In this document: positions 1 to 64,000 of the stretch, piece after piece
Layout of the letters: each line of letters starts with the position of its first letter
Position numbering within the stretch: position 1 is the first letter of the stretch
Source: Vicinamibacterales bacterium
GTDB taxonomy: Bacteria; Acidobacteriota; Vicinamibacteria; Vicinamibacterales; UBA2999
Length of the DNA stretch: 64,000 bases
Assembly (NCBI GenBank): GCA_050246635.1
Contig: JBFWVR010000009.1
Location: 11,807-75,806, forward strand
Direction: 5' to 3'
Translations under genes and position numbers: made by a program
Notes under the pieces: generated by a model
What the model was told of the DNA's origin: nothing
What the model saw: the letters and a program-made list of their open reading frames with translations, nothing else
Databases searched by the model: none

Positions 1-230
1 CGGCCGATGCGTTCGACACCGGCGCTCAGGCCGCGGATGGCCTCGAAGGTCGCGACGAGCAGGACGAGGGGCACGGCGGCGGTGACCGGGTTGGCGACGA
101 GGGCCAGAAGGGCGGTGAGCGTCAGCGCCCAGGCCGAGAGGCCGGCCACGAGAAGGACGGGACGCAAGGTGCCGCGGGCGGCGATCGTCTCCCGGAGGGT
201 GCGGTACTCGGTCCGGTCGTGGCCGTCCAT
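1..230 (-). CDS. hypothetical membrane protein, N-terminal part only (gene runs off the left edge)
   Basis: A reverse-strand ATG at 230-228 opens a frame that stays open to position 1 (MDGHDRTEYRTLRETIAARGTLRPVLLVAGLSAWALTLTALLALVANPVTAAVPLVLLVATFEAIRGL...). Third codon positions are G/C-rich and there are two hydrophobic helices. It is missing from the ORF track because it is truncated. No family recognised. Confidence 0.4.
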   Translation of the reverse strand, partial: MDGHDRTEYRTLRETIAARGTLRPVLLVAGLSAWALTLTALLALVANPVTAAVPLVLLVATFEAIRGLSAGVERIG

Positions 231-358
231 GGGGCAGAAAGTTTATCTCATTACCCCTAAATCCCGTTGCGCGTTAAAGATAGTCTGCTACAATGCCGAC
301 CTGTTTCAGGGGGGACACGGGTCCTCCAGGGCGGGTCTTCCACCTTCAGAGAGGGTAA

Positions 359-1408
359 ATGGCGAAGCACGGACGCTTCCCGGTGGTGACGCGGGTCCTC
401 GGGGCCCTGGTGGCAATCCTGACGCTTGGCGTCCCGATCCTGCCGTTCCAGGCTGCTCCGGAAGCCGCAGCCGCCACGGCCACGGCCGCCCAGAAGAAGA
501 AATCGTCCGCCGCCGCCGCCCGGGCGCGGCGGGCCCGCGCCGCTGCCGCGGCCCGCGCCCGCGCCCTGCGCGATGCGCAGACCCCGCGGTTCCGCGTGGA
601 CGAGACCGGGCGGGAAGTCCCGGATGTCCGCGCCGCGGCCGCCATCATCTACAACCCCGAGACCAACGAGGTGGTCTGGGAGTCGAACGCGATGGACCAG
701 CGTTCGATTGCCAGCATCACCAAGGTCATGACCGCGCTCGTGATTCTCGAGAGCGGGGCGGACCTGTCCGAGACGCACACCGTCGCGCGGAGTGACGTCT
801 CGCGCGCGTCCACGACCTACCTGCGCACCGGCTACAAGGTCACGGGAGAGGGCCTGCTGCACCTCATGCTGATCGGCTCCGACAACGCCGCGGCGCGCGC
901 CATCGCGCGCACGTCGCCCTACGGCGCGGCGGGCTTCATCGATCGCATGAACGCCAAGGCCGCGGAGCTCGGGCTCGAGAGCACGCACTACGCCGATCCC
1001 TCCGGCCTGCTGGCGGACAACGTCTCGTCGGCGTTCGACATGGCGCGGCTGATTGCCTACGCCGCGGCGGACGACCGGATTGGCAGCATCATGCGCACGC
1101 CGTCCGAGTCGGTGAACGTCGGTCGCCGGTCGGTGACCGTGCGCAGCACGAACCAGCTGGTGCGCAACGGCGACCTCGACGTGGTCGGTGGGAAGACGGG
1201 CTTCATCAGCCGGGCGGGTTACTGCCTCGCGACGCTGCTGCGCATCCCGGAGACCGGCCAGAAGCTGGCCGTCGTCGTGCTGGGCGCGCAGTCGAACGTG
1301 GGCCGCTTCTGGGAAGTGCGGCACCTCTTCAACTGGATGGCGACCCGCACCACCGCCGTGTTCGCCGGCGGCGCCGACGCCCAGCATCAGCAGCAGCAGC
1401 AGCAGTAG
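359..1408 (+). CDS. D-alanyl-D-alanine carboxypeptidase/endopeptidase (serine peptidase S11, low-MW penicillin-binding protein)
   Basis: 349-aa ORF with an N-terminal signal/anchor helix and the ordered motifs SxxK (SITK), SxN (SDN) and KTG. A GAGAGGG SD-like box precedes ATG 359. It also has an Ala/Arg-rich linker and a C-terminal poly-Gln tail. Confidence 0.85.
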   Translation: MAKHGRFPVVTRVLGALVAILTLGVPILPFQAAPEAAAATATAAQKKKSSAAAARARRARAAAAARARALRDAQTPRFRVDETGREVPDVRAAAAIIYNPETNEVVWESNAMDQRSIASITKVMTALVILESGADLSETHTVARSDVSRASTTYLRTGYKVTGEGLLHLMLIGSDNAAARAIARTSPYGAAGFIDRMNAKAAELGLESTHYADPSGLLADNVSSAFDMARLIAYAAADDRIGSIMRTPSESVNVGRRSVTVRSTNQLVRNGDLDVVGGKTGFISRAGYCLATLLRIPETGQKLAVVVLGAQSNVGRFWEVRHLFNWMATRTTAVFAGGADAQHQQQQQQ

Positions 1409-1433
1409 TGACGGGATGAGTAAGTAAGATGTA

Positions 1434-1544
1434 AGAAGGCAGAAGGCAGAAAAAAAAGGGGCGCTTGGCGTCCCTTTTCTCTTGTACCGCGGCGATGGCC
1501 CAGTCAGTCTTCTTCTGCCTTCTGCCTTCTGCCTTCTGCCTTCC
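1434..1544. repeat. inverted arrays of a 7-nt tandem repeat (AGAAGGC x2 / TTCTGCC x4) bracketing a terminator hairpin
   Basis: agaaggcagaaggcaga at 1434-1450 is the reverse complement of the ttctgcc units repeated four times at 1513-1540. The stretch is low-GC relative to its surroundings. Confidence 0.8.
1450..1480. terminator. bidirectional intrinsic terminator between convergent genes
   Basis: A8 run (1450-1457), 7-bp GC stem ggggcgc/gcgtccc (1458-1464 / 1468-1474, one G-U pair), 3-nt loop, then TTTTCT (1475-1480). This gives a U-tract on either strand. It sits between the PBP stop (1408) and the YbjQ stop (1555). Confidence 0.65.
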
Positions 1545-1554
1545 TCAGCGCCCG

Positions 1555-1872
1555 CTAGCCGAGCGTCACCGCGGTGCCGCTGGCGCTCACCATCAGCATC
1601 GAGCCCTGGCCGACGGTCTCGTAGTCGAGGTCGACGCCGATGACGGCGTTGGCGCCGAGCGCCTCGGCCTGTGCCACCATCTCCTCGAGCGCGATGTCCT
1701 TGGCCTTGCGCAGCTCCCGCTCGTAGGCAGCCGAGCGGCCGCCCACGATGTCGCGGATCCCGGCGAAGAGGTCCTTGAAGATGTTCGCGCCGAGGATTGC
1801 CTCGCCGCTGACGATGCCGTGGTACGTCGTGATGCGGCGGCCCTCGATGAGCGCCGTTGTCGTGATCAACAC
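1555..1872 (-). CDS. ybjQ: YbjQ family protein (UPF0145, putative heavy-metal-binding domain)
   Basis: The core [65 protein letters not shown]...VIGVDLDYE is the typical roughly 105-aa YbjQ pattern. I start at GTG 1872, because the track ORF extends to 1947 through the heptamer repeat. Confidence 0.8.
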
Positions 1873-1943
1873 GGGCTGCTGCCTCCTCTCATCCGCGCCG
1901 GTGCTTCGCCGCGCGAATCGTCCATCGTCGATCGGCGATCGCC

Positions 1944-1992
1944 TCAATCGTCAATCGTCAATCGTCAATCTGCAATCTTCAATCTTCATTCG
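1944..1992. repeat. tandem heptamer array (TCAATCN) x7
   Basis: The units read tcaatcg tcaatcg tcaatcg tcaatct gcaatct tcaatct tcattcg. The array overlaps the last codons and stop of the fdhE-like gene. Confidence 0.9.
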
Positions 1993-2815
1993 AAAACCCT
2001 CTCTGCATGACCGCCGCGTCGAGGGGCAGGGTCGCGATGGCATCGAGGGCCGGGAGGGCGGGCCGTCCGGCGTACCGGCTGTCGACCGTCTTGATGTAGT
2101 GCTGGCAGGTCTGGCACGCCGCGACGCGATACGTGCCATCGGCGGTCGCGAGGCTGGTGATGCGCTCGCGGTCGGCCTCCCCGCAGAACGGGCAGGCGAT
2201 GGGATCGGTGGCCCAGCTGGTCTGGCAGCGGGCGCAGATGAGGCGGCGCTGCCCCTGCGGGGTGATCTGCGCCAGATCGGGCGCGGCCCCGCAGACCGGG
2301 CACGTGCGAGCCGTCCAGCCGTCGAAGCTCACGCGCTGCTGCAGCACCTCGGCCGCGCGCGCCAGGAACGGCCGGAGGGCCCAGGTCAGGACCTCACCCA
2401 GCATCTCGGCACCGGCCGTGTCGTCCGGTTCGCCACGGAACCATCGGGCCGCGCGCGCCGGCAGATCGGGTTCGCGCCCGAGGTCGTGCAGCCGCGCCGC
2501 CTCGCGGGCTTCGATGGCGTCGTGGCGCTTGAGGATGTCGGTGACCTGGCGGAAGACGAGGCGGGCCTCGGTCCAGTCGACCGGCAGCGCCTCGAAATCG
2601 ATCAGGGCGCGTCCCGCGGCCAGCCGGGCGCGCAGCTTCTCGTCGGGCAGGTCAATCCAGGTGGTCTGGACCCGGCCCCGGACGCGGCGTTCGGCGGCCA
2701 CGAGATCGGCCTGGAGCGCCGCGGGGCCGGCGAGTTGCTCGTTCTGCTCGGCCAGCGCATGGAGCTCGGCCAGCTCGCGCGGCATGCCTCGGGTGTTCCG
2801 GGGAGGGGAGGACAT
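1979..2815 (-). CDS. fdhE: FdhE-like protein (formate dehydrogenase accessory/maturation family)
   Basis: Four CxxC pairs occur in FdhE order (CPVCG...CARCQ...CPFCG...CQTCQHY) after a helical N-domain. I start at ATG 2815 (MSSPPRNTRG), because the upstream 30 codons of the track ORF translate the heptamer repeat. Confidence 0.7.
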   Translation of the reverse strand: MSSPPRNTRGMPRELAELHALAEQNEQLAGPAALQADLVAAERRVRGRVQTTWIDLPDEKLRARLAAGRALIDFEALPVDWTEARLVFRQVTDILKRHDAIEAREAARLHDLGREPDLPARAARWFRGEPDDTAGAEMLGEVLTWALRPFLARAAEVLQQRVSFDGWTARTCPVCGAAPDLAQITPQGQRRLICARCQTSWATDPIACPFCGEADRERITSLATADGTYRVAACQTCQHYIKTVDSRYAGRPALPALDAIATLPLDAAVMQRGFSNED

Positions 2816-2822
2816 GGAAATC

Positions 2823-2987
2823 GATCTTAGATCGAAGATTGGAGATTGAAGATCGATTGCAGATTGAAGATTGCAGATTGCAGATTGGCGCGCGTCCATC
2901 GCCAATCCTCAATCCTCACTTCTCAATACATCTCGAATCCTCAATCTGAAACCTGCCATCAATCTTCAATCTTCAATCTTCAATCTC
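2823..2987. repeat. inverted pair of degenerate heptamer arrays (GATTGNA x~9, then TCAATCN x~12)
   Basis: 2823-2888 reads gatctta gatcgaa gattgga gattgaa gatcgat tgcagat tgaagat tgcagat tgcagat. A 13-nt GC centre follows. 2902-2987 reads ccaatcc tcaatcc ... ttcaatc ttcaatc ttcaatc. This is a low-GC island in the fdhE leader. Confidence 0.85.
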
Positions 2988-2993
2988 AAATGA

Positions 2994-3030
2994 CACAGGC
3001 CCCGCCTCCCGGGAGGAGACGGGGCCTGTG
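2994..3030 (-). terminator. terminator-like hairpin downstream of the TonB-dependent receptor gene
   Basis: Perfect 11-bp stem cacaggccccg (2994-3004) / cggggcctgtg (3020-3030), beginning 7 nt after the stop at 3037. On the reverse strand it is followed by TCATTTG, which is only a weak U-tract. Confidence 0.45.
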
Positions 3031-3036
3031 CCGGGG

Positions 3037-5748
3037 CTAGAAGCGGTAGACGGCGCCGATGCGCCAGCGCCGCGGGTTGGTGAGGCCCGTCGGGGTGAAA
3101 TAGCTGGACCCCGAGCGGGTCGTGCGTGACGTCACGGCCGCGGTGTTGGTCACGTTGAACGCCTCGAGGGTCAGCCCGAGGCGGCCCGTGTCGCTGATGC
3201 GGAACTGCTTCTCGAGCTTGAAGTCGAGGCGCGGCTCGGCGTCGTAGCGCTGGCTGCCGCGGGGCTCGATGAACAGGTCCTTGCGGTTCTGCGGCAGCGA
3301 GACCCGCACGGTGCGCGTGAAGGCGTTCCCGGTGGTGTAGAAGAACGCCCCCGAGGCCTGGATGTCCCAGGGCAGCGTGTAGACCCCGAGCAGCTTGACC
3401 AGGTGCGTGTTGTCGCGGGCCAGCGTGCCGTCGCGGAACGGCTGGAACCGCGGGTCCTGGTTCGGGTCGTCAAACTCGGTGGTGTTGCCGAAACTGCCGG
3501 TGTTGTCGATGTTGCCCTTGATCTTCGAGATGACCCAGGACAGGTCGAACATCCAGCGGTTCGCGTACCGGCGCTTCAGGTTGATGTCCACGCCCTTGTA
3601 TTCCCGGTAGGCGATCGACGGGTTCGTGATCAGGTACCGGTTCTCGAGCGCGTCGTTGTCCTGCGCGTAGGTGGTGATCGTCGTGCCTGTCTCGTCACCC
3701 GTGCCGGGCACGCCGTCCGGGCCCGGATCCGACAGCGGTTCCTCCGTGAAGACGCCGTTCTGCAGGACGTCGTCGATGAACTGGTCGTTCTTCCGGTAGA
3801 TGCCGGTGACGCCGAACGCCCAGCCAGGCGCGATCTCGTGATCGAAGCCCGCGATGAACTGCCGCATGCGCGGGTGCTTGAGCCCCGAGTCGAGCGTCGC
3901 CGCGGCGCCCGGCCGCGTGACGTACGGCTCGTAGAGCGGCTCGAGGGTCACCGGATCGATGTCGGCGTACATCACCGGGGCGATGTTCGGGCCGATCGGG
4001 TCGTAGTAGGTGGACTTGGCCCCATCGTAGTACAGCCCGTAGTGCGCCTTGATGACCGTCTTGCCCTCGCCCGTGAGGTCGAAGGCGAAGCCGATCCGCG
4101 GCGCGACGGGGTTGGTCTTGAAGACCGTCTGGTCCAGGTCCTGGTTGTGCCCGCGGTGCATGTCCACACGCACGCCCGGGTTGATCGTCAGCCGCCGGTT
4201 CACCTGCCACGAGTCCTGCGCGTAGACGGCGGTCCGGGTGTTGACGTTGTCCTTCAGGTACCCCTCGTAGAAGTAGGCGCCATAGGGCACGCCCGCGTCC
4301 GCGAAGATGTACATGTCGCCGGGGTAGCCGTACTCGCTCTTGACGTAGCTGCGCTCGAACTCGACCCCGAACTTGAAGTTGTGGTCGCCGGCGAAGCCCG
4401 ACGCGTAGTGCGTGACGGCCGCATTGGCCTGCGAGCGGCGGCGGTCGGCGTTGTAGTAGTAGTACGAGTTGACCGAGTAGAAGTCCTCGCTCACGTCGTA
4501 CCACCCCGGCGTGTTGTCCCCGCCGTAGGGCGTCAGGTAGTAGTACCCCCAGAAGCCCGAGTACTTCACGTCGAACACCGTCGTCGACGAGAGGATCTTC
4601 GTGTAGTTGACGTTCCACGAGAGCTCGGGGGAGTCCTGGTGCACGGTCGCGATCGGCGACACCGTGGCCCCGGCGCCGCGGCCGTCCACCGTGTAGCTGT
4701 CGATCTCGAAGAACCCGGTCAGCTTGTCGCTCGTGCCGAGCTGCAGGGTGGGCTTGAAGAGGAACCGCGGCGAGCTCTCGAGGCGGGCGCTCGGCGCGCC
4801 CGAGACCTCCACCTTCGGGAAGCCGGCCGGGGCCGTCTTCGGGCGGTAGTACTGGAAGCTCGTGAAGAACCAGGCCTTGTCCCGCTTGATCGGCCCGCCA
4901 ATCTGGAAGGTCGAGTCGGTGATGTAGTCGGTCTTCCCGGGCGTCAGATCCGGGTTCTCGTCGAGCAGCTCCGGCGTCGTGTTGTCGCCGGTCAGCGCGT
5001 CGTTCTCGAAGATCGTCTCGAAGAGCCCCGAGAACACGTTGCTGCCCGAGCGGAAGAGGCTGTTCGAGGCCACCCCCGTGAAGCCGCCGTACTCGGCGTC
5101 GGCGCCGAGCCCGATGACCTGCACTTCCTGGATCCAGTTGTGGTTCGCGAACACCCAGATGGTGCCGCCCTCGGGATCACTGACGTCCACGCCGTCGATC
5201 ATGTAGGCGTTGGACGAGGAGCCGCCGCTCCCGTAGGCCGTGTAGTTGTTCGGGTTCACCCCCGGCGCCAGGAGCATGGCTCCCGGACCGAACCGGTTGG
5301 TGAAGGGCACCATCTCCATGACTTCCTGGGAGAGGTTCTTCTGTTCCGCCGACGAGGACGTGTCCACGATCGGCGCCTCACCCGTCACCGTCACGCTCTC
5401 CTGGAGCGTGCCGATGTCGAGCACCGGGTTGAGCGTGATGGTCTGGCCGAGCTCCAGCCGGACGTTCTCCTGCAGGTAGGTCTTGAAGCCCTGCAGTTCC
5501 ACCTGGACACGATAGGCGCCCGGTGCGAGCGACGGGAAACGGTACCCGCCGTCAGCGCCCGTGATGGCAACCCGCGGGCCGCCAATGAGCGCCGGACTCG
5601 TGACCGTCACCGTGGCGCCGGGGATCGCCCCGCCGCTGGTGTCGGTGACCACGCCAATCAGCACGGCCGTCTGCCCGAGCTGGGCATACGAGGCGGCCGG
5701 CAGGGCCACGAGCATCGCCGCGAGCAGAAGGTACACCCTTCTTCGCAT
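3037..5748 (-). CDS. TonB-dependent receptor with N-terminal carboxypeptidase-regulatory-like domain
   Basis: 903 aa. Signal peptide MRRRVYLLLAAMLVALPAASYA, then GVVTDTSGGAIPGATVTV...GGYRFPSLAPGAYRV (CarboxypepD_reg-like). A long Tyr/Gly/Asn-rich beta-barrel ends in the terminal aromatic ...IGAVYRF. GGAGGAGG SD before ATG 5748. The track ORF (to 7875) is an artefactual extension. Confidence 0.85.
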   Translation of the reverse strand: MRRRVYLLLAAMLVALPAASYAQLGQTAVLIGVVTDTSGGAIPGATVTVTSPALIGGPRVAITGADGGYRFPSLAPGAYRVQVELQGFKTYLQENVRLELGQTITLNPVLDIGTLQESVTVTGEAPIVDTSSSAEQKNLSQEVMEMVPFTNRFGPGAMLLAPGVNPNNYTAYGSGGSSSNAYMIDGVDVSDPEGGTIWVFANHNWIQEVQVIGLGADAEYGGFTGVASNSLFRSGSNVFSGLFETIFENDALTGDNTTPELLDENPDLTPGKTDYITDSTFQIGGPIKRDKAWFFTSFQYYRPKTAPAGFPKVEVSGAPSARLESSPRFLFKPTLQLGTSDKLTGFFEIDSYTVDGRGAGATVSPIATVHQDSPELSWNVNYTKILSSTTVFDVKYSGFWGYYYLTPYGGDNTPGWYDVSEDFYSVNSYYYYNADRRRSQANAAVTHYASGFAGDHNFKFGVEFERSYVKSEYGYPGDMYIFADAGVPYGAYFYEGYLKDNVNTRTAVYAQDSWQVNRRLTINPGVRVDMHRGHNQDLDQTVFKTNPVAPRIGFAFDLTGEGKTVIKAHYGLYYDGAKSTYYDPIGPNIAPVMYADIDPVTLEPLYEPYVTRPGAAATLDSGLKHPRMRQFIAGFDHEIAPGWAFGVTGIYRKNDQFIDDVLQNGVFTEEPLSDPGPDGVPGTGDETGTTITTYAQDNDALENRYLITNPSIAYREYKGVDINLKRRYANRWMFDLSWVISKIKGNIDNTGSFGNTTEFDDPNQDPRFQPFRDGTLARDNTHLVKLLGVYTLPWDIQASGAFFYTTGNAFTRTVRVSLPQNRKDLFIEPRGSQRYDAEPRLDFKLEKQFRISDTGRLGLTLEAFNVTNTAAVTSRTTRSGSSYFTPTGLTNPRRWRIGAVYRF

Positions 5749-5970
5749 GTGCAGCGTTCCTCCTCCTGAAGTCGACGAAGCAGGCGCGTACCGGTCGGGA
5801 ACCGGCAGCCCCGCCAAAACACAACACCGAACAGTCGTACGGCAGGGCTGCATTCTACGGCAGAACCGGCCCCAATCCACCAGCCGGGGTGAGGAATCGT
5901 GAAATGACCGTGCCGGCCGGCCGGGCTCGCCACGGCCGGGCCGGCCGGACCGCGCGTACAATGGTCGGCC

Positions 5971-7959
5971 ATGCCGCCCCGTGCCCGTACGCTGCGCCTG
6001 CTGGCGGCCCTGGCGGCCTGTGCCTGGCCCCTGGGAGCGCTGACCTATACGGCGACCCCACCCAACATCCTGCTGGTCACGATCGATACCCTCCGGGCCG
6101 ACCGCGTGGGGGCGTACGGGGACGAGGACGCGGTCACCCCCACGCTCGACGGGCTGGCGGCCCGCGGGGTCCGGTTCGCCGATGCGGTCGCCCACGTGCC
6201 GCTGACGTTTCCTTCCCACGTGTCCCTGCTGACCAGCCGCTACCCGGGCGCCTTCGGCATCCGGTTGAACGGCGCGCCCGTGCTGCCGGCCCAGGCGGTC
6301 ACCGTGGCCGAGCGCCTGAAGGCGGCCGGCTACCGGACGGGCGCCTTCGTCGGCGCAGCCGTGCTCGACGCCGGCTACGGGCTCGACCAGGGGTTCGACG
6401 TCTACGACGATGACTTCGCGGCGCCGGCGGGCGATCAGGTGGCGTTGGCGGAACTGCAGCGGCCGGCGGGCGCCGTTGTCGCGCCGGCCCTCCGCTGGAT
6501 CCAGCAGGGGAGCGGCCCATGGTTCGCGTGGGTGCACCTTTACGATCCGCACCTGCCGTACGACGCCCCGGCGGACTGGCAGCGCAAGGTGCCGGGCCGG
6601 CTCTATGACGCGGAGGTCGCCTACGCGGATGCCATGGTGGGCCGCCTGCTGCAGGCCGTGCGCCTCGACGACACGTTCGTCGTCGTCACGAGCGATCACG
6701 GCGAGGCGCTGGGCGATCACGGCGAGCGGGACCACGGCTACTTCATCTACGACAGCACCCTGCACGTCCCGATGATCGCCGCCGGAGGCGGCCTCACGCC
6801 CCGGGTCGTCGACGAACAGGTGCGGATCGTCGACGTCGCACCGACCCTCCTGGCCCTCGCCGGGGCCGGGGCGCTCGACACCCCCGACGGCGAGAGTCTC
6901 GTGCCGCTGATGCGTGGCCAGGCGCGCCGCGACGTCCCGCCGTCGCTGGCCGAGAGCTGGTACCCGCGCCTCCATTTCGGCTGGAGTGAGTTGCGTGGCG
7001 TCCGCGTGGGCGAGTTCCTGTACATCGCGGCGCCCAGGCCCGAGCTCTACGACCTGCGCGTCGACCCCGCGCAGCAGAAGAACATCGTCGACACGCGCGC
7101 GGTGGTGGCATCGCGGCTCGCGGCCGAGCTCGCCACGCTCACGCGCCGCGAGCAGGGCACCGCGCGCCCGCCGGCCGCCGCGCCAGACCCCGAGACCGTC
7201 CGCCGCCTGCAGGCGCTCGGGTACGTCGGGACGCTGGCGCCGGTCACCGGTACGCCCGGCGAGGACCCGAAGGATCACCTCGATGACTACCTGGCGTACC
7301 GCGACCTGCTGAACCGCGCGCTCGGCCAGCTCGAACGCGGACGCGCGACCGCCGCGATTCCGCTTTTCCGCAAGCTGCTGGACTTGAATGTCCGCGCCTT
7401 CGAGGCGCACCTCTATCTCGGCAACGCCTACGCGGCGGCCGGCCAGCCCGACGCGGCACTCGGCGAGTACGCCGCGGCCCTGCAGCTGAACCCCGACGTG
7501 ACGCTGCCGCGGTTCGAGACGGCGAAGGTGCTGGCGATGCAGGGGGACATCGATGCCGCCGTGCGCGCCGCGCGTGAAGGACTGGCCCGCGAGCCCCGTT
7601 CGTTCTACGGCTGGTACACCCTCGGCGTGATCTACCAGCGGGCCGGCCGGCTGCGGGAGGCGGCCACGGCGCTGGCCACGGCCGTCGACGCCAATCCGCG
7701 TGAGCCGCGCGCCCGGGCCAACCTCGCCGAAGCGGCGCTGAAGTCCGGTGATCTCGCGATGGCCCGGCGTCAGTTCGAGGCCATGATCTCGCTTGGCCAC
7801 CGGCCGGCGCCCGCGCATTTCAACCTCGGGCTCATGGACCTGCGCGCCGGCGATCGCGCCGGCGCCGAGCGGCACTTCCGCGCCGCGCTGGCGGCCGACC
7901 CCACCTTCACGCCGGCGGCCGACGCCCTGAAGCGCCTCGAACCGGGGGGGCGCCGGTGA
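5971..7959 (+). CDS. sulfatase-like hydrolase/transferase (alkaline-phosphatase superfamily) fused to C-terminal TPR repeats
   Basis: Signal peptide, then NILLVTIDTLRADRVGAYG and SDHGEALGDHGE (sulfatase-fold metal and active-site blocks). The nucleophile position reads T-F-P-S-H (Thr79, codon 6205-6207) instead of C/S-x-P-x-R. The C-terminal roughly 250 aa are TPR-like (AxxxYxxAL...P). Confidence 0.8.
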   Translation: MPPRARTLRLLAALAACAWPLGALTYTATPPNILLVTIDTLRADRVGAYGDEDAVTPTLDGLAARGVRFADAVAHVPLTFPSHVSLLTSRYPGAFGIRLNGAPVLPAQAVTVAERLKAAGYRTGAFVGAAVLDAGYGLDQGFDVYDDDFAAPAGDQVALAELQRPAGAVVAPALRWIQQGSGPWFAWVHLYDPHLPYDAPADWQRKVPGRLYDAEVAYADAMVGRLLQAVRLDDTFVVVTSDHGEALGDHGERDHGYFIYDSTLHVPMIAAGGGLTPRVVDEQVRIVDVAPTLLALAGAGALDTPDGESLVPLMRGQARRDVPPSLAESWYPRLHFGWSELRGVRVGEFLYIAAPRPELYDLRVDPAQQKNIVDTRAVVASRLAAELATLTRREQGTARPPAAAPDPETVRRLQALGYVGTLAPVTGTPGEDPKDHLDDYLAYRDLLNRALGQLERGRATAAIPLFRKLLDLNVRAFEAHLYLGNAYAAAGQPDAALGEYAAALQLNPDVTLPRFETAKVLAMQGDIDAAVRAAREGLAREPRSFYGWYTLGVIYQRAGRLREAATALATAVDANPREPRARANLAEAALKSGDLAMARRQFEAMISLGHRPAPAHFNLGLMDLRAGDRAGAERHFRAALAADPTFTPAADALKRLEPGGRR

Positions 7960-10286
7960 CGAAGAAGGCGGCCGTCGGGACTGTCCTCGTGGCCCTGGCC
8001 TTGGCGGCGGGGGCCGGGGCCTGGTGGGCCTGGCGTCCGGCCGCGATCACCCTGGCCGGTGTCGAGATGGGCGCGTTGCCGCGCGGCGTCGCGCCCGCCG
8101 ACCTGAACGTGCTCGTGGTGACGCTCGACACGACCCGCGCGGACCGGCTGGGCGCCTACGGCGACACGTCCGGCGCGACGCCCACGCTCGACCGCCTCGC
8201 CGCCGACGGCGTGGTGTTCGAGCACGCTGTCTCACCCGCGCCGCTGACCCTGCCGGCGCACTCGACGCTCTTCACTGGCGAGGACCCGCCGTTCCACGGC
8301 GTGCGCGACAACGGCGGGTACATCCTCGACGGCTCGCGGCAGACGCTGGCCGAGACGCTCAAGGCGGGGGGCTGGGCCACCGGCGGGTTCATCGGCGCGT
8401 TCGTGCTCGACGCCAAGTTCGGCCTCGATCAGGGGTTCGACGAGTACGTCGACGAGTTCGACATCAACCAGCGTCCCGGGGAGGGCTTCGCGCTCGGGGA
8501 CATCGCCCGCCCGGCGGCCGAGGTCGTCGATCACGCGCTGCCGTGGCTCGAGGCGCACAAGGCCTCGCGCTTCTTCGCCTGGCTGCACTTCTATGATCCG
8601 CACTCGCCCTACGAGCCGCCCGAGCCGTTCCGCACGCGCTTCGCGTCACGGCCGTACCTCGGCGAGATTGCGTATGTCGATGCCCAGCTGGCGCGGGTGC
8701 TGGCCTGGCTCGACGCGCAGGGCCTGCGCGATCGCACGCTGGTCGTCGTGCTCGGCGACCACGGCGAGTCCCTCGGGGAGCACGGCGAGGGCACCCACGG
8801 CCTGTTCGTCTACGAGGGCACGCAGCACGTGCCGCTGATCGTGCGTGCGCCCTATGCGGGCCTGGCAGGCCGGCGCGTGCCGGCCATCGTGCGCACCGAG
8901 GACGTGATGCCGACGATCCTCACGCTCACCGGTCAGGCCGTGCCCAGCTCGGTGCGTGGTACCTCGCTCGTGCCGTTGATGACGGGGGCCGCCGCCGACC
9001 TCGAGCTCGACGCCTACAGCGAGTCGATCTATGCGCGGAACCACTTCGGGTGGTCGGAGCTGCGCGCGTTCCGCGAGGGCCGCTACAAGCTGATCGACGC
9101 GCCCCGGCCGGAGCTGTACGACCTCGAGCTCGATCCCGGCGAGACCACCAACATCTTCGAGGACCGCCAGGCCCTCGGCGATCGGCTCCGCCTGGAGATC
9201 CGCCGGCTCGATCGCGAGGCCGCGTCCGGTGCCCCGGCCGCCCCGGCCGCCATCGATCCGGAGACGCGCGAGCGCCTGGCGGCACTGGGGTACGTCGGGT
9301 CGTTCACCGACGTCGCGATCCCGGAGGGCGAGACCCGGGCCGATCCCAAGGACAAGATCGACGTCTTCAATCGCATGCTGCAGGCGCGGGAGGGCCGCGC
9401 CGGCGACCCCATCGCGGCGCTCGAGGCCATCGTCGCGGACGACCCGCAGATCGTCGACGCCTGGACGATGATCGGCAACGAGTACTTCCGGCGCCACGAG
9501 TACGCGAAGGCGGTGCCGTATTACCAGAAGGCGCTGGCGCTCAGCCCCGGGTACGATCTGGCGACCATCAACCTCGCCAACGCCTACCGCCGCCTCGGCA
9601 ACGAGCAGGCCGCGATGACCGGCTACGAGCAGTACCTCGCGCGCGATCCACGCAATGCCTACGTGCGGTACCAGCTCGGCGAGATCCAGTCCGACCTCGG
9701 CCGGCTCGGTGAAGCCGAGCAGACGTTCCTCACCGCGCTCGAGGCGGATCCCAGCCTCGCCTCGGCCCAGAACGCGCTGGGCGTCGTCCGCTTCAAGCAG
9801 GGACGCCTCCAGGAGGCGCGTGCCGACATCGAGCGCGCCCTCCAGATGAAGCCGGAGGTGCGCCTGGCGTACTACAACCTGGCGGTGCTGGCCGAAGCCG
9901 AGGGCCGGCCGGCGGAGGCTCGGGATCTCTACGCCCGTGAGCTCAGCCGGCATCCCGACAACTACCGCGCGCATTTCAACCTTGGCCGCCTCTTCGAGGC
10001 CGCCGGTGACCGCGCCGCGCAGGTCGAGGCGTGGAAGTCCGCCATCCGTGTCAATCCCGACTTCGCGGAGGGGCACATCCTCCTCGGCAAGCTCTACCTC
10101 GACCTCGGCCGCGACCTGGACGAGGCGCTCACGCTGGCGCGTCGTGGTGTCGAACTGGCCCCCCGCGGTCCGCTGGCCGCACTCGGCCACTACGTCGCGG
10201 CCGACGTGCTGAGCCGGCGGGGCCAGGCCGCCGCGGCCGCCGCCGAGGCGGCGAAAGGTCGCGCGATTGAGATGCGGGGCAGGTAA
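7956..10286 (+). CDS. sulfatase-like hydrolase/transferase fused to C-terminal TPR repeats (paralogue of the preceding gene)
   Basis: Same architecture as the preceding gene: VLVVTLDTTRADRLGAYG, T-L-P-A-H (Thr98, codon 8247-8249), GDHGESLGEHGE, and about 7 TPR units. The start GTG overlaps the upstream stop (GTGA), which suggests translational coupling. Confidence 0.8.
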   Translation: MTKKAAVGTVLVALALAAGAGAWWAWRPAAITLAGVEMGALPRGVAPADLNVLVVTLDTTRADRLGAYGDTSGATPTLDRLAADGVVFEHAVSPAPLTLPAHSTLFTGEDPPFHGVRDNGGYILDGSRQTLAETLKAGGWATGGFIGAFVLDAKFGLDQGFDEYVDEFDINQRPGEGFALGDIARPAAEVVDHALPWLEAHKASRFFAWLHFYDPHSPYEPPEPFRTRFASRPYLGEIAYVDAQLARVLAWLDAQGLRDRTLVVVLGDHGESLGEHGEGTHGLFVYEGTQHVPLIVRAPYAGLAGRRVPAIVRTEDVMPTILTLTGQAVPSSVRGTSLVPLMTGAAADLELDAYSESIYARNHFGWSELRAFREGRYKLIDAPRPELYDLELDPGETTNIFEDRQALGDRLRLEIRRLDREAASGAPAAPAAIDPETRERLAALGYVGSFTDVAIPEGETRADPKDKIDVFNRMLQAREGRAGDPIAALEAIVADDPQIVDAWTMIGNEYFRRHEYAKAVPYYQKALALSPGYDLATINLANAYRRLGNEQAAMTGYEQYLARDPRNAYVRYQLGEIQSDLGRLGEAEQTFLTALEADPSLASAQNALGVVRFKQGRLQEARADIERALQMKPEVRLAYYNLAVLAEAEGRPAEARDLYARELSRHPDNYRAHFNLGRLFEAAGDRAAQVEAWKSAIRVNPDFAEGHILLGKLYLDLGRDLDEALTLARRGVELAPRGPLAALGHYVAADVLSRRGQAAAAAAEAAKGRAIEMRGR

Positions 10287-10295
10287 TGTGGGGAT

Positions 10296-12116
10296 ATGAG
10301 TAAGAGCGGATCGAAGGACACGAAGGTTCCGAAGGACACGAAGGGCACGAAGGGCACGAAGGGCACGACGGACGCCAGGGCCACGAAGAGCTCGAGGGCC
10401 GCGAAAGCCGTGAAGGTCCCGGACGACGCGATGGCCCCGGCGGCGGTGCCGGGCAGCGAGGGCGCGGAGGCGGCTGATGGGCGTCCCGCGCGGACCCAGG
10501 CGCCCGCGCCGCCCGCGGCGACACCCACCGCGGCGAAGCGCGTGCGCAAGGCGGCGGCCCCGAAACCGGCGGGGGCGGCGAAGGCGCCGACGCGGCCCGT
10601 CGCGGGCCTGCGTGTGCTGATGATCGCGTCGGAGGTGCACCCGTTCTCGAAGACCGGCGGCCTCGCCGATGTCGCGGCCGCGCTGCCTGTCGCGCTCGGG
10701 CGGCTCGGGCACGCCGTGACGGTCGTCACGCCGCGTTACCGCGGCGTCGACGCCGGCACGGACGCGGGCGCGGTCTCGATTGCGATGGCGGGGTACAGCT
10801 TCGACGTCACGCTCTCGGAGGTGTCGCTCGGGCCGGGCGCCCGCGTGCTGCTGGCCGACTGCCCGCCGCTTTTCAACCGCCCCGGGCTCTACAACGAGCA
10901 CAACGTCGACTACGGCGACAACCCCCTGCGATTCGCGGTCCTGATCCAGGCCGCGCTGCGGTGGGCGGCGGCGCAGCCCGACAGGTTCGATGTCGTGCAC
11001 GCGCACGACTGGCAGGCGGGGCTCGCGCCCGCCTACCTGCAGGCGGCGGGGGCACAGGCGCCGCTGGCGGGGACGCCGTCGGTGTTCACGATCCACAACA
11101 TCGCCTACCAGGGCGTGGTGGACAAGGACTGGGTGCCGCGGCTCGGGCTCGACTGGGCCGGCTTCCGGGCGGTCGACGGCTTCGAGTTCTGGGATCGCCT
11201 CAGCCTGCTGAAGGCGGGTGTCAACTTCGCCGACGCGGTCACCACCGTCAGCCCCACCTACGCGCTGGAGATCCAGCGGCCGGAGTTCGGCTACGGGTTC
11301 GACGGCGTCGTGCGGGCGCGGGCCGATCGGCTGGTCGGCATCCTGAACGGCATCGACACCACGGCCTGGGATCCAGCCCACGATCCGTACCTCCCGGTCC
11401 CGTTCACCGCCGACGACCTCTCGGGCAAGGTCGCGGCGAAGCGCGCCCTGCTCGAGCGCTTCGGGTTGCCGACCGACGAGGCGAGTCTCGCCCGGCCCGT
11501 GGTGGGGCTGGTGTCACGACTCGTCGACCAGAAGGGGTTCGACCTCATCGACGCGGCCGCGTCCCGCCTGCTGGAGCTCGACGCCACCTACGTGCTGGTC
11601 GGGTCCGGCGACGCGCGGTACGAGGACCTCTGGCGGCGGCTGGCCGAATGGCGGCCCGACCGGGTCGGCGTGTTCATCGGCTTCGACGAAGCGCGGGCGC
11701 ATCTCGTCGAGGGCGGTGCCGATCTGTTCCTCATGCCGTCGCGCTACGAGCCGTGCGGCCTGAACCAGATGTACTCGCTGCGCTACGGCACGGTGCCCGT
11801 CGTCCGGGCCGTCGGGGGGCTCGTGGACTCGGTCCGTCCGTACGAGCCCCGCGCCGGGCAGGGCACCGGGTTCCTCTTCAGCGAGTACCATCCCGAGGCG
11901 CTGGTGGACGCGGTGACGCGCGCGCTGGCGGCGTGGCAGGACCCGAAGATCCGGCAGCGCCTCCGGAAGAACGGGATGCGGAAGGACTTCTCCTGGGACC
12001 GTTCGGCGGCCGAGTATGTCAAGGTGTATAAAAGGGTGATTGCCCAGCGGCGCCGCGGGCCGGCCGGGGCGGGAAACCGCCGCGCGCCCGCGGCATCCAA
12101 CGGTTCGAGGGACTAA
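10296..12116 (+). CDS. glgA: glycogen synthase (GT5) with a ~110-aa Lys/Ala/Pro-rich N-terminal extension
   Basis: The core from LRVLMIASEVHPFSKTGGLADV to PSRYEPCGLNQMY matches GlgA hallmarks. The N-terminal extension keeps G/C-rich third positions. The stop TAA overlaps the trxA ATG (TAATG). Confidence 0.85.
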   Translation: MSKSGSKDTKVPKDTKGTKGTKGTTDARATKSSRAAKAVKVPDDAMAPAAVPGSEGAEAADGRPARTQAPAPPAATPTAAKRVRKAAAPKPAGAAKAPTRPVAGLRVLMIASEVHPFSKTGGLADVAAALPVALGRLGHAVTVVTPRYRGVDAGTDAGAVSIAMAGYSFDVTLSEVSLGPGARVLLADCPPLFNRPGLYNEHNVDYGDNPLRFAVLIQAALRWAAAQPDRFDVVHAHDWQAGLAPAYLQAAGAQAPLAGTPSVFTIHNIAYQGVVDKDWVPRLGLDWAGFRAVDGFEFWDRLSLLKAGVNFADAVTTVSPTYALEIQRPEFGYGFDGVVRARADRLVGILNGIDTTAWDPAHDPYLPVPFTADDLSGKVAAKRALLERFGLPTDEASLARPVVGLVSRLVDQKGFDLIDAAASRLLELDATYVLVGSGDARYEDLWRRLAEWRPDRVGVFIGFDEARAHLVEGGADLFLMPSRYEPCGLNQMYSLRYGTVPVVRAVGGLVDSVRPYEPRAGQGTGFLFSEYHPEALVDAVTRALAAWQDPKIRQRLRKNGMRKDFSWDRSAAEYVKVYKRVIAQRRRGPAGAGNRRAPAASNGSRD

Positions 12117-12442
12117 TGGCTACCGAAAAGATCAAGGTTCTGACCGACTCCGACTTCGGCGACTCCGTCAAGGACGGCGTCGTGCTCGTGGATTTCTGGG
12201 CCGAGTGGTGCGCGCCCTGCCGCCGCCTCGCCCCGACGGTCGACCAGCTGGCCGAGGAGTACGACGGCCGCGTGACCGTGGCGAAGGTCAACATCGACGA
12301 GAACCCGAAGACGCCGAGCGACTTCATGATTCGCGGCATCCCCACGCTCCTGCTGTTCAAGAACGGCGAGCTCAAGGAGACCGTCGTCGGGCTCGCCGCG
12401 AAGGACGACCTCGCGCAGATGCTCGACAAGCACCTCGCGTAG
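12116..12442 (+). CDS. trxA: thioredoxin
   Basis: 108 aa with the classic fold pattern VLVDFWAEWCAPCRRLAP...GIPTLLLFKNGE. The active site is CAPC rather than CGPC. Confidence 0.9.
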   Translation: MATEKIKVLTDSDFGDSVKDGVVLVDFWAEWCAPCRRLAPTVDQLAEEYDGRVTVAKVNIDENPKTPSDFMIRGIPTLLLFKNGELKETVVGLAAKDDLAQMLDKHLA

Positions 12443-12505
12443 GACCGCAGTGCGCGGGGCGCGGGCGGCTGCCCGCGCCCCGGCCCCCACCCCTTCCGGA
12501 GATCC

Positions 12506-13456
12506 ATGGACACCGAACGCCAGGTCATCATCATCGGCTCGGGCCCTGCCGGCCTGACGGCGGCGCTCTACACGGCGCGCGCCAACCTGAACCCGCTCGT
12601 CATCGAGGGCGTCGAGGCCGGGGGGCAGCTGATGCTGACCACGATGGTCGAGAACTGGCCCGGCTACCGCGACGGCATCATGGGCCCCGACCTGATGGCG
12701 GAGCTCAGGGCCCAGGCCGAGCGGTTCGGCGCCCAGATCATGCAGGGCGACGTCTCGTCCGTCGAGCTCGGATCACGGCCCTTCGCCGTCACGGTGGGGA
12801 AGACCCGCTACACCGCACAGGCGCTGATCGTCGCCACGGGGGCGTCGGCGAAGTGGCTCGATCTCGGCGTCGACAAGCGCCTCTCCGGCCGCGGCGTGTC
12901 GACGTGCGCCACCTGCGACGGGTACTTCTTCAAGGGCCGCCCGATCGCCGTCGTCGGCGGCGGCGACACCGCGATGGAGGAGGCGATCTACCTGTCGAAG
13001 CTCGCGACGCACGTGACGGTGATTCACCGCCGCGACGAGTTGCGTGCCTCGAAGGTGATGCAGGACAAGGCGATGGGCATGGGCAACATCTCCTTCCTGT
13101 GGAACACCGAGGTGCTCGACATCAAGGACGAGAGCGCCGGCGCAGTCACGAGCCTCGTGCTGCACAACAACAAGACCAACGAGCAGAGCGAGCTCGCCGT
13201 CGACGGCGTGTTCATCGCCATCGGCCACGTGCCGAACACGCAGCTGTTCCAGGGACAGCTGACGCTCGACGAGAACGGCTACATCCGCACCCACGACGGC
13301 TCGCGGACGAGCGTCGCCGGCGTCTTCGCGGCGGGGGACGTCCAGGATCACGTCTACCGCCAGGCGGTCACGGCCGCCGGCTCCGGCTGCATGGCTGCCA
13401 TCGACGCCGAGCGCTTCCTCGCGGGCACGGCCCACGAGTCGCCGGCGCACGTCTGA
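12506..13456 (+). CDS. trxB: thioredoxin-disulfide reductase
   Basis: 316 aa with FAD motif IIGSGPAGLTAA, redox-active CATCDG, NADPH motif VVGGGDTAMEEA and C-terminal GVFAAGDV. Confidence 0.9.
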   Translation: MDTERQVIIIGSGPAGLTAALYTARANLNPLVIEGVEAGGQLMLTTMVENWPGYRDGIMGPDLMAELRAQAERFGAQIMQGDVSSVELGSRPFAVTVGKTRYTAQALIVATGASAKWLDLGVDKRLSGRGVSTCATCDGYFFKGRPIAVVGGGDTAMEEAIYLSKLATHVTVIHRRDELRASKVMQDKAMGMGNISFLWNTEVLDIKDESAGAVTSLVLHNNKTNEQSELAVDGVFIAIGHVPNTQLFQGQLTLDENGYIRTHDGSRTSVAGVFAAGDVQDHVYRQAVTAAGSGCMAAIDAERFLAGTAHESPAHV

Positions 13457-13460
13457 CCCA

Positions 13461-13580
13461 GAGAAGAGAGAATCAAGAAACCGGAATCAAGAAAGGAATC
13501 GGAGAAGGCAAGAAGGCGGAATTCCTTCTCCCTTCCCAATTCCTTTCTTGATTCGCAATTGTCGATTCTCTATTCCTGTT
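13461..13580. repeat. low-GC imperfect palindrome built on GAATCAAGA words (family shared with 50978-51071)
   Basis: There is a perfect 16-nt inverted pair: gaatcaagaaaggaat (13484-13499) / attcctttcttgattc (13539-13554). There is also an outer pair: gagaatc (13468-13474) / gattctc (13564-13570). It lies between the convergent trxB and mnmA stops. Confidence 0.8.
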
Positions 13581-13589
13581 CCTCCGTCC

Positions 13590-14672
13590 TCATTCGATCC
13601 ACCCGCCTCCCAGCACTGCGTCCCCGTCGTAGAAGACCACCGCCTGTCCGGGCGTGATGGCGGTCTGCGGTTCGTCGAAGGTGAGCTCCGCGCGGGCGTC
13701 GTCCAGGGCACGGACGCGGGCGGGGGCGGCGCGGTGGCGGTGGCGCACCTGCGCCGTGACCCGCCGCCAGCCGTCGGGTGGGCCGCCCGCGATCCAGTTG
13801 ACGTCTGCTGCGGTCAGGCTCGCGCGATCGAGCGCGGCGCGCGGCCCGACGACGACGGCGGCGTCGGTGGGGCGGACTTCGAGGACGTAGAGCGGGACGG
13901 TGGAGGAGAGGCCCAGGCCCTTCCGCTGCCCCACCGTGAACCGGTGCACGCCCTCGTGCGTGCCGAGCACCGTGCCCTCCTGATCCAGGACCGGACCGGC
14001 GGTCGGGGCGTGACCAGACGCGCGCTCGATGAATCCCGCGTAGTCCCCGTCGGGCACGAAGCAGATTTCCTGGCTGTCCTTCTTGTCCGCGACGGCGAGG
14101 CCCAGGCGGCGGGCTTCGGCGCGCACGGCGTCCTTCGGGAGGTGGCCGACGGGGAAGAGGGCCTGGCGCAACTGGTCCTGCGTGAGGGGGAACAGGAAGT
14201 ACGACTGGTCCTTCGCCGGATCCGCGCCGCGGCGGAGGATCACGCGGCCGTCGTCCGACGCCTCCACGCGCGCGTAGTGGCCGGTGGCCAGGCGCGCGGC
14301 CCCGAGGCCCGCGGCCCGCTGGAGCAGCGTCTGGAACTTGACGTCGCTGTTGCAGCGCACGCAGGGAATCGGCGTGCGCCCGCCGACGTACTCATCGACG
14401 AAGTTCCGGACCACGTGCTGGTGGAATGGCGACTCGAAGTCGAGGATGTAGTGGGGGATGCCGAGCTGTCCCGCGACGCGCCGCGCGTCGTACAGGTCGT
14501 CCAGGGTGCAGCAGGTCCCGAACTGCGCCACCCCCGGTTCGCCGTCCGCCGCGCCGCCAGACTGGTCGTAGAGCTGCATCGACACACCGATCACCTCGTG
14601 ACCCTGCTCGGCGAGCAGCGCGGCGGCGACCGACGAATCGACGCCTCCCGACATCGCGACGACTATGCGCAT
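13590..14672 (-). CDS. mnmA: tRNA 2-thiouridine(34) synthase
   Basis: PP-loop MRIVVAMSGGVDSSVAA, catalytic-Cys region PIPCVRCN and QSYFLF; 360 aa starting at ATG 14672. The track ORF (to 14927) runs through the intergenic repeat. Confidence 0.9.
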   Translation of the reverse strand: MRIVVAMSGGVDSSVAAALLAEQGHEVIGVSMQLYDQSGGAADGEPGVAQFGTCCTLDDLYDARRVAGQLGIPHYILDFESPFHQHVVRNFVDEYVGGRTPIPCVRCNSDVKFQTLLQRAAGLGAARLATGHYARVEASDDGRVILRRGADPAKDQSYFLFPLTQDQLRQALFPVGHLPKDAVRAEARRLGLAVADKKDSQEICFVPDGDYAGFIERASGHAPTAGPVLDQEGTVLGTHEGVHRFTVGQRKGLGLSSTVPLYVLEVRPTDAAVVVGPRAALDRASLTAADVNWIAGGPPDGWRRVTAQVRHRHRAAPARVRALDDARAELTFDEPQTAITPGQAVVFYDGDAVLGGGWIE

Positions 14673-14705
14673 GGTGCGTCCGGGCCGATTGGGGATGCCA
14701 CCACT

Positions 14706-14889
14706 GAGGCACGGAGACACGGAGGCACGGAGCCGGGGACTCCGCTCTCGGATTGAAGGCTGATGGTTGGAGACCGCACGAAGGACATCCGGGAAAGTCT
14801 CAGCCGTCGGTGTTGTGCTCCCCCTGCCGAAAATCTCACATCTGAACTCTGCGATCGGAACCCCACGGCTCCGTGCCTCCGTGTCTCCG
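14706..14889. repeat. 24-nt perfect inverted repeat made of RCACGGAG tandem units, arms 130 nt apart
   Basis: cggagacacggaggcacggagccg (14712-14735) is exactly the reverse complement of cggctccgtgcctccgtgtctccg (14866-14889). It lies in the 256-nt spacer between the cysteine desulfurase and mnmA. Confidence 0.85.
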
Positions 14890-14928
14890 GGTCCCCGTGA
14901 CGCATTCCGGTTGACCTGTGGCGGCACT

Positions 14929-16095
14929 TCAACGGCGCCCGCCGACCGTGGTCAAGCCACGCAGCTTCGCGGCGATCGCGGGCATGACGGCGATGACGCG
15001 GTCGATGTCGGCCTCGGTCGTGGACGACCCGAGGCTGAAGCGCAGCGAGCCGAGCGTGCGGGCGTGGGGGAGCCCCATGGCCTTCAGCACGTGCGACGGC
15101 TCGAGCGTGCCGGACGAGCAGGCGGAGCCGGACGACACCGCGATGCCTTCGAGGTCGAGCGCGATGAGCAGCGACTCGCTCTCGAGCCGGTCGAAGCTCA
15201 GGTTCGTCGTGTTCGGCACGCGCGGATGGGTGGCGCCGTTCAGGCTCACGCCAGGCACGGCCGCCATCAGGCCTGCCTCCAGCCGATCACGAAGTGCCGC
15301 CTGCCTCGTGGCCTCGCGGGCCATCGACGCCCGCGCCGCGGTCGCGGCCGCGCCCATGCCGGCGATGGCCGGGACGTTCTCGGTGCCGGCGCGCCGGTTG
15401 CGTTCGTGCCGGCCGCCGGTCAGGTACGGGACGAGGCGCACGCCTCGGCGGATCCACAAGGCGCCCACGCCTTTCGGCCCGTAGAACTTGTGCGCGGAGA
15501 TCGACAGCAGGTCGACGCCGAGCGCCCGCACGTCGACGGGAATCTTGCCGGCCGTCTGGACCGCGTCGGTGTGCACCAGCGCGCCGCGGGCCTTCGCGAG
15601 CGCGGCCACCTCGGCCACCGGCTGGATCGTGCCGAGCTCGTTGTTGGCGTGCATCACCGACACGAGCGCGGTGTCGTCGGTGAGCGCCTCGGCCACCGCG
15701 TCGGGCGAGACGATGCCGGAGGGGCCGACAGGGAGGAACGTCACCTGCCAGCCGCGGCGGGCGAGCGCCTTCATCGTGTTCAACACGGCTTCGTGCTCGA
15801 TCGCGCTCGCGATCAGGTGGCGCCGGCCGGTGGGCTCGAGGGCCTCGGCCGCGCCCCGGATGGCCAGGTTGTCGCTCTCGGTCCCGCTGCCGGTGAAGAC
15901 CACCTCGGCGGGCTCGGCGCCGATCAGGGCGGCCACCTCGACCCGCGCATCGTCCATCACGGCCTTGGCCTGCTGGCCGAAGTGGTGGACGCTGGAGGCG
16001 TTGCCCCAGACGCGGGTCAGGATGTCGGTCATCCGGGCGGCGGCCGCCGGCCCGAGGGGCGTGGTGGCGTTGTGGTCGAGGTAGATGCGTGTCAC
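14929..16095 (-). CDS. cysteine desulfurase (NifS/IscS family, class V aminotransferase)
   Basis: RIYLDHNATTP N-terminus, PLP-lysine block SAHKFYGPKGVGALWI and active-site loop SSGSACSSG. I prefer the GTG 16095 start (VTRIYLD); the track uses TTG 16146. It sits upstream of mnmA, a typical sulfur-relay pairing. Confidence 0.85.
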   Translation of the reverse strand: MTRIYLDHNATTPLGPAAAARMTDILTRVWGNASSVHHFGQQAKAVMDDARVEVAALIGAEPAEVVFTGSGTESDNLAIRGAAEALEPTGRRHLIASAIEHEAVLNTMKALARRGWQVTFLPVGPSGIVSPDAVAEALTDDTALVSVMHANNELGTIQPVAEVAALAKARGALVHTDAVQTAGKIPVDVRALGVDLLSISAHKFYGPKGVGALWIRRGVRLVPYLTGGRHERNRRAGTENVPAIAGMGAAATAARASMAREATRQAALRDRLEAGLMAAVPGVSLNGATHPRVPNTTNLSFDRLESESLLIALDLEGIAVSSGSACSSGTLEPSHVLKAMGLPHARTLGSLRFSLGSSTTEADIDRVIAVMPAIAAKLRGLTTVGGRR

Positions 16096-16267
16096 GGCTG
16101 AATCCGGCTCGTCCCCGATCGTAGCATTGCCCCTAACCCTCAGCAATAAAAGGACTAGACAACCCTCGAGACCCGTTCATATACTGGCAGCGCTTCAGGC
16201 GCGAAGCCCCTTTCCCCGGGTTTCTTAACGGCACCCTCGGCGCACCAGCGGAGGGGGAGGATTCAAG

Positions 16268-16813
16268 ATGTGGAAGCGTGATGAGTCGGTGAAGCCGGCT
16301 GCCGCGCCGCCGGCCCCCACGGCGCCGGCTGCGCAGGCGTCCACCGGACCAGCCCACGGCGAGAGCCGCCAGATCGGGAGCGACAAGGTGAACATCGGGA
16401 AGTCTGTCGTCATCAAGGGCGAGCTCAGTGGCAGCGAGGATCTGACGATCGAGGGGCACGTCGAGGGCAAGATCGAGCTCCGCGACAACGTGCTGACGAT
16501 CGGCCCGAACGGCAAGATTCGGGCGGAGGTCTTCGCGAAGGCCGTGGTCGTGCTCGGCGAGGTCGTCGGGAACGTCACGGCGTCCGACAAGGTCGACATC
16601 CGCGACAACGGTTCGGTCGATGGCGACATCACGTCGCCGCGCGTGGCCATCGCGGAAGGCGCCCTGTTCCGCGGCAGCGTCGACATGCAGCGTGGCGGCC
16701 AGAAGGCGCCCGCGGCGGCGCCGGCCGCGCAGGGCGGCCAGGCGGCCCCGGCGCAGAAGGCGGCCCAGCCCGCACAGGGCGGTCAGAACCAGGGCCAGAA
16801 GGTCGGCGCGTAG
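16268..16813 (+). CDS. bactofilin (polymer-forming cytoskeletal protein, DUF583)
   Basis: The central beta-helix repeat pattern is IGKSVVIKGELSGSEDLTIEGHVEGKIELRDNVLTIGPNGKIRAEVFAKAVVVLGEVVGNV. It is flanked by Pro/Ala/Gln-rich tails. GGAGG SD before ATG 16268. Confidence 0.85.
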   Translation: MWKRDESVKPAAAPPAPTAPAAQASTGPAHGESRQIGSDKVNIGKSVVIKGELSGSEDLTIEGHVEGKIELRDNVLTIGPNGKIRAEVFAKAVVVLGEVVGNVTASDKVDIRDNGSVDGDITSPRVAIAEGALFRGSVDMQRGGQKAPAAAPAAQGGQAAPAQKAAQPAQGGQNQGQKVGA

Positions 16814-16879
16814 GCGCGCCGGTTCATCCACATTGTGTTGCGCGCGCGGCGGGCTCGTCCCGCCGCGTGTCCTGTGTCC

Positions 16880-17551
16880 ATGTCCGGCGCTTCCCGTTCC
16901 CTGTTCTCCTTCCTGGGCGGCCGGCGTTCCACGGAACCCGAGCCCTCGACGGTCGTCGCCCCCGCGACGAGCCCGCAGGACGACCCGACCCATCCCACCA
17001 AGGCGCTCGCGCGCTTCCTGAAGGTGCTGCAGAGCCACGAGCGGCCCGCGCTCATCGACCTCGGGCCCGTGGTCGGCAGCAACGTGACCTTCTTCGGCGA
17101 GCAACTGGGCTGCAAGATTCGCGTCGAGGACATCGCGTCCGAGATCGAACGGCACCTCAAGGCGGGGACCATCGAGGCCCTGCCCGCGGCGCTCGAGGCG
17201 CGGTTCCCCGAGGGCGGTGACGGGGTGGACGGCATCCTGTGCTGGGATGTGTTCGACTATCTCGAGCGCCCCGCCGCCCAGGCCCTGGCCAGCGCCCTCG
17301 TGCGCCGGCTGAATCCCGGCGGCGTGCTGCTCGGCCTGTTCAGCACGACCAACCCCACCGACGAGACCTACACGAAGTTCGTCGTCGTGGACGAGCAGAC
17401 CCTGAGGTACCGGCCGTACCACGCGTCGCGGCCGCGGCAGAAGAGCCTGCTCAATCGCGACGTGACGAAGCTCTTCGACGGGCTCGAGGTCACCGAGTCG
17501 TTCCTGATGAAGAACAACGTGCGGGAGACGCTGCTCCGCAAGCCCGAGTAG
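16880..17551 (+). CDS. hypothetical protein, class I SAM-methyltransferase-like fold
   Basis: Weak motif I (ALIDLGPVVGSN), post-I acidic residue (VEDI), GILCWDVFDYL and LNPGGVLLGLF. I prefer the ATG 16880 start (MSGASRSLF); the track starts at 16835. Confidence 0.5.
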   Translation: MSGASRSLFSFLGGRRSTEPEPSTVVAPATSPQDDPTHPTKALARFLKVLQSHERPALIDLGPVVGSNVTFFGEQLGCKIRVEDIASEIERHLKAGTIEALPAALEARFPEGGDGVDGILCWDVFDYLERPAAQALASALVRRLNPGGVLLGLFSTTNPTDETYTKFVVVDEQTLRYRPYHASRPRQKSLLNRDVTKLFDGLEVTESFLMKNNVRETLLRKPE

Positions 17552-18044
17552 GCCTCGCCCCTTCGGGGCTCGGTAGGCCGGCCGCTTCGCGGCCGTTGGG
17601 ACTCGTGCTCGCGGGTTCGCGCGTCGCACTTCGCTCGGACTCGCCATCGCTGCGCTCGGCTCGCTCGGAGGACGCTTCGCGTTCCCGCCGGCCTTCGCCA
17701 CGCTGCGGCCCGCGCGCCGAGCGATAGCGAGCCGCCCTCCTAGCGAGGGCCGAAGGCCCTGGTCCGAGCGACGTGCGATGCGCGAGCCCGCGAGCACGAG
17801 TCCCAGCGAGCCGCGCAGCGGCGAGTCCCAGCGATGTGCGACGCGTGGACCAGCGACCCTTCGACTTCGCTCAGGGTCGCCCCGCGCGCCGTCGAGGGGC
17901 GAGCACGAGTCCCAGCGAGCCGAGCGCAGCGACGGCGAGTCCTACCGAGGCCGCGCAGCGGCCGAGGCCCACCGAAGGCCACACGCCGAGCGCAGCGAGG
18001 CGGCCCACCGGCTGCGAAGCAGCCGGCAGTAGTACCATTCCCCA
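17552..18044. repeat. GC-rich composite palindromic element, copy 1 of a 3-member family
   Basis: 43-nt inverted arms at 17598-17640 / 17762-17804 (3 mismatches; the outer 18 nt, gggactcgtgctcgcggg, are perfect). Direct repeat gcgagcacgagtcccagcgagccg at 17790-17813 and 17899-17922. It shares the words ctcggtaggcc, gttgggactcgt and gagtcccagcga with 61418-61771. Confidence 0.85.
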
Positions 18045-18836
18045 ATGGCCCGCCCTGTTGTCGCCCTGCTCACCGATTTCGGTTCCCGCGACCACTACGC
18101 CGGCACCATGAAGGGCGTCGTGCTGGGCATCTGCCCGGAGGCGTCGCTGGTGGATCTCACGCATGAGGTGCCCGCGCACGACGTTCTTGCGGCCGCGCTG
18201 GAACTGGGGGCCGCCTACAAGTACTTCCCGGCGGGCACCGTCTTCCTCGTGGTCGTGGATCCGGGCGTCGGATCGCACCGGCGGGGGCTCGCGGTCGAGG
18301 CGGGCGACTACAAGTTCGTCGCGCCGGACAACGGGGTGCTCGAGGCCGTCCTGCGCGAGACGCCCGCCAAGGCCATCGTGGAGCTCAGCGAGCGAAAGTA
18401 CGCCCTGGCGAGCGTCAGCCGGACCTTCGAAGGCCGTGACCGGTTCGCGCCCGCGGCCGGGCACCTGGCGGCCGGCGTCGGGCTCCTGCGGCTGGGACGG
18501 CGGGTGAGCGACCCGGTGCGCCTGGCCCTGCCGGCACCGGAGGTCGGCCCGGACCGCATCGGGGGCGTCGTGGTCCGCGTCGATCGGTTCGGCAACCTCA
18601 TCACGAACATCGACCGCCCGACCTTCGAGCGCTTCGCGGCGGCGGGCGGGCTGGCCCTGACCATCGCCGGCCGCGAGGTGCCGCGCGTGGTGATGGCCTA
18701 CGCCGAGGCCGGCCCCGACGAGCTGTGCGCCCTCTTCGGCAGCTCGGATCATCTGGAGGTGGCGGTCAACGGCGGGCGGGCCGCGGCCGCGCTCGGCGTG
18801 GGGCGGGGGGCGCCGGTGGAGGTCCTGCGGCGCTGA
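18045..18836 (+). CDS. SAM hydrolase / S-adenosyl-L-methionine hydroxide adenosyltransferase family protein (DUF62)
   Basis: The family signature N-terminus is VALLTDFGSRDHYAGTMKGVVLGI...VDLTHEVP...VVVDPGVGS...APDNGVL. The C-terminal beta domain has RVDRFGNLITNI. Confidence 0.8.
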   Translation: MARPVVALLTDFGSRDHYAGTMKGVVLGICPEASLVDLTHEVPAHDVLAAALELGAAYKYFPAGTVFLVVVDPGVGSHRRGLAVEAGDYKFVAPDNGVLEAVLRETPAKAIVELSERKYALASVSRTFEGRDRFAPAAGHLAAGVGLLRLGRRVSDPVRLALPAPEVGPDRIGGVVVRVDRFGNLITNIDRPTFERFAAAGGLALTIAGREVPRVVMAYAEAGPDELCALFGSSDHLEVAVNGGRAAAALGVGRGAPVEVLRR

Positions 18837-19004
18837 GGTTTCGTGTTACGATTCGCTGTTTCCGTCCCCTGCGCGTCCTATCGTCTTCATTCACTGTCAG
18901 TTACAGGGGCCGCCCTGACCGACCCGCGCGGTGCGAGCGGCCTGCCGGGCAGGCGCGGGCGCCCGTGGCGCGGACCTCGACATCCGAAGGAGCAACGGCA
19001 CACG

Positions 19005-19988
19005 ATGGAGTCCGATCTTTCGCTCGAATTCCTGCGCGTCGTGGAGCAGGCCGCCATTGCCTGCGCGTACACCATGGGGCAGGGCGATCGTCACTTCTCC
19101 GACCAGGCCGCCGTCGAGGCCATGCGCAAGGAACTCGACACCGTGCCGATCGACGGCACGATCGTGATTGGTGAAGGCGAACGCGACGAGGCGCCGATGC
19201 TCTACATCGGCGAGAAGGTGGGCATGGCCCACCACCGGAAGGAACGGACGTTCGACGAGGTCGACATCGCCGTCGACCCGCTCGAAGGCACGAATCTCTG
19301 CGCGACGGGCGCGCCGAACGCCATCGCGGTGCTCGCGGCGTCGGAGGCGGGCGGGCTGCTGCATGCGCCCGACATCTACATGGACAAGCTGGTGGTCGGG
19401 CCCACCTCGAAGCACCTGGTGGACTTCGACGCGCCGGTGCGTGAGAACCTGCGCGCGATTGCCCGTAGCCTGGGCCGCCAGGTGGACGAGCTCAGCGTCG
19501 TCGTGCTCGACCGGCCCCGCCACGAGAAGCTGATCGCGGACATCCGGGCCACCGGCGCACGCATCCGGCTGATCGGGGACGGTGATCTGTCGGCGGCGAT
19601 TGCCGCCGCCGTGGCCGGCAGCGGGGTGCACGCGGTCATGGGCGTCGGTGGTGCGCCCGAGGGCGTGCTGACCGCCGCCGCCATGCGCTGCCTGAACGGG
19701 GAGATCTTCGCGCGCCTGGTGATCACCAGGCCCGAGGACGAGGAGCGCTGCAAGGCGATGGGCATCTCCGACCTGCGCCGGGTGTACCGATCGGAGGACC
19801 TGGCGTCGGGCAAGAGCATCATCTTCGCCGCGACCGGCGTGACCGATGGCACCCTGCTCAAGGGCTGCCGCTTCTTCGGTGACGGCATCCGCACGAGCTC
19901 CATCGTGATGCAGACCAACCCGCACCGGATCCGCTTCATCGACAGCATCCAGGTCTACCCGGGACCGGGCGTCAAGATCCGGTTCTAG
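19005..19988 (+). CDS. glpX: class II fructose-1,6-bisphosphatase
   Basis: 327 aa starting at ATG 19005, with a GAAGGAG SD 13 nt upstream. GlpX blocks: [41 protein letters not shown] and GGAPEGVL. The track ORF carries a spurious 54-codon leader. Confidence 0.9.
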
Positions 19989-20047
19989 CCCGCCGTGCGC
20001 AACGAGCCCCGCCCGCCCGACGCGCGCCGGAGCCAGCCCCAGACGGC

Positions 20048-21259
20048 GTGAGTACGTCCACCCTGACCCTCGAGCCCGCCGAGTCGCGCCGGAACGTCCT
20101 GGTCTGCGCGGCGACGAGCTGCATCGGCTTCACGGGCTTCACCCTCGTGATGCCGTTCCTGCCGCTGTACATCAGCCAGCTCGGGACCACGGACGTCCGG
20201 GAGATTGCGATGTGGACCGGCCTGACGCTCGGCGCCACGCCGGCGGTCACGGCCGTGAGCGCGCCGCTGTGGGGCCGGATCGGCGACCGGTACGGCAGCA
20301 AGCTCCTGGTGATCCGGTCGCTCACCGCCTTCGTGCTCACGAAGGCGGCGATGGCGTTCGTCACGGCGCCCTGGCAGCTCTTCGCGCTGCGGGCGCTGCT
20401 GGGGCTCTTCGCGGGCTATGGCGCGTTGACGGTCTCGATGGCGGCCGAGTCGGTGCCGCGCGATCGGATGCCCTGGGCCATCGGGTTCGTCCAGACCGGG
20501 CAGCGCATCGGACCGGCGGTGGGCCCCGTGCTCGGTGGGGTGCTGGCGCCGCTCGTGGGCATCCGCCGCTCGTTCCTGGTGGCGTCGGCGTTCTACCTGC
20601 TGGGCGTTGCCATCATCTGGTTCCTGTACCGCGAGCCGCGTGTGGTGGGGCGCACGGCGCCGGCGGGCCGCGGCACGCGGGCCGTCTTCGCCGAGCTCGT
20701 GCGCGCGCCGGGTTTCCTCCTGCTGCTCGCTGTGATCTTCGTGATGCAGGTCGTCGACCGCAGCTTCGCGCCCGTGCTGCCGCTGTACGTCTCGGCGCTC
20801 GGTGTGCCGGACGGTCGCGTCGCGACGGTCGCCGGGCTGCTCTTCTCGCTCGGCGCGATTGCGGCGGCGCTCGGGCACCACCTCGCGGGCAAGCTGCTGC
20901 GCCGCCTCACGCCGCGGGAGGTGATCACGGCGGCCGCCGTCGCCGGGAGCCTCGCGGTCGGCGTGGTCGCCCTCGCGCCGCCGATCTGGGTGGTCGGCGC
21001 CGCGGTCGCGCTCTCGGGCGTGACCATCGGCATCGGCATGACCGCGGCCTACTCGGGCGCCGGCGCGCTGCTGCCCGCGGACGCGCACGCCACCGGGTTC
21101 GGCTTCATGACGACGGCCTCGCTCGTCGGGCTGGCGGCCAGCCCGGTGCTCGCGGGGTTCGTGGGCGGCGCGAGCCTGCGTGTGGTGTTCGTGCTCGACG
21201 TCGTCGTGCTGCTGGTGCTGGCCACGGTGGTGTGGCGGCGGGCCCCACGGCCGGCGTGA
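20048..21259 (+). CDS. MFS transporter
   Basis: 403 aa with about 12 hydrophobic helices and an MFS motif-A-like loop, GRIGDRYGSK, between TM2 and TM3. Confidence 0.8.
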   Translation: MSTSTLTLEPAESRRNVLVCAATSCIGFTGFTLVMPFLPLYISQLGTTDVREIAMWTGLTLGATPAVTAVSAPLWGRIGDRYGSKLLVIRSLTAFVLTKAAMAFVTAPWQLFALRALLGLFAGYGALTVSMAAESVPRDRMPWAIGFVQTGQRIGPAVGPVLGGVLAPLVGIRRSFLVASAFYLLGVAIIWFLYREPRVVGRTAPAGRGTRAVFAELVRAPGFLLLLAVIFVMQVVDRSFAPVLPLYVSALGVPDGRVATVAGLLFSLGAIAAALGHHLAGKLLRRLTPREVITAAAVAGSLAVGVVALAPPIWVVGAAVALSGVTIGIGMTAAYSGAGALLPADAHATGFGFMTTASLVGLAASPVLAGFVGGASLRVVFVLDVVVLLVLATVVWRRAPRPA

Positions 21260-21277
21260 ACGACGCCGGGTGCTAAA

Positions 21278-22609
21278 ATGCCGCACAGGCGGCAACATTT
21301 CCTTCCAATGACTGATCGGCGTCCCGTTCTCATCGAGCGGGCCGCGCTCGTCGGCCTCGTCACGGGTGATGCCCGGCGGGTGGACGAGGAGCACTCGCTC
21401 GAGGAGCTGGCGGGCCTGGCCGACGCGGCCGGTGCGCGGATCATCCTGCGGGTGCTCCAGGAGCGGCCCAAACCCGACCCCGCGACCTTCCTGGGCCGCG
21501 GCAAGGTCGAGTTGCTGGCGCAGGCCGCGGCCGAGGCGGATGTCGACGTCGTCATCTTCGACAACGAGCTCTCGCCCGCGCAGCTGCGCGAGCTGACGAA
21601 GCGACTGGCTCGCCGTGTCGTCGATCGGACGCAGCTCATCCTCGACATCTTCGCGAAGCGTGCCCGCACGCGCGAAGGCAAGCTGCAGGTGGAGCTGGCC
21701 CAGCTCAAGTACCTCCTGCCACGCCTCGTCGGCGCGGGCGGGGAGCTGTCTCGGCTCGGCGGGGGCATCGGCACCCGCGGGCCCGGCGAGACGAAGCTCG
21801 AGACCGACCGGCGGAAGATCCGCACGCGTATCCACGCGCTCCAGCAGGAGATCGACGAGGTGCGCCGCCGCCGCTCACAGCTCCGCGACCGTCGCCACAA
21901 GGCGGCGGTGCCCACGGTCGCGCTGGTCGGCTACACCAACGCCGGCAAGACGACGCTGTTCAACCGGCTGACGGCCGCCGACGCCGTCGCGTCGGACGCG
22001 CTCTTCGTGACGCTCGATCCGCTGGTTCGGCGGGCCCGGCTCGCCGATCGCCGCGAGCTGCTCGTCTCGGACACGGTCGGCTTCATCGACCGGCTGCCGC
22101 ATGCGCTGGTCGCCGCCTTCCGGGCGACGCTCGAGGAGACGGCGGAGGCCGACCTGGTGCTGCACGTCATCGACGCGGCCAACCCCGAGCGGGAGCGGCA
22201 CGTGGCGGCGGTGCTCCGCGTGCTCGCCGAGGTGGGCGCCACCGAGGTCCCACGCATCGAGGTGTTCAACAAGGTGGACCAGATCACGGCGGACGAACGG
22301 CGACGCCTCCAGGAGGCCGATCCGGGCGCGGCGCTGATTTCGGCCGTGACGGGGGAAGGGTGCGACGCGCTGCTGGAAGCGGTGACGTCGCGGCTGGCGC
22401 TCGACCAGCAGCGGGTGCGCATCGATCTGGACATGGCCACGCCGGCGGACGCCGAGCGGCTGGCGTGGGTCTACCGGCACGGACGGGTGCTCAGCCAGGT
22501 GACGGCCGGCACACGCGTGGTGCTCGAGGCGGAGTTGCCGCGACGGCTGGTGGACCGGCTGCAAGGCGCCGCGCCGGTGGCGCGGCGCGCGGGAGGAGCT
22601 CGTGAGTGA
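21278..22609 (+). CDS. hflX: GTPase HflX
   Basis: HflX N-domain (RVLQERPKPDPATFLGRGK, IFDNELSPAQLREL, ILDIFAKRA). G-domain with GYTNAGKTTLFN, DTVGFI and NKVD. Confidence 0.9.
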   Translation: MPHRRQHFLPMTDRRPVLIERAALVGLVTGDARRVDEEHSLEELAGLADAAGARIILRVLQERPKPDPATFLGRGKVELLAQAAAEADVDVVIFDNELSPAQLRELTKRLARRVVDRTQLILDIFAKRARTREGKLQVELAQLKYLLPRLVGAGGELSRLGGGIGTRGPGETKLETDRRKIRTRIHALQQEIDEVRRRRSQLRDRRHKAAVPTVALVGYTNAGKTTLFNRLTAADAVASDALFVTLDPLVRRARLADRRELLVSDTVGFIDRLPHALVAAFRATLEETAEADLVLHVIDAANPERERHVAAVLRVLAEVGATEVPRIEVFNKVDQITADERRRLQEADPGAALISAVTGEGCDALLEAVTSRLALDQQRVRIDLDMATPADAERLAWVYRHGRVLSQVTAGTRVVLEAELPRRLVDRLQGAAPVARRAGGARE

Positions 22610-23993
22610 CGCGGCAATGGCACGGTTGAGACGGGTGGCGCGGGTGCGCCGGACGGCGTGGCTCGGCGGCGCGGCCGTGGCCATGGCCCTGGCGCTCGGG
22701 GCCTGCGCCACGCGGACGCTGCCGCCGGCGCCGGCGAGCCCGGCGTTTCCCGATTACCTCTATCCGACGCCGCCCCCGGGCGCCGCGCCGGAACTGGCCA
22801 CGCGCATCGAGCGGGGGTGGCGCTACCTGCAGGTGCGCGACTTCCGGAACGCCGAACGTGAGTTCCAGGGGGCCCTGGGGCAGCAGCCCGGCTTCTATCC
22901 CGCGCAGGCCGGCCTCGGCTGGGTGCAGCTGGCCCGGCAGGACGCCGAAGATGCCGCGGGCCGGTTCGATCGCGCCCTCGCGGGCGAGGCGGCCTATGTG
23001 CCGGCTCTGGTCGGGCGGGGCAGTGCGCTCCTGGCGCTTGGACGCGACGGCGAGGCGCTCGCCAGCTTCGAGGCGGCGCTCGCGGCCGATCCGTCGTTGA
23101 CGGCCGTGCGCAGCCGCGTCGACGTGCTGCAGTTCCGCGCCATGCAGGACAACCTCACGCGGGCGCAGGCGGCCCAGCAGGCGGGCCGCTGGGACGAGGC
23201 GCGCGCCGCCTACCAGCGGGCGATTGCCGGGTCGCCCGAGTCGGCCTTCCTGTACCGCGAGCTCGCGGCGGTCGAGCGCTCGGCCGGCGACGCCGCGGCC
23301 GCCCGGGACCACTACCGGCGGGCCACGGAACTCGACCCGATGGACGCCGCGGCGTTCGCGGGCCTCGGCGCCGTGCTCGAGGGCCAGGAGGACTACGCCG
23401 CGGCGGTGGAGGCGTACGAGAAGGCGCGGGCCATCGACCTGAGCGCCGTGGCGGATGAGACGCTCGAGACCGCGCGGGAGCGGGCCGTGCTCGCGCGCCT
23501 GCCGGAAGGCTACCGCAACATCGGCACCGCGCCGGTCGTCACGCGGGGGCAGCTGGCCGCGTTGCTCGGGGTGCAGCTCGAGCCGCTGCTCGCGTCGGCG
23601 CCAACGCGCCAGGTGGTCATGACCGACCTTCGCGGACACTGGGCGCAGCAGTGGATCCTGGCGGTGGTCCGGGCGGGCGTGATGGACCCCCTGCCGAACT
23701 ACCAGTTCCAGCCGGCGGCCCAGGTGCGCCGCGGCGATCTCGCGCAGGTGGTGTCCAGGGCGCTGGCGTTGATCGCGTCGCGGCGGCCCTCGGCGGCCGC
23801 CACGTGGCGCAACGCCCGGCTCCAGGTGGCCGACGTCCCGCCGGGGCACCTGAGCTATCCCGCGGTGTCGCAGGCGGTCGCCGCCGGCGTGTTGTCCCTG
23901 GGCGAGGGCGGCCAGTTCGGCCTGCTCCGCCCGGTGAGCGGCGCGGAGGCGCTCGACGCCGTGGCCCGGCTGAAGGCGCTGGCGCGGCCATGA
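22602..23993 (+). CDS. TPR-repeat lipoprotein with C-terminal SLH-like repeats
   Basis: Lipobox-like LALGAC after a basic N-terminus, then 5-6 TPR-like units (AxxxFxxAL..DP). Three C-terminal segments resemble S-layer-homology repeats (VTRGQLAALL, VRRGDLAQVV, VSGAEALDAV). The start is uncertain (GTG 22602 or ATG 22617). Confidence 0.6.
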   Translation: MSDAAMARLRRVARVRRTAWLGGAAVAMALALGACATRTLPPAPASPAFPDYLYPTPPPGAAPELATRIERGWRYLQVRDFRNAEREFQGALGQQPGFYPAQAGLGWVQLARQDAEDAAGRFDRALAGEAAYVPALVGRGSALLALGRDGEALASFEAALAADPSLTAVRSRVDVLQFRAMQDNLTRAQAAQQAGRWDEARAAYQRAIAGSPESAFLYRELAAVERSAGDAAAARDHYRRATELDPMDAAAFAGLGAVLEGQEDYAAAVEAYEKARAIDLSAVADETLETARERAVLARLPEGYRNIGTAPVVTRGQLAALLGVQLEPLLASAPTRQVVMTDLRGHWAQQWILAVVRAGVMDPLPNYQFQPAAQVRRGDLAQVVSRALALIASRRPSAAATWRNARLQVADVPPGHLSYPAVSQAVAAGVLSLGEGGQFGLLRPVSGAEALDAVARLKALARP

Positions 23994-24553
23994 CCGCCCC
24001 CATCTTCACCGTCGCCAACCAGCTCACGCTGCTGCGGATGTTCCTCATCCCGGCATTCGTGATCCTGGTCGTCTACGGCCGGTTCGGCTGGGCGCTGGTG
24101 ACGTTCATGACGGCGGGGCTCACCGACGCGCTCGACGGGTACTTCGCCCGGAAGGCGGGACAGAAGACGGCGCTCGGCGAGTGGCTCGACCCGGCTGCCG
24201 ACAAGCTGCTGCTCGTGACCACGTTCATCGTGCTGACGCTGCCCGACCTGGGGCTGGTCAACCGCCTCCCGGTCTGGCTGACCGTGCTGGTCATCAGCCG
24301 GGACGTCGGCATCGTGCTCACCGTCGCGATCGTGAACCTGGCCATCGGGCCGCGCACGTTCCGGCCGTCGCTGCTCGGCAAGGGCGCGACGGCGCTCTTC
24401 ATCTTCACGTGCGTCGTGGTGATGTACTTCAACTACCAGGGGTACCACTCGCGGATTGCGGACGCCTTCATCTGGCTGTCGGCCGCGATCACGATTGCCT
24501 CCGGCATCGACTACATCTGGCGCGTCGCGCGCATCATCAACCAGCCCTCCTGA
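23990..24553 (+). CDS. pgsA: CDP-alcohol phosphatidyltransferase (phosphatidylglycerophosphate synthase-like)
   Basis: 187 aa. It carries the canonical D-G-x2-A-R-x8-G-x3-D-x3-D motif: DALDGYFARKAGQKTALGEWLDPAADK. ATG 23990 overlaps the upstream stop (ATGA). The track ORF start (23651) is artefactual. Confidence 0.8.
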   Translation: MTAPIFTVANQLTLLRMFLIPAFVILVVYGRFGWALVTFMTAGLTDALDGYFARKAGQKTALGEWLDPAADKLLLVTTFIVLTLPDLGLVNRLPVWLTVLVISRDVGIVLTVAIVNLAIGPRTFRPSLLGKGATALFIFTCVVVMYFNYQGYHSRIADAFIWLSAAITIASGIDYIWRVARIINQPS

Positions 24554-24593
24554 CCGGCGCGCCGGGGGCCCGGGAAGGCCCGATGGCACGGGG

Positions 24594-25547
24594 TCAGCCG
24601 GCGGCGAGCTTCTGGCGGAAGTACTCGATCGTGTGGCCGAGGCCTTCGGCGAGGTTCACCTTCGGCTCCCAGCCGAGCAGCGTGCGGGCTCGCGTGATGT
24701 CGGGCTGGCGCACCTTCGGGTCGTCGGTGGGCAGCGGCTTGTGCACGATGCGGCTGGAGGATCCGGTCAGGCGGATGATCGTCTCCGCCATCTCCCGCAC
24801 GGTCATCTCGTGCGGGTTCCCGATGTTCACCGGATCGTTCTCGGACGAGAGCATCAGCTTCAGGATGCCGTCCACGAGGTCCGTGATGTAGCAGAAGCTG
24901 CGCGTCTGGCTGCCGTCGCCGAAGACCTCGAGGTCCTGGTTGCGCAGCGCCGCGGAGATGAAGGCGGGCACGGCCCGGCCGTCGCGCAGCCGCATGCGCG
25001 GGCCATACGTGTTGAAGATCCGCACGATCTTGGTGTCGACGTGGTGATACCGGCGATAGGCCACCGTCATGGCCTCGGCGAACCGCTTCGCCTCGTCGTA
25101 CACCCCGCGCGGCCCGATGGGGTTCACGTTGCCCCAGTAGGTCTCCTTCTGCGGGTGCTCCTGCGGATCGCCGTACACCTCGGACGTGGACGCCAGCACG
25201 AACGTCGCGCCCTTCGCCTTGGCGAGGCCGAGCGCCTTGTGCGTGCCGAGCGCGCCGACCTTCAGCGTGGGGATGGGCAGCTCGAGGTAGTCGATGGGGC
25301 TGGCCGGGCTGGCCCAGTGCAGCACGTAGCGGACCGGCCCGTCGAGGTAGATGTAGTTCGTGACGTCGTGCTTGATGAACTCGAAGTCGCGGTTCCTGAG
25401 GTGGGCGATGTTCGCGACGTCGCCCGTCAGCAGGTTGTCGATCCCGACGACCGAGTACCCCCGGTCGAGCAGGGTCTCCGCAAGGTGGGACCCGATGAAG
25501 CCGGCGGCTCCGGTGATGACGACGCGTTCGCTGGGCACGGATGGCAC
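24594..25547 (-). CDS. UDP-glucuronate decarboxylase (UDP-xylose synthase, SDR family)
   Basis: [14 protein letters not shown] Rossmann motif, catalytic YDEAKR, and HWASPASP / NIGNP blocks typical of UXS-type SDRs. GTG start at 25547. Confidence 0.85.
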
Positions 25548-25572
25548 CTACTCAGTCACGGGACGGGCCACT

Positions 25573-25626
25573 GATTGCACGGATTGCACAGATGGTGCGG
25601 ACGGTACGGATGGCGGCAACGGATGC
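25573..25626. repeat. degenerate 9-nt tandem repeat (GATNGNNCG) x6
   Basis: The units read gattgcacg gattgcaca gatggtgcg gacggtacg gatggcggc aacggatgc. The array lies in the spacer between the priming transferase stop and the UXS start. Related GATG-containing arrays occur at 29536-29889 and 56904-56927. Confidence 0.75.
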
Positions 25627-25679
25627 GGGCAGCCGGGGGCGGGTGTCCCGGAGATCGGGTGACGCCCAGGCCGCCCGGC

Positions 25680-27116
25680 TCATGCGTGGCGGGCGAACAG
25701 GCCGCGCACGACCGTCAACCACATGATCTTCAGGTCGAGTGACACCGACCAGTTCTCGATGTAATAGAGATCGTACTCGATCCGCTTCTCGAGCGACGTG
25801 TTGCCGCGCCAGCCGTTCACCTGGGCCCAGCCGGTGATGCCGGCCTTCACCTTGTGGCGCAGCATGTACTGCGGGATGCGGTGCTTGAACTGCTCGACGA
25901 AGAACGGGCGCTCGGGGCGCGGGCCCACGATCGACATGTCGCCCTTCAGCACGTTCCAGAACTGCGGCAGCTCGTCGACGTCGTGGCGGCGCAGCCAGCG
26001 TCCGACCGGTGTCGCGCGCGGGTCGTCCCAGTCGCCCCACACCGGTCCCGTCGCCGCCTCGGCGTCGACCGGCATCGTCCGGAACTTGTAGACGGTGAAC
26101 TGCTTGCCGTCGAGCCCCATGCGTTCCTGGGTGTAGAAGATCGGGCCGGGCGACTCGCGCCGGATGCGCCACGCGATCACCAGGCCCGGCACGGCCATCA
26201 CCGCCAGCGCCACCGCCGAGATCGCGATGTCGATGGCGCGCTTCACCAACGCGTTGAACCCCTGCAGCGGGACGTCGTTCAGGTTGATGACCGGCACGCC
26301 GTCGAGATCCTCGAGGCGCGCCCGGAGCGCGATGAACTGCAGGAGGTCCGGCACCACCTTGATGTCCACGCCCTCGCGGCTCGTCGACTCGACGAGGTCG
26401 AGCAGCTTCATGTGCTCCTCGAGCGGCAGCGCGACGTAGAGGTGGTCCGCCCGCTCGCGCGTGGCGACCTCCGCGGTCTCGGAGAGGCGCCCGAGCAGCG
26501 GCAGGCCGCGGTAGCCGATGTGGTCGCCCCCCGCGCGGTCGTCCACGAAGCCGACGATCTGGTACCCGAGCTCCCGGTGCTCGAGGATCTTGTCCGCGAC
26601 CATGCGCCCGAGCTCGCCCGCGCCCGCGATCAGCACGCGCCGCAGCCCGACGCCGGCGCTCCACCGGCGCTCCAGCGCCTCGCGCACGAACTTCCGCGAG
26701 GCGTAGGCGAGGACGATGTTCAGGACGAGGAAGAGGCCCCAGACCGCCTGCGACACCTCGTAGGCGCCGCGGTCCTTGAGCTCGTCCGGCACGTAGTACG
26801 CCTGGAAGTACAGCGTGCCGACGATGCCGAGCACGACGGCGATGATGCTGCCGACGAAGACGTTGAAGAAGTCGTCGATGCGCGACCGCCCGCGCCGGAG
26901 GCGGTAGACCCCCTGCAGGTGGAACGCCAGCGGCACGATCAGCGCGATGAAGGGCAGGACGTCGACGTACTGCGTGAGCGGCGGCAGGCCCTTCGGGGCG
27001 GGAATCAGCCCCGTGTTGAAGCGGATCAGGTAGGCGAGCACGAACGCCGCCATGCCGAGCACCGCGTCGGTCAGGACGTGAAAGGCGACGAGCAGCCGGT
27101 TGTGGCGTCTTACCAT
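25680..27116 (-). CDS. undecaprenyl-phosphate hexose-1-phosphate transferase (polyprenyl glycosylphosphotransferase, WcaJ/WbaP-like priming enzyme)
   Basis: 478 aa with N-terminal TM helices, a central VLIAGAGELG domain and the C-terminal bacterial sugar transferase signature (ESPGPIFYTQERMGLDGKQFTVYKFRTM...DELPQFWNVLKGDMSIVGPRPERP). ATG 27116 overlaps the upstream stop (ATGGTAA). Confidence 0.85.
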   Translation of the reverse strand: MVRRHNRLLVAFHVLTDAVLGMAAFVLAYLIRFNTGLIPAPKGLPPLTQYVDVLPFIALIVPLAFHLQGVYRLRRGRSRIDDFFNVFVGSIIAVVLGIVGTLYFQAYYVPDELKDRGAYEVSQAVWGLFLVLNIVLAYASRKFVREALERRWSAGVGLRRVLIAGAGELGRMVADKILEHRELGYQIVGFVDDRAGGDHIGYRGLPLLGRLSETAEVATRERADHLYVALPLEEHMKLLDLVESTSREGVDIKVVPDLLQFIALRARLEDLDGVPVINLNDVPLQGFNALVKRAIDIAISAVALAVMAVPGLVIAWRIRRESPGPIFYTQERMGLDGKQFTVYKFRTMPVDAEAATGPVWGDWDDPRATPVGRWLRRHDVDELPQFWNVLKGDMSIVGPRPERPFFVEQFKHRIPQYMLRHKVKAGITGWAQVNGWRGNTSLEKRIEYDLYYIENWSVSLDLKIMWLTVVRGLFARHA

Positions 27117-28240
27117 CGGTGCCCGGCCGGTGCGTCCAGCGTCTCCTCGATCACGGCCAGCATCTCGCGGCGGAACCGCTCGCGGCTGAAGCGCTCGGCA
27201 TGCGCGCGGATGCGCGCGGCGTCCCACGACGTGGCCGCCGCCCTCCGCAGGCCGTCGGCGAACGCTTCCTCGGTGCCCGCGTCCACGAGCACCCCCGTCA
27301 CGCCGTCGACCACGGTGTCGAGCGCGCCGCCCCGGCCCAGCGCCACCACCGGACGGCCGCACGCCTGCGCCTCGACGGGCACGATCCCGAAGTCTTCCTC
27401 GCCCGGCAGCAGCGTCGCGATGGTGCTGCGGTAGAGGTCCCGGATGTCATGGTTGTCGATCCAGCCGAGGAACCGCACGCCGTCGCCGGCCAGGGCCTCC
27501 AGGCGCGCGCGCTCCGGGCCGTCGCCGACCACGGTCAGCGGCACGCCCGCGCGGCGGGCCGCCGCAATCGCCAGATCCACGCGCTTGTAGGGCACGAGCG
27601 CCGACACGACGAGGAACGACGGGCCGGGCCCGGCGGCGCCCGCCTGGTCCGGACTCCCGGGAGGCTCGTAGAAAGTCGTCTCGACAGGCGGATACACGAT
27701 GGTCGATCGACGATTATAGTAGAGCGCGATCCTCCGCGCAACATATTGCGAAATCGAGAGATAGCGGTGTACCCGGCCTGCCGTCGCGCGGTCCCATCGC
27801 GCCATCGCGGCCATCACCGGCCGCAGCAGCCGGCTCGGCACCCGGCCGATGCGATCGGGACCGAAGTAGGCGTCGTACTGGTCCCAGGCGTACCGCATCG
27901 GCGTCAGGCAGTAACAGACGTGCCGGGCCCGGCCCGGGACCACCACCGACTTCGCCGCGCAGTGGCTCGTGCTGATCACCAGGTCGTAGCCATCGAGATC
28001 GAACTGCTCGATGGCCGCGGGGAACAGGGGGAGGTACTCCCGGTACAGCCGGCCCGAGAACGGCAGCCACTGCACGGGCGAGGTGAAGACGCGCCGCTCC
28101 TCGATGAAGGCCGAGGTCGACTCCGGAACGTGGAGGAGCGTGAAGAGGTCCGCGTCGGGGTAGAGGGAGCAGATGGCCTCGAGCGCCTTCTCGCCCCCGC
28201 GCATCCCGGTCAGCCAGTCGTGGATGAGCGCGACCTTCAC
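27110..28240 (-). CDS. glycosyltransferase family 4
   Basis: VKVALIHDWLTGMRGGEK N-terminus and GT-B C-domain with GEEDFGIVPVEAQACGRPVV (E-x7-E). The GTG 28240 start overlaps the upstream stop (GTGA). Confidence 0.8.
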   Translation of the reverse strand: MKVALIHDWLTGMRGGEKALEAICSLYPDADLFTLLHVPESTSAFIEERRVFTSPVQWLPFSGRLYREYLPLFPAAIEQFDLDGYDLVISTSHCAAKSVVVPGRARHVCYCLTPMRYAWDQYDAYFGPDRIGRVPSRLLRPVMAAMARWDRATAGRVHRYLSISQYVARRIALYYNRRSTIVYPPVETTFYEPPGSPDQAGAAGPGPSFLVVSALVPYKRVDLAIAAARRAGVPLTVVGDGPERARLEALAGDGVRFLGWIDNHDIRDLYRSTIATLLPGEEDFGIVPVEAQACGRPVVALGRGGALDTVVDGVTGVLVDAGTEEAFADGLRRAAATSWDAARIRAHAERFSRERFRREMLAVIEETLDAPAGHRW

Positions 28241-29346
28241 CGGGCGAGCACCTCGCCGTAGGTCGCGTGCACCTGGCGCGCTGCGGTCTCCCACGAGAAC
28301 TGTCGTGCCCGGGCCAGGCCCCGGCTGACCAGATCCGCCCGCAGCGCCTCGTCCGTGGCCGCCCGGACGATGGCGTCCGCGATGGGCTCGGCGTCGGTGG
28401 GATCGACGAGCAACGCGGCGTCGCCCGCGATTTCCGGCAGTGAGGACACGTTCGAGGTGACGACCGGGGTCCCCGACGCCATCGCCTCCAGCGGCGGCAG
28501 CCCGAACCCCTCGTAGAGCGACGGGAACACGAACACGCGGGCGAGGCGGTAGAACGCCGCCAGCGTCTCGAACGGCTGGAAGCCCAGGAAGCGCACGTGC
28601 TTGCCCAGGCGATGGCGGTGAACCGCCTGCCGGAGCGCCGGGTACTTCGACAGCTCGTCGCCGATGATCACCAGACGCAGGTCATCCGGTCCGGTCGCGC
28701 GCGCGCGGCTGAACGCCTCGATCAGGCGGTCGACGTTCTTGTGCGGCTTGATGTTGCCCACGTAGAGCACGAACGGGTGGTCGAGCTGGTAGCGCTGGCG
28801 GATCCGGTCCATCCGCTCCTCGTCCGGCGGCTCGAGGAACCGCGGGTCGATGGCGTTGTGGATCACCGAGATCTTCTCCGGCGCGACGTCGAAGAACCGC
28901 AGGATGTCGCGCTTCGACGCCTCGGAGACGGTGAGCACACGATCGGCCTGCCGGGTGGCCGCCCACATCGACGCCCGCGCATACAGGTGCGCGGAGCGGA
29001 AGGGCAGGTACTGCGGGAACATCAGGTGGATGCAGTCGTGGATCGTCACCACCGATCGGCAGCGTGTGGCCGGCGGCAGGACGTAGTGCGGCTCGTGCAC
29101 GAGCTGGACCCGCTCGCGGGCGAGGCTCAGGGGCACGCGAATCTGCTCCGCGATCGAGTAGGGGCGCGCGCGCTCCGGCACCGCGCGGAAGTTCGGGCCC
29201 ACGGCCGCCGCCGCGGCGTCCTCCGGCTTGCACAGCACGACGTACTCGGTCGTCTGGTCGAGGCGGGCCAGCCCGGTCAGGATGTTGCGGATGTACGTGC
29301 CGATGCCGAAGTCGCGCAGCTTGCGGGCATCGATGGCGATTCTCAT
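28237..29346 (-). CDS. glycosyltransferase family 4
   Basis: MRIAIDARKL...GIGTY N-terminus and the block FVFPSLYEGFGLPPLEAMASGTPVVTSN. I start at ATG 29346; the track adds 17 upstream codons. Confidence 0.8.
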   Translation of the reverse strand: MRIAIDARKLRDFGIGTYIRNILTGLARLDQTTEYVVLCKPEDAAAAAVGPNFRAVPERARPYSIAEQIRVPLSLARERVQLVHEPHYVLPPATRCRSVVTIHDCIHLMFPQYLPFRSAHLYARASMWAATRQADRVLTVSEASKRDILRFFDVAPEKISVIHNAIDPRFLEPPDEERMDRIRQRYQLDHPFVLYVGNIKPHKNVDRLIEAFSRARATGPDDLRLVIIGDELSKYPALRQAVHRHRLGKHVRFLGFQPFETLAAFYRLARVFVFPSLYEGFGLPPLEAMASGTPVVTSNVSSLPEIAGDAALLVDPTDAEPIADAIVRAATDEALRADLVSRGLARARQFSWETAARQVHATYGEVLAR

Positions 29347-29535
29347 GCGCTGGATCGCAGAAATTGCGGCCATGTCACCGAAAACACGGCCGTCCACAGA
29401 TTACACGGAATGGGCGGCACCGTGGCCTGGCGGTGGCGCGTCGGCACACCGTGATACGTCGACGGGGCCAGCGATGACCGCCGCTGGCTCTCGGCGGGAA
29501 CGGCGAAGCCGCATGATCGCCACACCCTCAAGAGT

Positions 29536-29889
29536 CATCCGCGGATGCACGCGGATGCACGCAGATAGCAGCCCGGCGGCCAGACCCGCACGAGCCCGGC
29601 GGACGGCCCCGCAGGGGCCGCGGAGCGAGGTCGTGATCACGCGCGAACAAGCGCATCTGCTGGAGGAATGCGCGCTCGTTTGCGCGTGGTCACGACCTCG
29701 CTCCCAGCGCGCCTCCGGCGCGCCGCCGGGCGACGGCGTGACGCCATCGGTGTTCATCGGTGTTCATCTGCGGATGAATCTCCCGTGGTCGCCCGTTGAC
29801 ACGCGTGCGTCGTCGTGACGTGGCAACCGCGCCTGGACGCCACGACCCGAGCCCGCCCATCCGCGTTCATCCGCGTGCATCCGCGGATG
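29536..29889. repeat. MITE-like structured non-coding element: 25-nt terminal inverted repeats of 10-mer tandem units enclosing a 33-bp-arm hairpin
   Basis: catccgcggatgcacgcggatgcac (29536-29560) matches the reverse complement of gttcatccgcgtgcatccgcggatg (29865-29889) at 24 of 25 positions. Internal array (CATCGGTGTT)x2 at 29745-29764. Internal hairpin arms at 29622-29654 / 29672-29704 match at 30 of 33 positions. No credible ORF. Confidence 0.7.
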
Positions 29890-29906
29890 ACCGCCGTGGC
29901 CCCGCG

Positions 29907-30734
29907 TCAATCGCGGTAGGGCTTCCCGGTGAGTCGCAGGTAGAGCTTCAGCACGCCAACCCATCGTGGGTGGTGCTTCTCGTAGTACGCGACCTGGCTC
30001 TGCCGGCGCAGCCGGGCCAGGGCGGGATTGCGGGGGCCGGCGGTGCCCCGGCGATGGACGATTTCCGCCTGCGGCACGAACAGCACGGCCCGCCCGCGCG
30101 CGCGGAGCGCGACACACAGGTCGACGTCCTCCGTGTACATGAAGTAACGCTCGTCCAGCAGGCCCACGGCCTCCAGGTCCTCGCGGCGCAGCGCCAGGCA
30201 GGCGCCGCTCACCCAGTCGCGTTCGCCCGCCAGGCGTGACCAGCGGTCGACCATCCGCACCACGGGCCGCAGGCGCCTCGCGTAGAGGCCGCCAATCAGT
30301 TTCTGCCGCAGCTCCCCGAAGGGGCCGATGGCCCAGCCGAACGACAGCTCCGGATACCCGTGCGGGTCGACCAGGCGCGGGCCGGCCGCGGCGGCCTCGG
30401 GATGCGTGGCCAGGCCGCGAATGAGCGCCGGGACCGCCCCCGGGGGCACGATCGTGTCGGGGTTGAGCAGCAGCACGAACTCCCCGTTGGTCGCCCGGAT
30501 GCCGAGGTTGTTCGCGCGCGCGAACCCCACGTTGCCGCCGGCCTCGATGACCTGCACCTGCGGCCAGCGCTCGCGCAGCATCGCGACCGTGCCGTCGCGC
30601 GACGCGTTGTCGACGACCGTGATGGTCGAGGGGTACGGCGCCGTGTGCCCCACGATCGAGGCGAGACAGTGGTCCAGCTCGTCCCGGCCGTTGAACGACA
30701 CGATGACGATATCGACCTGGGCGGCCTCAGGCAC
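29907..30734 (-). CDS. glycosyltransferase family 2
   Basis: VDIVIVSFNGRDELDHCL...VVDNASRDGT...NVGFARANNLG, plus a DxD-like EDVDLC; 275 aa. Confidence 0.85.
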   Translation of the reverse strand: MPEAAQVDIVIVSFNGRDELDHCLASIVGHTAPYPSTITVVDNASRDGTVAMLRERWPQVQVIEAGGNVGFARANNLGIRATNGEFVLLLNPDTIVPPGAVPALIRGLATHPEAAAAGPRLVDPHGYPELSFGWAIGPFGELRQKLIGGLYARRLRPVVRMVDRWSRLAGERDWVSGACLALRREDLEAVGLLDERYFMYTEDVDLCVALRARGRAVLFVPQAEIVHRRGTAGPRNPALARLRRQSQVAYYEKHHPRWVGVLKLYLRLTGKPYRD

Positions 30735-31815
30735 GCGCCGCCTCCTCGATGGCCTGCAGCGTGCGGGCCGCCGTGTCGGCCCAGCGATAACGCCCGAGCA
30801 CCCCGGCGGCCGCCGCGAGTGGACGCGCCCGCGCGGCCTCGTCCGTCAGGAGCGCGATCAGGGCCTGCGCGAGTCCCTCCTCGCTGCCGTCGGGATACGG
30901 GACGTACCACGCCGCGTCGCCGTAAATCTCGCGCGCGATGCCCGTGTCGAACACGACCGGCGGCACGCCCGCAGCGAGCGCCTCGAGGGGCGTCAGTCCG
31001 AAGCCTTCGTAGGCCGACGGAAACGCGAACACGGAGGCGCGCGCGTAGAGGTCCTTCAGCGTCGTGTCGTCCACGTAGTCCCTGAACCGGACCCGTTCCC
31101 GGACACCGGGCGGCGCATCCGTGAGGCCGCGGTCCACGCGGAGGTGCGGCGGCAGGCGGTTCGCGCCGACGATGTCGAGCCGCGCGTCGGGTACGGCCGG
31201 CAGCACGCGCGAGACGAAGACGTCCACCAGCAGGTCGACGTGCCGTCGCGGCAGGATGGAGCCGACGAACAGGACCATGGGCTCACGACCGCGGGCCGGC
31301 GGCGGGGCGGGCACATGCATGCCGAGCGGAATCGCGCGGACGCGCGCGGCGGGCGTGCCGAGCCGGCGCACGATCTCGCCGCGCGAGAACGCCGAGTCCG
31401 TCAGCACCACGCGCGCGCGGCGGGCCGAGAGCCGGGTGAGCAGCCGCCGGCGCATTCCCTCGCGCAGGCGGAACTCGTCGGGCAGCGCGAAGAACGACAC
31501 GTCGTGGATGGTGAGCGCCACGGGGCAGGGGGCGACGAGCGGCGCGGTGTACGCCGGCGCGAAGAGCACGTCCGGGCGCCGGGCCCGCAGCCGTCGGCCG
31601 AGGTCCCACTGTTCCCAGCGCGTGCCACCGGCACCGGGCAGCAGCTCGACCACGCCGGCGAAGGCCGGCGGCACGACCGGCGGCTCGTGCGCGTAGAGCA
31701 CCCATTCGTGCCGGGCCGCCGGCCCGTCGCTCCATTCGCGGAGGAGCTCCGCCAGGTAGCGGCCCACGCCCGTCGGCTTGCCGCAGAGCTCGCGGGCGTC
31801 CACGGCAATCCTCAT
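30727..31815 (-). CDS. glycosyltransferase family 4
   Basis: MRIAVDARELCGKPTGVGRYL N-terminus and FAFPSAYEGFGLTPLEALAAGVPPVV. ATG 31815 overlaps the upstream stop (ATGA). The 663-aa track ORF is an artefactual extension. Confidence 0.8.
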   Translation of the reverse strand: MRIAVDARELCGKPTGVGRYLAELLREWSDGPAARHEWVLYAHEPPVVPPAFAGVVELLPGAGGTRWEQWDLGRRLRARRPDVLFAPAYTAPLVAPCPVALTIHDVSFFALPDEFRLREGMRRRLLTRLSARRARVVLTDSAFSRGEIVRRLGTPAARVRAIPLGMHVPAPPPARGREPMVLFVGSILPRRHVDLLVDVFVSRVLPAVPDARLDIVGANRLPPHLRVDRGLTDAPPGVRERVRFRDYVDDTTLKDLYARASVFAFPSAYEGFGLTPLEALAAGVPPVVFDTGIAREIYGDAAWYVPYPDGSEEGLAQALIALLTDEAARARPLAAAAGVLGRYRWADTAARTLQAIEEAARA

Positions 31816-32960
31816 CGCGCCTCCCGAGCGGCCATGGCCAGCCGGTACGCCTCGAACACGGCTGGGGCCGTGCGGCTCCACGCGTACCGGGCCGCCTCCG
31901 CGTGGCCCTGCCGGGTGGCGGCCGCCGCCGCCTGGTCGTCCAGCAGGACACGCATGGCCTCGGCGAGCGCCGGGTGATCGTCCGGCGGGACGGGACGCGC
32001 GGCGGTCCCCGCCACCTCCGGGAGCGCCCCCCGGTTGCTCACGACGACCGGCACGCCGCAGGCCATGGCCTCGAGCACCGGGAGGCCGAAGCCCTCCTCG
32101 TGGGACGGCAGGACGAGCAGTCTGGCGTCGCGGTACAAGGACGGACGTTCGTCCGGGGCGACGTAGCCCGTGAAGGTCACGCGGCCGGCGAGCGGGGGGC
32201 GCGTGGCGTCGGCCACCCATCCGGCCGCGGCGTCGGTCACGCGCCCGGCGATGACGAGCGGCGGCGCGTCGGGCCGCTCCTCGACGAGCAGGCGGTAGGC
32301 GGCGAGCAGGCCCCCGACATTCTTCCGCGCCTCCACCGTGCCGACGAACAGGATGGCCGTGCCCGGTGTGCCACGCGCCGCTCGAGTGTCCGCGACGGCG
32401 GCGGTCCAGGCGGGTGGTCCCGCCGAGCACACGCTGACACGTTCGGGCGGGACGCCCAGCCGCTCCGTGACCTGCGAGGCGGTGTAGCCGGATACCGCGA
32501 TGATCCGGTCGGCCCGTCGGGCGTGGTCCCGCACGAGCCGGGGGTAGTCGCGCCGCATCTCGGCGCCGGCACGCTCGGGGTGATCGAGGAAGTCGAGGTC
32601 GTGCACGGTGACAACCTGTGCGGCCCCCCGGGCCGGCAGCAGGAGCGGCGTGGGCGAGTGCACGACGTCGATCGGTCCGGCCAGCCACTCGGCTGGCGGC
32701 CACTCCAGGTGGTGCCACGCCCAGGTGAGCGCCGTCACCGGCACGCGGCGGTCGACGAACCGCGCCCCCTGGAGCGCCGCGCTGGCGTCCGGGGCGGGAC
32801 GGTCGCGCCAGGAACTGGTGAAGAGGAGCAGCGCGTCGTCGGGCGATCGGGCGCCGGCGAGGGCCCTCGCCAGCTCATGCACATACTCGCCGACCCCTGT
32901 CCGCTCGCGGAGCGCGGGGCGGTAGTCCAGCAGGATCCGCACCGGGCCCAAGGCTACCAC
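31812..32960 (-). CDS. glycosyltransferase family 4
   Basis: RILLDYRPALRERTGVGEYV N-terminus and LVLPSHEEGFGLPVLEAMACGVPVVVSN. It is the first gene of the reverse-strand glycosyltransferase block. The exact start is uncertain (GTG 32960 or a downstream GTG). Confidence 0.8.
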   Translation of the reverse strand: MVALGPVRILLDYRPALRERTGVGEYVHELARALAGARSPDDALLLFTSSWRDRPAPDASAALQGARFVDRRVPVTALTWAWHHLEWPPAEWLAGPIDVVHSPTPLLLPARGAAQVVTVHDLDFLDHPERAGAEMRRDYPRLVRDHARRADRIIAVSGYTASQVTERLGVPPERVSVCSAGPPAWTAAVADTRAARGTPGTAILFVGTVEARKNVGGLLAAYRLLVEERPDAPPLVIAGRVTDAAAGWVADATRPPLAGRVTFTGYVAPDERPSLYRDARLLVLPSHEEGFGLPVLEAMACGVPVVVSNRGALPEVAGTAARPVPPDDHPALAEAMRVLLDDQAAAAATRQGHAEAARYAWSRTAPAVFEAYRLAMAAREAR

Positions 32961-32989
32961 AAAACAACAAGTCCTTGTGGTTCAGTATG

Positions 32990-33019
32990 TTGACAGCACA
33001 ATCAGGGGGGTGGTAGCCT
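32990..33019 (+). promoter_or_regulatory. candidate sigma-70-type promoter for ugd-galE-ABC
   Basis: TTGACA (32990-32995), an 18-nt spacer and TAGCCT (33014-33019), in the low-GC divergent spacer about 100 nt upstream of ugd. Consensus match only; no experimental support. Confidence 0.3.
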
Positions 33020-33120
33020 CGATGGGTTCCGCTGGCCGGCTGCGGCGACACCGGGGTGTCGTGCCGATCTGGCAGTGGCGCCGGCTCGGCAGCGGGCTGC
33101 CGGATGAGGGGCGCGGGGCG

Positions 33121-34416
33121 ATGAAGATTGCGGTTGTGGGCACGGGGTATGTCGGGCTGGTCGCGGGCGCCTGCCTGGCGGAGTCGGGGAACGACGTCAT
33201 CTGCGTCGACAACGACGAGTCGAAAGTGCGGATGCTCCGGCGCGGCAAGGTGCCGATCTACGAGCCCGGGCTCGAGGAGCTCGTCCGCCGGAACAAGGCG
33301 GAGGGCCGCCTGGTCTTCACGACACAGCTGGCCAAGGCGGTGAAGCAGACGCAGATCATCTTCATCGCGGTGGGCACCCCGCAGGGCGAGGACGGGTCCG
33401 CGGATCTCCAGCACGTGCTTGCGGTGGCGCGCGACGTGGCGCGCAGCATGGACGGCTACCGGGTCATCGTCAACAAGAGCACGGTCCCGGTCGGGACCGC
33501 CGGCAAGGTCCGCGAGATCGTGCGGCGCGAGACCACCCATCCGTTCAGCGTGGTCAGCAACCCCGAGTTCCTGAAGCAGGGCGCGGCGGTGGACGACTTC
33601 ATGAAGCCGGACCGGGTCGTCATCGGCGCGGAGGATCCGCGCGCGGCGGAGCTGATGGTCAAGCTCCACAAGCCGTTCACGCGCACCGGCGCGCCGATCA
33701 TGGTGATGGACTGCGCCAGCGCCGAGCTCTCGAAGTACGCCGCGAACGCGCTGCTCGCCACGAAGATCTCGTTCATGAACGAGATTGCCAACGTCTGCGA
33801 GATCTTCGGCGCCGATGTCGACCTGGTGCGGCAGGCCGTCGGGTCGGACCGCCGGATCGGGCCGTCGTTCCTGTTCCCCGGGGTCGGCTACGGCGGCAGC
33901 TGCTTTCCGAAGGACGTCAAGGCGCTCGTCCGTTTCTCGGCCGACAAGAAGTACGACTTCAAGATCCTCAAGGCGGTCGAGGCGGTCAACGAACTGCAGA
34001 AGCGCGTGCTGCTGAAGAAGCTCGAGGCGCACTTCGGCTCGCTGAAGGGCAAGACCATCGCCGTGTGGGGGCTGGCCTTCAAGCCGCGGACCGACGACAT
34101 GCGCGAGGCGCCGGCCATTCCCATCATCCAGGGACTGCTCGACAAGGGCGCGAAGGTGCAGGCCTACGACCCCGAGGCCACGAAGGTGGCGAAGGGGATC
34201 CTCGGACCGAAGGTGTCCTACGCGTCGCGGAACTACGACGCGCTGAAGGGCGCGGACGCGCTCGCGGTCGTGACGGAATGGCATGAGTTCCGCGAGCCGG
34301 ACTTCGCGCGGATGCGCAAGCTGATGCGCAGCCCGGTGGTCTTCGACGGCCGCAACATCTACCAGCCCGAGCAGATGAAGGCGAACGGCTTCACGTACTT
34401 CTCGATCGGGCGCTAG
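33121..34416 (+). CDS. ugd: UDP-glucose 6-dehydrogenase
   Basis: MKIAVVGTGYVGLV NAD motif, catalytic GGSCFPKD and C-terminal UDP-binding domain; 431 aa from ATG 33121. The track start (32977) is upstream and artefactual. Confidence 0.9.
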   Translation: MKIAVVGTGYVGLVAGACLAESGNDVICVDNDESKVRMLRRGKVPIYEPGLEELVRRNKAEGRLVFTTQLAKAVKQTQIIFIAVGTPQGEDGSADLQHVLAVARDVARSMDGYRVIVNKSTVPVGTAGKVREIVRRETTHPFSVVSNPEFLKQGAAVDDFMKPDRVVIGAEDPRAAELMVKLHKPFTRTGAPIMVMDCASAELSKYAANALLATKISFMNEIANVCEIFGADVDLVRQAVGSDRRIGPSFLFPGVGYGGSCFPKDVKALVRFSADKKYDFKILKAVEAVNELQKRVLLKKLEAHFGSLKGKTIAVWGLAFKPRTDDMREAPAIPIIQGLLDKGAKVQAYDPEATKVAKGILGPKVSYASRNYDALKGADALAVVTEWHEFREPDFARMRKLMRSPVVFDGRNIYQPEQMKANGFTYFSIGR

Positions 34417-34417
34417 G

Positions 34418-35434
34418 GTGGCACGGGTCCTCGTCACCGGCGGCGCCGGCTACATCGGCAGCCACGCCGTCCGGGCGCTCGTGGCCGCCGGCCACACGGT
34501 GGCGGTGCTCGACGACCTGTCGGCCGGCCACGCCGCCGCCGTGCCGGCGGGCGTGCCCCTGGTCGAGGCCTCGATCCACGATCGGGCCGCGGTGACGGGC
34601 GCCCTGCGCACGCTGGGCATCGACGCGGTGATGCACTTCGCGGCCTGGCTCTCCGTCGGCGACTCGGTGCGCAACCCCCTCGGCTACTACGAGAACAACG
34701 TCGTCGGCTCGCTGCGCCTCGTCGAGGCGATGGGGGCGTGCGGGGTGACGCGCCTGGTGTTCTCGTCCACGTGCGCGGTGTACGGCGAACCGGCGGACGT
34801 CCCGATCGCGGAGTCGGCGCCGCTGGCGCCGATCAACCCGTACGGGGAGACGAAGCTGGCGGTCGAACGCCTGCTGGCGCATGCGGAGCGCGCGATGGGC
34901 CTGCGCACGGTGGCCCTGCGGTATTTCAACGCCGCCGGCGCCGACCCGTCGGGCGAGATCGGCGAAGCGCACGACCCGGAGATCCACCTCATCCCGCTGG
35001 CGATTCGTGCGGCCACCGGCGGACCGCCGCTCCAGGTGTTCGGGCAGGACTACCCGACGCCGGACGGCACCTGCCTGCGGGACTACGTCCACGTGTCGGA
35101 CCTGGCCGAGGCGCACGTGCGGGCGCTGGCGGCCCTGGAAGCGGGCAGCCCCTCGGCGGCCTACAACGTCGGCACCGGCCAGCCGCGGTCGGTGCGGGAG
35201 GTGCTCGACACGGTCGGCCACGTGGTCGGGGCGCCGGTGCGCTGGACGGCGGCGGCGCGCCGGCCCGGCGATCCGGCGCGGCTGTTCGCGGCGGCGGATC
35301 GCGTGCGCACCGAGCTCGGCTGGCGCCCGGCGCGGCCCGACCTGGCGACCATCGTGGCGGATGCCTGGCGCTGGCACGAGCGGCACCCCCACGGTTACGC
35401 GAACGGTTCCGTGGCGGGACCATTCGGCCGATAA
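34418..35434 (+). CDS. galE: UDP-glucose 4-epimerase
   Basis: VLVTGGAGYIGSH, SSTCAVYG, catalytic YGETK and DYVHVSDLA blocks; 338 aa. Confidence 0.9.
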   Translation: MARVLVTGGAGYIGSHAVRALVAAGHTVAVLDDLSAGHAAAVPAGVPLVEASIHDRAAVTGALRTLGIDAVMHFAAWLSVGDSVRNPLGYYENNVVGSLRLVEAMGACGVTRLVFSSTCAVYGEPADVPIAESAPLAPINPYGETKLAVERLLAHAERAMGLRTVALRYFNAAGADPSGEIGEAHDPEIHLIPLAIRAATGGPPLQVFGQDYPTPDGTCLRDYVHVSDLAEAHVRALAALEAGSPSAAYNVGTGQPRSVREVLDTVGHVVGAPVRWTAAARRPGDPARLFAAADRVRTELGWRPARPDLATIVADAWRWHERHPHGYANGSVAGPFGR

Positions 35435-35496
35435 TCCTTCCGGGACCGTGTGCCGCCGACCGACCCGGCCGGCGCGCTCCCGGCGGGCTCTGACCC

Positions 35497-37254
35497 ATGA
35501 ACGTGTTCCTGCGCCTGCTCGGCTACGCCCGTCGCGACCGCGCCCTGATGCTCGGGGCGGTCCTCGCGATGGCGTTGTACGGCGCCGGGTCGGCGGCCCA
35601 GGCCTACCTCATCAAGCCGATCATCGACGAGGTCCTGCCGAACCACGAGGCGCTCGGCACGGTGGCGTGGACCATCGTGATCGCCTACCTGATCAAGGGG
35701 CTGGGCGCCTACTTCTCGAGCTACCTGATGGACGACCTGGGACACCGGGTCGTCATGCGGGTGCGCAACCAGCTCTACGGGCACCTGCTGGATCAGTCGG
35801 CCGCCTTCTTCGCGCGTCGCACGACGGGCCAGCTGCTGTCGCGCATCGGGAACGACGTCGGCCAGGTGCAGCGGGCCGTGGCCGAGACGGTGGGGGACCT
35901 GGCGCGCGAGTCGCTGGCGCTCATCGGCTTCGCGGGCCTGTTGTTCTACTTCGACGCGAAGCTGGCGCTGCTCTGCATGACCGGCGCCCCGCTGGTGGTG
36001 TACCCGCTGGTGCGGATGGGCAAACGGCTGCGTATGGTCAGCCGCTGGAGCCAGGAACGCCAGGAGCACCTGTCGCACGTGGCCGGCGAGGCGTTCGCGG
36101 GCCATCGCATCGTCAAGGCGTTCGGCGCCGAGCGCCGGGAGACGGCCAAGTTCAGCGAGGCGTCGCACGAGCTGTACCGCACGAACCTGAAGGTGACCGG
36201 CGTGCTGTCGGCGCTGCCGCCCCTGATGGAGTTCCTCGGGGGCCTCGCGATCGCGGGCGCGCTCTGGTACGGCAGCCGGGAGATTGCCGGCGGCCGGCTG
36301 ACGGCGGGGGAGTTCACCTCGTTCGTGGGCGCGCTGCTGATGATGTACGGCCCGGTGAAGAAGCTGAGCCGCGTCAACGCGAACCTGCAGCAGGCGGTGG
36401 CGGCGGCCGAGCGCGTCTTCGAGCTGATCGACATCCACACGGAGGTCGTGGACCAGCCGGGCGCGGCGGTGCTCCCGCCGTTCCACGACCGCATCACGTT
36501 CGAGGACGTCGTCTTCGGTTACGAGGACGGCCACGGGCGTCACGCGCTCCGCGGCGTGAGCTTCACGGTGCGCGCCGGCGAGATGGTCGCGGTCGTGGGG
36601 CGGAGCGGCGCGGGCAAGACGACGCTGGTCAACCTGTTGCCGCGCTTCTACGACCTGACGAGCGGCCGCATCACCATCGATGGCGCCGACATCCGCGACG
36701 TGACCGTCGCATCGCTGCGCGCGCAGATCGGCATGGTGACGCAGGAGACCGTGCTCTTCGACGACACCATTGCCGCCAACATCGCCTACGGCGTGCCGGA
36801 CGCCCCGCGCGAGGCCGTCGAGGCGGCGGCGCGGGCGGCCCATGCGCACGAGTTCGTGGCCGTGCTGCCGGAGGGGTATGACACCCGCATCGGGGAGCGC
36901 GGCCAGCGGCTGTCGGGCGGCCAGCGACAGCGCCTCGCGATTGCGCGGGCCCTCCTCAAGAACTCGCCCATCCTCATCCTGGACGAGGCGACCTCGGCCC
37001 TCGACGTCGAGTCGGAGCGGCTGGTGCAGGACGCCCTGCAGACCCTGATGATGAACCGCACGTCGTTCGTCATTGCGCACCGCCTCTCGACGGTGCGGCG
37101 CGCGGATGCGATCATCGTGCTGGAGCGCGGCCGGATCGTCGAGGTGGGCCGGCACGATGAGCTGCTGGCGCGGCCGGACGGGCACTATGCGCGGCTGCAC
37201 CGGACCGAGCTCGTGGCCGGCGAGCCGCCGGCCGAAGTGCGGGCGGAGAGCTGA
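35497..37254 (+). CDS. ABC transporter, fused permease/ATP-binding protein (MsbA/lipid-exporter-like, type IV exporter fold)
   Basis: Six N-terminal TM helices, Walker A GRSGAGKTT, signature LSGGQRQRLAIARAL, Walker B ILILDEATSALD and H-loop AHRLST. Confidence 0.85.
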   Translation: MNVFLRLLGYARRDRALMLGAVLAMALYGAGSAAQAYLIKPIIDEVLPNHEALGTVAWTIVIAYLIKGLGAYFSSYLMDDLGHRVVMRVRNQLYGHLLDQSAAFFARRTTGQLLSRIGNDVGQVQRAVAETVGDLARESLALIGFAGLLFYFDAKLALLCMTGAPLVVYPLVRMGKRLRMVSRWSQERQEHLSHVAGEAFAGHRIVKAFGAERRETAKFSEASHELYRTNLKVTGVLSALPPLMEFLGGLAIAGALWYGSREIAGGRLTAGEFTSFVGALLMMYGPVKKLSRVNANLQQAVAAAERVFELIDIHTEVVDQPGAAVLPPFHDRITFEDVVFGYEDGHGRHALRGVSFTVRAGEMVAVVGRSGAGKTTLVNLLPRFYDLTSGRITIDGADIRDVTVASLRAQIGMVTQETVLFDDTIAANIAYGVPDAPREAVEAAARAAHAHEFVAVLPEGYDTRIGERGQRLSGGQRQRLAIARALLKNSPILILDEATSALDVESERLVQDALQTLMMNRTSFVIAHRLSTVRRADAIIVLERGRIVEVGRHDELLARPDGHYARLHRTELVAGEPPAEVRAES

Positions 37255-37261
37255 CACGACC

Positions 37262-38152
37262 ATGATCAAGAGCATGACGGGCTTCGCGTCCCTGACGCGC
37301 GACGAGGATCGGGGCACGCTGGGCCTCACCATCCGGGCGGTGAACCACCGGTTCCTCGATCTGCAGCTCCGGCTGCCGCCGACGCTGGCCGATCTGGAGC
37401 CGGCCATCCGGGCGCGGGTGCAGAAGCGGCTCGGGCGGGGGCGTGTCGAGGTGTCGCTGTCGCTCCAGCTGCGGCAGGCGCCGGCGCCCGACGTGGCCCT
37501 GAACGAGGAGTTCGTGGCCGCGCTGGCCGCGGCGATGGAGCTGGCGCGCGAGCGTGGGGTCATCGCGGGCACGTTGACCCCGGGGGACCTGCTGCGGCTG
37601 CCGCAGGCGCTCACGATCCGCGAGCGCCTGGCCGAGACCGGCTCGCTGGCCGAGGCCTTCGGGCCGGCGGTGGAGGCCGCGCTCGACGCCGGCATCGACC
37701 AGCTCGAGGCCATGCGGATGCGCGAGGGCGCGCACCTCGCCGCCGACTTCGACCAGCGCAAGGCGTTGCTGGCCCGCCTGGTCGAGGAGCTGGCGGCGGC
37801 CGCCGATGCGGGGCGGCAGGAGCTCGAGGCGCGGCTCACCGAACGGGCGAAGGAGCTGGCGGCGCTCGTGCCGAACGACCCGGCCGTGGTGGCGCAGGAG
37901 ATCGTGCGCGTCGCGCAGCGGTCCGACATCAGCGAGGAGGTCACGCGCTTCAAGGGGCACCTGGCGCACTGGGACGCGCTCGCCGCGAGCCCCGAGCCCT
38001 GCGGGCGCAAGCTGGACTTCCTGCTGCAGGAGATGAACCGCGAGGTGAACACGATCGGGTCGAAGGCCGACGGCGCGCTCGTGCCCGAGCGGATCATCCA
38101 GGCGAAGGCCGAGCTCGAACGGCTGCGGGAGCAGGTCCAGAATGTCGAGTAG
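37262..38152 (+). CDS. yicC: YicC family stress-induced protein
   Basis: MIKSMTGFA N-terminus, RAVNHRFLD, and the C-terminal DISEEVTRFKGHL...LDFLLQEMNREVNTIGSKA block. ATG 37262. Confidence 0.85.
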   Translation: MIKSMTGFASLTRDEDRGTLGLTIRAVNHRFLDLQLRLPPTLADLEPAIRARVQKRLGRGRVEVSLSLQLRQAPAPDVALNEEFVAALAAAMELARERGVIAGTLTPGDLLRLPQALTIRERLAETGSLAEAFGPAVEAALDAGIDQLEAMRMREGAHLAADFDQRKALLARLVEELAAAADAGRQELEARLTERAKELAALVPNDPAVVAQEIVRVAQRSDISEEVTRFKGHLAHWDALAASPEPCGRKLDFLLQEMNREVNTIGSKADGALVPERIIQAKAELERLREQVQNVE

Positions 38153-38768
38153 GCGGGCCCGCGGGCTGCTCTTCATCGTCTCGGCGCCCTCGGGCACGGG
38201 CAAGACGACGCTGGTCGAGCGGCTCGTGCAGATCCTGCCGAACCTGCGCATGTCGCGGTCGTACACCTCGCGGGCCGCCCGCACCGGCGAGCGCGACGGC
38301 GTGGACTATAATTTCATCTCCCGCACCGAGTTCCTCGTGATGGCCGACCAGGGCCTGTTCCTCGAGTGGGCCGACGTCTTCGGCAACTGCTACGGGACGG
38401 CCCGTCCCGACGTCGAGCGCCTGCTGGCGGCGGGGCAGGACGTCGTGCTCGTCATCGACGTGCAGGGCGCCCGGCAGGTCAAGGCCTGCGGGATCGATCA
38501 CACGGCGATCTTCGTGATGCCGCCGTCCTTCCAGGTGCTCGAACAGCGCCTGCGGGGGCGCAGCAAGGACACGGAGGAGCAGATGCAGCGCCGCCTGCAG
38601 ACCGCGCGTGACGAGGTCTCGAGCTACGCGGAGTACGACTACGTCGTCATCAACGACGCGCTGGAGGCCACGGTCGTGCGGCTGCAGGAGATCATCGCGG
38701 CCGAACGATCGCGCACCCACCGGATGCGTGGCGCCGTCACCGAGATCATCCGCACCTTCGGGATCTGA
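38142..38768 (+). CDS. gmk: guanylate kinase
   Basis: P-loop SAPSGTGKTTLV, YTSRAARTGERDGVDYNF and EWADVFGNCYGT blocks. It overlaps the yicC end by 11 nt. Confidence 0.9.
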   Translation: MSSRRARGLLFIVSAPSGTGKTTLVERLVQILPNLRMSRSYTSRAARTGERDGVDYNFISRTEFLVMADQGLFLEWADVFGNCYGTARPDVERLLAAGQDVVLVIDVQGARQVKACGIDHTAIFVMPPSFQVLEQRLRGRSKDTEEQMQRRLQTARDEVSSYAEYDYVVINDALEATVVRLQEIIAAERSRTHRMRGAVTEIIRTFGI

Positions 38769-38771
38769 CCC

Positions 38772-39974
38772 ATGGCTCTCATCGCACTCGGCGTGACCGG
38801 CGGCATCGGCGCCTACAAGGCGGTGGAGGTCGCGCGGGGCCTGCAGAAGCGCGGACACGACGTCGTGGCGGTGATGACCGGCGCGGCGACCCGGTTCGTG
38901 GGCCCGGTCACCTTCGAGGCGATCACGCGCCGGCGGGTGATCACCGACCAGTGGGAGCCCGGTGCCAACGCCGACATCGAGCACATCGCCCTCGCGGACG
39001 GGATCGACCTGCTGCTCGTCGCGCCGGCGACCGCCAACACCATCGCGCGCTTCGCGCAGGGACTCGGCGACGACTTCCTCACGACCCTCTACCTCGCGAC
39101 ACGCGCGCCCGTGCTGCTCGCGCCGGCGATGAACTCGAACATGTTCGCGCACCCCGCGGTCGAGACGAACCTCGGGATCCTGGCCGCGCGTGGCGTGCGG
39201 CTCGTCGAGCCGGGGGAGGGCTACCTCGCGTGCGGGTGGATCGGCAAGGGCCGCCTCGCGGAGCCGGACGAGATCGTCGCGGCGGCAGAGCGTGTGCTGA
39301 GGCCGTCCACCGCACTGGCCGGCCGGCGCGTCCTGGTGACGGCCGGGCCGACCTACGAGGACCTCGATCCCGTGCGGTACCTCGGCAACCGGTCGAGCGG
39401 CCGCATGGGGTTCGCGCTTGCCGCCGAGGCCGCCCGTCGCGGCGCCCAGGTCACGGTCGTCGCCGGGCCGACGACCGTGGAGGCGCCGGCAGGCGTCGAG
39501 ATCGTGCGGGTGCGCGGCGCGCGCGAGATGCACCAGGCGGTCCTGAGCCGGGCCGGCGATCTCGACGTCGCGATCCTCGCGGCCGCGGTGGCCGATTACA
39601 CGCCGGCGAGCGTCGCGGCGCAGAAGGTCGCCAAGCAGGAGGGCCCGCTCACCGTCACCTTCGAGCGCACGCCGGACATCCTGGCGGATCTCGGGCGGCT
39701 CCCGTCCCGCCAGGGCGGGCGGCCGGTGCTGGTCGGCTTCGCGGCCGAGACCGAGGACGTCGTCGCGCGGGCGCGTGCCAAGCGCGAGCGCAAGCAGGTG
39801 GACCTGATCGTGGCCAACGACGTCTCGCGCGATGACGCCGGCTTCGAAGTGGAGAACAACGCGGTCACGCTGGTCGACGCGGCCGGGGCGGAGGATGTGC
39901 CGCTCCAGTCGAAGGCCGCCGTCGCCGCACGGATCCTCGACCGGGTCGAGACGCTGCTGCAGAGCAGGCCCTGA
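38772..39974 (+). CDS. coaBC: bifunctional phosphopantothenoylcysteine decarboxylase / phosphopantothenate-cysteine ligase
   Basis: N-terminal flavoprotein domain (GVTGGIGAYKA, PATANTI, PAMNSNM). C-terminal CoaB domain (TAGPTYEDLDPVRYLGNRSSGRMG, AAAVADY, ANDV). Confidence 0.9.
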   Translation: MALIALGVTGGIGAYKAVEVARGLQKRGHDVVAVMTGAATRFVGPVTFEAITRRRVITDQWEPGANADIEHIALADGIDLLLVAPATANTIARFAQGLGDDFLTTLYLATRAPVLLAPAMNSNMFAHPAVETNLGILAARGVRLVEPGEGYLACGWIGKGRLAEPDEIVAAAERVLRPSTALAGRRVLVTAGPTYEDLDPVRYLGNRSSGRMGFALAAEAARRGAQVTVVAGPTTVEAPAGVEIVRVRGAREMHQAVLSRAGDLDVAILAAAVADYTPASVAAQKVAKQEGPLTVTFERTPDILADLGRLPSRQGGRPVLVGFAAETEDVVARARAKRERKQVDLIVANDVSRDDAGFEVENNAVTLVDAAGAEDVPLQSKAAVAARILDRVETLLQSRP

Positions 39975-40011
39975 GGCCCGGTAACCGGAAACCCGCATCA
40001 AGAAGAGCAGT

Positions 40012-40770
40012 GTGTCGGACGACTTTTCGGAACATCTCCGGTTCTTCGGTGAGCTTGGCGTGGCCGGCGTGAGCCGCGATCCGGCCTGGCGCCAGCGTGC
40101 GGTCGATCCGGAGGCGGCGGCGGCCGAGACCCTCGCCGCCGCGCCGCCGGCCGACGGCCCCGCCAGTGCGGCGGCCGCCGTTCGAACGACGGAAGCCGTC
40201 GGCGACCCCGCGGAGGCGCTCGCGACCCTGCGCGCCGAGATTGGCCCCCAGTGCACGCGCTGCAAGCTCGCCTCGCTCGGCCGCCGCCAGGTGGTGTTCG
40301 GGGTGGGACACCCGAAGGCCAATCTCATGTTCGTCGGCGAGGCGCCGGGGGAGGACGAGGACAAGCAGGGCGAGCCCTTCGTGGGCCGCGCCGGCCAGCT
40401 CCTCACCCGCATCATCGAGGCGATCGGCCTGACCCGCGAGCAGGTCTACATCGCCAACATCATCAAGTGCCGGCCGCCAGGCAATCGCAATCCCGAGCCG
40501 GATGAGGTCGCGACCTGCGAGCCTTTCCTCTTCCGGCAGGTCGACATCGTCCAGCCCAAGGTCGTCGTGGCGCTCGGCAAGTTCGCGGCGCAGTCGCTGC
40601 TCGCGCGGACCGACCCGATCACGCGGCTGCGTGGCCGGTTCTACGAGTACCGCGGCGTGCAGCTCATGCCGACCTTCCATCCGGCCTACCTCCTGCGCAA
40701 CCCGTCGGCGAAGCGTGAGGTGTGGGAGGACATGAAGAAGGTCCGCGCCGTCCTGCAGGGCGACGAGTAG
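40012..40770 (+). CDS. uracil-DNA glycosylase, family 4
   Basis: CTRC...motif [34 protein letters not shown] and motif [10 protein letters not shown]. It has a roughly 80-aa Ala-rich N-terminal extension. Confidence 0.85.
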
Positions 40771-40774
40771 GCGC

Positions 40775-43075
40775 GTGGCCGTACGCCTCGTGTCGGTCGC
40801 GGTGCCGGTGCCCGCGCTCGACCTGCTGACCTACCGCGTGCCGGAGGGCGTGCCCACGCCGGTGCCCGGCGCCCGCGTGGTGGTGCCGCTCGGCCGGCGC
40901 ACGTTGACGGGCATCGTCACCGGCGAGGCCGCACCTCCGCCGCCGGGCGAGGCAGGCTTCGAACTGCGCGACGTCACCCGCGTCCTGGACGACACCCCGT
41001 TCCTGCCACCGGAGATCCTCCAGCTCACCGAGTGGGTGTCGGACTACTACCTGGCGGGGCCGGGCGCGACGCTGGCTGCCGCGATGCCGCCGCAGGCGCT
41101 CACGAGCCGGGCCGACGCCTTCAAGACCGTGCGGGTGGCGGCCCTGACCGCCGAGGGCATCGACCTCGCCGATCGCATCGCCGCGAACCCACGGTGCGCG
41201 GGGGACGGGACGAACGATCTGCCCGCGCTGGGCACGCGCCAGCGCGAGGCGCTCGCGCTCCTGCGCGGCGCGCCACACGGGGTCGAGGCCCCCCGGCTCG
41301 CCGAGCGCGGCGTGTCGTCGGCCGTCGTGTCCCGCCTCAAGGCCATGGGGCTCGTGGCGATCCGGCAGGCGCGCGTCGAGCGGGATCCGTTCGAGGGAGG
41401 CGCCGGCCACACGCTCGGGGCGCCCGACCCGGCCGATCGCGATCGCCCGCTGACGGAGGAGCAGGCGCAGGTCGTCGACCACCTCGAGGCCGCGGCGGCG
41501 CAGCGCACGTTCCGCGTGGCCCTGCTGCACGGCGTCACGGGCAGTGGCAAGACGGAGGTGTACCTGCGCCTCGCCGAGCGTGTGCGCGCGTCCGGTCGCG
41601 GCGTGCTGATGCTGGTGCCCGAGATCGCGCTGACGCCGGCGGTGGCCGCGGTCTTCCGCGCCCGGTTCGGCGAGCGGGTCGCCGTGCAGCACAGCGGGCT
41701 CAGCGACGGCGAGCGCCACGACCAGTGGCACCGGATCCGCCGCGGGGACGTGGATGTCGTGGTCGGGACCCGTTCGGCGGTCTTCACGCCGCTGGCGCGG
41801 CCGGGCCTCCTCATCGTGGACGAGGAGCACGACACGTCCTACAAGCAGGACGAGACGCCGCGGTACCACGGGCGCGACGTCGCGGTGATGCGGGCCAAGT
41901 ACGCGGACGCCCTCGTCGTGCTGGGTTCGGCGACGCCGTCCATGGAGTCGTACGCCAATGCGACGGCCGGGCGCTACGACCTGCTCGCCATGCGCCGGCG
42001 CGTGCTCGACCGCCCGCTGGCGGCCGTCACCGTCGTCAACATGCGCGACGCGCTGGCCGACCAGGGCCCGGAGGTCATCCTGAGCGCGCCGCTGCGCGAC
42101 CGGATCGGCGCGCGTCTCGCGGAGCGGGAGCAGGTGCTCGTGCTGCTCAACCGGCGCGGATATGCCACGTCGGTCGTGTGCCGGCAGTGCGGCAGCACCG
42201 TCGACTGCCCGAACTGCAGCGTCTCCTTGACCATCCACACGGCACGCCGCGACTGGCGCGCCCGCTGCCACTACTGCAACTACGCGCGCCTCGTGCCGAA
42301 GCAGTGCCTCAACTGCGCCGCGCCGTACCTGGTGCACCAGGGGTTTGGCACCGAGCGCGTCGAGCAGGAGGTCTCGCGCCTCTGGCCCGAGGCACGTGTG
42401 GGCCGGGTCGATCGTGACACCGTGCGCCGGCGAGGCAGCCTGACGGCGATGCTCGCGCGGTTCCAGCGGCGCGAGATCGACGTGCTCGTGGGGACCCAGA
42501 TGATCGCCAAGGGGCACGACTTCCCGCAGGTGACGCTCGTCGGGGTCATCTCGGCCGACATCGGGCTGGGGCTGGCGGACTTCCGCGCCGCCGAGCGGAC
42601 GTTCCAGTTGCTGACGCAGGTGGCCGGCAGGGCCGGCCGGGGTGAACGCGCGGGTGAGGCCGTTATCCAGACGCTGTTTCCGAGCCATTACAGCATCCGC
42701 ATGGCCACCGCGCAGGATTATCCGGCCTTCTACGAGAAGGAGGTCGAGTTCCGCCGCGCGATGCGGTACCCTCCGGCCGTTGCGATGGTGAACGTCGTCG
42801 TGCGCGGGCCCTCGTTCGAGGACGCCATGAGCGCGGCCGGCGCGCTGGCCGGCCACGCACTGGAGGCGGGTGGGCAGACGGGGCAACGTGGCTTCGTCGT
42901 GCTTGGTCCGGCGCCGGCGCCGCTCACGCGCCTGCGCGGCGAGCACCGCGCGCAGTTCTTCCTGAAGGGCACCTCACGGGCCGCCATGCGGCAGGCGCTG
43001 CGGCGCGCCCTGGCGGCGCGACCGGAGCTGGCACGGCGGACGGCCGTCGACGTCGATCCGCTCACGGTGCTGTAA
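40775..43075 (+). CDS. priA: primosomal replication protein N' (PriA helicase)
   Basis: Walker A GVTGSGKTEVY, DEEHD box, Cys-rich zinc region CRQCGSTVDCPNCSVSLTIH...CHYCNY, and QLLTQVAGRAGR; 766 aa. Confidence 0.9.
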   Translation: MAVRLVSVAVPVPALDLLTYRVPEGVPTPVPGARVVVPLGRRTLTGIVTGEAAPPPPGEAGFELRDVTRVLDDTPFLPPEILQLTEWVSDYYLAGPGATLAAAMPPQALTSRADAFKTVRVAALTAEGIDLADRIAANPRCAGDGTNDLPALGTRQREALALLRGAPHGVEAPRLAERGVSSAVVSRLKAMGLVAIRQARVERDPFEGGAGHTLGAPDPADRDRPLTEEQAQVVDHLEAAAAQRTFRVALLHGVTGSGKTEVYLRLAERVRASGRGVLMLVPEIALTPAVAAVFRARFGERVAVQHSGLSDGERHDQWHRIRRGDVDVVVGTRSAVFTPLARPGLLIVDEEHDTSYKQDETPRYHGRDVAVMRAKYADALVVLGSATPSMESYANATAGRYDLLAMRRRVLDRPLAAVTVVNMRDALADQGPEVILSAPLRDRIGARLAEREQVLVLLNRRGYATSVVCRQCGSTVDCPNCSVSLTIHTARRDWRARCHYCNYARLVPKQCLNCAAPYLVHQGFGTERVEQEVSRLWPEARVGRVDRDTVRRRGSLTAMLARFQRREIDVLVGTQMIAKGHDFPQVTLVGVISADIGLGLADFRAAERTFQLLTQVAGRAGRGERAGEAVIQTLFPSHYSIRMATAQDYPAFYEKEVEFRRAMRYPPAVAMVNVVVRGPSFEDAMSAAGALAGHALEAGGQTGQRGFVVLGPAPAPLTRLRGEHRAQFFLKGTSRAAMRQALRRALAARPELARRTAVDVDPLTVL

Positions 43076-43102
43076 GCGGTCGGGCGCGCCGCGCCCGCGA
43101 CA

Positions 43103-43541
<439 letters not shown>

Positions 43542-43778
43542 GCCGTGCCTCCTTCACCGGGTGTCCGATGACGGATGACGTTGCAAGGCGGGTACCCGGG
43601 CTGGGGACTCGAACACGCGCGGCGCGCGCCCGAGATTGGGGCCGACCCTGCCAGAAGTGGGCAGCGCGGGCGTCAGGAAACGGGGACGGCCACCCTTCGA
43701 AGCTGGCGTGTGCCTTGCAACCCTCACACTGCGACGGCCCGCACATGACGTGCGCCGCCGACCACAGGGGAGAGGATC

Positions 43779-43946
43779 ATGCTGAGCTGGGCCGTGACGT
43801 TCCTGATCATCGCACTCATCGCCGGAGTGCTGGGCTTTGGTGGAGTGGCCGGCGCGGCCGCAGGCATCGCGAAGGTGCTCTTCGTGATCTTCATCGTGCT
43901 GTTCCTGATCTCGATCATCAGCGGCGCGATTCGCAGACCCGTCTGA
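43779..43946 (+). CDS. DUF1328 (UPF0391) family small membrane protein
   Basis: 55 aa, [55 protein letters not shown], which is the typical two-helix DUF1328 pattern. GGGGAGAGG SD before ATG 43779. It is below the ORF-track length cut-off. Confidence 0.75.
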
Positions 43947-44072
43947 CGACGTGATCGTGGGCCCGGGGGCGGGGCTCCAGCGCGAGAGCCCCGTCGCAGT
44001 CGCGCACGTGAGCCAACCCGTGCGATGAGGCGTCCGTGCGTGGTGGGGGCTCGCGGTCTGGGGAGCCGCGTC

Positions 44073-45047
44073 TCATAGGCCGCCGGTGACGAACGGCTCG
44101 ATGGGCGCGGGCGTGAAGCAGAGGATGAGCATCACCAGGCCGAACACCGCCAGCCACCGGCGGCTGGCGTCGAGGGGCTCGTGCTCATCGAGCGTGGGGG
44201 GGTGCTGAGGCCCCATCACGAACAGCATCGCCACCAGCAGCAGCGTCCAGACGAGCCACGACGACGACACGAACACCGTGAGGCCGACGGCCACGAGGAT
44301 CATCACCACCGTCACCACGGTGGAGCGACGGCCGAGCACGGCGTAAGTGACGTGACCACCATCGAGCTGGCCGATGGGAAACAGGTTCAAGGCCGTCGCG
44401 AGCAGCCCGAACCAGGCGGCAAAGGCCATCGGGTGCATGTTCACGGAGTAGCCATCCGGCACGCTGCCGAACACCACCCACGACGCGAACCGGAAGAGCA
44501 GCGGCTCGCCGAGTTCGTACCCCTCGAAGCCGGTCGGCAGCGCAATCACCCGCGACAGCCACAACCCCACGAACAACGCCGGCACCGCGACCACGAAGCC
44601 GGCAATGGGACCCGCCAACCCGATGTCGAACAGCGCGACTTTCGAGGGGATGCGCGAGCGGATACGGATGAACGCGCCGAGCGTACCCGTCAACGGGAGG
44701 GGGGCCGGCAGGAAGAACGGGGGCGTCGCATCCACCCGGTAATGAAGGCACGCGACGTAGTGCCCCATTTCGTGGCAGCCCAGGATGGCCAGCACCGTCA
44801 GGGAGTACCAGAGGCCGTGGGCGTAGAACGACCACGAGCTGAAGTCGAGGGTGACCTGGCTCGTGAAGTTCGCCTCGAACGACGCGTAGTGGAGGCCGCC
44901 GACCAGGGTGGTGGTGACGACGGTGAGCGCCAGCAGGAGGACGTGCAGCCATCGCCGCTCGCGGGACCGCGGCGGGATGGGTGGCGCATAGTACGTCCCA
45001 TCGTCGCCCGGCCAGGGCGGCGTCGGGATTTGGTCGAGTGCCCGCAC
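44073..45047 (-). CDS. site-2 protease family protein (peptidase M50)
   Basis: Polytopic membrane protein with HEMGHY (HExxH) in a TM helix and a downstream LDGG-type motif (IGQLDGGHV). Confidence 0.8.
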   Translation of the reverse strand: MRALDQIPTPPWPGDDGTYYAPPIPPRSRERRWLHVLLLALTVVTTTLVGGLHYASFEANFTSQVTLDFSSWSFYAHGLWYSLTVLAILGCHEMGHYVACLHYRVDATPPFFLPAPLPLTGTLGAFIRIRSRIPSKVALFDIGLAGPIAGFVVAVPALFVGLWLSRVIALPTGFEGYELGEPLLFRFASWVVFGSVPDGYSVNMHPMAFAAWFGLLATALNLFPIGQLDGGHVTYAVLGRRSTVVTVVMILVAVGLTVFVSSSWLVWTLLLVAMLFVMGPQHPPTLDEHEPLDASRRWLAVFGLVMLILCFTPAPIEPFVTGGL

Positions 45048-45050
45048 TCC

Positions 45051-45320
45051 CTATCCGATGTTCTGGAGTTCCTTGCCCGGCTTGAAACGGATGGTCCGCC
45101 CTGGAGGAATCCTGACTTCCTTGCCCGTCCGGGGGTTGCGACCGATGCCCCGTTTGCGTGGCTTCACCTGGAACACGCCAAAGCCCCTGAGCTCGATGCG
45201 TTCGCCGCGCTGCATCGAGTGCCGCATGGCCTCGAACACCGCGTCCACCGCCAGCTCGGCCTTCACCTTCGTAATCTCGGCCACGCGCGAGACCTCGTTG
45301 ACGATGTCGACCTTGATCAT
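45051..45320 (-). CDS. HU/IHF family DNA-binding protein (IHF-beta-like)
   Basis: 89 aa with VFEAM...GERIELRGFGVFQVKPRKRGIGRNPRTGKEVRIPPGRTIRFKPGKEL, the canonical beta-arm signature. Confidence 0.9.
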   Translation of the reverse strand: MIKVDIVNEVSRVAEITKVKAELAVDAVFEAMRHSMQRGERIELRGFGVFQVKPRKRGIGRNPRTGKEVRIPPGRTIRFKPGKELQNIG

Positions 45321-45482
45321 GCCAGAGGGGCTCCTAAAGCAATGCAGGCATTGTAGTTAGGGCGAGGCGCGCCTGTCAAACCGCAAGTGCCTCTGTTAGA
45401 ACCATTTATCGGCACCTGTCCGCGGGGCCTGTAGACCACGGGCCGACAACCCCTTCAATTCCTGTAAGATAGGGGCGCTGCC

Positions 45483-46913
45483 GTGACCACCAAGCGCCTG
45501 CCCTCGGTCGTGCTCGTGGGACGCCCCAACGTGGGGAAGTCCACGCTCTTCAACCGGCTCACCGGTACCCGTCGCGCGATCGTGACGGCCGTGCCCGGCA
45601 CGACCCGCGATGTCATCGCGCATCCGGTGGTCTGGCGGGACCACGGCCTCGAGCTGACGGACACCGGCGGCATGTTCGGGGCCAGCGAGGACCCCTTGCA
45701 CGCCCTGGTGTTCGCTCGCGGACGCCGCGCCGTGGCCGACGCCGACCTGATCGTCTTCGTGGTCGATGGCCGGGAGGGCCTCGTGCCCGGCGACGAGGAG
45801 ATTGCGGAGCACATCCGCGGCGCGGGCGTGCCGGTCCTGCTGGCCATCAACAAGATGGACGACCGGCGGGCGCGCGACGGTGCGCTGGAGCTGTATCGGC
45901 TCGGCTTCGATCCGGTTGTCGAGGTGAGCGCGGAGCACGGCATGGGAGTTGGGGATCTGCTGGACGAGATCGTGGCCCGGCTGCCGCGGACGGCCCGGGT
46001 GCGGGCCGCGTCCGACGCCGATGCCGACGACGAGGACGCCCGGGCGGGGCGCACCGACGCGTCGGGAGCGCCCGCACCGGCGCCGGTCGAGACGGCCGTG
46101 GCCATCGTCGGCCGTCCCAACGCCGGCAAGTCCTCACTGGTCAACCGCCTGCTGCGCGAGGAGCGCATGATCGTGTCGGAGGTGCCGGGGACGACCCGCG
46201 ATGCCGTCGACACCGTGCTCATGTGGCATCGGCGGCGGTTCCGGATCGTGGACACCGCCGGGATCCGCCGGCCCGGCAAGGTGGCGAAGTCCGGCCAGGT
46301 GGAGTCGGTGAGCGTGCTGCTGGCGAAGCGCTCGATCGAGCACGCCGACGTCGTCGTGCTCGTGCTCGACGCCACGGCCGGTCCCACCGACCAGGACGGG
46401 GCCATTGCCGGCGCGGCGCACGAGGCCGGGTGCGGCATCGTGATCGTCGCCAACAAGTGGGACCAGATGAAGGTCCACGGCCAGGACGGCGCGAAGAACT
46501 TCGACGAGCAGCTGCGCTACCACCTGAAGTTCCTCGAGTACGCTCCCATCCTGCACGTCTCGGCGTTGACGGGCGAACGCGCCCCGAAGGTGCTCGAGAC
46601 GATCGACAAGGTTGCCGAGGCGCGGCGTCGCCGTGTCTCGACCGGTGAGCTGAATCGTTTCATCGACCGCATCACGGCCGCCCATCCGCCCGTGAGCCCC
46701 GGCCGCCGCCACGTCCGCGTGCTGTATGCCGCCCAGACCGGGGTGGCGCCGCCGACCTTCGTGCTGTTCACGAACGTCGCGACCGAACTCCATTTCTCCT
46801 ATGAACGGTTCCTCGTGAACCAGCTTCGCGAGGAGTACGGCTTCGGCGGCACCCCCATCCGGATCTCGGTGCGGAAACGCGCGCGCGAGCGTTCCGGACC
46901 CCGAAAGCGGTAG
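45483..46913 (+). CDS. der: ribosome biogenesis GTPase Der (EngA)
   Basis: Two tandem G domains (GRPNVGKSTLFN...DTGG...NKMD and GRPNAGKSSLVN...DTAG...NKWD) plus a C-terminal KH-like domain. An acidic linker sits between the G domains. Confidence 0.9.
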   Translation: MTTKRLPSVVLVGRPNVGKSTLFNRLTGTRRAIVTAVPGTTRDVIAHPVVWRDHGLELTDTGGMFGASEDPLHALVFARGRRAVADADLIVFVVDGREGLVPGDEEIAEHIRGAGVPVLLAINKMDDRRARDGALELYRLGFDPVVEVSAEHGMGVGDLLDEIVARLPRTARVRAASDADADDEDARAGRTDASGAPAPAPVETAVAIVGRPNAGKSSLVNRLLREERMIVSEVPGTTRDAVDTVLMWHRRRFRIVDTAGIRRPGKVAKSGQVESVSVLLAKRSIEHADVVVLVLDATAGPTDQDGAIAGAAHEAGCGIVIVANKWDQMKVHGQDGAKNFDEQLRYHLKFLEYAPILHVSALTGERAPKVLETIDKVAEARRRRVSTGELNRFIDRITAAHPPVSPGRRHVRVLYAAQTGVAPPTFVLFTNVATELHFSYERFLVNQLREEYGFGGTPIRISVRKRARERSGPRKR

Positions 46914-46983
46914 AAATGGCCGTGCTATACTCGACACCGCCCTCCGACGGGCCGAGGGCGGACGCCTCGACGGGACCGAGCTG

Positions 46984-47475
46984 ATGGCAGTGCCGAAGCG
47001 CGAGCTCTTCAAGGCCGGGGACGTCTGCGAGATGGCCGGCATCCAGCCCTACGTGCTGCGCACGTGGGAAGCGGAGTTTCCGGCGCTCGGGCAGGCGGCT
47101 GCCGGCAACGGCGGACGGGTCTACCGGCGCGCGGACGTCGAGCTCGTGCTGCAGATCAAGCAGCTGGTTTTCGGCGAGGGGCTGACCTTGGCCGGCGCGC
47201 GTCGCCGGCTGGACGAAGGCGACGACGGCGAGCCGTTGCCGCCGGTCTCGCTGGCGCTCGGAGTGGCCCCCGACGAGGTCGGGGAGGACGCCCGGGTTCG
47301 GCTCCGAGAGATCCGGAGCGGACTGCAGGGCATCCTGGACCTGCTGAGCGGGGCGGCCGCACCGGAACTGCGGCTCGTGGCCCCGGAGGCCGGCGAACGT
47401 CGAACCCCCACCGGCGGGACGACGCGCAGCCGCAAGTCGGGCCGGTCGAAGGGCCAGGCCGGTACGGCGTCGTAG
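46984..47475 (+). CDS. MerR family transcriptional regulator
   Basis: The N-terminal winged HTH is FKAGDVCEMAGIQPYVLRTWEAEFPAL...RVYRRADVELVLQIKQLVFGEGLTLAGARRRL. Confidence 0.8.
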   Translation: MAVPKRELFKAGDVCEMAGIQPYVLRTWEAEFPALGQAAAGNGGRVYRRADVELVLQIKQLVFGEGLTLAGARRRLDEGDDGEPLPPVSLALGVAPDEVGEDARVRLREIRSGLQGILDLLSGAAAPELRLVAPEAGERRTPTGGTTRSRKSGRSKGQAGTAS

Positions 47476-47501
47476 CAGCGGACGGACGGCGTCACGGAAA
47501 T

Positions 47502-47578
47502 CGGGATGTAGCGCAGCCTGGTAGCGCGCCTGCTTGGGGTGCAGGAGGTCGTGGGTTCGAGTCCCGCCATCCCGACCA
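47502..47578 (+). tRNA. tRNA-Pro (anticodon GGG)
   Basis: The cloverleaf folds by hand. Acceptor cgggatg/catcccg; D stem gcgc/gcgc; anticodon stem cctgc/gcagg with loop ttGGGgt; 5-nt variable loop; T arm gtggg-ttcgagt-cccgc; discriminator A and encoded CCA. Confidence 0.9.
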
Positions 47579-47648
47579 CTTATTTCGGATATCCCTGCCA
47601 TTCGGCGAGGCCCGGGCACGATGCCCGGGCCGTCGTGCATTCGCGACC

Positions 47649-48041
47649 ATGAACAAGAACGGCGTCATTGCGGTCGTCATCGTCATCGGGGCGGTCGTGC
47701 TCATCGGCCTGTGGGTCATGCGGAGCGGGCAGGCGCGGCAGGCCGCCCGCCAGTTCGACTGCGCGGAGGCACCCGGCGCGCCCGCCGCGGTCGAGGCCTC
47801 GGTGCAGAGCGGCAAGGTCGCGCTGTCGTGGACGGCGCCCGAAGGTGAGGCCCCGACGTCATACGTCATCGAAGCGGGCTCGGCCCCCGGGGAGTCCAAC
47901 CAGGGAACCTTCGTGACGGCGGGGTCCGCGACCTCCTTCGAGCGCGAGGCCCCGGCCGGCACCTACTACGTTCGGGTGTTCGCGCGGAATGCCTGCGGCA
48001 CGAGCCCGGCAGCCAGCGAAGTCGCGGTCACCGTCCCGTAG
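47649..48041 (+). CDS. membrane-anchored fibronectin-type-III-like domain protein (hypothetical)
   Basis: 130 aa with an N-terminal TM anchor, then an FN3-like pattern: VALSWTAPEGEAPTSYVIEAGS...GTYYVRVFARNACGTSPAS. ATG 47649; the track ORF (from 47064) runs through the tRNA gene. Confidence 0.6.
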   Translation: MNKNGVIAVVIVIGAVVLIGLWVMRSGQARQAARQFDCAEAPGAPAAVEASVQSGKVALSWTAPEGEAPTSYVIEAGSAPGESNQGTFVTAGSATSFEREAPAGTYYVRVFARNACGTSPAASEVAVTVP

Positions 48042-49101
48042 GGGGACGGTCGCCCGCCGGGTCGCCGGGATCCTCCTGGTAGGCCTGGCCCTGGCAGCGG
48101 CGATCGTGCCGCTGCCGTCGGCTTTCGTGGAGCGGGTGTACGCGGCCCGCGCCTATCCCTTCCTGCAGGCGCAGCTGACGGCGCTCTCCAATCGCGTCCC
48201 TGTCGCGCTCTTCGACGTCATCGTCATCGGCCTCGCGGGCTTGCTGGCCTCCGTCTGGCTCGTCCGCGGGCGGCAGGCCCGGCGGCAGCGCACCTGGGCA
48301 CCGGTGGGCCAGGCGCTCTGGGCCACTGCGATGCTGCTGGCCGTCGTCTACCTCTGGTTCCTGGCCGCCTGGGGACTGAACTACTCGCGACCGCCGATCG
48401 AGGTGCGCCTGGGCGTGGGTCCGGCGGCGGTGAGCGCCGCGGCGGTGCGGGAACTGGCCGTACGGTCGGTCCGGGAAGTGAACGCCCGCTATGCGGGCGC
48501 GCACGCGCATGGCTTCCAGGCGATGGGCACGCGGCCGTCGCCGCTCGTCGCGGCCTTTCACGAAATCGGCGCGCGGCTCGGACGTCCCCGGCCGACCGTG
48601 CCGGCGGTGCCGAAGACCACCATCTTCACCCCGTTCTTCCGGGCGTCCGGCACCGACGGCATGCTCGCGCCCTTCGCCCTCGAGACACTGGTCAACCCCG
48701 ACCTGACCGGCCCGGAGCGCGCCTTCCTGGTGGCCCACGAATGGGCCCACCTGGCCGGTTTCGCGCCGGAGGCCGACGCCAGCTTCGTCGGCGTGCTGGC
48801 GACGCTGCGCGCCGACGCGGCCTCGCAGTACAGCGGATGGCTGTTCCTCGTGGGCGAGACGTCCCGGCAGGTGCCGCCCGACGATGCGGCGACCATCTAC
48901 GGGGAACTGGCCGAGGGCCCACGCCAGGACCTTGCGGCCATCCGCGCCCGCCTCATGCGCCGCGTGGCCGTCGTGGAGCGCGCGAGCTGGCAGGCCTACG
49001 ACCAGTACCTCAAGTCCCAGGGCGTGGCCGAAGGCGTGCAGAGCTACAGCCGGGTGATCCAGCTCCTGCTCGGCACGGGCGCGGCCGCGGGCCTCTTCTA
49101 G
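47989..49101 (+). CDS. DUF3810-like membrane metalloprotease-related protein
   Basis: N-terminal TM helices and an HExxH-like HEWAH motif (VAHEWAHLAGF). The only start in frame is ATG 47989, giving a 53-nt overlap with the upstream gene, so the start is uncertain. Confidence 0.6.
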   Translation: MPAARARQPAKSRSPSRRGTVARRVAGILLVGLALAAAIVPLPSAFVERVYAARAYPFLQAQLTALSNRVPVALFDVIVIGLAGLLASVWLVRGRQARRQRTWAPVGQALWATAMLLAVVYLWFLAAWGLNYSRPPIEVRLGVGPAAVSAAAVRELAVRSVREVNARYAGAHAHGFQAMGTRPSPLVAAFHEIGARLGRPRPTVPAVPKTTIFTPFFRASGTDGMLAPFALETLVNPDLTGPERAFLVAHEWAHLAGFAPEADASFVGVLATLRADAASQYSGWLFLVGETSRQVPPDDAATIYGELAEGPRQDLAAIRARLMRRVAVVERASWQAYDQYLKSQGVAEGVQSYSRVIQLLLGTGAAAGLF

Positions 49102-49310
49102 GCCGCGCGCTGTGCGCGCGTTGGGCCGCCTCTCGTTCCACTCGAGGCGTGAGGCCTCGCGGCCTATCGGCGCTCGCGGGTCGCGCGCGTCGCGCGCGTG
49201 AAGGCGGCGGTTACACCGACCGGTGGCGAAGCTCTACGCCTCGAGCAGAGCGAGAGGCGGCCCACGCCGGAGCGAAGCGAAGGCGCCCAACGCGCGCGGA
49301 GCGCGCGGCC
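49101..49310. repeat. GC-rich imperfect palindrome, copy 2 of the 3-member family
   Basis: Outer arms ggccgcgcgctgtgcgcgcgttggg (49101-49125) / cccaacgcgcgcggagcgcgcggcc (49286-49310), 23 of 25 matching. Perfect inner pairs: ccgcctctcg (49126-49135) / cgagaggcgg (49251-49260), and ctcgaggcgt (49141-49150) / acgcctcgag (49236-49245). Confidence 0.8.
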
Positions 49311-49345
49311 CCTTGTCGTCGTCCCCCCCGGCCTACAATGGGTCC

Positions 49346-50422
49346 GTGCAGACGACCGTGCTGGAGGTGGATCCGGACGCACCAGCTGCGGCCGCCATCG
49401 AGGCGGCGGCGGCGGTGCTGCGGCGGGGTGGGCTCGTGGCGCTGCCGACCGAGACGGTGTACGGCCTCGGGGCGAACGCGCTCGACCGCGATGCCGTGGG
49501 GCGGATATTCGCCGCGAAGGAGCGGCCGGCGACGGATCCGCTCATCGTGCACGTGGCCGACGTCTCGCAGGTCTCCACGGTCGCGCGCGAGATGTCTGCG
49601 GTCGCGCGGGCGTTGGCCGAGCGCTTCTGGCCAGGCCCATTGACACTCATCCTGCCGAAACAGGCCGCTGTCCCCGGCGAGGTGACTGCCGGGCTCGACA
49701 CGGTGGCCGTGCGCGTGCCGGCGCACCCGGTGATGCGCGCGGTGCTGGCCGCCTGCGGCTGTCCCATTGCCGCGCCGAGCGCCAACCGCTTCTCGCGACC
49801 GAGCCCGACCCGGGCCGCGCACGTGCGGACCGATCTCGACGGGCGGGTCGACCTGATTCTCGACGCCGGGCCGACGCCGGTCGGCGTGGAATCGACGATC
49901 GTCGACCTGACGGCGTCGCCGGCCCTCGTGCGCCGCCCCGGTGGCGTCCCGGTCGAGGCCCTGCGTGAGGTCCTGGCCGACATCGCGGTGGCCACGCCGG
50001 CGGAAGCCGACGTCTCGGTGGGGCAGGTGGCGCCGGGACAGCTGCTCAAGCACTACGCGCCGGCCGCGCCGCTGACGTTGTACCAGGGGGCGCGTGACGC
50101 GGTCATCCGGCGGGTGGCCGCCGACGCGCGCACGCACGCGGCGGCCGGCGAACGCGTGGCCATCCTCGCGCCCGAGGAAGACCTGATCGAGCTGGCGCCG
50201 CTGATCGCCGCGCAGGCCGCGGGCGGGCATGTGATCACGCAGCCCGTCGGCGCCCGGCGCGACCAGGCGCGCGCGGCCCGTGAGCTGTTCGACGCCGTGC
50301 GGACCGTCGACCTGCCACGCGTCGACCGGATCCTGGCGACGGCGCCCGACGACACCGGCCTCGGGCGGGCCATTCTCGACCGGTTGCGGCGGGCGGCCGA
50401 AGGCCGCGTGATCAGCGTTTGA
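49346..50422 (+). CDS. tsaC: L-threonylcarbamoyladenylate synthase (YrdC domain + Sua5 domain)
   Basis: LPTETVYGLGANA, KERPATDPLIVHV, PGPLTLIL and APSANRFSRPSPT blocks, followed by a C-terminal Sua5 domain. I prefer the GTG 49346 start; the track ORF begins inside the palindromic repeat. Confidence 0.85.
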   Translation: MQTTVLEVDPDAPAAAAIEAAAAVLRRGGLVALPTETVYGLGANALDRDAVGRIFAAKERPATDPLIVHVADVSQVSTVAREMSAVARALAERFWPGPLTLILPKQAAVPGEVTAGLDTVAVRVPAHPVMRAVLAACGCPIAAPSANRFSRPSPTRAAHVRTDLDGRVDLILDAGPTPVGVESTIVDLTASPALVRRPGGVPVEALREVLADIAVATPAEADVSVGQVAPGQLLKHYAPAAPLTLYQGARDAVIRRVAADARTHAAAGERVAILAPEEDLIELAPLIAAQAAGGHVITQPVGARRDQARAARELFDAVRTVDLPRVDRILATAPDDTGLGRAILDRLRRAAEGRVISV

Positions 50423-50957
50423 GCTCGCCGCGCCGGAGCTGCCGGTACATCTCCAGGGATTCGCGGATGATGCGCACGGCGTCGCCGGTGCCCAGGAAGT
50501 TCTCCACGACGACCTGCTTGTTCTCGAGCAGCTTGTAATCCTCGAAGAAGCGCTTGATCTCACGCAGCATGTAGGCCGGCAGCTGCTCGTGGTTGGCGTA
50601 GTCGGTCACCGCCGGGTCCTTGGTGCTCACGGCGATGATCTTGTCGTCGATGCCCTTCTCGTCGCGCATGCGCATCACGCCAATCGCCCGGGCCTCGACG
50701 ATGGTCAGCGGGTCCACCGGCTCCTGCCCGAGGACGAGGGCGTCGAGCGGATCCCAGTCGTCGCAGTAGGTGCGCGGGATGAAGCCGTAGTTCGCCGGGT
50801 AGTGCACGGCGCTGTGAAGCACCCGGTCGAGCCGCAGGAAGCCCGTTTCCTTGTCCAGCTCGTACTTGTTCTTGCTCCCCATGGGCACCTCGATGACCAC
50901 GGGGAAGTTCGACTCGATCAGATGATCGTCGACGTAGACGTCGTGCCACGCATGCAT
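50412..50957 (-). CDS. ppa: inorganic diphosphatase (family I)
   Basis: VIEVPMGSKNKYELD, YPANYGFIPRT, DGDPLD-like DWDPLDALVL and MRDEKGIDDKIIAV blocks; 181 aa from ATG 50957. It is convergent with tsaC and overlaps it by 11 nt. Confidence 0.9.
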   Translation of the reverse strand: MHAWHDVYVDDHLIESNFPVVIEVPMGSKNKYELDKETGFLRLDRVLHSAVHYPANYGFIPRTYCDDWDPLDALVLGQEPVDPLTIVEARAIGVMRMRDEKGIDDKIIAVSTKDPAVTDYANHEQLPAYMLREIKRFFEDYKLLENKQVVVENFLGTGDAVRIIRESLEMYRQLRRGELKR

Positions 50958-50977
50958 CTCCCGATGATACCAAGCGG

Positions 50978-51071
50978 GAAGAGAGAAACCGGAATCAAGA
51001 ATCAAGAACCACGAAGGGCGACCCCGCGGGCGCGGCTCGGTTCTTGATTCCGGATTCTTGATTCTCTCTTC
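50978..51071. repeat. low-GC imperfect palindrome built on GAATCAAGA words (family shared with 13461-13580)
   Basis: Left arm gaagagagaaaccggaatcaagaatcaagaacc (50978-51010). Right arm ggttcttgattccggattcttgattctctcttc (51039-51071). A GC-rich 28-nt centre separates them. It lies between the histidine kinase stop and the ppa start on the reverse strand. Confidence 0.8.
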
Positions 51072-51077
51072 GCCCGG

Positions 51078-52397
51078 TCAGACCGGCAGGGTGAGCGTGG
51101 CCCGGCAGCCACGCGCGTCGTCACGGTTCTCGAGCCTGAGGGAGCCGTCGTGGGCCTCGGCAATCTGCCGGCACAGCACGAGGCCGATGCCCGAGCCCCC
51201 GGGTTTGGTCGTGAAGAACGGCACGAAGAGGTTGGCGGTGTTCGACAGGCCGGGCCCGTCGTCGTCCACCCAGATGTCGACGCCGTGCTTCGTGCGCCGC
51301 CAGCCGATGGCGACCCCCTCGCCGTCGGCCTCGAGCGAGGCATCGGCGGCGTTGCGGACGAGATTGATGAAGAGCTGCTCGAGCTGGTCGGGATCGGCAG
51401 ACACGGTGAGGTCGGGCCCGGGGCGCACCTGCACCGGCACCCGGGTTTCGAGGCCCGCCACGCGCGTGAGGAGCGGCTTGAGCACGAGGGGACGGAGCTG
51501 GGGGAGGGGCAGCCGCGCGAGCCGCGCATAGGCGGCTGTGAAGCGGCTCAGGGAGTCGGTGCGTGATCCAATCACCTGCAGGCCCCGGGCCATGTCGTCG
51601 CGCCAGTCCTCGGGCGGCGGTTGCCGCTGCAGCAGCGACTCGAGGCTGCCCGCGATCGACTTGATGGGGCCGAGCGAGTTGCCCAGCTCGTGGCCGATGA
51701 CGCGGATCAGGCGCTGCCACGCCTGGCGCTCCTGCTCGCGCAGGGGACGGCTGACGTCGGAGAGCACGAGCAGGTCGTGCGGCAACCCACCGAGCCGGAA
51801 GGTGGTCCGTCGCACCTCCCAGCGGCCGGCGCCGCCGCCCGGCAGCGCGAGGTCGACGACCCGCGGCGCGTCGCCGAACCAGTCCAGGATGCCGAGGGCC
51901 TCGGCGGTCCGGCCCAGCATCTGCTCGAGCGGGCGGCCCATCAGCCGCTCCCCGGTGCGGTTGGCGATGCGAAGCTGTGTGCCGGGATCGAACGCGAAGA
52001 CCGCGACGTCGATCTGCTCCATCACCTTCTGGAGCAGCGCCGTCGCCTCGACCGCGCCGAGCCGTTGCTCGTGCAGGGTGGTGGCCAGCTCGTTGACCTC
52101 CACGAGGACGGCGCCCAGCGGGTCCTCGGGATCGGCGGTGCGGCCGCGGATCGAGAAGTCGTCCTCCCGCATGGCGGCCAGCAGGTTGGAGAGGGTCTGG
52201 AGCGGCAGCACCACGCGGTGCCGGAGCGTCGCGGAGAACCCCGCCATGCAGCCGACGATGAGCACCGTCAGCGTCCATTGGACCTTGGCGGTGTAATCGC
52301 CGGACCACAGGATCACGAGGGACGTGACGGCACCGGGCAGGCCGGCCAGCAGGGCCAGCGCGAGCACCTGCCGATCGTGCGTCAGGCGGCGGAGCAC
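51078..52397 (-). CDS. sensor histidine kinase (two TM helices with ~9-aa external loop, HAMP, PAS-like, HisKA, HATPase_c)
   Basis: H-box IGHELGNSLGPI, N-box LVRNAADA, G1 DDGPG and G2 GSGIGL. The N-terminus reads VLALALLAGLPGAVTSLVILW-SGDYTAKVQ-WTLTVLIVGCMAGFSATL, so it has almost no periplasmic domain. Confidence 0.85.
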   Translation of the reverse strand: MLRRLTHDRQVLALALLAGLPGAVTSLVILWSGDYTAKVQWTLTVLIVGCMAGFSATLRHRVVLPLQTLSNLLAAMREDDFSIRGRTADPEDPLGAVLVEVNELATTLHEQRLGAVEATALLQKVMEQIDVAVFAFDPGTQLRIANRTGERLMGRPLEQMLGRTAEALGILDWFGDAPRVVDLALPGGGAGRWEVRRTTFRLGGLPHDLLVLSDVSRPLREQERQAWQRLIRVIGHELGNSLGPIKSIAGSLESLLQRQPPPEDWRDDMARGLQVIGSRTDSLSRFTAAYARLARLPLPQLRPLVLKPLLTRVAGLETRVPVQVRPGPDLTVSADPDQLEQLFINLVRNAADASLEADGEGVAIGWRRTKHGVDIWVDDDGPGLSNTANLFVPFFTTKPGGSGIGLVLCRQIAEAHDGSLRLENRDDARGCRATLTLPV

Positions 52398-52427
52398 GGG
52401 AGTGATTCTACGCGGGGGCCGGCTCGT

Positions 52428-53789
52428 TCACAGCTTGTACCGCTCCAGGCGCCGGTAGAGGGCGCTGCGCGACAATCCGAGCGCCCGGGCCGCCTGGCTC
52501 ACGTTGCCGTAGCGGGCCATGGCCTTCTTGATCAGGAACGCCTCGACGTCCTCGAGGCTCATGTCCTCGAGCCGCGCGGCGCTGGTGCCGTCCACCCGGA
52601 GGCCGAGGTCGGAGGCGCGGATCGCGGAGCCGCCGGCCATCAGCACCGCCCGCTCCACGGCGTGGTCGAGCTCGCGCACGTTACCGGGCCAGCGGTGGTC
52701 GAGCAGCATCTGCATGGCGGCCGGGTCGAACCCGCCGATGGCCTTCCGGTACCGCTGGGCGTGCTGCCGCAGGAAGTGCCGCGCGAGCAGCGGGATGTCC
52801 TCGCGGCGATCCCGCAGCGGCGGCAGGTGGATCTCGATCGTGTTCAGCCGGAAGAGCAGGTCCTGGCGGAAGCGGCCGGCATCGACCTCCGCGTTGAGAT
52901 CCGCGTTGGTCGCCGAGACGAGGCGCACGTTGACCTTGCGGGTCTTCGAGGATCCGAGGCGCTCGAACTCGCCGGTCTCGATCACCCGCAGCAGCTTCTG
53001 CTGCTGGCCGAGGGGCACGTTGGCAATCTCGTCGAGGAACAGCGTGCTGCCGTCCGCGAGCTCGAAGCGGCCGACCCGATCCGCCTTCGCGTCGGTGAAG
53101 GCGCCCTTGACGTGGCCGAAGAGCTCCGACTCGAAGACGCCCTCGGCCATCCCGCCCGCGTTCACGGTGACGATGGGACGCGGGGCGCGCGGGGAGACGG
53201 CGTGCAGGGCCTGGGCGACCAGGCTCTTGCCGGTGCCGTTCTCGCCGGTCACGAGCACGTTCGCGTCGGACGGGCCGACACGCGCGATGATCTCCAGCAC
53301 CGGCCGCATGGCCGCCGACTCGGCGAGCAGCGGCGAGTGGCCGTCGGCCATCAGCGCCTGGCTGGCGGCCTCGAGCTGGCGGCCCCGCCGCAGCGCCCGG
53401 CCGAGCTCGGTCTGCGTGCGCAGGATCGAGAGGAGTCGATCGTTCTCCCACGGCTTCTGGATGAAGTCCCGGGCGCCGCGCCGCATGGCCTCGACCGCCA
53501 CGTTGACCGATCCCCACGCCGTCATCACCACGAGGGGCAGCGATTCGTCGGCGGTGTGCACGCGCTGCAGCAGCTCGAGCCCTTCCTCGCCCGAGGTCGT
53601 GTCGCGCGCGTAGTTCAGGTCCATCAGCACGACGTCGTAGTCGCGGGCCTCGAGCGCCCGGAGGATCTGGTGCGGCGACGCGGCCGTGTCGATCGCGTAT
53701 CCCTCCGGCTTGAGCAGCAGGCGCAGGGCCTCGAGCACGTCCGCCTGGTCGTCGGCGATCAGGACGCGGGGGGGCGCCTCAGTCCTCAT
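52428..53789 (-). CDS. sigma-54-dependent response regulator (NtrC family enhancer-binding protein)
   Basis: Receiver domain (VLIADDQ...DVVLMDLNY), AAA+ domain (GENGTGKS, GAFTDA sigma-54 contact loop, ESELFGH, VRLVSATN) and C-terminal Fis-type HTH (AARALGLSRSALYRRL). Confidence 0.9.
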   Translation of the reverse strand: MRTEAPPRVLIADDQADVLEALRLLLKPEGYAIDTAASPHQILRALEARDYDVVLMDLNYARDTTSGEEGLELLQRVHTADESLPLVVMTAWGSVNVAVEAMRRGARDFIQKPWENDRLLSILRTQTELGRALRRGRQLEAASQALMADGHSPLLAESAAMRPVLEIIARVGPSDANVLVTGENGTGKSLVAQALHAVSPRAPRPIVTVNAGGMAEGVFESELFGHVKGAFTDAKADRVGRFELADGSTLFLDEIANVPLGQQQKLLRVIETGEFERLGSSKTRKVNVRLVSATNADLNAEVDAGRFRQDLLFRLNTIEIHLPPLRDRREDIPLLARHFLRQHAQRYRKAIGGFDPAAMQMLLDHRWPGNVRELDHAVERAVLMAGGSAIRASDLGLRVDGTSAARLEDMSLEDVEAFLIKKAMARYGNVSQAARALGLSRSALYRRLERYKL

Positions 53790-54447
53790 CGACGACCCAG
53801 CCGTCCTTCAGCTTGATGATGCGGCGGCCGTACTCGGCGTTCGACTCGGAGTGGGTGACCTGCACGATGGTCGTGCCACCCTCGTTGAGCCGCCGGAAGA
53901 GCTCCATGATCTCGCGGCCCTGGTCGGAATGCAGGTTGCCCGTCGGCTCGTCCGCCAGGATCAGCGTGGGCTTCGCGACGACCGCCCGCGCGATGGCGAC
54001 GAGCTGTTGCTGCCCGCCGGAGAGCTGGTTCGGGTAGAGATCCTTCTTCCCGACGATGTTGAAGCGGTCGAGGATGTCGGCCACCATGCCCTGCCGCTCG
54101 GTCTTCTTGACGTCACGGTAGGACAGCGGCAGGTCGATGTTCTCGTAGACCGTCAGGTTGTCGAGCAGGTGGTAACTCTGGAAGACGAAGCCCACGTGCT
54201 GCTTCTGCAGCCGCATGCGCTCCTTCGCCGAGAGCTGGTGCACCGGATCCTCGTTCAGCCAGAACTCGCCCGTCCACGCGCTGTCGTGCATGCCCAGGAT
54301 GTGGAGCAGCGTGCTCTTGCCGGCGCCGGAGGGGCCCATGATGGACACGAACTCCCCGGGCTGGATGTCGGCCGTGATGCGCCGCAGCACGAACGTCTGG
54401 CTGAGGCCGTGCCGGTAGCTCTTCTCGATGTTCCGCAGTTTGATCAT
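53779..54447 (-). CDS. ABC transporter ATP-binding protein (MacB/LolD-type)
   Basis: Walker A GPSGAGKST, Q-loop, signature LSGGQQQ, Walker B ILADEPTGNL and H-loop THS. Its 3' end overlaps the response-regulator start by 11 nt. Confidence 0.9.
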   Translation of the reverse strand: MIKLRNIEKSYRHGLSQTFVLRRITADIQPGEFVSIMGPSGAGKSTLLHILGMHDSAWTGEFWLNEDPVHQLSAKERMRLQKQHVGFVFQSYHLLDNLTVYENIDLPLSYRDVKKTERQGMVADILDRFNIVGKKDLYPNQLSGGQQQLVAIARAVVAKPTLILADEPTGNLHSDQGREIMELFRRLNEGGTTIVQVTHSESNAEYGRRIIKLKDGWVVDED

Positions 54448-54454
54448 CGCTTGA

Positions 54455-56878
54455 CTATTCTGCGCGAAGCGCGACCATGGGGTCGACCCTCATCGCGCGG
54501 CGCGCCGGCCCGAGGCAGGCCAGCGCCGTGACGGCCAGCAGCACCAGCGCCAGCCCGGCGTAGACCGCGGGATCCGTGGCGCTGACGCCGAACAAGAGGG
54601 TGTCGAGGAACCGGGCGCCCGCCAGGGCGCCGGCGAGCCCGACCGCCACGCCGAGGCCCGCGAGCCCGAGCCCGTGCCGGACGACCAGGGCCGCGATCTC
54701 GGCGGGCCGGGCCCCGAGGGCCAGCCGCACGCCGAGTTCCGGGATGCGCTGGGTCACGGTGTAGCTGACCAGGCCGTACAGGCCGACCGCCGCCAGCAGC
54801 AGCGCGGTCGCCGCGAACGCCGCGACCAGGAACGCCCGGAACCGCGGTTGTCCGTTGGCGTCGGCAATCAACTGCTCCACGGTGTGCGACTCGTCCACCG
54901 GGAGGAGCGGGTCGAGTTCCTGGACCGCCGCGCGCACCGCGCTCGCGGCGGCTGCCTCGCCGGCGGCACTCTGCAGGACGACCCCCATGAAGGGCGTGGT
55001 GAACTGCCCGTAGGGGATGTAGACGGCGGGCGGCTGGGGCGCGTCGAGGTCGCCGCGCCGGTGGTCCGCCAGTACCCCGACGATGGTGAACCAGTCGTCC
55101 TCGTCGTCGGGATTGCCGCCGAGCGTGAGGCGCTTGCCGAGCGGATCGCCGTCGGGCCACTCGCGCGCGGCGAGTGTCTGGTTGACGAGCACCACGGCGG
55201 GCGCCTCCGGGCCATCCTGCTCGGTGAACATCCGGCCGCGGAGCAGCGGGACGCCCGTGGCCTGCAGGTAGCCGGGAGAGATGGCATTGAGCTCGGCCAC
55301 CGGCTGATCCACGCGCGCCAGCCGCGAACGGCCCTCGATCTGGTAGCCGCCGCTCGCGCCGAAGCTCTGGAACGGCGTGGGAAACGCGATGGCCGAGCGC
55401 GCCGTCAGCGGGTTCGCCTGCAGCCGCTCCAACAGCGACTGGTAGAAGCGAGCCTGGGCCGGCGTGTCGTAGCGGGCCTGCGGGAGGGACACATCGACCA
55501 CCACCATCTCGCTGGTGGCCAGGCCGGTGTCCACGCCCTGGAGCCGCTCGAAGCTGGCGAGCAGCAGGCCCGCGCCGACGAGCAGCATCAACGCGAGGGC
55601 CACCTCGGCGACGACCAGGCTGCTGCGGAGGCCGCTGCGGCCCGTGCCGGTGCGGCCGCCGTCCTTCAGGTGCTCGGCCACGCGCAGGCGCGACGCGGCG
55701 AGGGCCGGTGTGAGGCCGAAGAGCAGTCCCACGATCACGGTGGCCGCGACCGAGAACACGAGCGCGCGCCCATCGAGCGCGACCTCCGAGAGGCGCGGCG
55801 TGTTCTCGGGCGCCAGTGCGACCAGCGCGCCGACGCCCCACATCGCGGCGAGCAGACCCAGCGCCGCCCCGCCGGTGGCAAGCACGAGGCTCTCGACCAG
55901 CAACTGGCGGATCAGGCGGCCTCGCCCCGCGCCGAGCGCCGCCCGGACCGAGAGCTCGCGCCGGCGTGCCGTGCCGCGCGCGAGCAGCAGGCTCGCCACG
56001 TTCGCGCAGGCGATCAGCAGGACGAATCCCACCGCGCCAAGCAGCACGACGAGCGCCGATCGCACGTCGCCGACCATTGACTCCCGCAGCGGGATGGCCT
56101 CGGCGCTCTCGCCTTCGTTCGTGTTCGGGTACGCCTCGGCGAGACGACGGCCGATGCCACCGAGCTCGTCGTTGGCCATTGCCAGCGACACGCCGGGCGC
56201 GAGCCGGCCGACCGCCGAGAGATAGGAGATGTCGCGGTGGCTCTCGAGATCCCCGTCGATGGCGATGGGCGACGGCGGCACCGCGCCGGACGCCAGCAGC
56301 CACACCTCGACGTCCGCCGGGAACGCAAACGCCGCCGGCACCACCCCGATGATCTCCGTGACGACGCCGTTGAGGCGCACCGACGAGCCGACGACGTCGG
56401 GGGCCGCACCGAACTGCCGGCGCCAGAGGCCTTCCCCGATCACCGCGAGGCTGGGGCCGCCGGGCCGGTCCACCGACGCCGAGTAGGTCCGGCCGGCGAG
56501 CGGCGGCATGCCAAAGGCGTCGAAGAACGCCGCCGTCGTGTGGAGGCCAAGCAGGCGCACCGGCGCGTCGGTGCCGGTCATGTCGACCACGTCCTCACGG
56601 TAGGCCGCGAGGGCATCGAAGCTGCGTGCCTGGCGTTGGTAGTCGAGGAAATCCGCGGGTGTCCAGTTGTCGCCGCCCTGCGCGACGACCTTCTGGATGT
56701 CCACGAGCCGATCGGCCGCCGGGTAGGGAAGGGGACGCAGCAGGATGGCGTCGACCACCGAGAAGATCGCGGTCGTGCCGCCGATGCCGAGCGCCAGCGT
56801 CAGCAGGGCGATGGTCGTGAAGCCCGGCGTGCGGCGCAGGGAGCGAAAGGCGTAGCGGATGTCCTGGGCCATGGACAC
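54455..56878 (-). CDS. duplicated MacB/FtsX-type ABC permease (ADOP-like, ~800 aa)
   Basis: 807 aa containing two copies of the unit TM1 - large periplasmic domain - three TM helices (FtsX domain). The FRSLRRTPGFT N-terminus is typical of the acidobacterial duplicated orphan permease family. GTG start at 56878. Confidence 0.85.
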   Translation of the reverse strand: MSMAQDIRYAFRSLRRTPGFTTIALLTLALGIGGTTAIFSVVDAILLRPLPYPAADRLVDIQKVVAQGGDNWTPADFLDYQRQARSFDALAAYREDVVDMTGTDAPVRLLGLHTTAAFFDAFGMPPLAGRTYSASVDRPGGPSLAVIGEGLWRRQFGAAPDVVGSSVRLNGVVTEIIGVVPAAFAFPADVEVWLLASGAVPPSPIAIDGDLESHRDISYLSAVGRLAPGVSLAMANDELGGIGRRLAEAYPNTNEGESAEAIPLRESMVGDVRSALVVLLGAVGFVLLIACANVASLLLARGTARRRELSVRAALGAGRGRLIRQLLVESLVLATGGAALGLLAAMWGVGALVALAPENTPRLSEVALDGRALVFSVAATVIVGLLFGLTPALAASRLRVAEHLKDGGRTGTGRSGLRSSLVVAEVALALMLLVGAGLLLASFERLQGVDTGLATSEMVVVDVSLPQARYDTPAQARFYQSLLERLQANPLTARSAIAFPTPFQSFGASGGYQIEGRSRLARVDQPVAELNAISPGYLQATGVPLLRGRMFTEQDGPEAPAVVLVNQTLAAREWPDGDPLGKRLTLGGNPDDEDDWFTIVGVLADHRRGDLDAPQPPAVYIPYGQFTTPFMGVVLQSAAGEAAAASAVRAAVQELDPLLPVDESHTVEQLIADANGQPRFRAFLVAAFAATALLLAAVGLYGLVSYTVTQRIPELGVRLALGARPAEIAALVVRHGLGLAGLGVAVGLAGALAGARFLDTLLFGVSATDPAVYAGLALVLLAVTALACLGPARRAMRVDPMVALRAE

Positions 56879-56903
56879 ACTCCCGGCCGACCGTGGCGGG
56901 CCA

Positions 56904-56927
56904 CGGATGGCACAGATGGCACAGATG
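56904..56927. repeat. 9-nt tandem repeat (CAGATGGCA-like) x~2.5
   Basis: The sequence cggatggca cagatggca cagatg lies in the 135-nt spacer between the first ATPase gene and the permease gene. It is related to the GATG arrays at 25573-25626 and 29536-29889. Confidence 0.7.
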
Positions 56928-56957
56928 AAAAACAGGGGCGGCGCGAGGCGCCGTGCC
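56928..56957 (-). terminator. weak intrinsic-terminator/attenuator-like hairpin inside the exporter operon
   Basis: The reverse strand reads ggcacGGCGCctcGCGCCgcccctgTTTTT, a 6-bp GC stem followed by T5. It is preceded by a perfect 10-bp hairpin, ccggggcggg/cccgccccgg (56956-56987). The stem is short, so confidence is low. Confidence 0.3.
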
Positions 56958-57013
56958 GGGGCGGGCGATGGGATCAGCCCGCCCCGGACAGGTGATGACG
57001 GAGGTGCCCTCCG

Positions 57014-57715
57014 TTAGACGACGGCGGCGCTCTCCTCGACGACGCGGCCGTCGAAGAGGTGCACCGAGCGATCGGCGTGCGCGGCGTAGCGCGGATCGTG
57101 CGTGACCATGCAGATCGTCGCGCCCTGGCGATGCAGCTCCCGGAGCAGCTCCATCACGGCCTCGCCGTTCTTCGAGTCGAGGTTGCCCGTCGGCTCGTCC
57201 GCCAGCAGGATGGCCGGCTGTCCGCCGACCGCGCGGGCGACGGCGACACGCTGCTGCTGGCCGCCCGAGAGCTGGGAGGGCAGGTGCTTCGCGCGGTGGG
57301 CCATGCCAACCCGCTCCAGGGCCGCGTTGGCCCGCTCGCGCCGCTCGGCCGACTTCATGCCCCGATAGATGAGCGGCAGCTCCACGTTCTCGAAGACCGT
57401 GAGATCGCCGATCAGGTTGAAGCTCTGGAAGATGAACCCGATCTCGCGGTTGCGGACGCGGGCGCGCTCCGACAGGGAGAGGTTCGCGACCTGCTGGCCG
57501 TTCAGCAGGTAGGTGCCCTCACTGGGCGTGTCGAGCAGGCCGAGGATCGCGAGCATGGTCGACTTGCCGCAGCCGGAGGGGCCAGCGATGGCGACGTATT
57601 CGCCCTGCTGGATTTCCAGGTGGATGCCGGCCAGGGCGTGCGTCTCGACCTCGTCGGTGTAGAAGACCTTCTTGATCCCATCGAGGCGGATGAGCGGCTG
57701 CGCTGAAGCGTTCAT
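57014..57715 (-). CDS. ABC transporter ATP-binding protein (MacB-type)
   Basis: Walker A GPSGCGKST, signature LSGGQQQRVAVARA, Walker B LLADEPTGNLD and H-loop VTHD; 233 aa. Confidence 0.9.
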   Translation of the reverse strand: MNASAQPLIRLDGIKKVFYTDEVETHALAGIHLEIQQGEYVAIAGPSGCGKSTMLAILGLLDTPSEGTYLLNGQQVANLSLSERARVRNREIGFIFQSFNLIGDLTVFENVELPLIYRGMKSAERRERANAALERVGMAHRAKHLPSQLSGGQQQRVAVARAVGGQPAILLADEPTGNLDSKNGEAVMELLRELHRQGATICMVTHDPRYAAHADRSVHLFDGRVVEESAAVV

Positions 57716-57748
57716 CGTCGGGTCCCTCCCTTTGGTCCCTGTCCCTAG

Positions 57749-59017
57749 CTATCTCAGCTGAATGCGGTCGAAGGCGTCCCAGGCCGACATGTCGGAGAGG
57801 ATGACCTGGTCCCCCTCCTGCAGCCCCGAGAGCACCTCGATGGTGTTCACCGAGCTCCGGCCAAGCTGGACCTGCACGCGCGAGGCTTCGCCGGTTTCGG
57901 CGTTCACGCGGAACAGGCCGACGGTGCTCTGCTCCTGCCCGAAGGCCGGCCGCCCGGTGTATAGGACGTTTTCCAGCCGTTCGAGTTCAACGGTCCCATC
58001 CACGCTCAGGTCGGGCCGCGCGCCCCGCGGCAGCTCGCCCTCGAGGCCGATGTCGACGGTGACCGTGCCGTTCTGCGCGGCCGGGTCGATCCGGATGACC
58101 TTGCCGGGGATGATGCCGTTGCGCGTGTCGACCTGCGCGACCTGGCCGATGGCGAGGTCGCGGGCCTGCGTCTCGGCGATGCGGAGCTCGGCCTTGAGCC
58201 GGGTCGGGTCGGCGACGCGCACCAGGTTGGTGCCGGGCGCGACCTGCTGGCCGACCTCGACGGGCACCTGCTCGAGCACGCCCGACATGCCGGCACGCAC
58301 CTGCAGGTTGCGCACCTGCGAGCGGCGGAGGTCGAAGAGCGAGCGGAGCTGGTCGATGCGGGCCTGCTGGGCGAGGAGCTGCTGCTTGACGTTCTCCTCG
58401 GCGACCTCGAGCCGCTGCTGCTCGAGTTTCAGCCGCGTCGCCAGCGACTCGGAGCGCACGACCGACTGCTTGAGGACCAGGTTGGACACGAGGCCGTCCT
58501 TGGCCAGGTCGGTGTTGACCTCCCGTTCGAGCTTGGCCTGCTCGAAGTCGGCCTCCACACTGGCGGCGACGGAGCGCTGGTTGAGCCGCTCCGTCTCGAG
58601 TCGCGCTTCGAGGCTCGCGTAGTCGGCCTCAGCCGCGCGCAACTGCTGTTCGGCGTCGTCGAGCGCCTGCTGTGCCTGCGGATCACTGAGCTCGAGAATC
58701 ACGGTGTCGGGCTCGACCTGGGCACCGGGCCGCAGGATGATGCGCTCGACGCGGCCCTGCGTCGAGGCCGGAACCCAGCGTCGCGCTTCGTCCACCGGGA
58801 CGAGCGTGCCGAGGCCACGGACCTGCCGCAGCATCGATCCGCGCTTGACCGGCTCCACCCAGACGGTGGCGCGGTCGACGCTCGGGGCGGCCGGCTGGAG
58901 CCGCGCGAGCACCACCGACACAAGGCCGATGACGAGGACCGCCGCGACCGCCAGGGAAATACGGCGGAGCTTCTTCTTGCGCGCGACGGAGGCCGGTCTC
59001 TGAATGTCCATTGCCAT
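57749..59017 (-). CDS. HlyD/MacA-family periplasmic adaptor (membrane fusion protein)
   Basis: N-terminal anchor, a long coiled-coil hairpin (QALDDAEQQLRAAEADYASLEARLE...QQRLEVAEENVKQQLLAQQARIDQL), then lipoyl/beta-barrel segments (VRAGMSGVL, IPGKVIRIDP). Confidence 0.85.
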   Translation of the reverse strand: MAMDIQRPASVARKKKLRRISLAVAAVLVIGLVSVVLARLQPAAPSVDRATVWVEPVKRGSMLRQVRGLGTLVPVDEARRWVPASTQGRVERIILRPGAQVEPDTVILELSDPQAQQALDDAEQQLRAAEADYASLEARLETERLNQRSVAASVEADFEQAKLEREVNTDLAKDGLVSNLVLKQSVVRSESLATRLKLEQQRLEVAEENVKQQLLAQQARIDQLRSLFDLRRSQVRNLQVRAGMSGVLEQVPVEVGQQVAPGTNLVRVADPTRLKAELRIAETQARDLAIGQVAQVDTRNGIIPGKVIRIDPAAQNGTVTVDIGLEGELPRGARPDLSVDGTVELERLENVLYTGRPAFGQEQSTVGLFRVNAETGEASRVQVQLGRSSVNTIEVLSGLQEGDQVILSDMSAWDAFDRIQLR

Positions 59018-59081
59018 GGTGCTGTCTTCCGTTAGACGTGTGATGGAGGCTGAAAAGATGGCAACCCGTGGCTATTTCATA

Positions 59082-59097
59082 GTCAAAGCCCATGCCA
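59082..59097 (-). promoter_or_regulatory. weak sigma-54 (-24/-12)-like motif upstream of the exporter operon
   Basis: The reverse strand reads TGGCAT-GGGCT-TTGAC against consensus TGGCAC-N5-TTGCW. The -24 GG and the spacing fit, but -12 is GA rather than GC. It lies about 65 nt upstream of the HlyD start, and the operon encodes an NtrC-type activator. Confidence 0.2.
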
Positions 59098-59326
59098 TCG
59101 GGTGTCAGGCACTCAACGTACTGATAGAACGAGAGTTAGCCACGGGTTGTTCCCTCGCGTGACGCCTCGGGTGTTCGATTCCGGGACGTCAGGCGTCTGG
59201 CAGGGGACGTCTCCGCTATAGGCTGTTTGCCCGACCGTAACCCTCCGGTCACCTCCCCGTCACGGCTGGCCCCTATCCTCAGACCAGCGAATCGGTTACC
59301 GGCCCCGCGCCCGCCGCCCAGGGGCC

Positions 59327-60706
59327 GTGGGAGGCTCCGCCACCGTGCGCGTCGCGATCATTTCGGACACCCATTTCGGCGACGACCTCTGCACCCTGGT
59401 CGGCGAGCGTGTGGACGGCGGACCGATTCAGCTCGGCCCGGGCTACGAGGCGCTCCGCCGCGCGATCGGCCGCGTGGACTACCTCGTCCTGCTCGGCGAC
59501 ATCCTCGACTTCTCGGTGGCCTCCTACGAGACCGCCTACCGGCATGCGAAGGTCTTCTTCAGCCGCCTCCAGCAGGATCAGGTCGCCGGCCAGTTCATCT
59601 ACATCCCGGGAAACCACGACTTCGACATCTGGCACATCGTCGAGCACCAGGTGAACGTCATCAACCAGCTCAAGCAGGGCGAGTTGCCGCGCGCGTTCAA
59701 GCGTTCGGTGCCGGGCGTGCTGGACGACCGGCGGCCGGACCCGGCGGAGAAGTTCACGTTGCCCGACGTCGCCGCCAAGCCGGAGTGGCACGACAACCGT
59801 ACGAAGTACGGGAACCTGTTCCTCGACCACATCACCCGCCGCCGATCGCGCGACCGTGCCTCCCGCGCCGAGGGGCGCAAGCTCACGTTCAACTTCGCCT
59901 ACCCGAACCTGTACCTGGTCAGCGACACCGGCGAGTCGGTGCTCGTCACGCACGGCCACTACTTCGAGGCGTACTGGGCGATGGCGTCGGACTGGCTGAT
60001 GCACTTCGCCGCCGACCACGTGCCGCTCGAAAAGCCGGGTGAGCCGAACCTGCAGGAGCTGGTCGGGATGAACCTGCCGCTCACCCAGCTCGCCTGCACC
60101 GGCATCGGCCAGGCGCAGCCGCTGACGGAGCTCGTGCGCGCCGTGCAGCGGGAGATCGCGGCAGGCCGGGTCGGCGTGCTGGCACAGTGCCTCGATCGCC
60201 TCGAGGCGCGGGTCCTCGACGAGCGGCGTCACTTGTCACGCATGCGGCGCGCCGCGGAACGCCACGTCCTGGGCTGGCTGAAGCGCTGGCTGCTGTCGAC
60301 CCTGGCCACGACCGAACCGGCGCGTTACAGCCGCCTGTTCCTGCAGCACCCGCGGGTCCGGGATCGTTTCCAGCGATACTTCCGCTACAGCCTGAACGAG
60401 ATTCGCCAGTTGTCGCGTGAGCACGGCATCGACCTGCCGGTGCCGACCCACGTCGTCTTCGGCCACACCCACCAGCCAATCGCGTGGGGGGCCGACGAAC
60501 TGGTGGACCACGTGGACGGGCACCCGGTCCGCTTCTGCAACACCGGGGGCTGGTTGCGGCGCGAAGAGCCGGACGGGCGCACGAGCTTCGTCGGGGCCGA
60601 GGTCGTGCTCTACGAGTCGGGTCGCGGATTCCGCTCGGTGACCGTGACGGAGGCTGATGTGGCAGCAGGCGTGGGGAAGGATCGGCAGCTGGCGCTTGCG
60701 CTGTAA
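59327..60706 (+). CDS. metallophosphoesterase family protein with a large insertion
   Basis: Calcineurin-like motifs occur in order: ISDTHFG (DxH), LLGDILD (GD), PGNHDF (GNHD), THGH and FGHTH (GHxH), with about 200 aa inserted before the last motif. The start is GTG 59327 or GTG 59345. Confidence 0.75.
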   Translation: MGGSATVRVAIISDTHFGDDLCTLVGERVDGGPIQLGPGYEALRRAIGRVDYLVLLGDILDFSVASYETAYRHAKVFFSRLQQDQVAGQFIYIPGNHDFDIWHIVEHQVNVINQLKQGELPRAFKRSVPGVLDDRRPDPAEKFTLPDVAAKPEWHDNRTKYGNLFLDHITRRRSRDRASRAEGRKLTFNFAYPNLYLVSDTGESVLVTHGHYFEAYWAMASDWLMHFAADHVPLEKPGEPNLQELVGMNLPLTQLACTGIGQAQPLTELVRAVQREIAAGRVGVLAQCLDRLEARVLDERRHLSRMRRAAERHVLGWLKRWLLSTLATTEPARYSRLFLQHPRVRDRFQRYFRYSLNEIRQLSREHGIDLPVPTHVVFGHTHQPIAWGADELVDHVDGHPVRFCNTGGWLRREEPDGRTSFVGAEVVLYESGRGFRSVTVTEADVAAGVGKDRQLALAL

Positions 60707-60718
60707 GCTGGACGCATC

Positions 60719-61417
60719 GTGCGCCCGGAGGATCTCCCGCTCAGGCACCGCCTGCTCATTGCCGCCTACCGCTGGCGCGTGCCGGCGCCCCTCCCCGCGT
60801 CGCGTCTGGCGCGTCCGGTCCACCAGGCCCGGGTTGCGCTCGTCACGACGGCCGGGCTGGTGCCGCCGGGAGCGGTCCCGTTCGATACCTCCCTCCGCGG
60901 CGGCGATCCGTCCTTCCGCATCATTGCGGCAGACACGCCGATCGGCCGCCTCGAGGAACATCACCGCAGTGACGCGTTCGACCACGAGCCCATGGCGCGC
61001 GACCGGAACGTCGCGTTTCCGCTCGACCGGCTCCACGACCTGGCGTCCGCCGGCGCCATTGGCGCGGTCGCGCCACGTCACCTGTCGTTCATGGGCTCGA
61101 TCACCGCACCGGGACGGCTGCGTGACGAGACGGCGCCGGCGGCCGCCGGCCTGTTGGCCGACGACGCGGTGGACATCGCGCTGCTGGCTCCCGTTTGACC
61201 GTTCTGTCACCAGACCGTGTGTCTGGTCCAGCGTGCGCTCGAGGAGCGGGGCATCGTCACGGTCTCGGTGTCGTTGATGCCGGAGATCACGCGCCGGTTC
61301 GCGCCGTCGCGCTGGCTGGCGACGGGCTTCGGCCTGGGCCAGCCGTTCGGTGAGCCGGGCGACGTGGCGGGGCAGGAGGGAATCTTGCGGGAGATGCTGG
61401 CGCTGGCGGAGGCGTAA
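60719..61417 (+). CDS. glycine/sarcosine/betaine/D-proline reductase selenoprotein B (GrdB/PrdB)-family protein, predicted selenocysteine at in-frame TGA 61196-61198
   Basis: Track ORFs 60719-61198 and 61217-61417 are in the same frame (offset 498 nt), separated only by one TGA. The read-through product has 232 residues: ...RVALVTTAGLVPPG...GDPSFRII...DRNVAFPLDRL...HLSFMGSI...DIALLAPV-U-PFCHQTVCLVQRALEERGIVTV.... The U-x-x-C context and the N-terminal blocks match my memory of the GRDB family. A SECIS-like hairpin follows the TGA. Confidence 0.7.
61204..61231 (+). promoter_or_regulatory. candidate bacterial SECIS element
   Basis: The main stem is 7 bp: ACCAGAC (61209-61215) / GTCTGGT (61221-61227). 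The apical loop is CGUGU (61216-61220). The stem extends by CUG (61204-61206) / CAG (61229-61231) across a small internal loop. The stem starts 11 nt after the UGA and the loop 18 nt after it. Confidence 0.5.
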
Positions 61418-61771
61418 GCCTCGCGCTGCGCGCTCGGTAGGCCTCGGCGGCTGCGCCGCCTCGTTGGGACTCGTCCCTCGCTTCGCTCGGGCTCGCTGGG
61501 ACTCGGCGCCTTCGGCGCCTCGCTGGGAGCCGGGCTCTCACTTCGCTTCCGCCGCGCCGCCGGCGCGGCGTCCCAGCGAGGCCGCGCAGCGGCCGAGTCC
61601 CAGCGACGTCCGATGCGAGGAACCCGCGAGGACGAGTCCCAGCGAGTCGCGTGAGCGACGAGTCCGAACGAGGCGGCGCAGCCGCCGAGGCCTACCGAGC
61701 GCAGCGAGGCCCAAAGAGGCGGCGAAGCCGGCGCGGCCCACCGAGCCCCGAGCGACGTCGAGGGCGAGGCC
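61418..61771. repeat. GC-rich long imperfect palindrome, copy 3 of the 3-member family
   Basis: 36-nt perfect inverted arms at 61430-61465 / 61667-61702 (core gctcggtaggcctcggcggctgcgccgcctcgtt). The match continues inward imperfectly through ctcgctgggactcg / cgagtcccagcgag words to a centre near 61550. It fills the spacer between convergent genes. Confidence 0.85.
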
Positions 61772-62869
61772 CTACGGCACCAGCGAGTCCCACAAGGCGG
61801 GATCCGTAACGCCCTCGGTCACGAACACGAGGACCCGCGAACCGGGGCCCAGGCCGAGGGCCTGTTTGGCCTCAGCCAGATCGGGATCGTGCAGCGCGGC
61901 CAGGAGGCCGCCGAGTGCCGCGCCGCCGGATGCGCCGGCGCGAATCGCCGGGTCCGCTCCGCTCGGGCGCGCGAGGCGGCGCATCCCTTCGACCGCCCAC
62001 TCGTCGTCGATTGCCAGATAGGCATCGACGATGGGGTGGAGCGCCCTGAAGGCGAGGGGAGAGACGTCCCCACAGCGCAGGCCCGCCATGATCGTCGTCA
62101 GTGGACCGGTCACGTGCGATGGGGCACCGGCGCGTGCGGACTCGAGCAGGCACGCCGCGCTCGATGGCTCGACGCAGACCACGGCCGGCCGGCGATCGCC
62201 GTGGCGCCAGGCCACCCAGCTCGCGGCGGCGGCCACGAGGCCCCCCACGCCTCCCTGGACGAAGATCGTGTCGGGCCCGCCACCCCAGTCGCGCTCGGCT
62301 TCGTCCAGCAGCCGCGTGTAGCCGAGCATGATGCGGCGGGGAATCTCGTCGTACCCGTCCCACGAGGTGTCCGACACCACCACCCACCCCTCGCGCGCCG
62401 CGTCGTGGGCCATCTGCCGCACCGCATCGTCATACGTGCCGGCGACGCGCACGACGGTCGCGCCCTCGTCTTCGATAGCGGCGGCGCGCGGCGCGGCGGC
62501 GGTCGCGGCCATGTAGACACGGCAGGGGCAGCCAGCCTCGCGCGCCGAGCGCGCCACGGCCCGCCCATGGTTGCCCTCGCTGGCGCAGGCGATGACGGTC
62601 CCCGGGGCCAGGATGCCGTCCTGCAGCAGGCTGTCGACCGCGAAGCGCGTGCCGGCGCCCTTGAAGGCGTTCAGGCCGAAGCGGCCGGACTCGTCCTTGG
62701 CCCAGATGGCGCGCAGGCCGAGCAGGCGCGCGAGTCCCGGCAGCCGCCGGAGGGGCGTGGGCCGCAGGTCGGGCCTTGCCGCGAAGAAGGCGCGTTGCCT
62801 TGCGTAGTCGGCGTCGTCGAAGAGGCCGGCTGCGGCGGGACGCGGTGGCGGGACGTAGGTGAATGACAC
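61772..62869 (-). CDS. dpaL: diaminopropionate ammonia-lyase (PLP-dependent, YgeX/DpaL-like)
   Basis: KDESGRFGLNAFKGAG (PLP-lysine block, compare E. coli KDESHRFGLNAFKMLGG), SEGNHGRAVA, VVSDTSWDGY, IMLGY, VQGGVGG, VVCVEP, TIMAGLRCG and GASGGA. It is collinear with YgeX as I remember it. GTG start at 62869. Confidence 0.85.
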   Translation of the reverse strand: MSFTYVPPPRPAAAGLFDDADYARQRAFFAARPDLRPTPLRRLPGLARLLGLRAIWAKDESGRFGLNAFKGAGTRFAVDSLLQDGILAPGTVIACASEGNHGRAVARSAREAGCPCRVYMAATAAAPRAAAIEDEGATVVRVAGTYDDAVRQMAHDAAREGWVVVSDTSWDGYDEIPRRIMLGYTRLLDEAERDWGGGPDTIFVQGGVGGLVAAAASWVAWRHGDRRPAVVCVEPSSAACLLESARAGAPSHVTGPLTTIMAGLRCGDVSPLAFRALHPIVDAYLAIDDEWAVEGMRRLARPSGADPAIRAGASGGAALGGLLAALHDPDLAEAKQALGLGPGSRVLVFVTEGVTDPALWDSLVP

Positions 62870-62898
62870 GGGCGACTGCCGCGATTATAGTGGCCGCC

Positions 62899-64000
62899 AT
62901 GCGCCTCAGAGCCCTCGTGCCGCTCATCGCGTGTGCCGTCGCGGTCTTCCAGGCCTGCCAGCCTCCGCCCCCGCCCTACGACCTGGTGGTGCGGGGAGGC
63001 ATGCTGCTCGACGGCACCGGGGCCGAGGCCGTGCGCGCCGACGTCGCGGTGAGTGGGGACCGTATCGTCGCCATCGGCGATCTCGAGGGCCGTCCCGCCG
63101 GAGCGGTCATCGACGCCACCGGCCTCATCGTCGCGCCCGGGTTCATCGACGTGCAGGGCCAGTCGGGCACCACGCTGCTCGCGGACGGCAATGGGGAGAG
63201 CCACCTCCGGCAGGGCATCACGACCGAGATCATCGGCGAGGGCAACTCACCCGCGTTCTGGACCGCCGAGACCGCGCAGACCGGCCTGCTCGACGCCTTC
63301 GGGGTGCCGTTCGACTGGACGAGCATCGACGGGTACTTCCAGGCGTTGTCCGCACGGGGCACGACCATCAACCTGGGGACCCTCATCCCGGCGACGGAAG
63401 TGCGGCGCCAGGTGATCGGGCTCGAGAACCGGCCGCCGACGCCGGAGGAACTCACCCGCATGGAGGCCATTGTCGAGACGGCGATGCGTGGCGGCGCCTT
63501 CGGCCTGTCGAGTGCCCTGATCTACCCGCCCGGGTCGTTCGCGGCGACGCCGGAGCTCGTCGCGCTGGCGCGTGTCGCGGCGCGGCACGACGGCGTGTAC
63601 GTCTCCCACATCCGGGGCGAGAGCTTCAACCTGTTCAGTGCGCTGGACGAGGCGATCACGATCGGCCGCGAGGCGGACATCCCGGTGGTCGTGTTCCACC
63701 TGAAGGTGGGGGCGCGCGAGAACTGGGGACGCATGCCCGAGGTGATCGCGGCGCTCAATGCCGCGGCCCAGTCCGGCGTCCGCATCGGCGCGACCATGTA
63801 CCCCTACACCGCGGGGGGGACCGGCCTGGCGGCGTCGCTGCCCACCTGGGTCCAGGAAGGGGGCACGGAGCGCATGCTGGAGCGCCTGGCCGATCCCGCC
63901 GTGCGGGCCCGGGCCCGCGAGGAACTGGAGACCCGGACCGAGGGCTGGGAAAACCTCGTGCGCGCCGCGACCCTCGAGGGCATCCAGATCGCCTCGGTGC
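62899..64000 (+). CDS. D-aminoacylase-like amidohydrolase (N-acyl-D-amino-acid deacylase family), C-terminus beyond the window
   Basis: ATG 62899 opens a frame that stays open to the window end. There is a lipoprotein-like signal (MRLRALVPLIACAVAVFQAC), then YDLVVRGGMLLDGTG...DVAVSGDRIVAIGDL...VIDATGLIVAPGFIDVQGQSG...VYVSHIRGE...VVVFHLKVG...MYPYTAGGT. It is absent from the ORF track because it is truncated. Confidence 0.8.
   Translation, partial: MRLRALVPLIACAVAVFQACQPPPPPYDLVVRGGMLLDGTGAEAVRADVAVSGDRIVAIGDLEGRPAGAVIDATGLIVAPGFIDVQGQSGTTLLADGNGESHLRQGITTEIIGEGNSPAFWTAETAQTGLLDAFGVPFDWTSIDGYFQALSARGTTINLGTLIPATEVRRQVIGLENRPPTPEELTRMEAIVETAMRGGAFGLSSALIYPPGSFAATPELVALARVAARHDGVYVSHIRGESFNLFSALDEAITIGREADIPVVVFHLKVGARENWGRMPEVIAALNAAAQSGVRIGATMYPYTAGGTGLAASLPTWVQEGGTERMLERLADPAVRARAREELETRTEGWENLVRAATLEGIQIASV

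Follow-up and report, generated by a model that had tools for sequence, protein, structure and literature searches.

Tandem heptamer arrays at an FdhE-like gene of a soil acidobacterium belong to a lineage-wide class of strand-polar spacer repeats

The three arrays of degenerate heptamers at an FdhE-like gene of a Vicinamibacterales bacterium are three local representatives of a lineage-wide class: non-coding arrays of short tandem repeats that lie, in this genome and in some related ones, in spacers by the ends of open reading frames (ORFs), often as inverted, hairpin-forming pairs or as nested mosaics. As a rule, the purine-rich strand of an array (A>T, G>C) points away from the nearest ORF, regardless of the direction of that ORF, and the inverted 'bracket' that the arrays form around the FdhE-like gene is a by-product of this rule, nothing more. 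Programmed copy-number or orientation switching, which the original prediction had considered conceivable, is not supported at this locus.

Arrays at the FdhE-like locus

Both by sequence and by TRF, degenerate TCAATCN/AGATTGN heptamers form three period-7 arrays, covering positions 1916-1992, 2823-2888 and 2902-2991 of the window (the whole 64,000-nt stretch of DNA that was analysed). The features of the locus are:

1434-1543, no strand assigned: second array module, in a convergent spacer (TRF, sequence, and a fold of -73.9 kcal/mol, z -6.2)
1555-1872, minus strand: downstream gene, YbjQ (PF01906; Pfam match from residue 26 of a long ORF)
1916-1992, minus strand: heptamer array in the interval between FdhE-like stop and YbjQ start (TRF period 7, 10.7 copies, 80% match)
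1979-2815, minus strand: FdhE-like coding sequence, 278 aa, four CxxC motifs (Pfam, TIGR01562, orthologs, NCBI product)
2823-2888, plus strand: hairpin arm adjoining the FdhE-like start, about nine AGATTGN units on the plus strand (TRF 2829-2887, about 8-9 units)
2824-2829, minus strand: -10-like hexamer TAAGAT, 8 nt before the ATG at 2815, conserved in 16 orthologous loci
2889-2901, no strand assigned: hairpin turn, a GC-rich 13-nt centre, cgcgcgtccatcg (sequence and fold)
2902-2991, plus strand: second hairpin arm, about 12 TCAATCN units on the plus strand (TRF 2903-2989)
2992-3032, minus strand: GC-rich stem-loop of 19 bp, 4 nt past the stop of the receptor-like gene (fold and inverted-repeat search)
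3037-5736, minus strand: upstream gene, TonB-dependent-receptor-like, with outer-membrane beta-barrel / CarboxypepD_reg matches (Pfam)

With up to two mismatches, TCAATCNTCAATC has 21 matches in 1921-2985 and a single one elsewhere in the window; the shuffle expectation over the whole window is 1.36 +/- 1.4, and none of 100 shuffles reaches 22. The low GC content noted in the original prediction is confirmed (0.41-0.51 in the 100-nt bins of the arrays, about 0.70 in their surroundings) and is shared by the bins 1401-1500 (0.52) and 201-300 (0.54), which are comparably low.

The 1916-1992 array overlaps the end of the gene, as predicted for its clean part, the TCAATCG/TCAATCT units at 1944-1992; the units at 1916-1943 are degenerate and contain GATCG. 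On the sense (minus) strand this array is purine-rich, GATTGAN, and provides the last 2-3 codons and the TGA stop (1981-1979) of the FdhE-like gene; the sense strand reads ...AAT GAA GAT TGA, and the stop codon thus comes from the second heptamer. TGA is present in all three frames across the array. On the other side, the AGATTGN units at 2823-2888 lie directly before the start at 2815, again as predicted, and form on the sense strand a pyrimidine-rich, G-poor 3' arm (A19 C20 G6 T21). Past the 13-nt centre, the expected run of TCAATCN-oriented units from 2902 onward is found as well, at 12.4 copies in TRF with only 68% match and 17% indels; its middle units are badly degenerate, four perfect TCAATCT units stand at 2959-2986, and its sense strand is a purine-rich, C-poor 5' arm (A28 C3 G31 T28).

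These two arms form the long imperfect hairpin that had been proposed for 2823-2987: the segments 2824-2885 and 2930-2991 are an inverted pair of 62 nt with 79% complementarity, and the sense strand of 2816-2992 is predicted to fold as RNA at -78.0 kcal/mol (z = -7.75), compared with -61.3 kcal/mol for the antisense strand and only -40 kcal/mol for the hairpin folded as DNA. A further inverted pair flanks the gene itself (1956-1993/2853-2890; 38 nt, 87% complementary, with a longest exact inverted match of 20 nt). A coding reading of the arrays was rejected, since their period is not divisible by 3 and none of the three frames is free of stops, and so was a G-quadruplex reading, the units (AGATTGA, AGATTGC, GATTGAC) containing no GG(G) run. 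A search of Rfam gave no match near the gathering score, only sub-threshold matches to generic hairpins of the miRNA-precursor kind.

The gene between the arrays encodes what is, by its profile scores, a distant member of the FdhE family and not an equivalog: FdhE_central scores 28.6 bits, just above the cut-off of 27, FdhE_C scores 24.4 bits, below its cut-off of 27, and TIGR01562, though aligned over its full length, scores 51.6 bits against a cut-off of 187.65. Its CxxC pairs are CPVC, CARC, CPFC and CQTC, and its homologs carry the name FdhE in their source records. The start at 2815 is backed by orthologs, which align from residue 1-4, and by the NCBI record of the contig, which lists the 278-aa product. 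Of 41 relatives, 38 carry an ortholog; among 5.8 billion proteins, the closest other one shares 63% identity. Pfam identifies the neighbours as a DD-carboxypeptidase, YbjQ, the TonB-dependent-receptor-like protein and two sulfatase-TPR proteins. YbjQ, whose start at 1872 is also called on an independent Logan contig and is preceded by a Shine-Dalgarno sequence, GAGAGGAGG (1882-1890), is probably co-transcribed with the FdhE-like gene. The 2992-3032 stem-loop is terminator-like but for the T-run, and was missed by a scan for T-run terminators. In the second module, AGAAGGC x2.6 (1434-1451) and CTTCTGC x4.6 (1512-1543) form an inverted pair enclosing a bidirectional terminator of A-tract, stem and T-tract (1450-1483), an architecture that recurs with other units in two relatives (G001 and G008).

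A -10-like hexamer (TACAAT, TATGAT, TAGAAT, TAAGAT, TATCAT or CACAAT) stands 6-9 nt before the ATG or GTG in all 16 orthologous FdhE-like loci, and no Shine-Dalgarno sequence is found in those 6-9 nt in any of them; the FdhE-like mRNA is thus probably leaderless, with TAAGAT at 2824-2829 as its promoter element. The transcript would then begin downstream of the hairpin, which would lie outside any leader, so that the earlier placement of the hairpin in an fdhE leader probably does not hold. A scan of 1350-3150 for sigma-70-like -35/-10 pairs and T-run terminators gave no sites. Genome-wide, TANNNT occurs at the leaderless offset in 13.5% of cases, against 2% at control offsets. The conservation of the box right before the start codon in the 16 orthologs indicates that leaderless genes are common in the order Vicinamibacterales.

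Placement and orientation of the array class

The host, a soil acidobacterium, has a genome of 70% GC that is 89% coding and 98.8% complete; its genome-wide gene coordinates come from a crude codon-usage gene caller made for this analysis. Arrays of at least 4 copies in TRF are concentrated at periods 7 (n=196), 8 (n=201), 9 (n=251) and 13 (n=84), with very few at periods 10 (n=3) and 11 (n=5). About 615 arrays with units of 7, 8, 9 or 13 nt are mostly intergenic and together take up 38 kb (6% of intergenic DNA). The coexisting unit families number at least 15, and the dominant units are few (AAGATTG, n=54; AATCTGC, n=43); the AGATTGN family comprises 195 arrays, 96% of them intergenic and 31 overlapping a stop codon. 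The class is thus ubiquitous, occupying 11-25% of spacers, and a meaning specific to the FdhE-like locus is not supported. The accompanying idea of a spacer filler with no positional bias fails, the bias being strong: at a threshold of at least 4 copies, 25% of convergent spacers contain arrays, compared with 11-12% of tandem and divergent ones (at least 3 copies: 44% convergent, 23% tandem, 15% divergent), and arrays adjoin stops (n=312) more often than starts (n=128). Their enrichment at 3' ends is three-fold. Array modules contain conserved non-repeat junction motifs, and families are nested in palindromic mosaics. Units are shared across about 100 loci; such sharing, together with the conserved junction motifs, goes beyond what local slippage alone explains.

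The orientation rule emerges from the position of the nearest ORF relative to the purine-rich strand, which is on the 5' side for 382 arrays and on the opposite side for 118, at median distances of 29 nt and 125 nt, respectively. Within tandem spacers, 118 arrays are purine-rich on the sense strand and lie by the stop, 100 are pyrimidine-rich on the sense strand and lie by the start, and only 14 are purine-rich by the start; in the AGATTGN family, 160 arrays follow the rule and 26 do not. Pairs consequently read purine array ... pyrimidine array on both strands, and the chirality of inverted pairs is accordingly skewed, at 38:5 over all families and 36:1 for AGATTGN. By the same rule, any gene with arrays on either side appears flanked by inverted arrays. 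The inverted arrays around the FdhE-like gene, correctly recognised in the original prediction, are one instance of this.

Between congeners, arrays vary in unit, length and presence while tending to keep their places and their pair architecture. Past the FdhE-like stop, at the matching place, the congener G001 carries TGATTCT x9.7; upstream of the gene it has the same -10 box and no array. Both it and the present genome (G000) carry arrays in the FdhE-like-to-YbjQ and DD-peptidase/YbjQ spacers, with different units; of the spacers in the syntenic 64 kb, 3 bear arrays in both genomes (again of different units), 4 in G000 alone and 5 in G001 alone, while 20 are free of arrays in both. At orthologous FdhE-like loci of other genera, the corresponding spacers hold arrays or pairs of unrelated units, and many orthologous spacers hold none. 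The heptamer unit itself is patchy across the order, occurring in 22 of 121 genomes and in none of the 9 other genomes sampled in the family of the host. At all 16 loci compared, the FdhE-like and DD-carboxypeptidase genes face each other in convergent orientation. An exact-protein look-up for other assemblies of the locus yielded one Logan contig only, from run SRR27751816, which is identical over 2883..1632, with orientation and copy number unchanged; metagenomes scanned for a 24-mer of the gene's 3' end gave no match.

Readings of the array class

Although well short of certain, it is probable that this lineage-wide class of non-coding arrays acts mainly through RNA hairpins at gene ends, with no switching involved. 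At the 3' ends of genes and in the gaps separating genes, the arrays would form long stem-loops tolerant of register shifts. By analogy with REP/BIME hairpins, these may halt or insulate transcription and shield 3' ends; array length would change by replication slippage, and the complementarity of the arms would be kept by selection on the hairpin or by templating within it. On the sense strand of the FdhE-like locus, the order would be receptor-gene stop, 19-bp GC stem-loop, heptamer hairpin of ~165 nt, -10 box and FdhE-like start. The heptamer hairpin would belong to the upstream transcript, at its 3' end, and as DNA would precede the FdhE-like promoter; it may shield the presumably leaderless gene from read-through; the downstream array would give the stop codon and fill the FdhE-like-to-YbjQ spacer in a probable two-gene transcript.

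Among 43 tandem-spacer pairs, fold stability favours the sense strand in 26 and the antisense strand in 16 (mean -2.9 kcal/mol, Wilcoxon p = 0.02), a modest bias from a single analysis. In two tests, both crude and confounded by GC, spacers bearing arrays were as poor in canonical stem-plus-T-run terminators as spacers lacking them, and the 70 nt on the distal side of arrays showed no stronger folding than control spacers. A role as 3'-end hairpins leaves the arrays in 15% of divergent spacers unaccounted for.

It is rather unlikely that the arrays are a functionless by-product, neutral or mildly selfish DNA merely tolerated in spacers, which would arise by slippage and hairpin-templated copying or by some dispersal process. 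The orientation rule would then reflect the mode of origin, with the A-rich and T-rich flanks of a bidirectional terminator as one conceivable source; in three spacers, arrays indeed flank a terminator stem exactly where its A-tract and T-tract lie. The rapid turnover between congeners, the many orthologous spacers empty of arrays, the patchiness of the same unit across the order and within the family, the missing association with canonical terminators and the functionally unrelated neighbouring genes all agree with such an origin. However, the pair architecture stays at the same spacers despite unit replacement, 3' ends are enriched three-fold, the sense-strand G-U bias is present, if modest, and 6% of intergenic DNA is a heavy load for so compact a genome.

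We regard it as distinctly unlikely that the arrays belong, as modules, to a mosaic element family that is specific to the genome, disperses actively and works as a polar transcription barrier. Such a family would be BIME-like but lack RAYT, combining tandem 7-13-mers with conserved motifs at leaders and junctions. A polymerase heading to an ORF would transcribe a C-rich, G-poor array, and one leaving the ORF its purine version, a difference that would produce the orientation rule regardless of gene direction; the C-rich version would be a Rho-loading site or the 3' arm of a zipper-like hairpin. If such a barrier exists, the many leaderless genes of the lineage, the FdhE-like gene presumably among them, would be shielded from both read-through and antisense transcription. 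A RAYT transposase (PF01797), considered as dispersal agent, has no match in the 98.8%-complete genome; control genomes do match. BLAST of the two locus spacers against all other array-bearing spacers returned mainly repeat matches and two weak (77-80%) whole-hairpin matches, with no shared flanks or target duplications, and a mobile-element reading of the locus was rejected.

Improbable, too, is an element acting at the level of DNA (a UP-like sequence, an array bound by a nucleoid or regulatory protein, or cruciform or curved DNA), by which the low-GC, strand-skewed arrays at the locus would tune the abutting leaderless FdhE-like promoter. The upstream array starts 1 nt upstream of the -10 box, arrays of other units abut the box in two orthologous loci (L018 and L021), where an array lies no more than 30 nt upstream of the start, 23% of genes have a leaderless-type -10, compared with 13.5% of the others, and a small, genome-specific unit repertoire would be compatible with a binding protein that co-evolves with it. 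Against this stand the preference for stops over starts, the promoter scan, in which no sigma-70-like -35/-10 pair appeared, the congener that has the same -10 box and no array, and the weak fold of the hairpin as DNA.

Very improbable, finally, is a contingency switch in which slipped-strand unit change, or inversion of 1993-2822, would toggle the FdhE-like gene: tandem 7-mers and 38-nt inverted arrays exist and unit number varies between species, but the orientation of the gene is constant in 16 loci and on the independent contig, recombinase genes are absent to a distance of about 8 kb (the single serine-recombinase match of the genome, of the resolvase family, is on another contig, C11), the longest exact inverted match is just 20 nt, each arm matches other genomic loci better than its supposed partner, the same arrangement is found wherever any gene has arrays on both sides, and the gene is of a conserved, housekeeping type. 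Slippage as such is borne out over evolutionary time, in the changed length and unit of the congener's array; no phase variation is predicted from it. The upstream array ends at the -10 box, and the spacing from -10 to ATG is thus immune to unit change; in the downstream array, such a change would touch no more than the last 2-3 codons, with TGA available in all three frames, and would leave the frame of the gene body intact. The contingency repeats of Haemophilus and Neisseria and the fimS/hin switches likewise consist of short tandem repeats and segment-flanking inverted repeats; here, however, the tract lies outside the reading frame and outside any -35/-10 spacing sensitive to unit change, there is no adjacent recombinase and no second orientation was seen, and the arrays are not locus-specific.

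Known repeat systems and significance

The closest published counterparts are the GGGAATC arrays of Xanthomonas and the GGGGA(C/T)T arrays of Nostoc PCC 7120, which are genome-wide with a strong non-coding bias, have their purine/G-rich strand within about 50 nt of an ORF that lies 5' in any orientation, are scarcer between divergent ORFs, form 70-75 convergent inverted pairs (potential stem-loops) per genome in Xanthomonas, keep their places in close species with variable lengths and sequences, and have neither a link to surface or contingency genes nor a known function (Rehm et al., 2015, PLoS One, PMC4692102). The arrays described here are likewise dispersed, tandem and biased to non-coding DNA, and share the strand-ORF rule, the scarcity in divergent spacers, the convergent inverted pairs and the retention of spacers, with variable length and sequence, among close relatives. 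They differ in that units of 7, 8, 9 and 13 nt from at least 15 families occur together, in palindromic mosaics of nested families with conserved non-repeat junctions, and in an acidobacterium with a genome-specific unit repertoire. Above all, their units have no G-run; the G-quadruplex explanation of the Xanthomonas and Nostoc arrays is thus inapplicable here, and the likeness to that class is one of architecture, not of a G4 motif.

Heptamers known as STRR (short tandemly repeated repetitive) sequences, reportedly described by Mazel et al. in 1990 in heterocystous cyanobacteria, are tandem, present in about 100 or more copies per genome, and non-coding near gene boundaries; to our knowledge they have no established function, and no inverted-pair rule or multi-period mosaics have been described for them. 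The present arrays resemble them in being tandem heptamers near gene boundaries and differ in unit sequence and phylum. According to MacGregor (2015, PMC4679880), the TAACTGA direct repeats of marine Beggiatoaceae, some Cyanobacteria and Bacteroidetes are abundant intergenic heptamers (169 sets); their phylogenetic distribution is patchy with no evident transfer mechanism, their spacers rarely contain canonical ribosome-binding sites, and the arrays lie mostly a few nt upstream of starts, inverted in 1 of 170. Abundance in spacers, patchy distribution and scarcity of canonical ribosome-binding sites are common to both, whereas the arrays here are mostly at stops and form many inverted pairs.

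The best functional analogy is offered by the REP, BIME and REPIN elements. Found in Enterobacteria and Pseudomonas, these are intergenic, 3'-end-biased hairpin mosaics with motifs in alternating orientation; REP/BIME elements are transcribed and stabilise upstream mRNA. The REP unit is a single imperfect palindrome of ~35 nt, and REPINs need a RAYT (Y1, IS200/IS605-type) transposase; here, in contrast, the units are tandem 7-13-mers and no RAYT was found in the genome.

For the FdhE-like locus the outcome is mostly deflationary, the bracket being a geometric by-product that carries no evidence of a switch. For the organism, a high-GC soil acidobacterium, it means that about 6% of intergenic DNA consists of strand-polar, hairpin-forming tandem arrays. 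If leaderless genes are as frequent as indicated, this would affect the reading of spacers throughout a little-studied order. The only published explanation of the positional rule in Xanthomonas and Nostoc, G-quadruplexes, rests on G-tracts; since the rule is kept here in their absence, it is broader than the G-quadruplex idea, and a structural or transcriptional cause is indicated.

The FdhE-like gene and its flanking arrays

The heptamer arrays around the FdhE-like gene are one ordinary instance of a class that occurs throughout the genome (5.64 Mb, 70.4% GC, 57 contigs), with no local peculiarity. The window is C9:11807-75806 of that genome. The gene and its neighbors on either side, receptor-like and YbjQ, all lie on the minus strand, which is the sense strand here:

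5736..3037, minus strand: TonB-dependent-receptor-like gene, upstream neighbor of the FdhE-like gene
2992-3032: 19-bp GC stem-loop after the stop of the receptor-like gene
2903-2989: period-7 array (TRF)
2829-2887: period-7 array (TRF)
2829..2824, minus strand: -10-like hexamer TAAGAT, 8 nt before the ATG at 2815
2815..1979, minus strand: FdhE-like gene, 278-aa form
1916-1992: period-7 array (TRF)
1872..1555, minus strand: YbjQ gene, with Shine-Dalgarno sequence GAGAGGAGG ahead of its start
1409-1554: convergent spacer with a fourth module, AGAAGGC x2.6 and CTTCTGC x4.6 around an A-tract/stem/T-tract terminator
359..1408, plus strand: DD-carboxypeptidase gene, converging on YbjQ and the FdhE-like gene

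What the original prediction described of the arrays themselves (units of TCAATCN, or AGATTGN on the purine-rich strand, their orientation, the GC-rich center of the upstream pair, and the array that extends over the last codons of the gene) is borne out by the sequence, by TRF, by the count of a double-heptamer pattern (21 matches in 1921-2985, where 1.36 are expected for the whole 64-kb window), and by GC, which falls to 0.41-0.51 at the arrays. The start at 2815 also holds, since ortholog alignments begin within residues 1-4 of the 278-aa form, which is also the form in the NCBI contig record. This protein has four CxxC pairs and aligns over its full length, but weakly, with FdhE models (Pfam FdhE_central, 28.6 bits for a cut-off of 27; TIGR01562, 51.6 bits for a cut-off of 187.65); 'FdhE-like' is a fair label. 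The gene is a conserved resident, found in 38/41 relatives within the order and convergent with the same DD-carboxypeptidase gene in all 16 loci compared, in some with YbjQ between; NCBI lists homologs of it under Vicinamibacterales. The DD-carboxypeptidase ends in a poly-Q tail encoded by (CAG)8 at 1382-1405, and its ortholog in a relative of the same genus (G001) also has a Q-rich C-terminal tail (locus L015, about 880-905).

In three genomes (window 1409-1554; L015, 905-1055; L021, 1391-1499), an inverted heptamer pair flanks a bidirectional terminator stem, exactly on its A-tract and T-tract sides, and no two of the three genomes use the same unit there; the flanks of terminators may be sites from which arrays grow.

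The hairpin and the -10 box

The upstream pair had been read as a hairpin in the fdhE leader. The hairpin itself folds: as RNA, the sense strand of 2816-2992 reaches -78.0 kcal/mol (z = -7.75) and the antisense strand -61.3 kcal/mol, and as single-stranded DNA the segment reaches -40.3 kcal/mol. Its 5' arm, read in the sense direction, has almost no C (A28 C3 G31 T28), and its 3' arm has little G (A19 C20 G6 T21). Its position in the leader probably does not stand. In all 16 loci (the window, L001-L004, and L015-L025) a -10-like hexamer (TACAAT, TATGAT, TAGAAT, TATCAT, CACAAT, or TAAGAT) lies 6-9 nt before the ATG or GTG of the gene, and in none is there a Shine-Dalgarno sequence in the intervening 6-9 nt; genome-wide, among genes whose spacer is 40 nt or longer, TANNNT occurs at the -10-like offset in 13.5%, compared with 2% at a control offset. 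From these sequence features the FdhE-like mRNA is most likely leaderless. If it is, the hairpin (2823-2991) would lie ahead of the transcription start, with the receptor-side GC stem-loop on one side and the -10 box on the other.

A genome-wide class with an orientation rule

Among arrays with at least 4 copies, TRF finds 196 of period 7, 201 of period 8, 251 of period 9, and 84 of period 13, and only 3 of period 10 and 5 of period 11. By the calls of our own rough codon-usage caller (4571 genes, 89% coding), arrays of periods 7, 8, 9, and 13 are mostly intergenic (615 arrays, together 38 kb, which is 6% of the DNA between genes) and those of periods 3, 6, and 12 are coding; between genes, periods 10, 11, and 12 are nearly absent. 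Of the convergent spacers, 25% carry arrays of at least 4 copies, as do 11-12% of the tandem or divergent ones; when 3 copies suffice, the proportions are 44% for convergent, 23% for tandem, and 15% for divergent spacers. A small set of units predominates, and the top heptamers, AAGATTG (54 arrays) and AATCTGC (43), both belong to the AGATTGN family. Counting arrays with 3 units or more, this family comprises 195, grouped in 138 modules; they are 96% intergenic, and 31 of them overlap a stop codon, as at 1979. The 13-nt unit ACCTCCGTGCCGC and its variants form 84 arrays (mean 10.5 copies, 97% intergenic). A 9-mer array of the same class, CGAAGGACA x8.6 (period 18 x4.3), lies at 10312-10388, starting 26 nt past a sulfatase-TPR gene (7956-10286).

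Counted genome-wide relative to gene boundaries, the class has a strong bias of position and orientation: the nearest ORF is on the 5' side of the purine-rich strand in 382 arrays and on the 3' side in 118 (160:26 for the AGATTGN family), at median distances of 29 and 125 nt, respectively. The rule is valid for ORF ends of both kinds, stop or start; of the arrays no more than 50 nt from an ORF end, 312 are at stops and 128 at starts, and their outward strand has the composition A 0.25, T 0.16, G 0.35, C 0.25. Because of this rule, inverted pairs read purine-array to pyrimidine-array on either strand (38:5 overall, 36:1 for AGATTGN), and a gene that has an array at either end will therefore have them in inverted orientation. 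All three arrays around the FdhE-like gene obey the rule, which accounts for the 'bracket' with no extra explanation required.

The original prediction had considered the bracket a possible switch, by copy number or by inversion. Copy-number switching is disfavored: adding or removing a unit upstream alters neither the sequence adjoining the -10 box nor the -10-to-ATG distance, and a unit change at the 3' end would alter only the last 2-3, non-conserved codons, TGA being present in all frames. Inversion is disfavored too: one independent 1252-nt Logan contig is identical to window 2883..1632 (it ends inside the upstream array, as is usual for assemblies at repeats, and the collections searched contain no other strain of the species), the segment has one orientation in 16/16 loci, no recombinase gene was found among its neighbors (the one resolvase-family match in the genome is on a different contig), and the gene-flanking arms (38 nt, 87% complementary, longest exact run 20 nt) each have better matches at other loci than to one another.

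Turnover, possible role, and related arrays

The FdhE-like protein of the same-genus relative is 72% identical, and matched window genes are 74-96% identical (53/54 window genes with a match in the region compared). There, a heptamer array of similar length follows the FdhE-like stop directly, with the unit TGATTCT, and in the convergent spacer the terminator sits between the arms of an inverted AATCAAG/ATTCTTG pair; the region upstream of the gene lacks an array, and the -10 box there comes immediately after a GC stem-loop. Across the syntenic region, both genomes have arrays in 3 spacers, ours alone in 4, the relative alone in 5, and neither in 20. The ortholog in a genome of another genus (G008) has inverted pairs on both sides, one of them around a terminator stem, with quite different heptamers; further genera have 9-mer arrays or none at this locus. 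Array places and architecture tend to persist; what changes quickly is the unit, the length, and whether an array is present. (AGATTGN)x3 occurs 278 times in this genome, patchily across the order (22/121 genomes), and in 0/9 sampled other genomes of the same family; in 40-kb samples, some of the family's genera have dense arrays, and five genomes from five other families of the order have none. The 9-mer arrays at 25569-25593 and 56902-56927 (CACAGATTG/CACAGATGG, 2.8-2.9 copies) lie in spacers that in the congener have CACAGATGG x3.2 and CACGGATGG x5.0, the unit being kept and the copy number different. A 46-nt unit x1.9 (83% match) at 61659-61746 lies in a 354-nt convergent spacer that measures only about 61 nt in the congener.

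The arrays may act at the RNA level, as long, register-tolerant stem-loops whose effect would be to terminate or insulate transcription and to shield 3' ends. Such a role is favored by the three-fold preference for 3' ends, by the paired architecture, which lasts while units are swapped, and by a modest stability bias toward the sense strand (17 kcal/mol here; among 43 tandem-spacer pairs, 26:16 with p = 0.02). In crude tests, T-run terminators are equally rare in spacers with and without arrays, and sequence distal to arrays folds no better than controls.

Modules are ordered, nested palindromic mosaics. Of the 131 arrays of the 8-mer CACGGAGN (for example at contig positions C1:355519, C2:187487, and C3:226292, and at window 14702-14732 and 14869-14889), 65 have AATGC within 12 nt upstream (background 0.2%); a CTGCGGCTCCGATTTC-like (CTCCGAT) junction comes next in 24, and AGATTGN-like units in 37. 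Since local slippage alone leaves the approximately 100 shared-unit loci and the conserved non-repeat motifs unexplained, the pattern implies that sequence is copied between loci to some extent, or that a sequence-specific partner exists; the conserved borders and ordered mosaics hint at copying. No RAYT transposase is found in the genome.

Our literature search found no report linking Vicinamibacter with tandem repeats, and nothing on such arrays in Acidobacteria. The arrays of GGGAATC in Xanthomonas and GGGGA(C/T)T in Nostoc (Rehm 2015, PMC4692102) share with the present ones the non-coding bias, the placement of the ORF 5' of the G-rich strand, and the lower frequency between divergent ORFs. 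Each Xanthomonas genome has 70-75 convergent inverted pairs; array places are conserved between Xcc and Xac, with variable length, and the arrays have no tie to contingency genes (PMC4692102). The explanation proposed there, G-quadruplexes (PMC4692102), is inapplicable to AGATTGN. In Beggiatoaceae, TAACTGA arrays are situated shortly before start codons (MacGregor 2015, PMC4679880). The present class differs from known heptamer arrays in being non-G4, of multiple periods, mosaic, and in a new phylum.

Follow-up and report, generated by a model that had tools for sequence, protein, structure and literature searches.

Background

The closest described relatives of the protein discussed here are PrdB, the D-proline reductase subunit known from Clostridium sticklandii and Clostridioides difficile, and the GrdB group of proteins. 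Two surveys, Zhang, Fomenko and Gladyshev 2005 (PMC1088965) and Zhang and Gladyshev 2008 (PMC2398784), counted 'Proline reductase PrdB, pfam07355, UxxC' as one of the selenoprotein families found in greatest abundance in the Sargasso Sea and GOS, and noted that genes of this sort had been wrongly annotated as truncated. The family has figured in selenoprotein lists since 2005, and its stand-alone form has no known function. As metagenome catalogues already included PrdB-type UxxC selenoproteins in 2005 and 2008, the kind is known and what is new is this member.

A second point of reference is the bacterial SECIS, the hairpin that lies within the coding sequence and follows the UGA. The criteria of the bSECISearch model are summarised in Fig. 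2 of PMC13188914. They ask for an apical loop of 3-9 nt, a stem of 4-16 bp and a G within loop positions 1-2, together with a UGA-to-loop distance of 16-37 nt and an MFE of -7.5 or lower.

This work concerns one 64-kb stretch of DNA, called the window throughout. We argue that positions 60719-61417 are one real gene for a Sec-containing PrdB-like protein and that the databases have wrongly split it in two. It is very probable, in our judgement, that the locus encodes a single selenoprotein whose UGA160 is decoded by a SECIS, and that this protein is a stand-alone PrdB homologue and most likely no proline or glycine reductase.

One gene across the UGA

The open reading frames at 60719-61198 and 61217-61417 make up a single gene of 232 codons plus TAA (60719-61417, forward strand), PrdB-like and of the GRDB superfamily, with selenocysteine as codon 160. 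It starts with GTG at 60719, and the frame stays open past the TGA at 61196-61198 to the TAA at 61415-61417, with other stops absent. The read-through product has 159 + U + 72 = 232 residues and contains ...DIALLAPV-U-PFCHQTVCLVQRALEERGIVTV...; homologues share its start position, MRPEDLPL... (P0002). The Sec codon (61196-61198, forward strand) opens the U-P-F-C redox motif and stands opposite Cys in homologues. The TGT codon of Cys163 (61205-61207, forward strand), the putative resolving Cys of UxxC, falls in a column that is invariant in alignments A1, A4 and A5. The C-terminal 72 codons (61199-61414, forward strand) would be translated solely upon Sec insertion, and they are homologous to the C-termini of Cys-type proteins.

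The original prediction had joined the two frames into one UGA-interrupted gene of 232 residues, finding them in the same frame with no intervening stop. It had also described G/C-rich third codon positions carrying on past the TGA, and blocks of the form VTTAG, SFR, FPxDRL and SFMG. All of this stands: GC3 is 0.85 upstream of the TGA and 0.93 downstream, and the four blocks are found in the protein, the third as FPLDRL, and are conserved. TGA codons with coding-like composition on both flanks number three in 64 kb, this one included. The other two proved to be ordinary gene boundaries, gmk/coaBC (38766) and response regulator/histidine kinase (52430). No further selenoprotein gene was found in the 64-kb window.

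GenBank enters the gene as two CDSs, MGE3276330.1 (159 aa), a truncated 'selenoprotein B family protein', and MGE3276331.1 (66 aa), labelled 'hypothetical protein' (61217-61417); the MAG that holds the former has the locus-tag prefix AB7O67. Relatives of 159-160 aa in GenBank, JGI and ENA appear to have been split likewise. Among the 120 best database matches, 64 are proteins of 146-174 aa, and each of the seven such stubs that were aligned stops at ...PV. Many homologues carry the JGI label 'D-proline reductase (dithiol) PrdB'. No NCBIfam model attains its cutoff, so annotation pipelines are at present unable to place the Sec; a family-specific model carrying the Sec exception would repair hundreds of genomes.

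Conservation past the UGA

If the UGA is recoded, homologues should align Cys or Sec at its column, and 61199-61417 should be conserved in frame. The original prediction had said as much, and the homologues agree with it on both points. Cys stands opposite the UGA in 15 of 16 full-length homologues, in the motif PV-C-PxC-[HN]-Q, and TGA occupies the column in 79 of the 80 closest species-representative genomes. The TGA-type loci belong to Acidobacteriota, Myxococcota, Gemmatimonadota, Nitrospirota and Binatia; the Cys type comprises 14 metagenome loci and L087. Pairwise divergence at the three codon positions is 0.365/0.228/0.552 past the TGA and 0.273/0.258/0.589 before it, with third positions diverging most and a coding-like pattern downstream. 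Not one of 132 distinct genes has a stop within 36 codons after the TGA, and the true stop of the homologues lies 66-128 residues farther on. More than 120 distinct genes, drawn from several phyla, keep the TGA, its frame and the six codons (P-x-C-H/N-Q-x) that lead up to the supposed GTG start, and vary there synonymously. Comparative evidence of this kind, drawn from sequences, establishes the predicted recoding at the UGA, as it does the conserved SECIS, the family placement and the absence of partners discussed below.

The SECIS hairpin

The putative SECIS core (61209-61227, forward strand) has a 7-bp stem, 61209-61215 pairing with 61221-61227 (ACCAGAC/GUCUGGU; dG -8.9 kcal/mol), and a 5-nt apical loop, CGUGU (61216-61220), with G at loop position 2 and then U. 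The spacer between the UGA and the stem (61199-61208, forward strand) is 10 nt long and comprises the P, F and C codons plus the initial base of the H codon. The UGA lies 17 nt from the apical loop, within the published range of 16-37 nt, and the hairpin is inside the published limits on all four criteria (5-nt loop, 7-bp stem, G at position 2 and 17 nt, dG -8.9). The original prediction described this stem and loop correctly. The 3-bp extension that it added below them does occur in this sequence but is merely 58% paired across 79 sequences, and we have excluded this lower stem from the element. Its distance of 11 nt is right in that the stem begins at the 11th nt after the UGA, but the spacer itself is 10 nt. 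The minimal element of fdhF has a spacing of 11 nt, to which the spacer here is close.

It is important to realize that the hairpin alone is weak evidence, because 7-17% of the TGA triplets in the window pass the same test: 16.7% are followed by a criteria-passing hairpin and 6.9% by an equal or better one. The 71-nt fold of the single sequence is likewise non-discriminating against shuffles (z = -0.35). The lone-sequence hairpin is not beyond chance, so its significance rests on comparative data. Pairing of the stem reaches 98.2% across 79 sequences, and two of its pairs vary in a compensatory manner: at 21-37, 55 sequences have C-G and 21 have U-A, and at 25-33, 59 have A-U, 14 have G-C and 5 have U-A. 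The covariation was matched by 0 of 500 shuffles, a kind of statistic that is inflated by kinship among the sequences, and sliding the partner gives at most 41% pairing. All seven pairs are intact in 93 of 122 TGA genes, whereas Cys-type genes keep just 4-6 of the 7, and the median dG is -8.5 for the TGA type vs -3.4 for the Cys type (p = 5e-7).

Scoring by a SECIS model, which had been suggested for this site, came out in its favour. A held-out covariance model built solely from other species gives it 55.1 bits (E 4.6e-11) against 41.1 bits for a sequence-only model, the structure adding 14 bits. The site is the sole significant match of this model in the window, and Cys-type sites score 7.5-17.8 bits. 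With its conserved pairing, its covariation and its decay in Cys-type genes, the predicted SECIS looks functional.

Two further observations belong here. The conserved peptide H-Q-T-V-x-L-V imposes part of the hairpin potential, and Cys-type genes retain about 5 of 7 pairs. Rfam contains no bacterial SECIS family; a gathering scan of the whole window and a permissive one over 61100-61320 returned a tRNA and otherwise noise.

The machinery for Sec insertion was sought as well. None of selA, selB, selD and tRNA-Sec was found in the 64-kb window or in about 160 related loci, tblastn probes with E. coli SelA, SelB and SelD had no match in the window, and the search for tRNA-Sec covered the window and 60 loci without a find. 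L073 and L067 gave weak SelB matches, most likely to other translational GTPases. ARAGORN reported a 94-nt 'tRNA-Gly' at 17464-17557, which lies within a CDS and is unsupported by Rfam, so we treated it as false.

Family placement

Membership of the GRDB/PrdB superfamily had been proposed for the protein, and profile searches bear it out. PF07355 (GRDB) matches with 26.0 and 27.7 bits against a gathering threshold of 22, aligning residues 31-156 with positions 220-344 of its 347; this Pfam model stops one residue short of U160. The best NCBIfam match is TIGR04483 (PrdB), which runs across the UGA and aligns residues 28-228 with model positions 21-216 (E 3e-38). Its score of 131.5 bits is under half the equivalog cutoff of 300. 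TIGR01917 (GrdB) reaches 25.6 bits vs 602 and GrdF 36.9 vs 800, with only model positions of about 219-411 matched. Neither sequence comparison (best E 0.34) nor fold comparison (best TM 0.34) turned up a relative in the PDB. A structural model of P0005, a Cys homologue of 52% identity (pLDDT 91.7), puts the Sec-equivalent Cys after strand 154-158 and before helix 164-177.

Gene neighbourhood

Upstream lies a gene for a calcineurin-like metallophosphoesterase (59327-60706, forward strand; PF00149, 42.5 bits). It ends 12 nt before the GTG start and is probably co-transcribed with the selenoprotein gene; this synteny is common to L036 and L035 only. Downstream and convergent is a diaminopropionate ammonia-lyase gene (61772-62869, reverse strand; NF006058, 374 bits vs a cutoff of 276), an arrangement that recurs in L036, L030, L031 and L010.

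That the window holds no grd or prdA partner was part of the original prediction. No Grd, PrdA or PrdC partner was found among the 43 of 52 called genes that were scanned with Pfam or NCBIfam, the other nine comprising three genes named from N-terminal motifs alone and six short ORFs (64-181 aa). PrdA, PrdC and Grd proteins did not emerge either among the recurrent neighbours at 153 loci, as judged from neighbour clusters. The same clustering gave no universal neighbour across the 153 loci, and several of its top clusters are antisense shadow ORFs.

There are nevertheless neighbours that recur. An FAD oxidoreductase accompanies the gene in 23 loci, at distances of up to about 8 kb (mostly no more than 4 kb) and in several arrangements. 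At least one of ArsS, TIGR04282 and TIGR04283 occurs at 25 loci, which span four or more arrangements and several phyla, and 11 loci have ArsS within 9 kb. The ArsS cassette is absent from the window and from about 70% of the loci with enough flank. A new lead comes from about 25 related loci in which the gene neighbours ArsS/TIGR04282/TIGR04283 and an FAD disulfide oxidoreductase, and this linkage to the oxidoreductase and the cassette is a concrete, testable entry to function.

Proposed mechanism

We propose that UGA160 is read while the mRNA just 3' of it folds into the hairpin of 7 bp and 5-nt loop, which would act as the SECIS. By analogy with E. coli fdhF the SECIS would recruit SelB.GTP.Sec-tRNA(Sec), and Sec would be inserted in place of termination. 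The product is a stand-alone homologue of PrdB, the 26-kDa D-proline reductase subunit that matches the C-terminal half of GrdB. In the product, Sec160 and Cys163 may make up a U-x-x-C centre that caps the N-terminus of an alpha-helix. There the selenolate likely attacks a substrate and Cys163 would resolve the adduct to a selenenyl-sulfide. A thiol or NAD(P)H-dependent system, for example thioredoxin, could then re-reduce it; an alternative reductant would be the FAD disulfide oxidoreductase that often adjoins the gene in other lineages. Trx and TrxR are both encoded in the window, at 12116-13456. We infer the SelB dependence, the selenenyl-sulfide cycle and the identity of the reductant, the SelB step being taken from established knowledge.

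Since the pyruvoyl PrdA/GrdE partner and the other Stickland components are absent from the neighbourhoods scanned, the protein is most likely no proline or glycine reductase. What is missing there is the defining partner of these enzymes, so 'proline reductase' is probably a misnomer. The substrate is probably some different small molecule.

Alternative readings

It could be argued that the TGA is a true stop, leaving a truncated protein of 159 residues, perhaps accompanied by a separate peptide of 66, or else a decaying pseudogene. GenBank, JGI and ENA pipelines annotate it this way, other genes of the window end in an ordinary TGA stop, and the Sec machinery was not found in the 64 kb. A pseudogene, however, would gather downstream stops or frameshifts, and 132 genes have none. 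A true stop also does not fit the retention of the TGA, the frame and the P-x-C-H/N-Q-x codons in more than 120 genes of several phyla with synonymous variation, nor the Cys in place of the TGA in full-length homologues, nor the covarying hairpin, and we regard it as very improbable. The protein might instead be a genuine PrdB subunit of a reductase for D-proline or a related amino acid, with its PrdA/GrdE-type pyruvoyl partner encoded elsewhere. TIGR04483 is after all its best NCBIfam match, nearly full length at E 3e-38, the UxxC Sec motif is as listed for PrdB and GrdB, and JGI gives many homologues the 'D-proline reductase (dithiol) PrdB' label. Some neighbours also relate to amino acids, namely an Na+/alanine symporter (12 loci) and diaminopropionate ammonia-lyase (5). 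Yet 131.5 bits is far from the equivalog cutoff of 300, and the bacteria that carry the gene are Acidobacteriota, Myxococcota and Gemmatimonadota of soil and water rather than Stickland fermenters. Moreover prdA, prdB and prdC are clustered in characterised systems, while PrdA, PrdC and Grd were found neither in the window (43 of 52 genes scanned) nor among recurrent neighbours (153 loci). We think a genuine PrdB subunit improbable.

The recurrent neighbours suggest a different role, in an organo-arsenic or other metalloid pathway. The protein would be the selenol/thiol reductase of the ArsS/TIGR04282/TIGR04283 'arsenosugar biosynthesis' cassette, recycled by an NF004991-type FAD disulfide oxidoreductase, with the window's Vicinamibacterales copy unlinked from the rest of the cassette. 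In L013 the Sec-type gene heads an operon that further contains TIGR04282 (143 bits, cutoff 134) and TIGR04283 (203, cutoff 182), flanked by ArsS (TIGR04167, 439 bits, cutoff 300) and a DedA-FAD oxidoreductase. The order in L050 is FAD oxidoreductase (NF004991, 739 bits, cutoff 620), TIGR04282/3 fusion, PrdB-like(Sec) and Grx-domain protein, with an ArsM-like methyltransferase about 6 kb upstream. Cys-type loci have a radical-SAM protein (TrsS/Tes-like), an ArsM/DVU_1556-like methyltransferase and the PrdB-like gene, with an FAD oxidoreductase convergent, although the first two of these neighbours score below family cutoffs. The spread of cassette genes over 25 loci, at least four arrangements and several phyla, with ArsS within 9 kb in 11, points the same way, but these genes are missing from the window and from about 70% of loci with enough flank, and in one Vicinamibacterales subclade an Na+/alanine symporter lies upstream instead. 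The 'arsenosugar' names of TIGR04282/3 are themselves gene-context assignments, and the literature searched gave no link between PrdB-like proteins and the ArsS cassette. We find this role unlikely for the protein, and we would be equally doubtful of its general form, in which stand-alone PrdB-like selenoproteins are the Sec/Cys reductase module of a widespread organo-metalloid pathway and no amino-acid reductases. If true, such a pathway would centre on the radical-SAM (seleno)protein ArsS, the TIGR04282 and TIGR04283 glycosyltransferases and ArsM-like methyltransferases. The NF004991-type oxidoreductase would supply the electrons, and the copy in the window would be an unlinked member.

We return to the stand-alone PrdB homologue with a SECIS-decoded UGA. 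Its family is one of the commonest selenoprotein families of oxic soils and waters, and its closest members nearly all use Sec in preference to Cys.

Comparison with known systems

The protein resembles PrdB of Clostridium sticklandii and Clostridioides difficile in size, with 232 residues against a model of 238 positions. In both, Sec is specified by a UGA and a hairpin within the CDS, and both have it in a UxxC motif, as listed for TIGR04483 and found here as U160-P-F-C163. The PrdB system, however, has the PrdA pyruvoyl proprotein, whereas neither PrdA nor PrdC/D/E/F was found near the gene here. The hosts differ too, being here of aerobic or facultative soil and aquatic phyla, and the neighbours are unrelated: a metallophosphoesterase in the window, and elsewhere an FAD oxidoreductase, ArsS-cassette genes or an alanine symporter.

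GrdB, GrdF and GrdH (PF07355; TIGR01917, NF040794, NF040795) have a homologous C-terminal domain with Sec at the equivalent point and UxxC in both. GrdB is a two-domain protein of about 430 aa, and the protein here is without its N-terminal 215 or so residues. The third Cys of the UxxCxxC in Grd proteins is also missing (U-P-F-C-H-Q-T). The Grd models score 25-37 bits here against cutoffs of 600-800, and GrdA/C/D/E genes were not found in the window.

The hairpin agrees with the bacterial SECIS consensus of the bSECISearch model in lying within the CDS immediately 3' of the UGA. It differs from the fdhF SECIS of E. coli in that its stem has no bulged U and sequence similarity is absent, and it differs from both the consensus and fdhF in having no conserved lower stem.

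The PrdB family of the metagenomic surveys is, judging from the shared features, very probably the same broad family as the gene here. It too is pfam07355 with UxxC, comes from oxic environments and was mis-annotated as truncated ORFs. The survey sequences are marine and were filed under proline reductase; the presence of PrdA was not asked about and gene context was not described. Sec forms outnumber Cys forms by 42 to 1 and 235 to 110 in the surveys, and by 79 to 1 among the closest genomes here.

A reading frame split at an in-frame UGA

The gene under study opens with GTG at 60719, reaches a TGA at 61196-61198 that closes the ORF, and then stays open in the same frame to TAA at 61415-61417 without a further stop. 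The read-through product has 232 residues and carries the UGA in the context DIALLAPV-U-PFCHQTVCLVQ. The original prediction of two same-frame ORFs split at this UGA was accurate, and GenBank shows the same split. Its entry, on a 210,610 bp contig of a Vicinamibacterales (Acidobacteriota) MAG, consists of two CDSs, a 159-aa 'glycine/sarcosine/betaine reductase selenoprotein B family protein' (MGE3276330.1) and a 66-aa 'hypothetical protein' (MGE3276331.1). The G+C content of the window is 71%, and third-position G+C is 0.85 over the 40 codons 5' of the TGA and 0.93 over the 40 codons 3' of it. Across the 64 kb, coding-like composition on both flanks is seen at just three TGA codons, 61196-61198 among them. 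The others, TGA 38766 (guanylate kinase/CoaBC) and TGA 52430 (sigma-54 response regulator/histidine kinase), are plain gene boundaries.

Comparative evidence for translation past the UGA

A search of 5.8 billion proteins returned 2,456 relatives in two size populations, of which the best 120 were examined. Among these, 64 are 146-174 aa long and about 65% identical, and 56 are 243-292 aa long and about 48-52% identical. All seven short homologues that were aligned terminate at '...LLxPV'. In the alignment of full-length proteins the UGA column holds Cys in 15 of 16, within the motif PV-C-PFC-HQ, which bears out the claimed pairing of Cys and Sec at this column, and Arg in the remaining one. 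That homologue, P0008, reads PV-R-R-T-C-H-E at its active site and may have lost its activity or acquired a new function.

A scan of 185,579 species-representative genomes gave 470 relatives, and the best 80 loci were typed at the same column. TGA is found in 79 of these 80 and TGC in one (L087, Bryobacteraceae). The 80 loci come from Acidobacteriota (Vicinamibacterales, Thermoanaerobaculia, Holophagae, Bryobacterales), Myxococcota, Gemmatimonadota, Nitrospirota, Binatia and others. None of 132 distinct TGA-type genes has a stop within 36 codons 3' of the TGA; the real stop lies 66-128 residues past it. Pairwise divergence by codon position in these 132 genes is 0.365/0.228/0.552 downstream vs 0.273/0.258/0.589 upstream, a mirrored, coding-like pattern that agrees with the expected in-frame conservation. 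The six codons from the TGA to GenBank's second GTG start encode an invariant P-x-C-[HN]-Q. Untranslated sequence would not be kept in this way. It follows that the sequence past the UGA is translated in the same frame.

The SECIS element

The hairpin at 61209-61227 (ACCAGAC-CGUGU-GUCUGGU) begins ten nucleotides past the UGA. The published bacterial SECIS model allows a loop of 3-9 nt, an upper stem of 4-16 bp, a G in the first two loop positions, 16-37 nt from the UGA to the apical loop, and a free energy of -7.5 kcal/mol or lower (PMC13188914, Fig. 2). Here the loop is 5 nt with G at position 2 followed by U, the upper stem is 7 bp, the distance is 17 nt and the free energy is -8.9 kcal/mol, so the SECIS geometry seen at first reading lies within every published limit. 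Taken on a single sequence this is weak evidence, because the 71-nt fold is not more stable than its shuffles (z = -0.35), and 16.7% of the 1,255 TGA triplets in the window precede a hairpin that passes the same model, 6.9% one equal to or better than this. The comparative evidence, however, is strong.

The register of the hairpin is identical in essentially every TGA-type gene, and the 7-bp helix is 98.2% paired across 79 distinct sequences; when the 3' arm is shifted by one to three columns, pairing falls to 41% or less. One compensatory pair is C-G in 55 of the 79 sequences and U-A in 21, and another is A-U in 59, G-C in 14 and U-A in 5. The observed covariation was matched by none of 500 shuffles, and the G at loop position 2 is invariant (124/124 loops). 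One compensation ties the synonymous third position of a His/Asn codon to base 1 of a Val/Ile codon; the other ties base 1 of a Thr/Ala/Ser codon to a third position that is synonymous. From these ties it follows that the RNA structure shapes codon choice and even amino-acid choice. The 3-bp lower extension that was originally included in the element did not survive: it is paired in only 58% of cells and lies outside the conserved element.

The Cys-type genes, which have a Cys codon at this column, serve as a control since they encode a similar peptide (HQAAGLL). They keep 4-6 of the 7 stem pairs and never all 7, whereas 93 of 122 TGA-type genes keep all 7, and the median stem energy is -3.4 kcal/mol in the Cys type vs -8.5 in the TGA type (Mann-Whitney p = 5e-7). 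A covariance model built from 78 elements of other species, with the window and its nearest relative held out, scores 61196-61231 at 55.1 bits (E 4.6e-11), well apart from the next-best match in the window at 11.4 bits (E about 1), and so upholds the proposed SECIS. A sequence-only model from the same alignment gives 41.1 bits, so structure adds 14. Cys-type sites score 7.5-17.8 bits and L087 30.7. At 10466-10501 this Bryobacterales locus has TGC where its near-identical relatives L086, L073 and L064 have TGA, and CUA replaces CUG in the 3' arm of the former stem, a disrupting change. L087 looks like a locus that changed from Sec to Cys only recently, within a group of TGA-type Bryobacterales.

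The family comparison shows that UGA160 is in all probability recoded with the help of the 61209-61227 hairpin. On the E. coli paradigm, SelB.GTP.Sec-tRNA(Sec) would bind the hairpin loop and deliver Sec. The comparative evidence supports the overall interpretation of a split selenoprotein gene, and we are highly confident that the gene does encode Sec and has the SECIS described.

Selenocysteine machinery

Neither the window nor about 160 related loci yielded tRNA-Sec, selA, selB or selD, with one exception. The short metagenome contig L100 has a selD fragment at 2355-2612 (+), which shares 56% identity with E. coli SelD and directly follows a Cys-type PrdB-like gene. We infer the Sec-decoding capacity of the window's genome from the conservation pattern. 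ARAGORN called a 94-nt 'tRNA-Gly (ccc)' at 17464-17557 (-), which is almost certainly a false positive since it lies within the well-supported + strand CDS 16835-17551 and has no match in Rfam. There is a weak match to the FdhE central domain at 1979-2905 (-), 28.3 bits with a cutoff of 27. FdhE is a formate-dehydrogenase accessory protein, and formate dehydrogenase often contains Sec; a real match could mean that such an enzyme is encoded directly outside the window, beyond its start.

Gene context

A calcineurin-like metallophosphoesterase gene ends 12 nt before the start codon, an arrangement common only to L036 and L035 among related loci. Downstream, on the opposite strand and convergent, is diaminopropionate ammonia-lyase, shared only with L036, L030, L031 and L010. 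The intergenic region between the convergent genes (61420-61770) is full of repeat units, each about 46 nt long and running in either direction, for example 50-nt arms at 61430-61479 and 61653-61702 that are 96% complementary. Their 30-nt core occurs only at this site within the window, and they may represent a REP/MITE-like element or else a terminator array acting in both directions. Farther away are a MacAB-type efflux system, a sigma-54 two-component pair, pyrophosphatase, Sua5 and housekeeping genes. Adjacent thioredoxin and thioredoxin-reductase-type genes at 12116-13456 (+) (PF00085, 108 bits; Pyr_redox_2, 185 bits) could possibly supply a generic reductant for a UxxC selenoprotein 48 kb away. 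They adjoin MnmA (13590-14927) and are near a class-V aminotransferase/cysteine-desulfurase-like gene (14929-16146).

Across 153 loci there is no universal neighbour. The most persistent is an FAD oxidoreductase, in 23 loci of both Sec and Cys types. In 12 Vicinamibacterales-type loci a Na+/alanine symporter is directly upstream. About 25 loci (Myxococcota, Binatia, Gemmatimonadota, Bryobacterales, unassigned metagenome contigs) have a larger array, in at least four gene orders, of an NF004991-type FAD disulfide oxidoreductase, TIGR04282 and TIGR04283 glycosyltransferases and the PrdB-like gene, often with the radical-SAM (seleno)protein ArsS. Five loci have an ArsM-like methyltransferase close by, and two have a glutaredoxin-domain protein. 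In the Myxococcota loci L013 (2946-8427) and L050 (3258-11668) the Sec-type gene stands with a DedA-fused or plain NF004991 FAD oxidoreductase, TIGR04282 and TIGR04283, ArsS (TIGR04167, 439 bits), the ArsM-like methyltransferase and the glutaredoxin-domain protein. Such an array of a Sec-type PrdB-like gene with ArsS-cassette ('arsenosugar biosynthesis') genes was not found in the literature searched. In Cys-type loci a TrsS/Tes-like radical-SAM gene is followed by a DVU_1556/ArsM-like methyltransferase and the PrdB-like gene; in L088, also Cys-type, the FAD oxidoreductase is convergent.

Possible function

Proline/glycine reductase chemistry requires a pyruvoyl group from PrdA/GrdE. As originally noted, the window offers no such partner: PrdA, PrdC and GrdA/C/D/E are absent from the 43 genes scanned of the 52 called. 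The substrate is therefore most likely other than that of proline or glycine reductase. The array and Cys-type contexts point to metalloid (arsenic-type) small-molecule metabolism, a reading that we consider doubtful and that is not visibly applicable to the window's own locus.

The alignment shows many polar residues with little or no variation (D63, R67, S84, D88, H89, D95, N97, R104, S123, S127), a pattern suggestive of a defined pocket for a substrate rather than of a generic redoxin. The AlphaFold model of P0005, a Cys homologue 52% identical (pLDDT 91.7, pTM 0.91), is an alpha/beta protein with the Sec-equivalent Cys161 between strand 154-158 and helix 164-177. This helix-cap position is typical of redox-active CxxC/UxxC centres. 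No solved structure resembles the family by sequence (best E 0.34) or by the fold of the P0005 model (best TM 0.34). The motif, the model and the PrdB/GrdB precedent suggest a cycle in which the selenolate of Sec160 would attack the substrate, Cys163 would resolve this adduct as a selenenyl-sulfide, and the centre would be regenerated by a dithiol or flavoprotein reductase. Taken as a whole, the reading of the gene as one for a selenocysteine-containing redox UxxC enzyme other than a proline reductase seems to us likely.

Relation to known selenoproteins

Placement in the GRDB/PrdB family was correct. Pfam GRDB (PF07355, 347 positions) matches the read-through product at 26-27.7 bits (cutoff 22) over residues 31-159 and ends directly before the Sec codon, which suggests that the model was built from, or is bounded by, UGA-truncated sequences. 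If so, it would help perpetuate truncated annotations. The NCBIfam PrdB model TIGR04483 aligns residues 28-228, across the UGA (E 3e-38), at 131.5 bits with a cutoff of 300. GrdF (36.9, cutoff 800), GrdH (29.8, cutoff 775) and GrdB (TIGR01917; 25.6, cutoff 602) score lower, and the Grd models match only at model positions of about 219-411. The protein corresponds to PrdB (26 kDa), that is to the C-terminal half of GrdB, and is an equivalog of no characterised subunit. Its motif U-P-F-C-H-Q-T is UxxC, whereas GrdB has UxxCxxC; the third Cys is missing, and Cys168 is not conserved.

Four features seem to be unreported in the literature searched: that this clade stands alone, that in soil phyla it uses Sec almost exclusively, that it has a clade-specific SECIS, and that it is linked to FAD oxidoreductase and ArsS-cassette genes. 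The identification is useful for annotation and the functional lead is modest. In the Sargasso Sea, PrdB-type UxxC selenoproteins ranked third in abundance among selenoprotein families, with 42 Sec genes and 1 Cys homologue (PMC1088965), and in GOS (pfam07355) they were among the top families, with 235 Sec and 110 Cys (PMC2398784). Both surveys explicitly flagged the mis-annotation of such genes as truncated ORFs, and in reviews of 2022 and 2026 the sole entry is still 'D-proline reductase, TIGR04483, UxxC'. Since these surveys had already reported the type, the gene is a correctly identified addition to a selenoprotein category known for two decades, not a new category.
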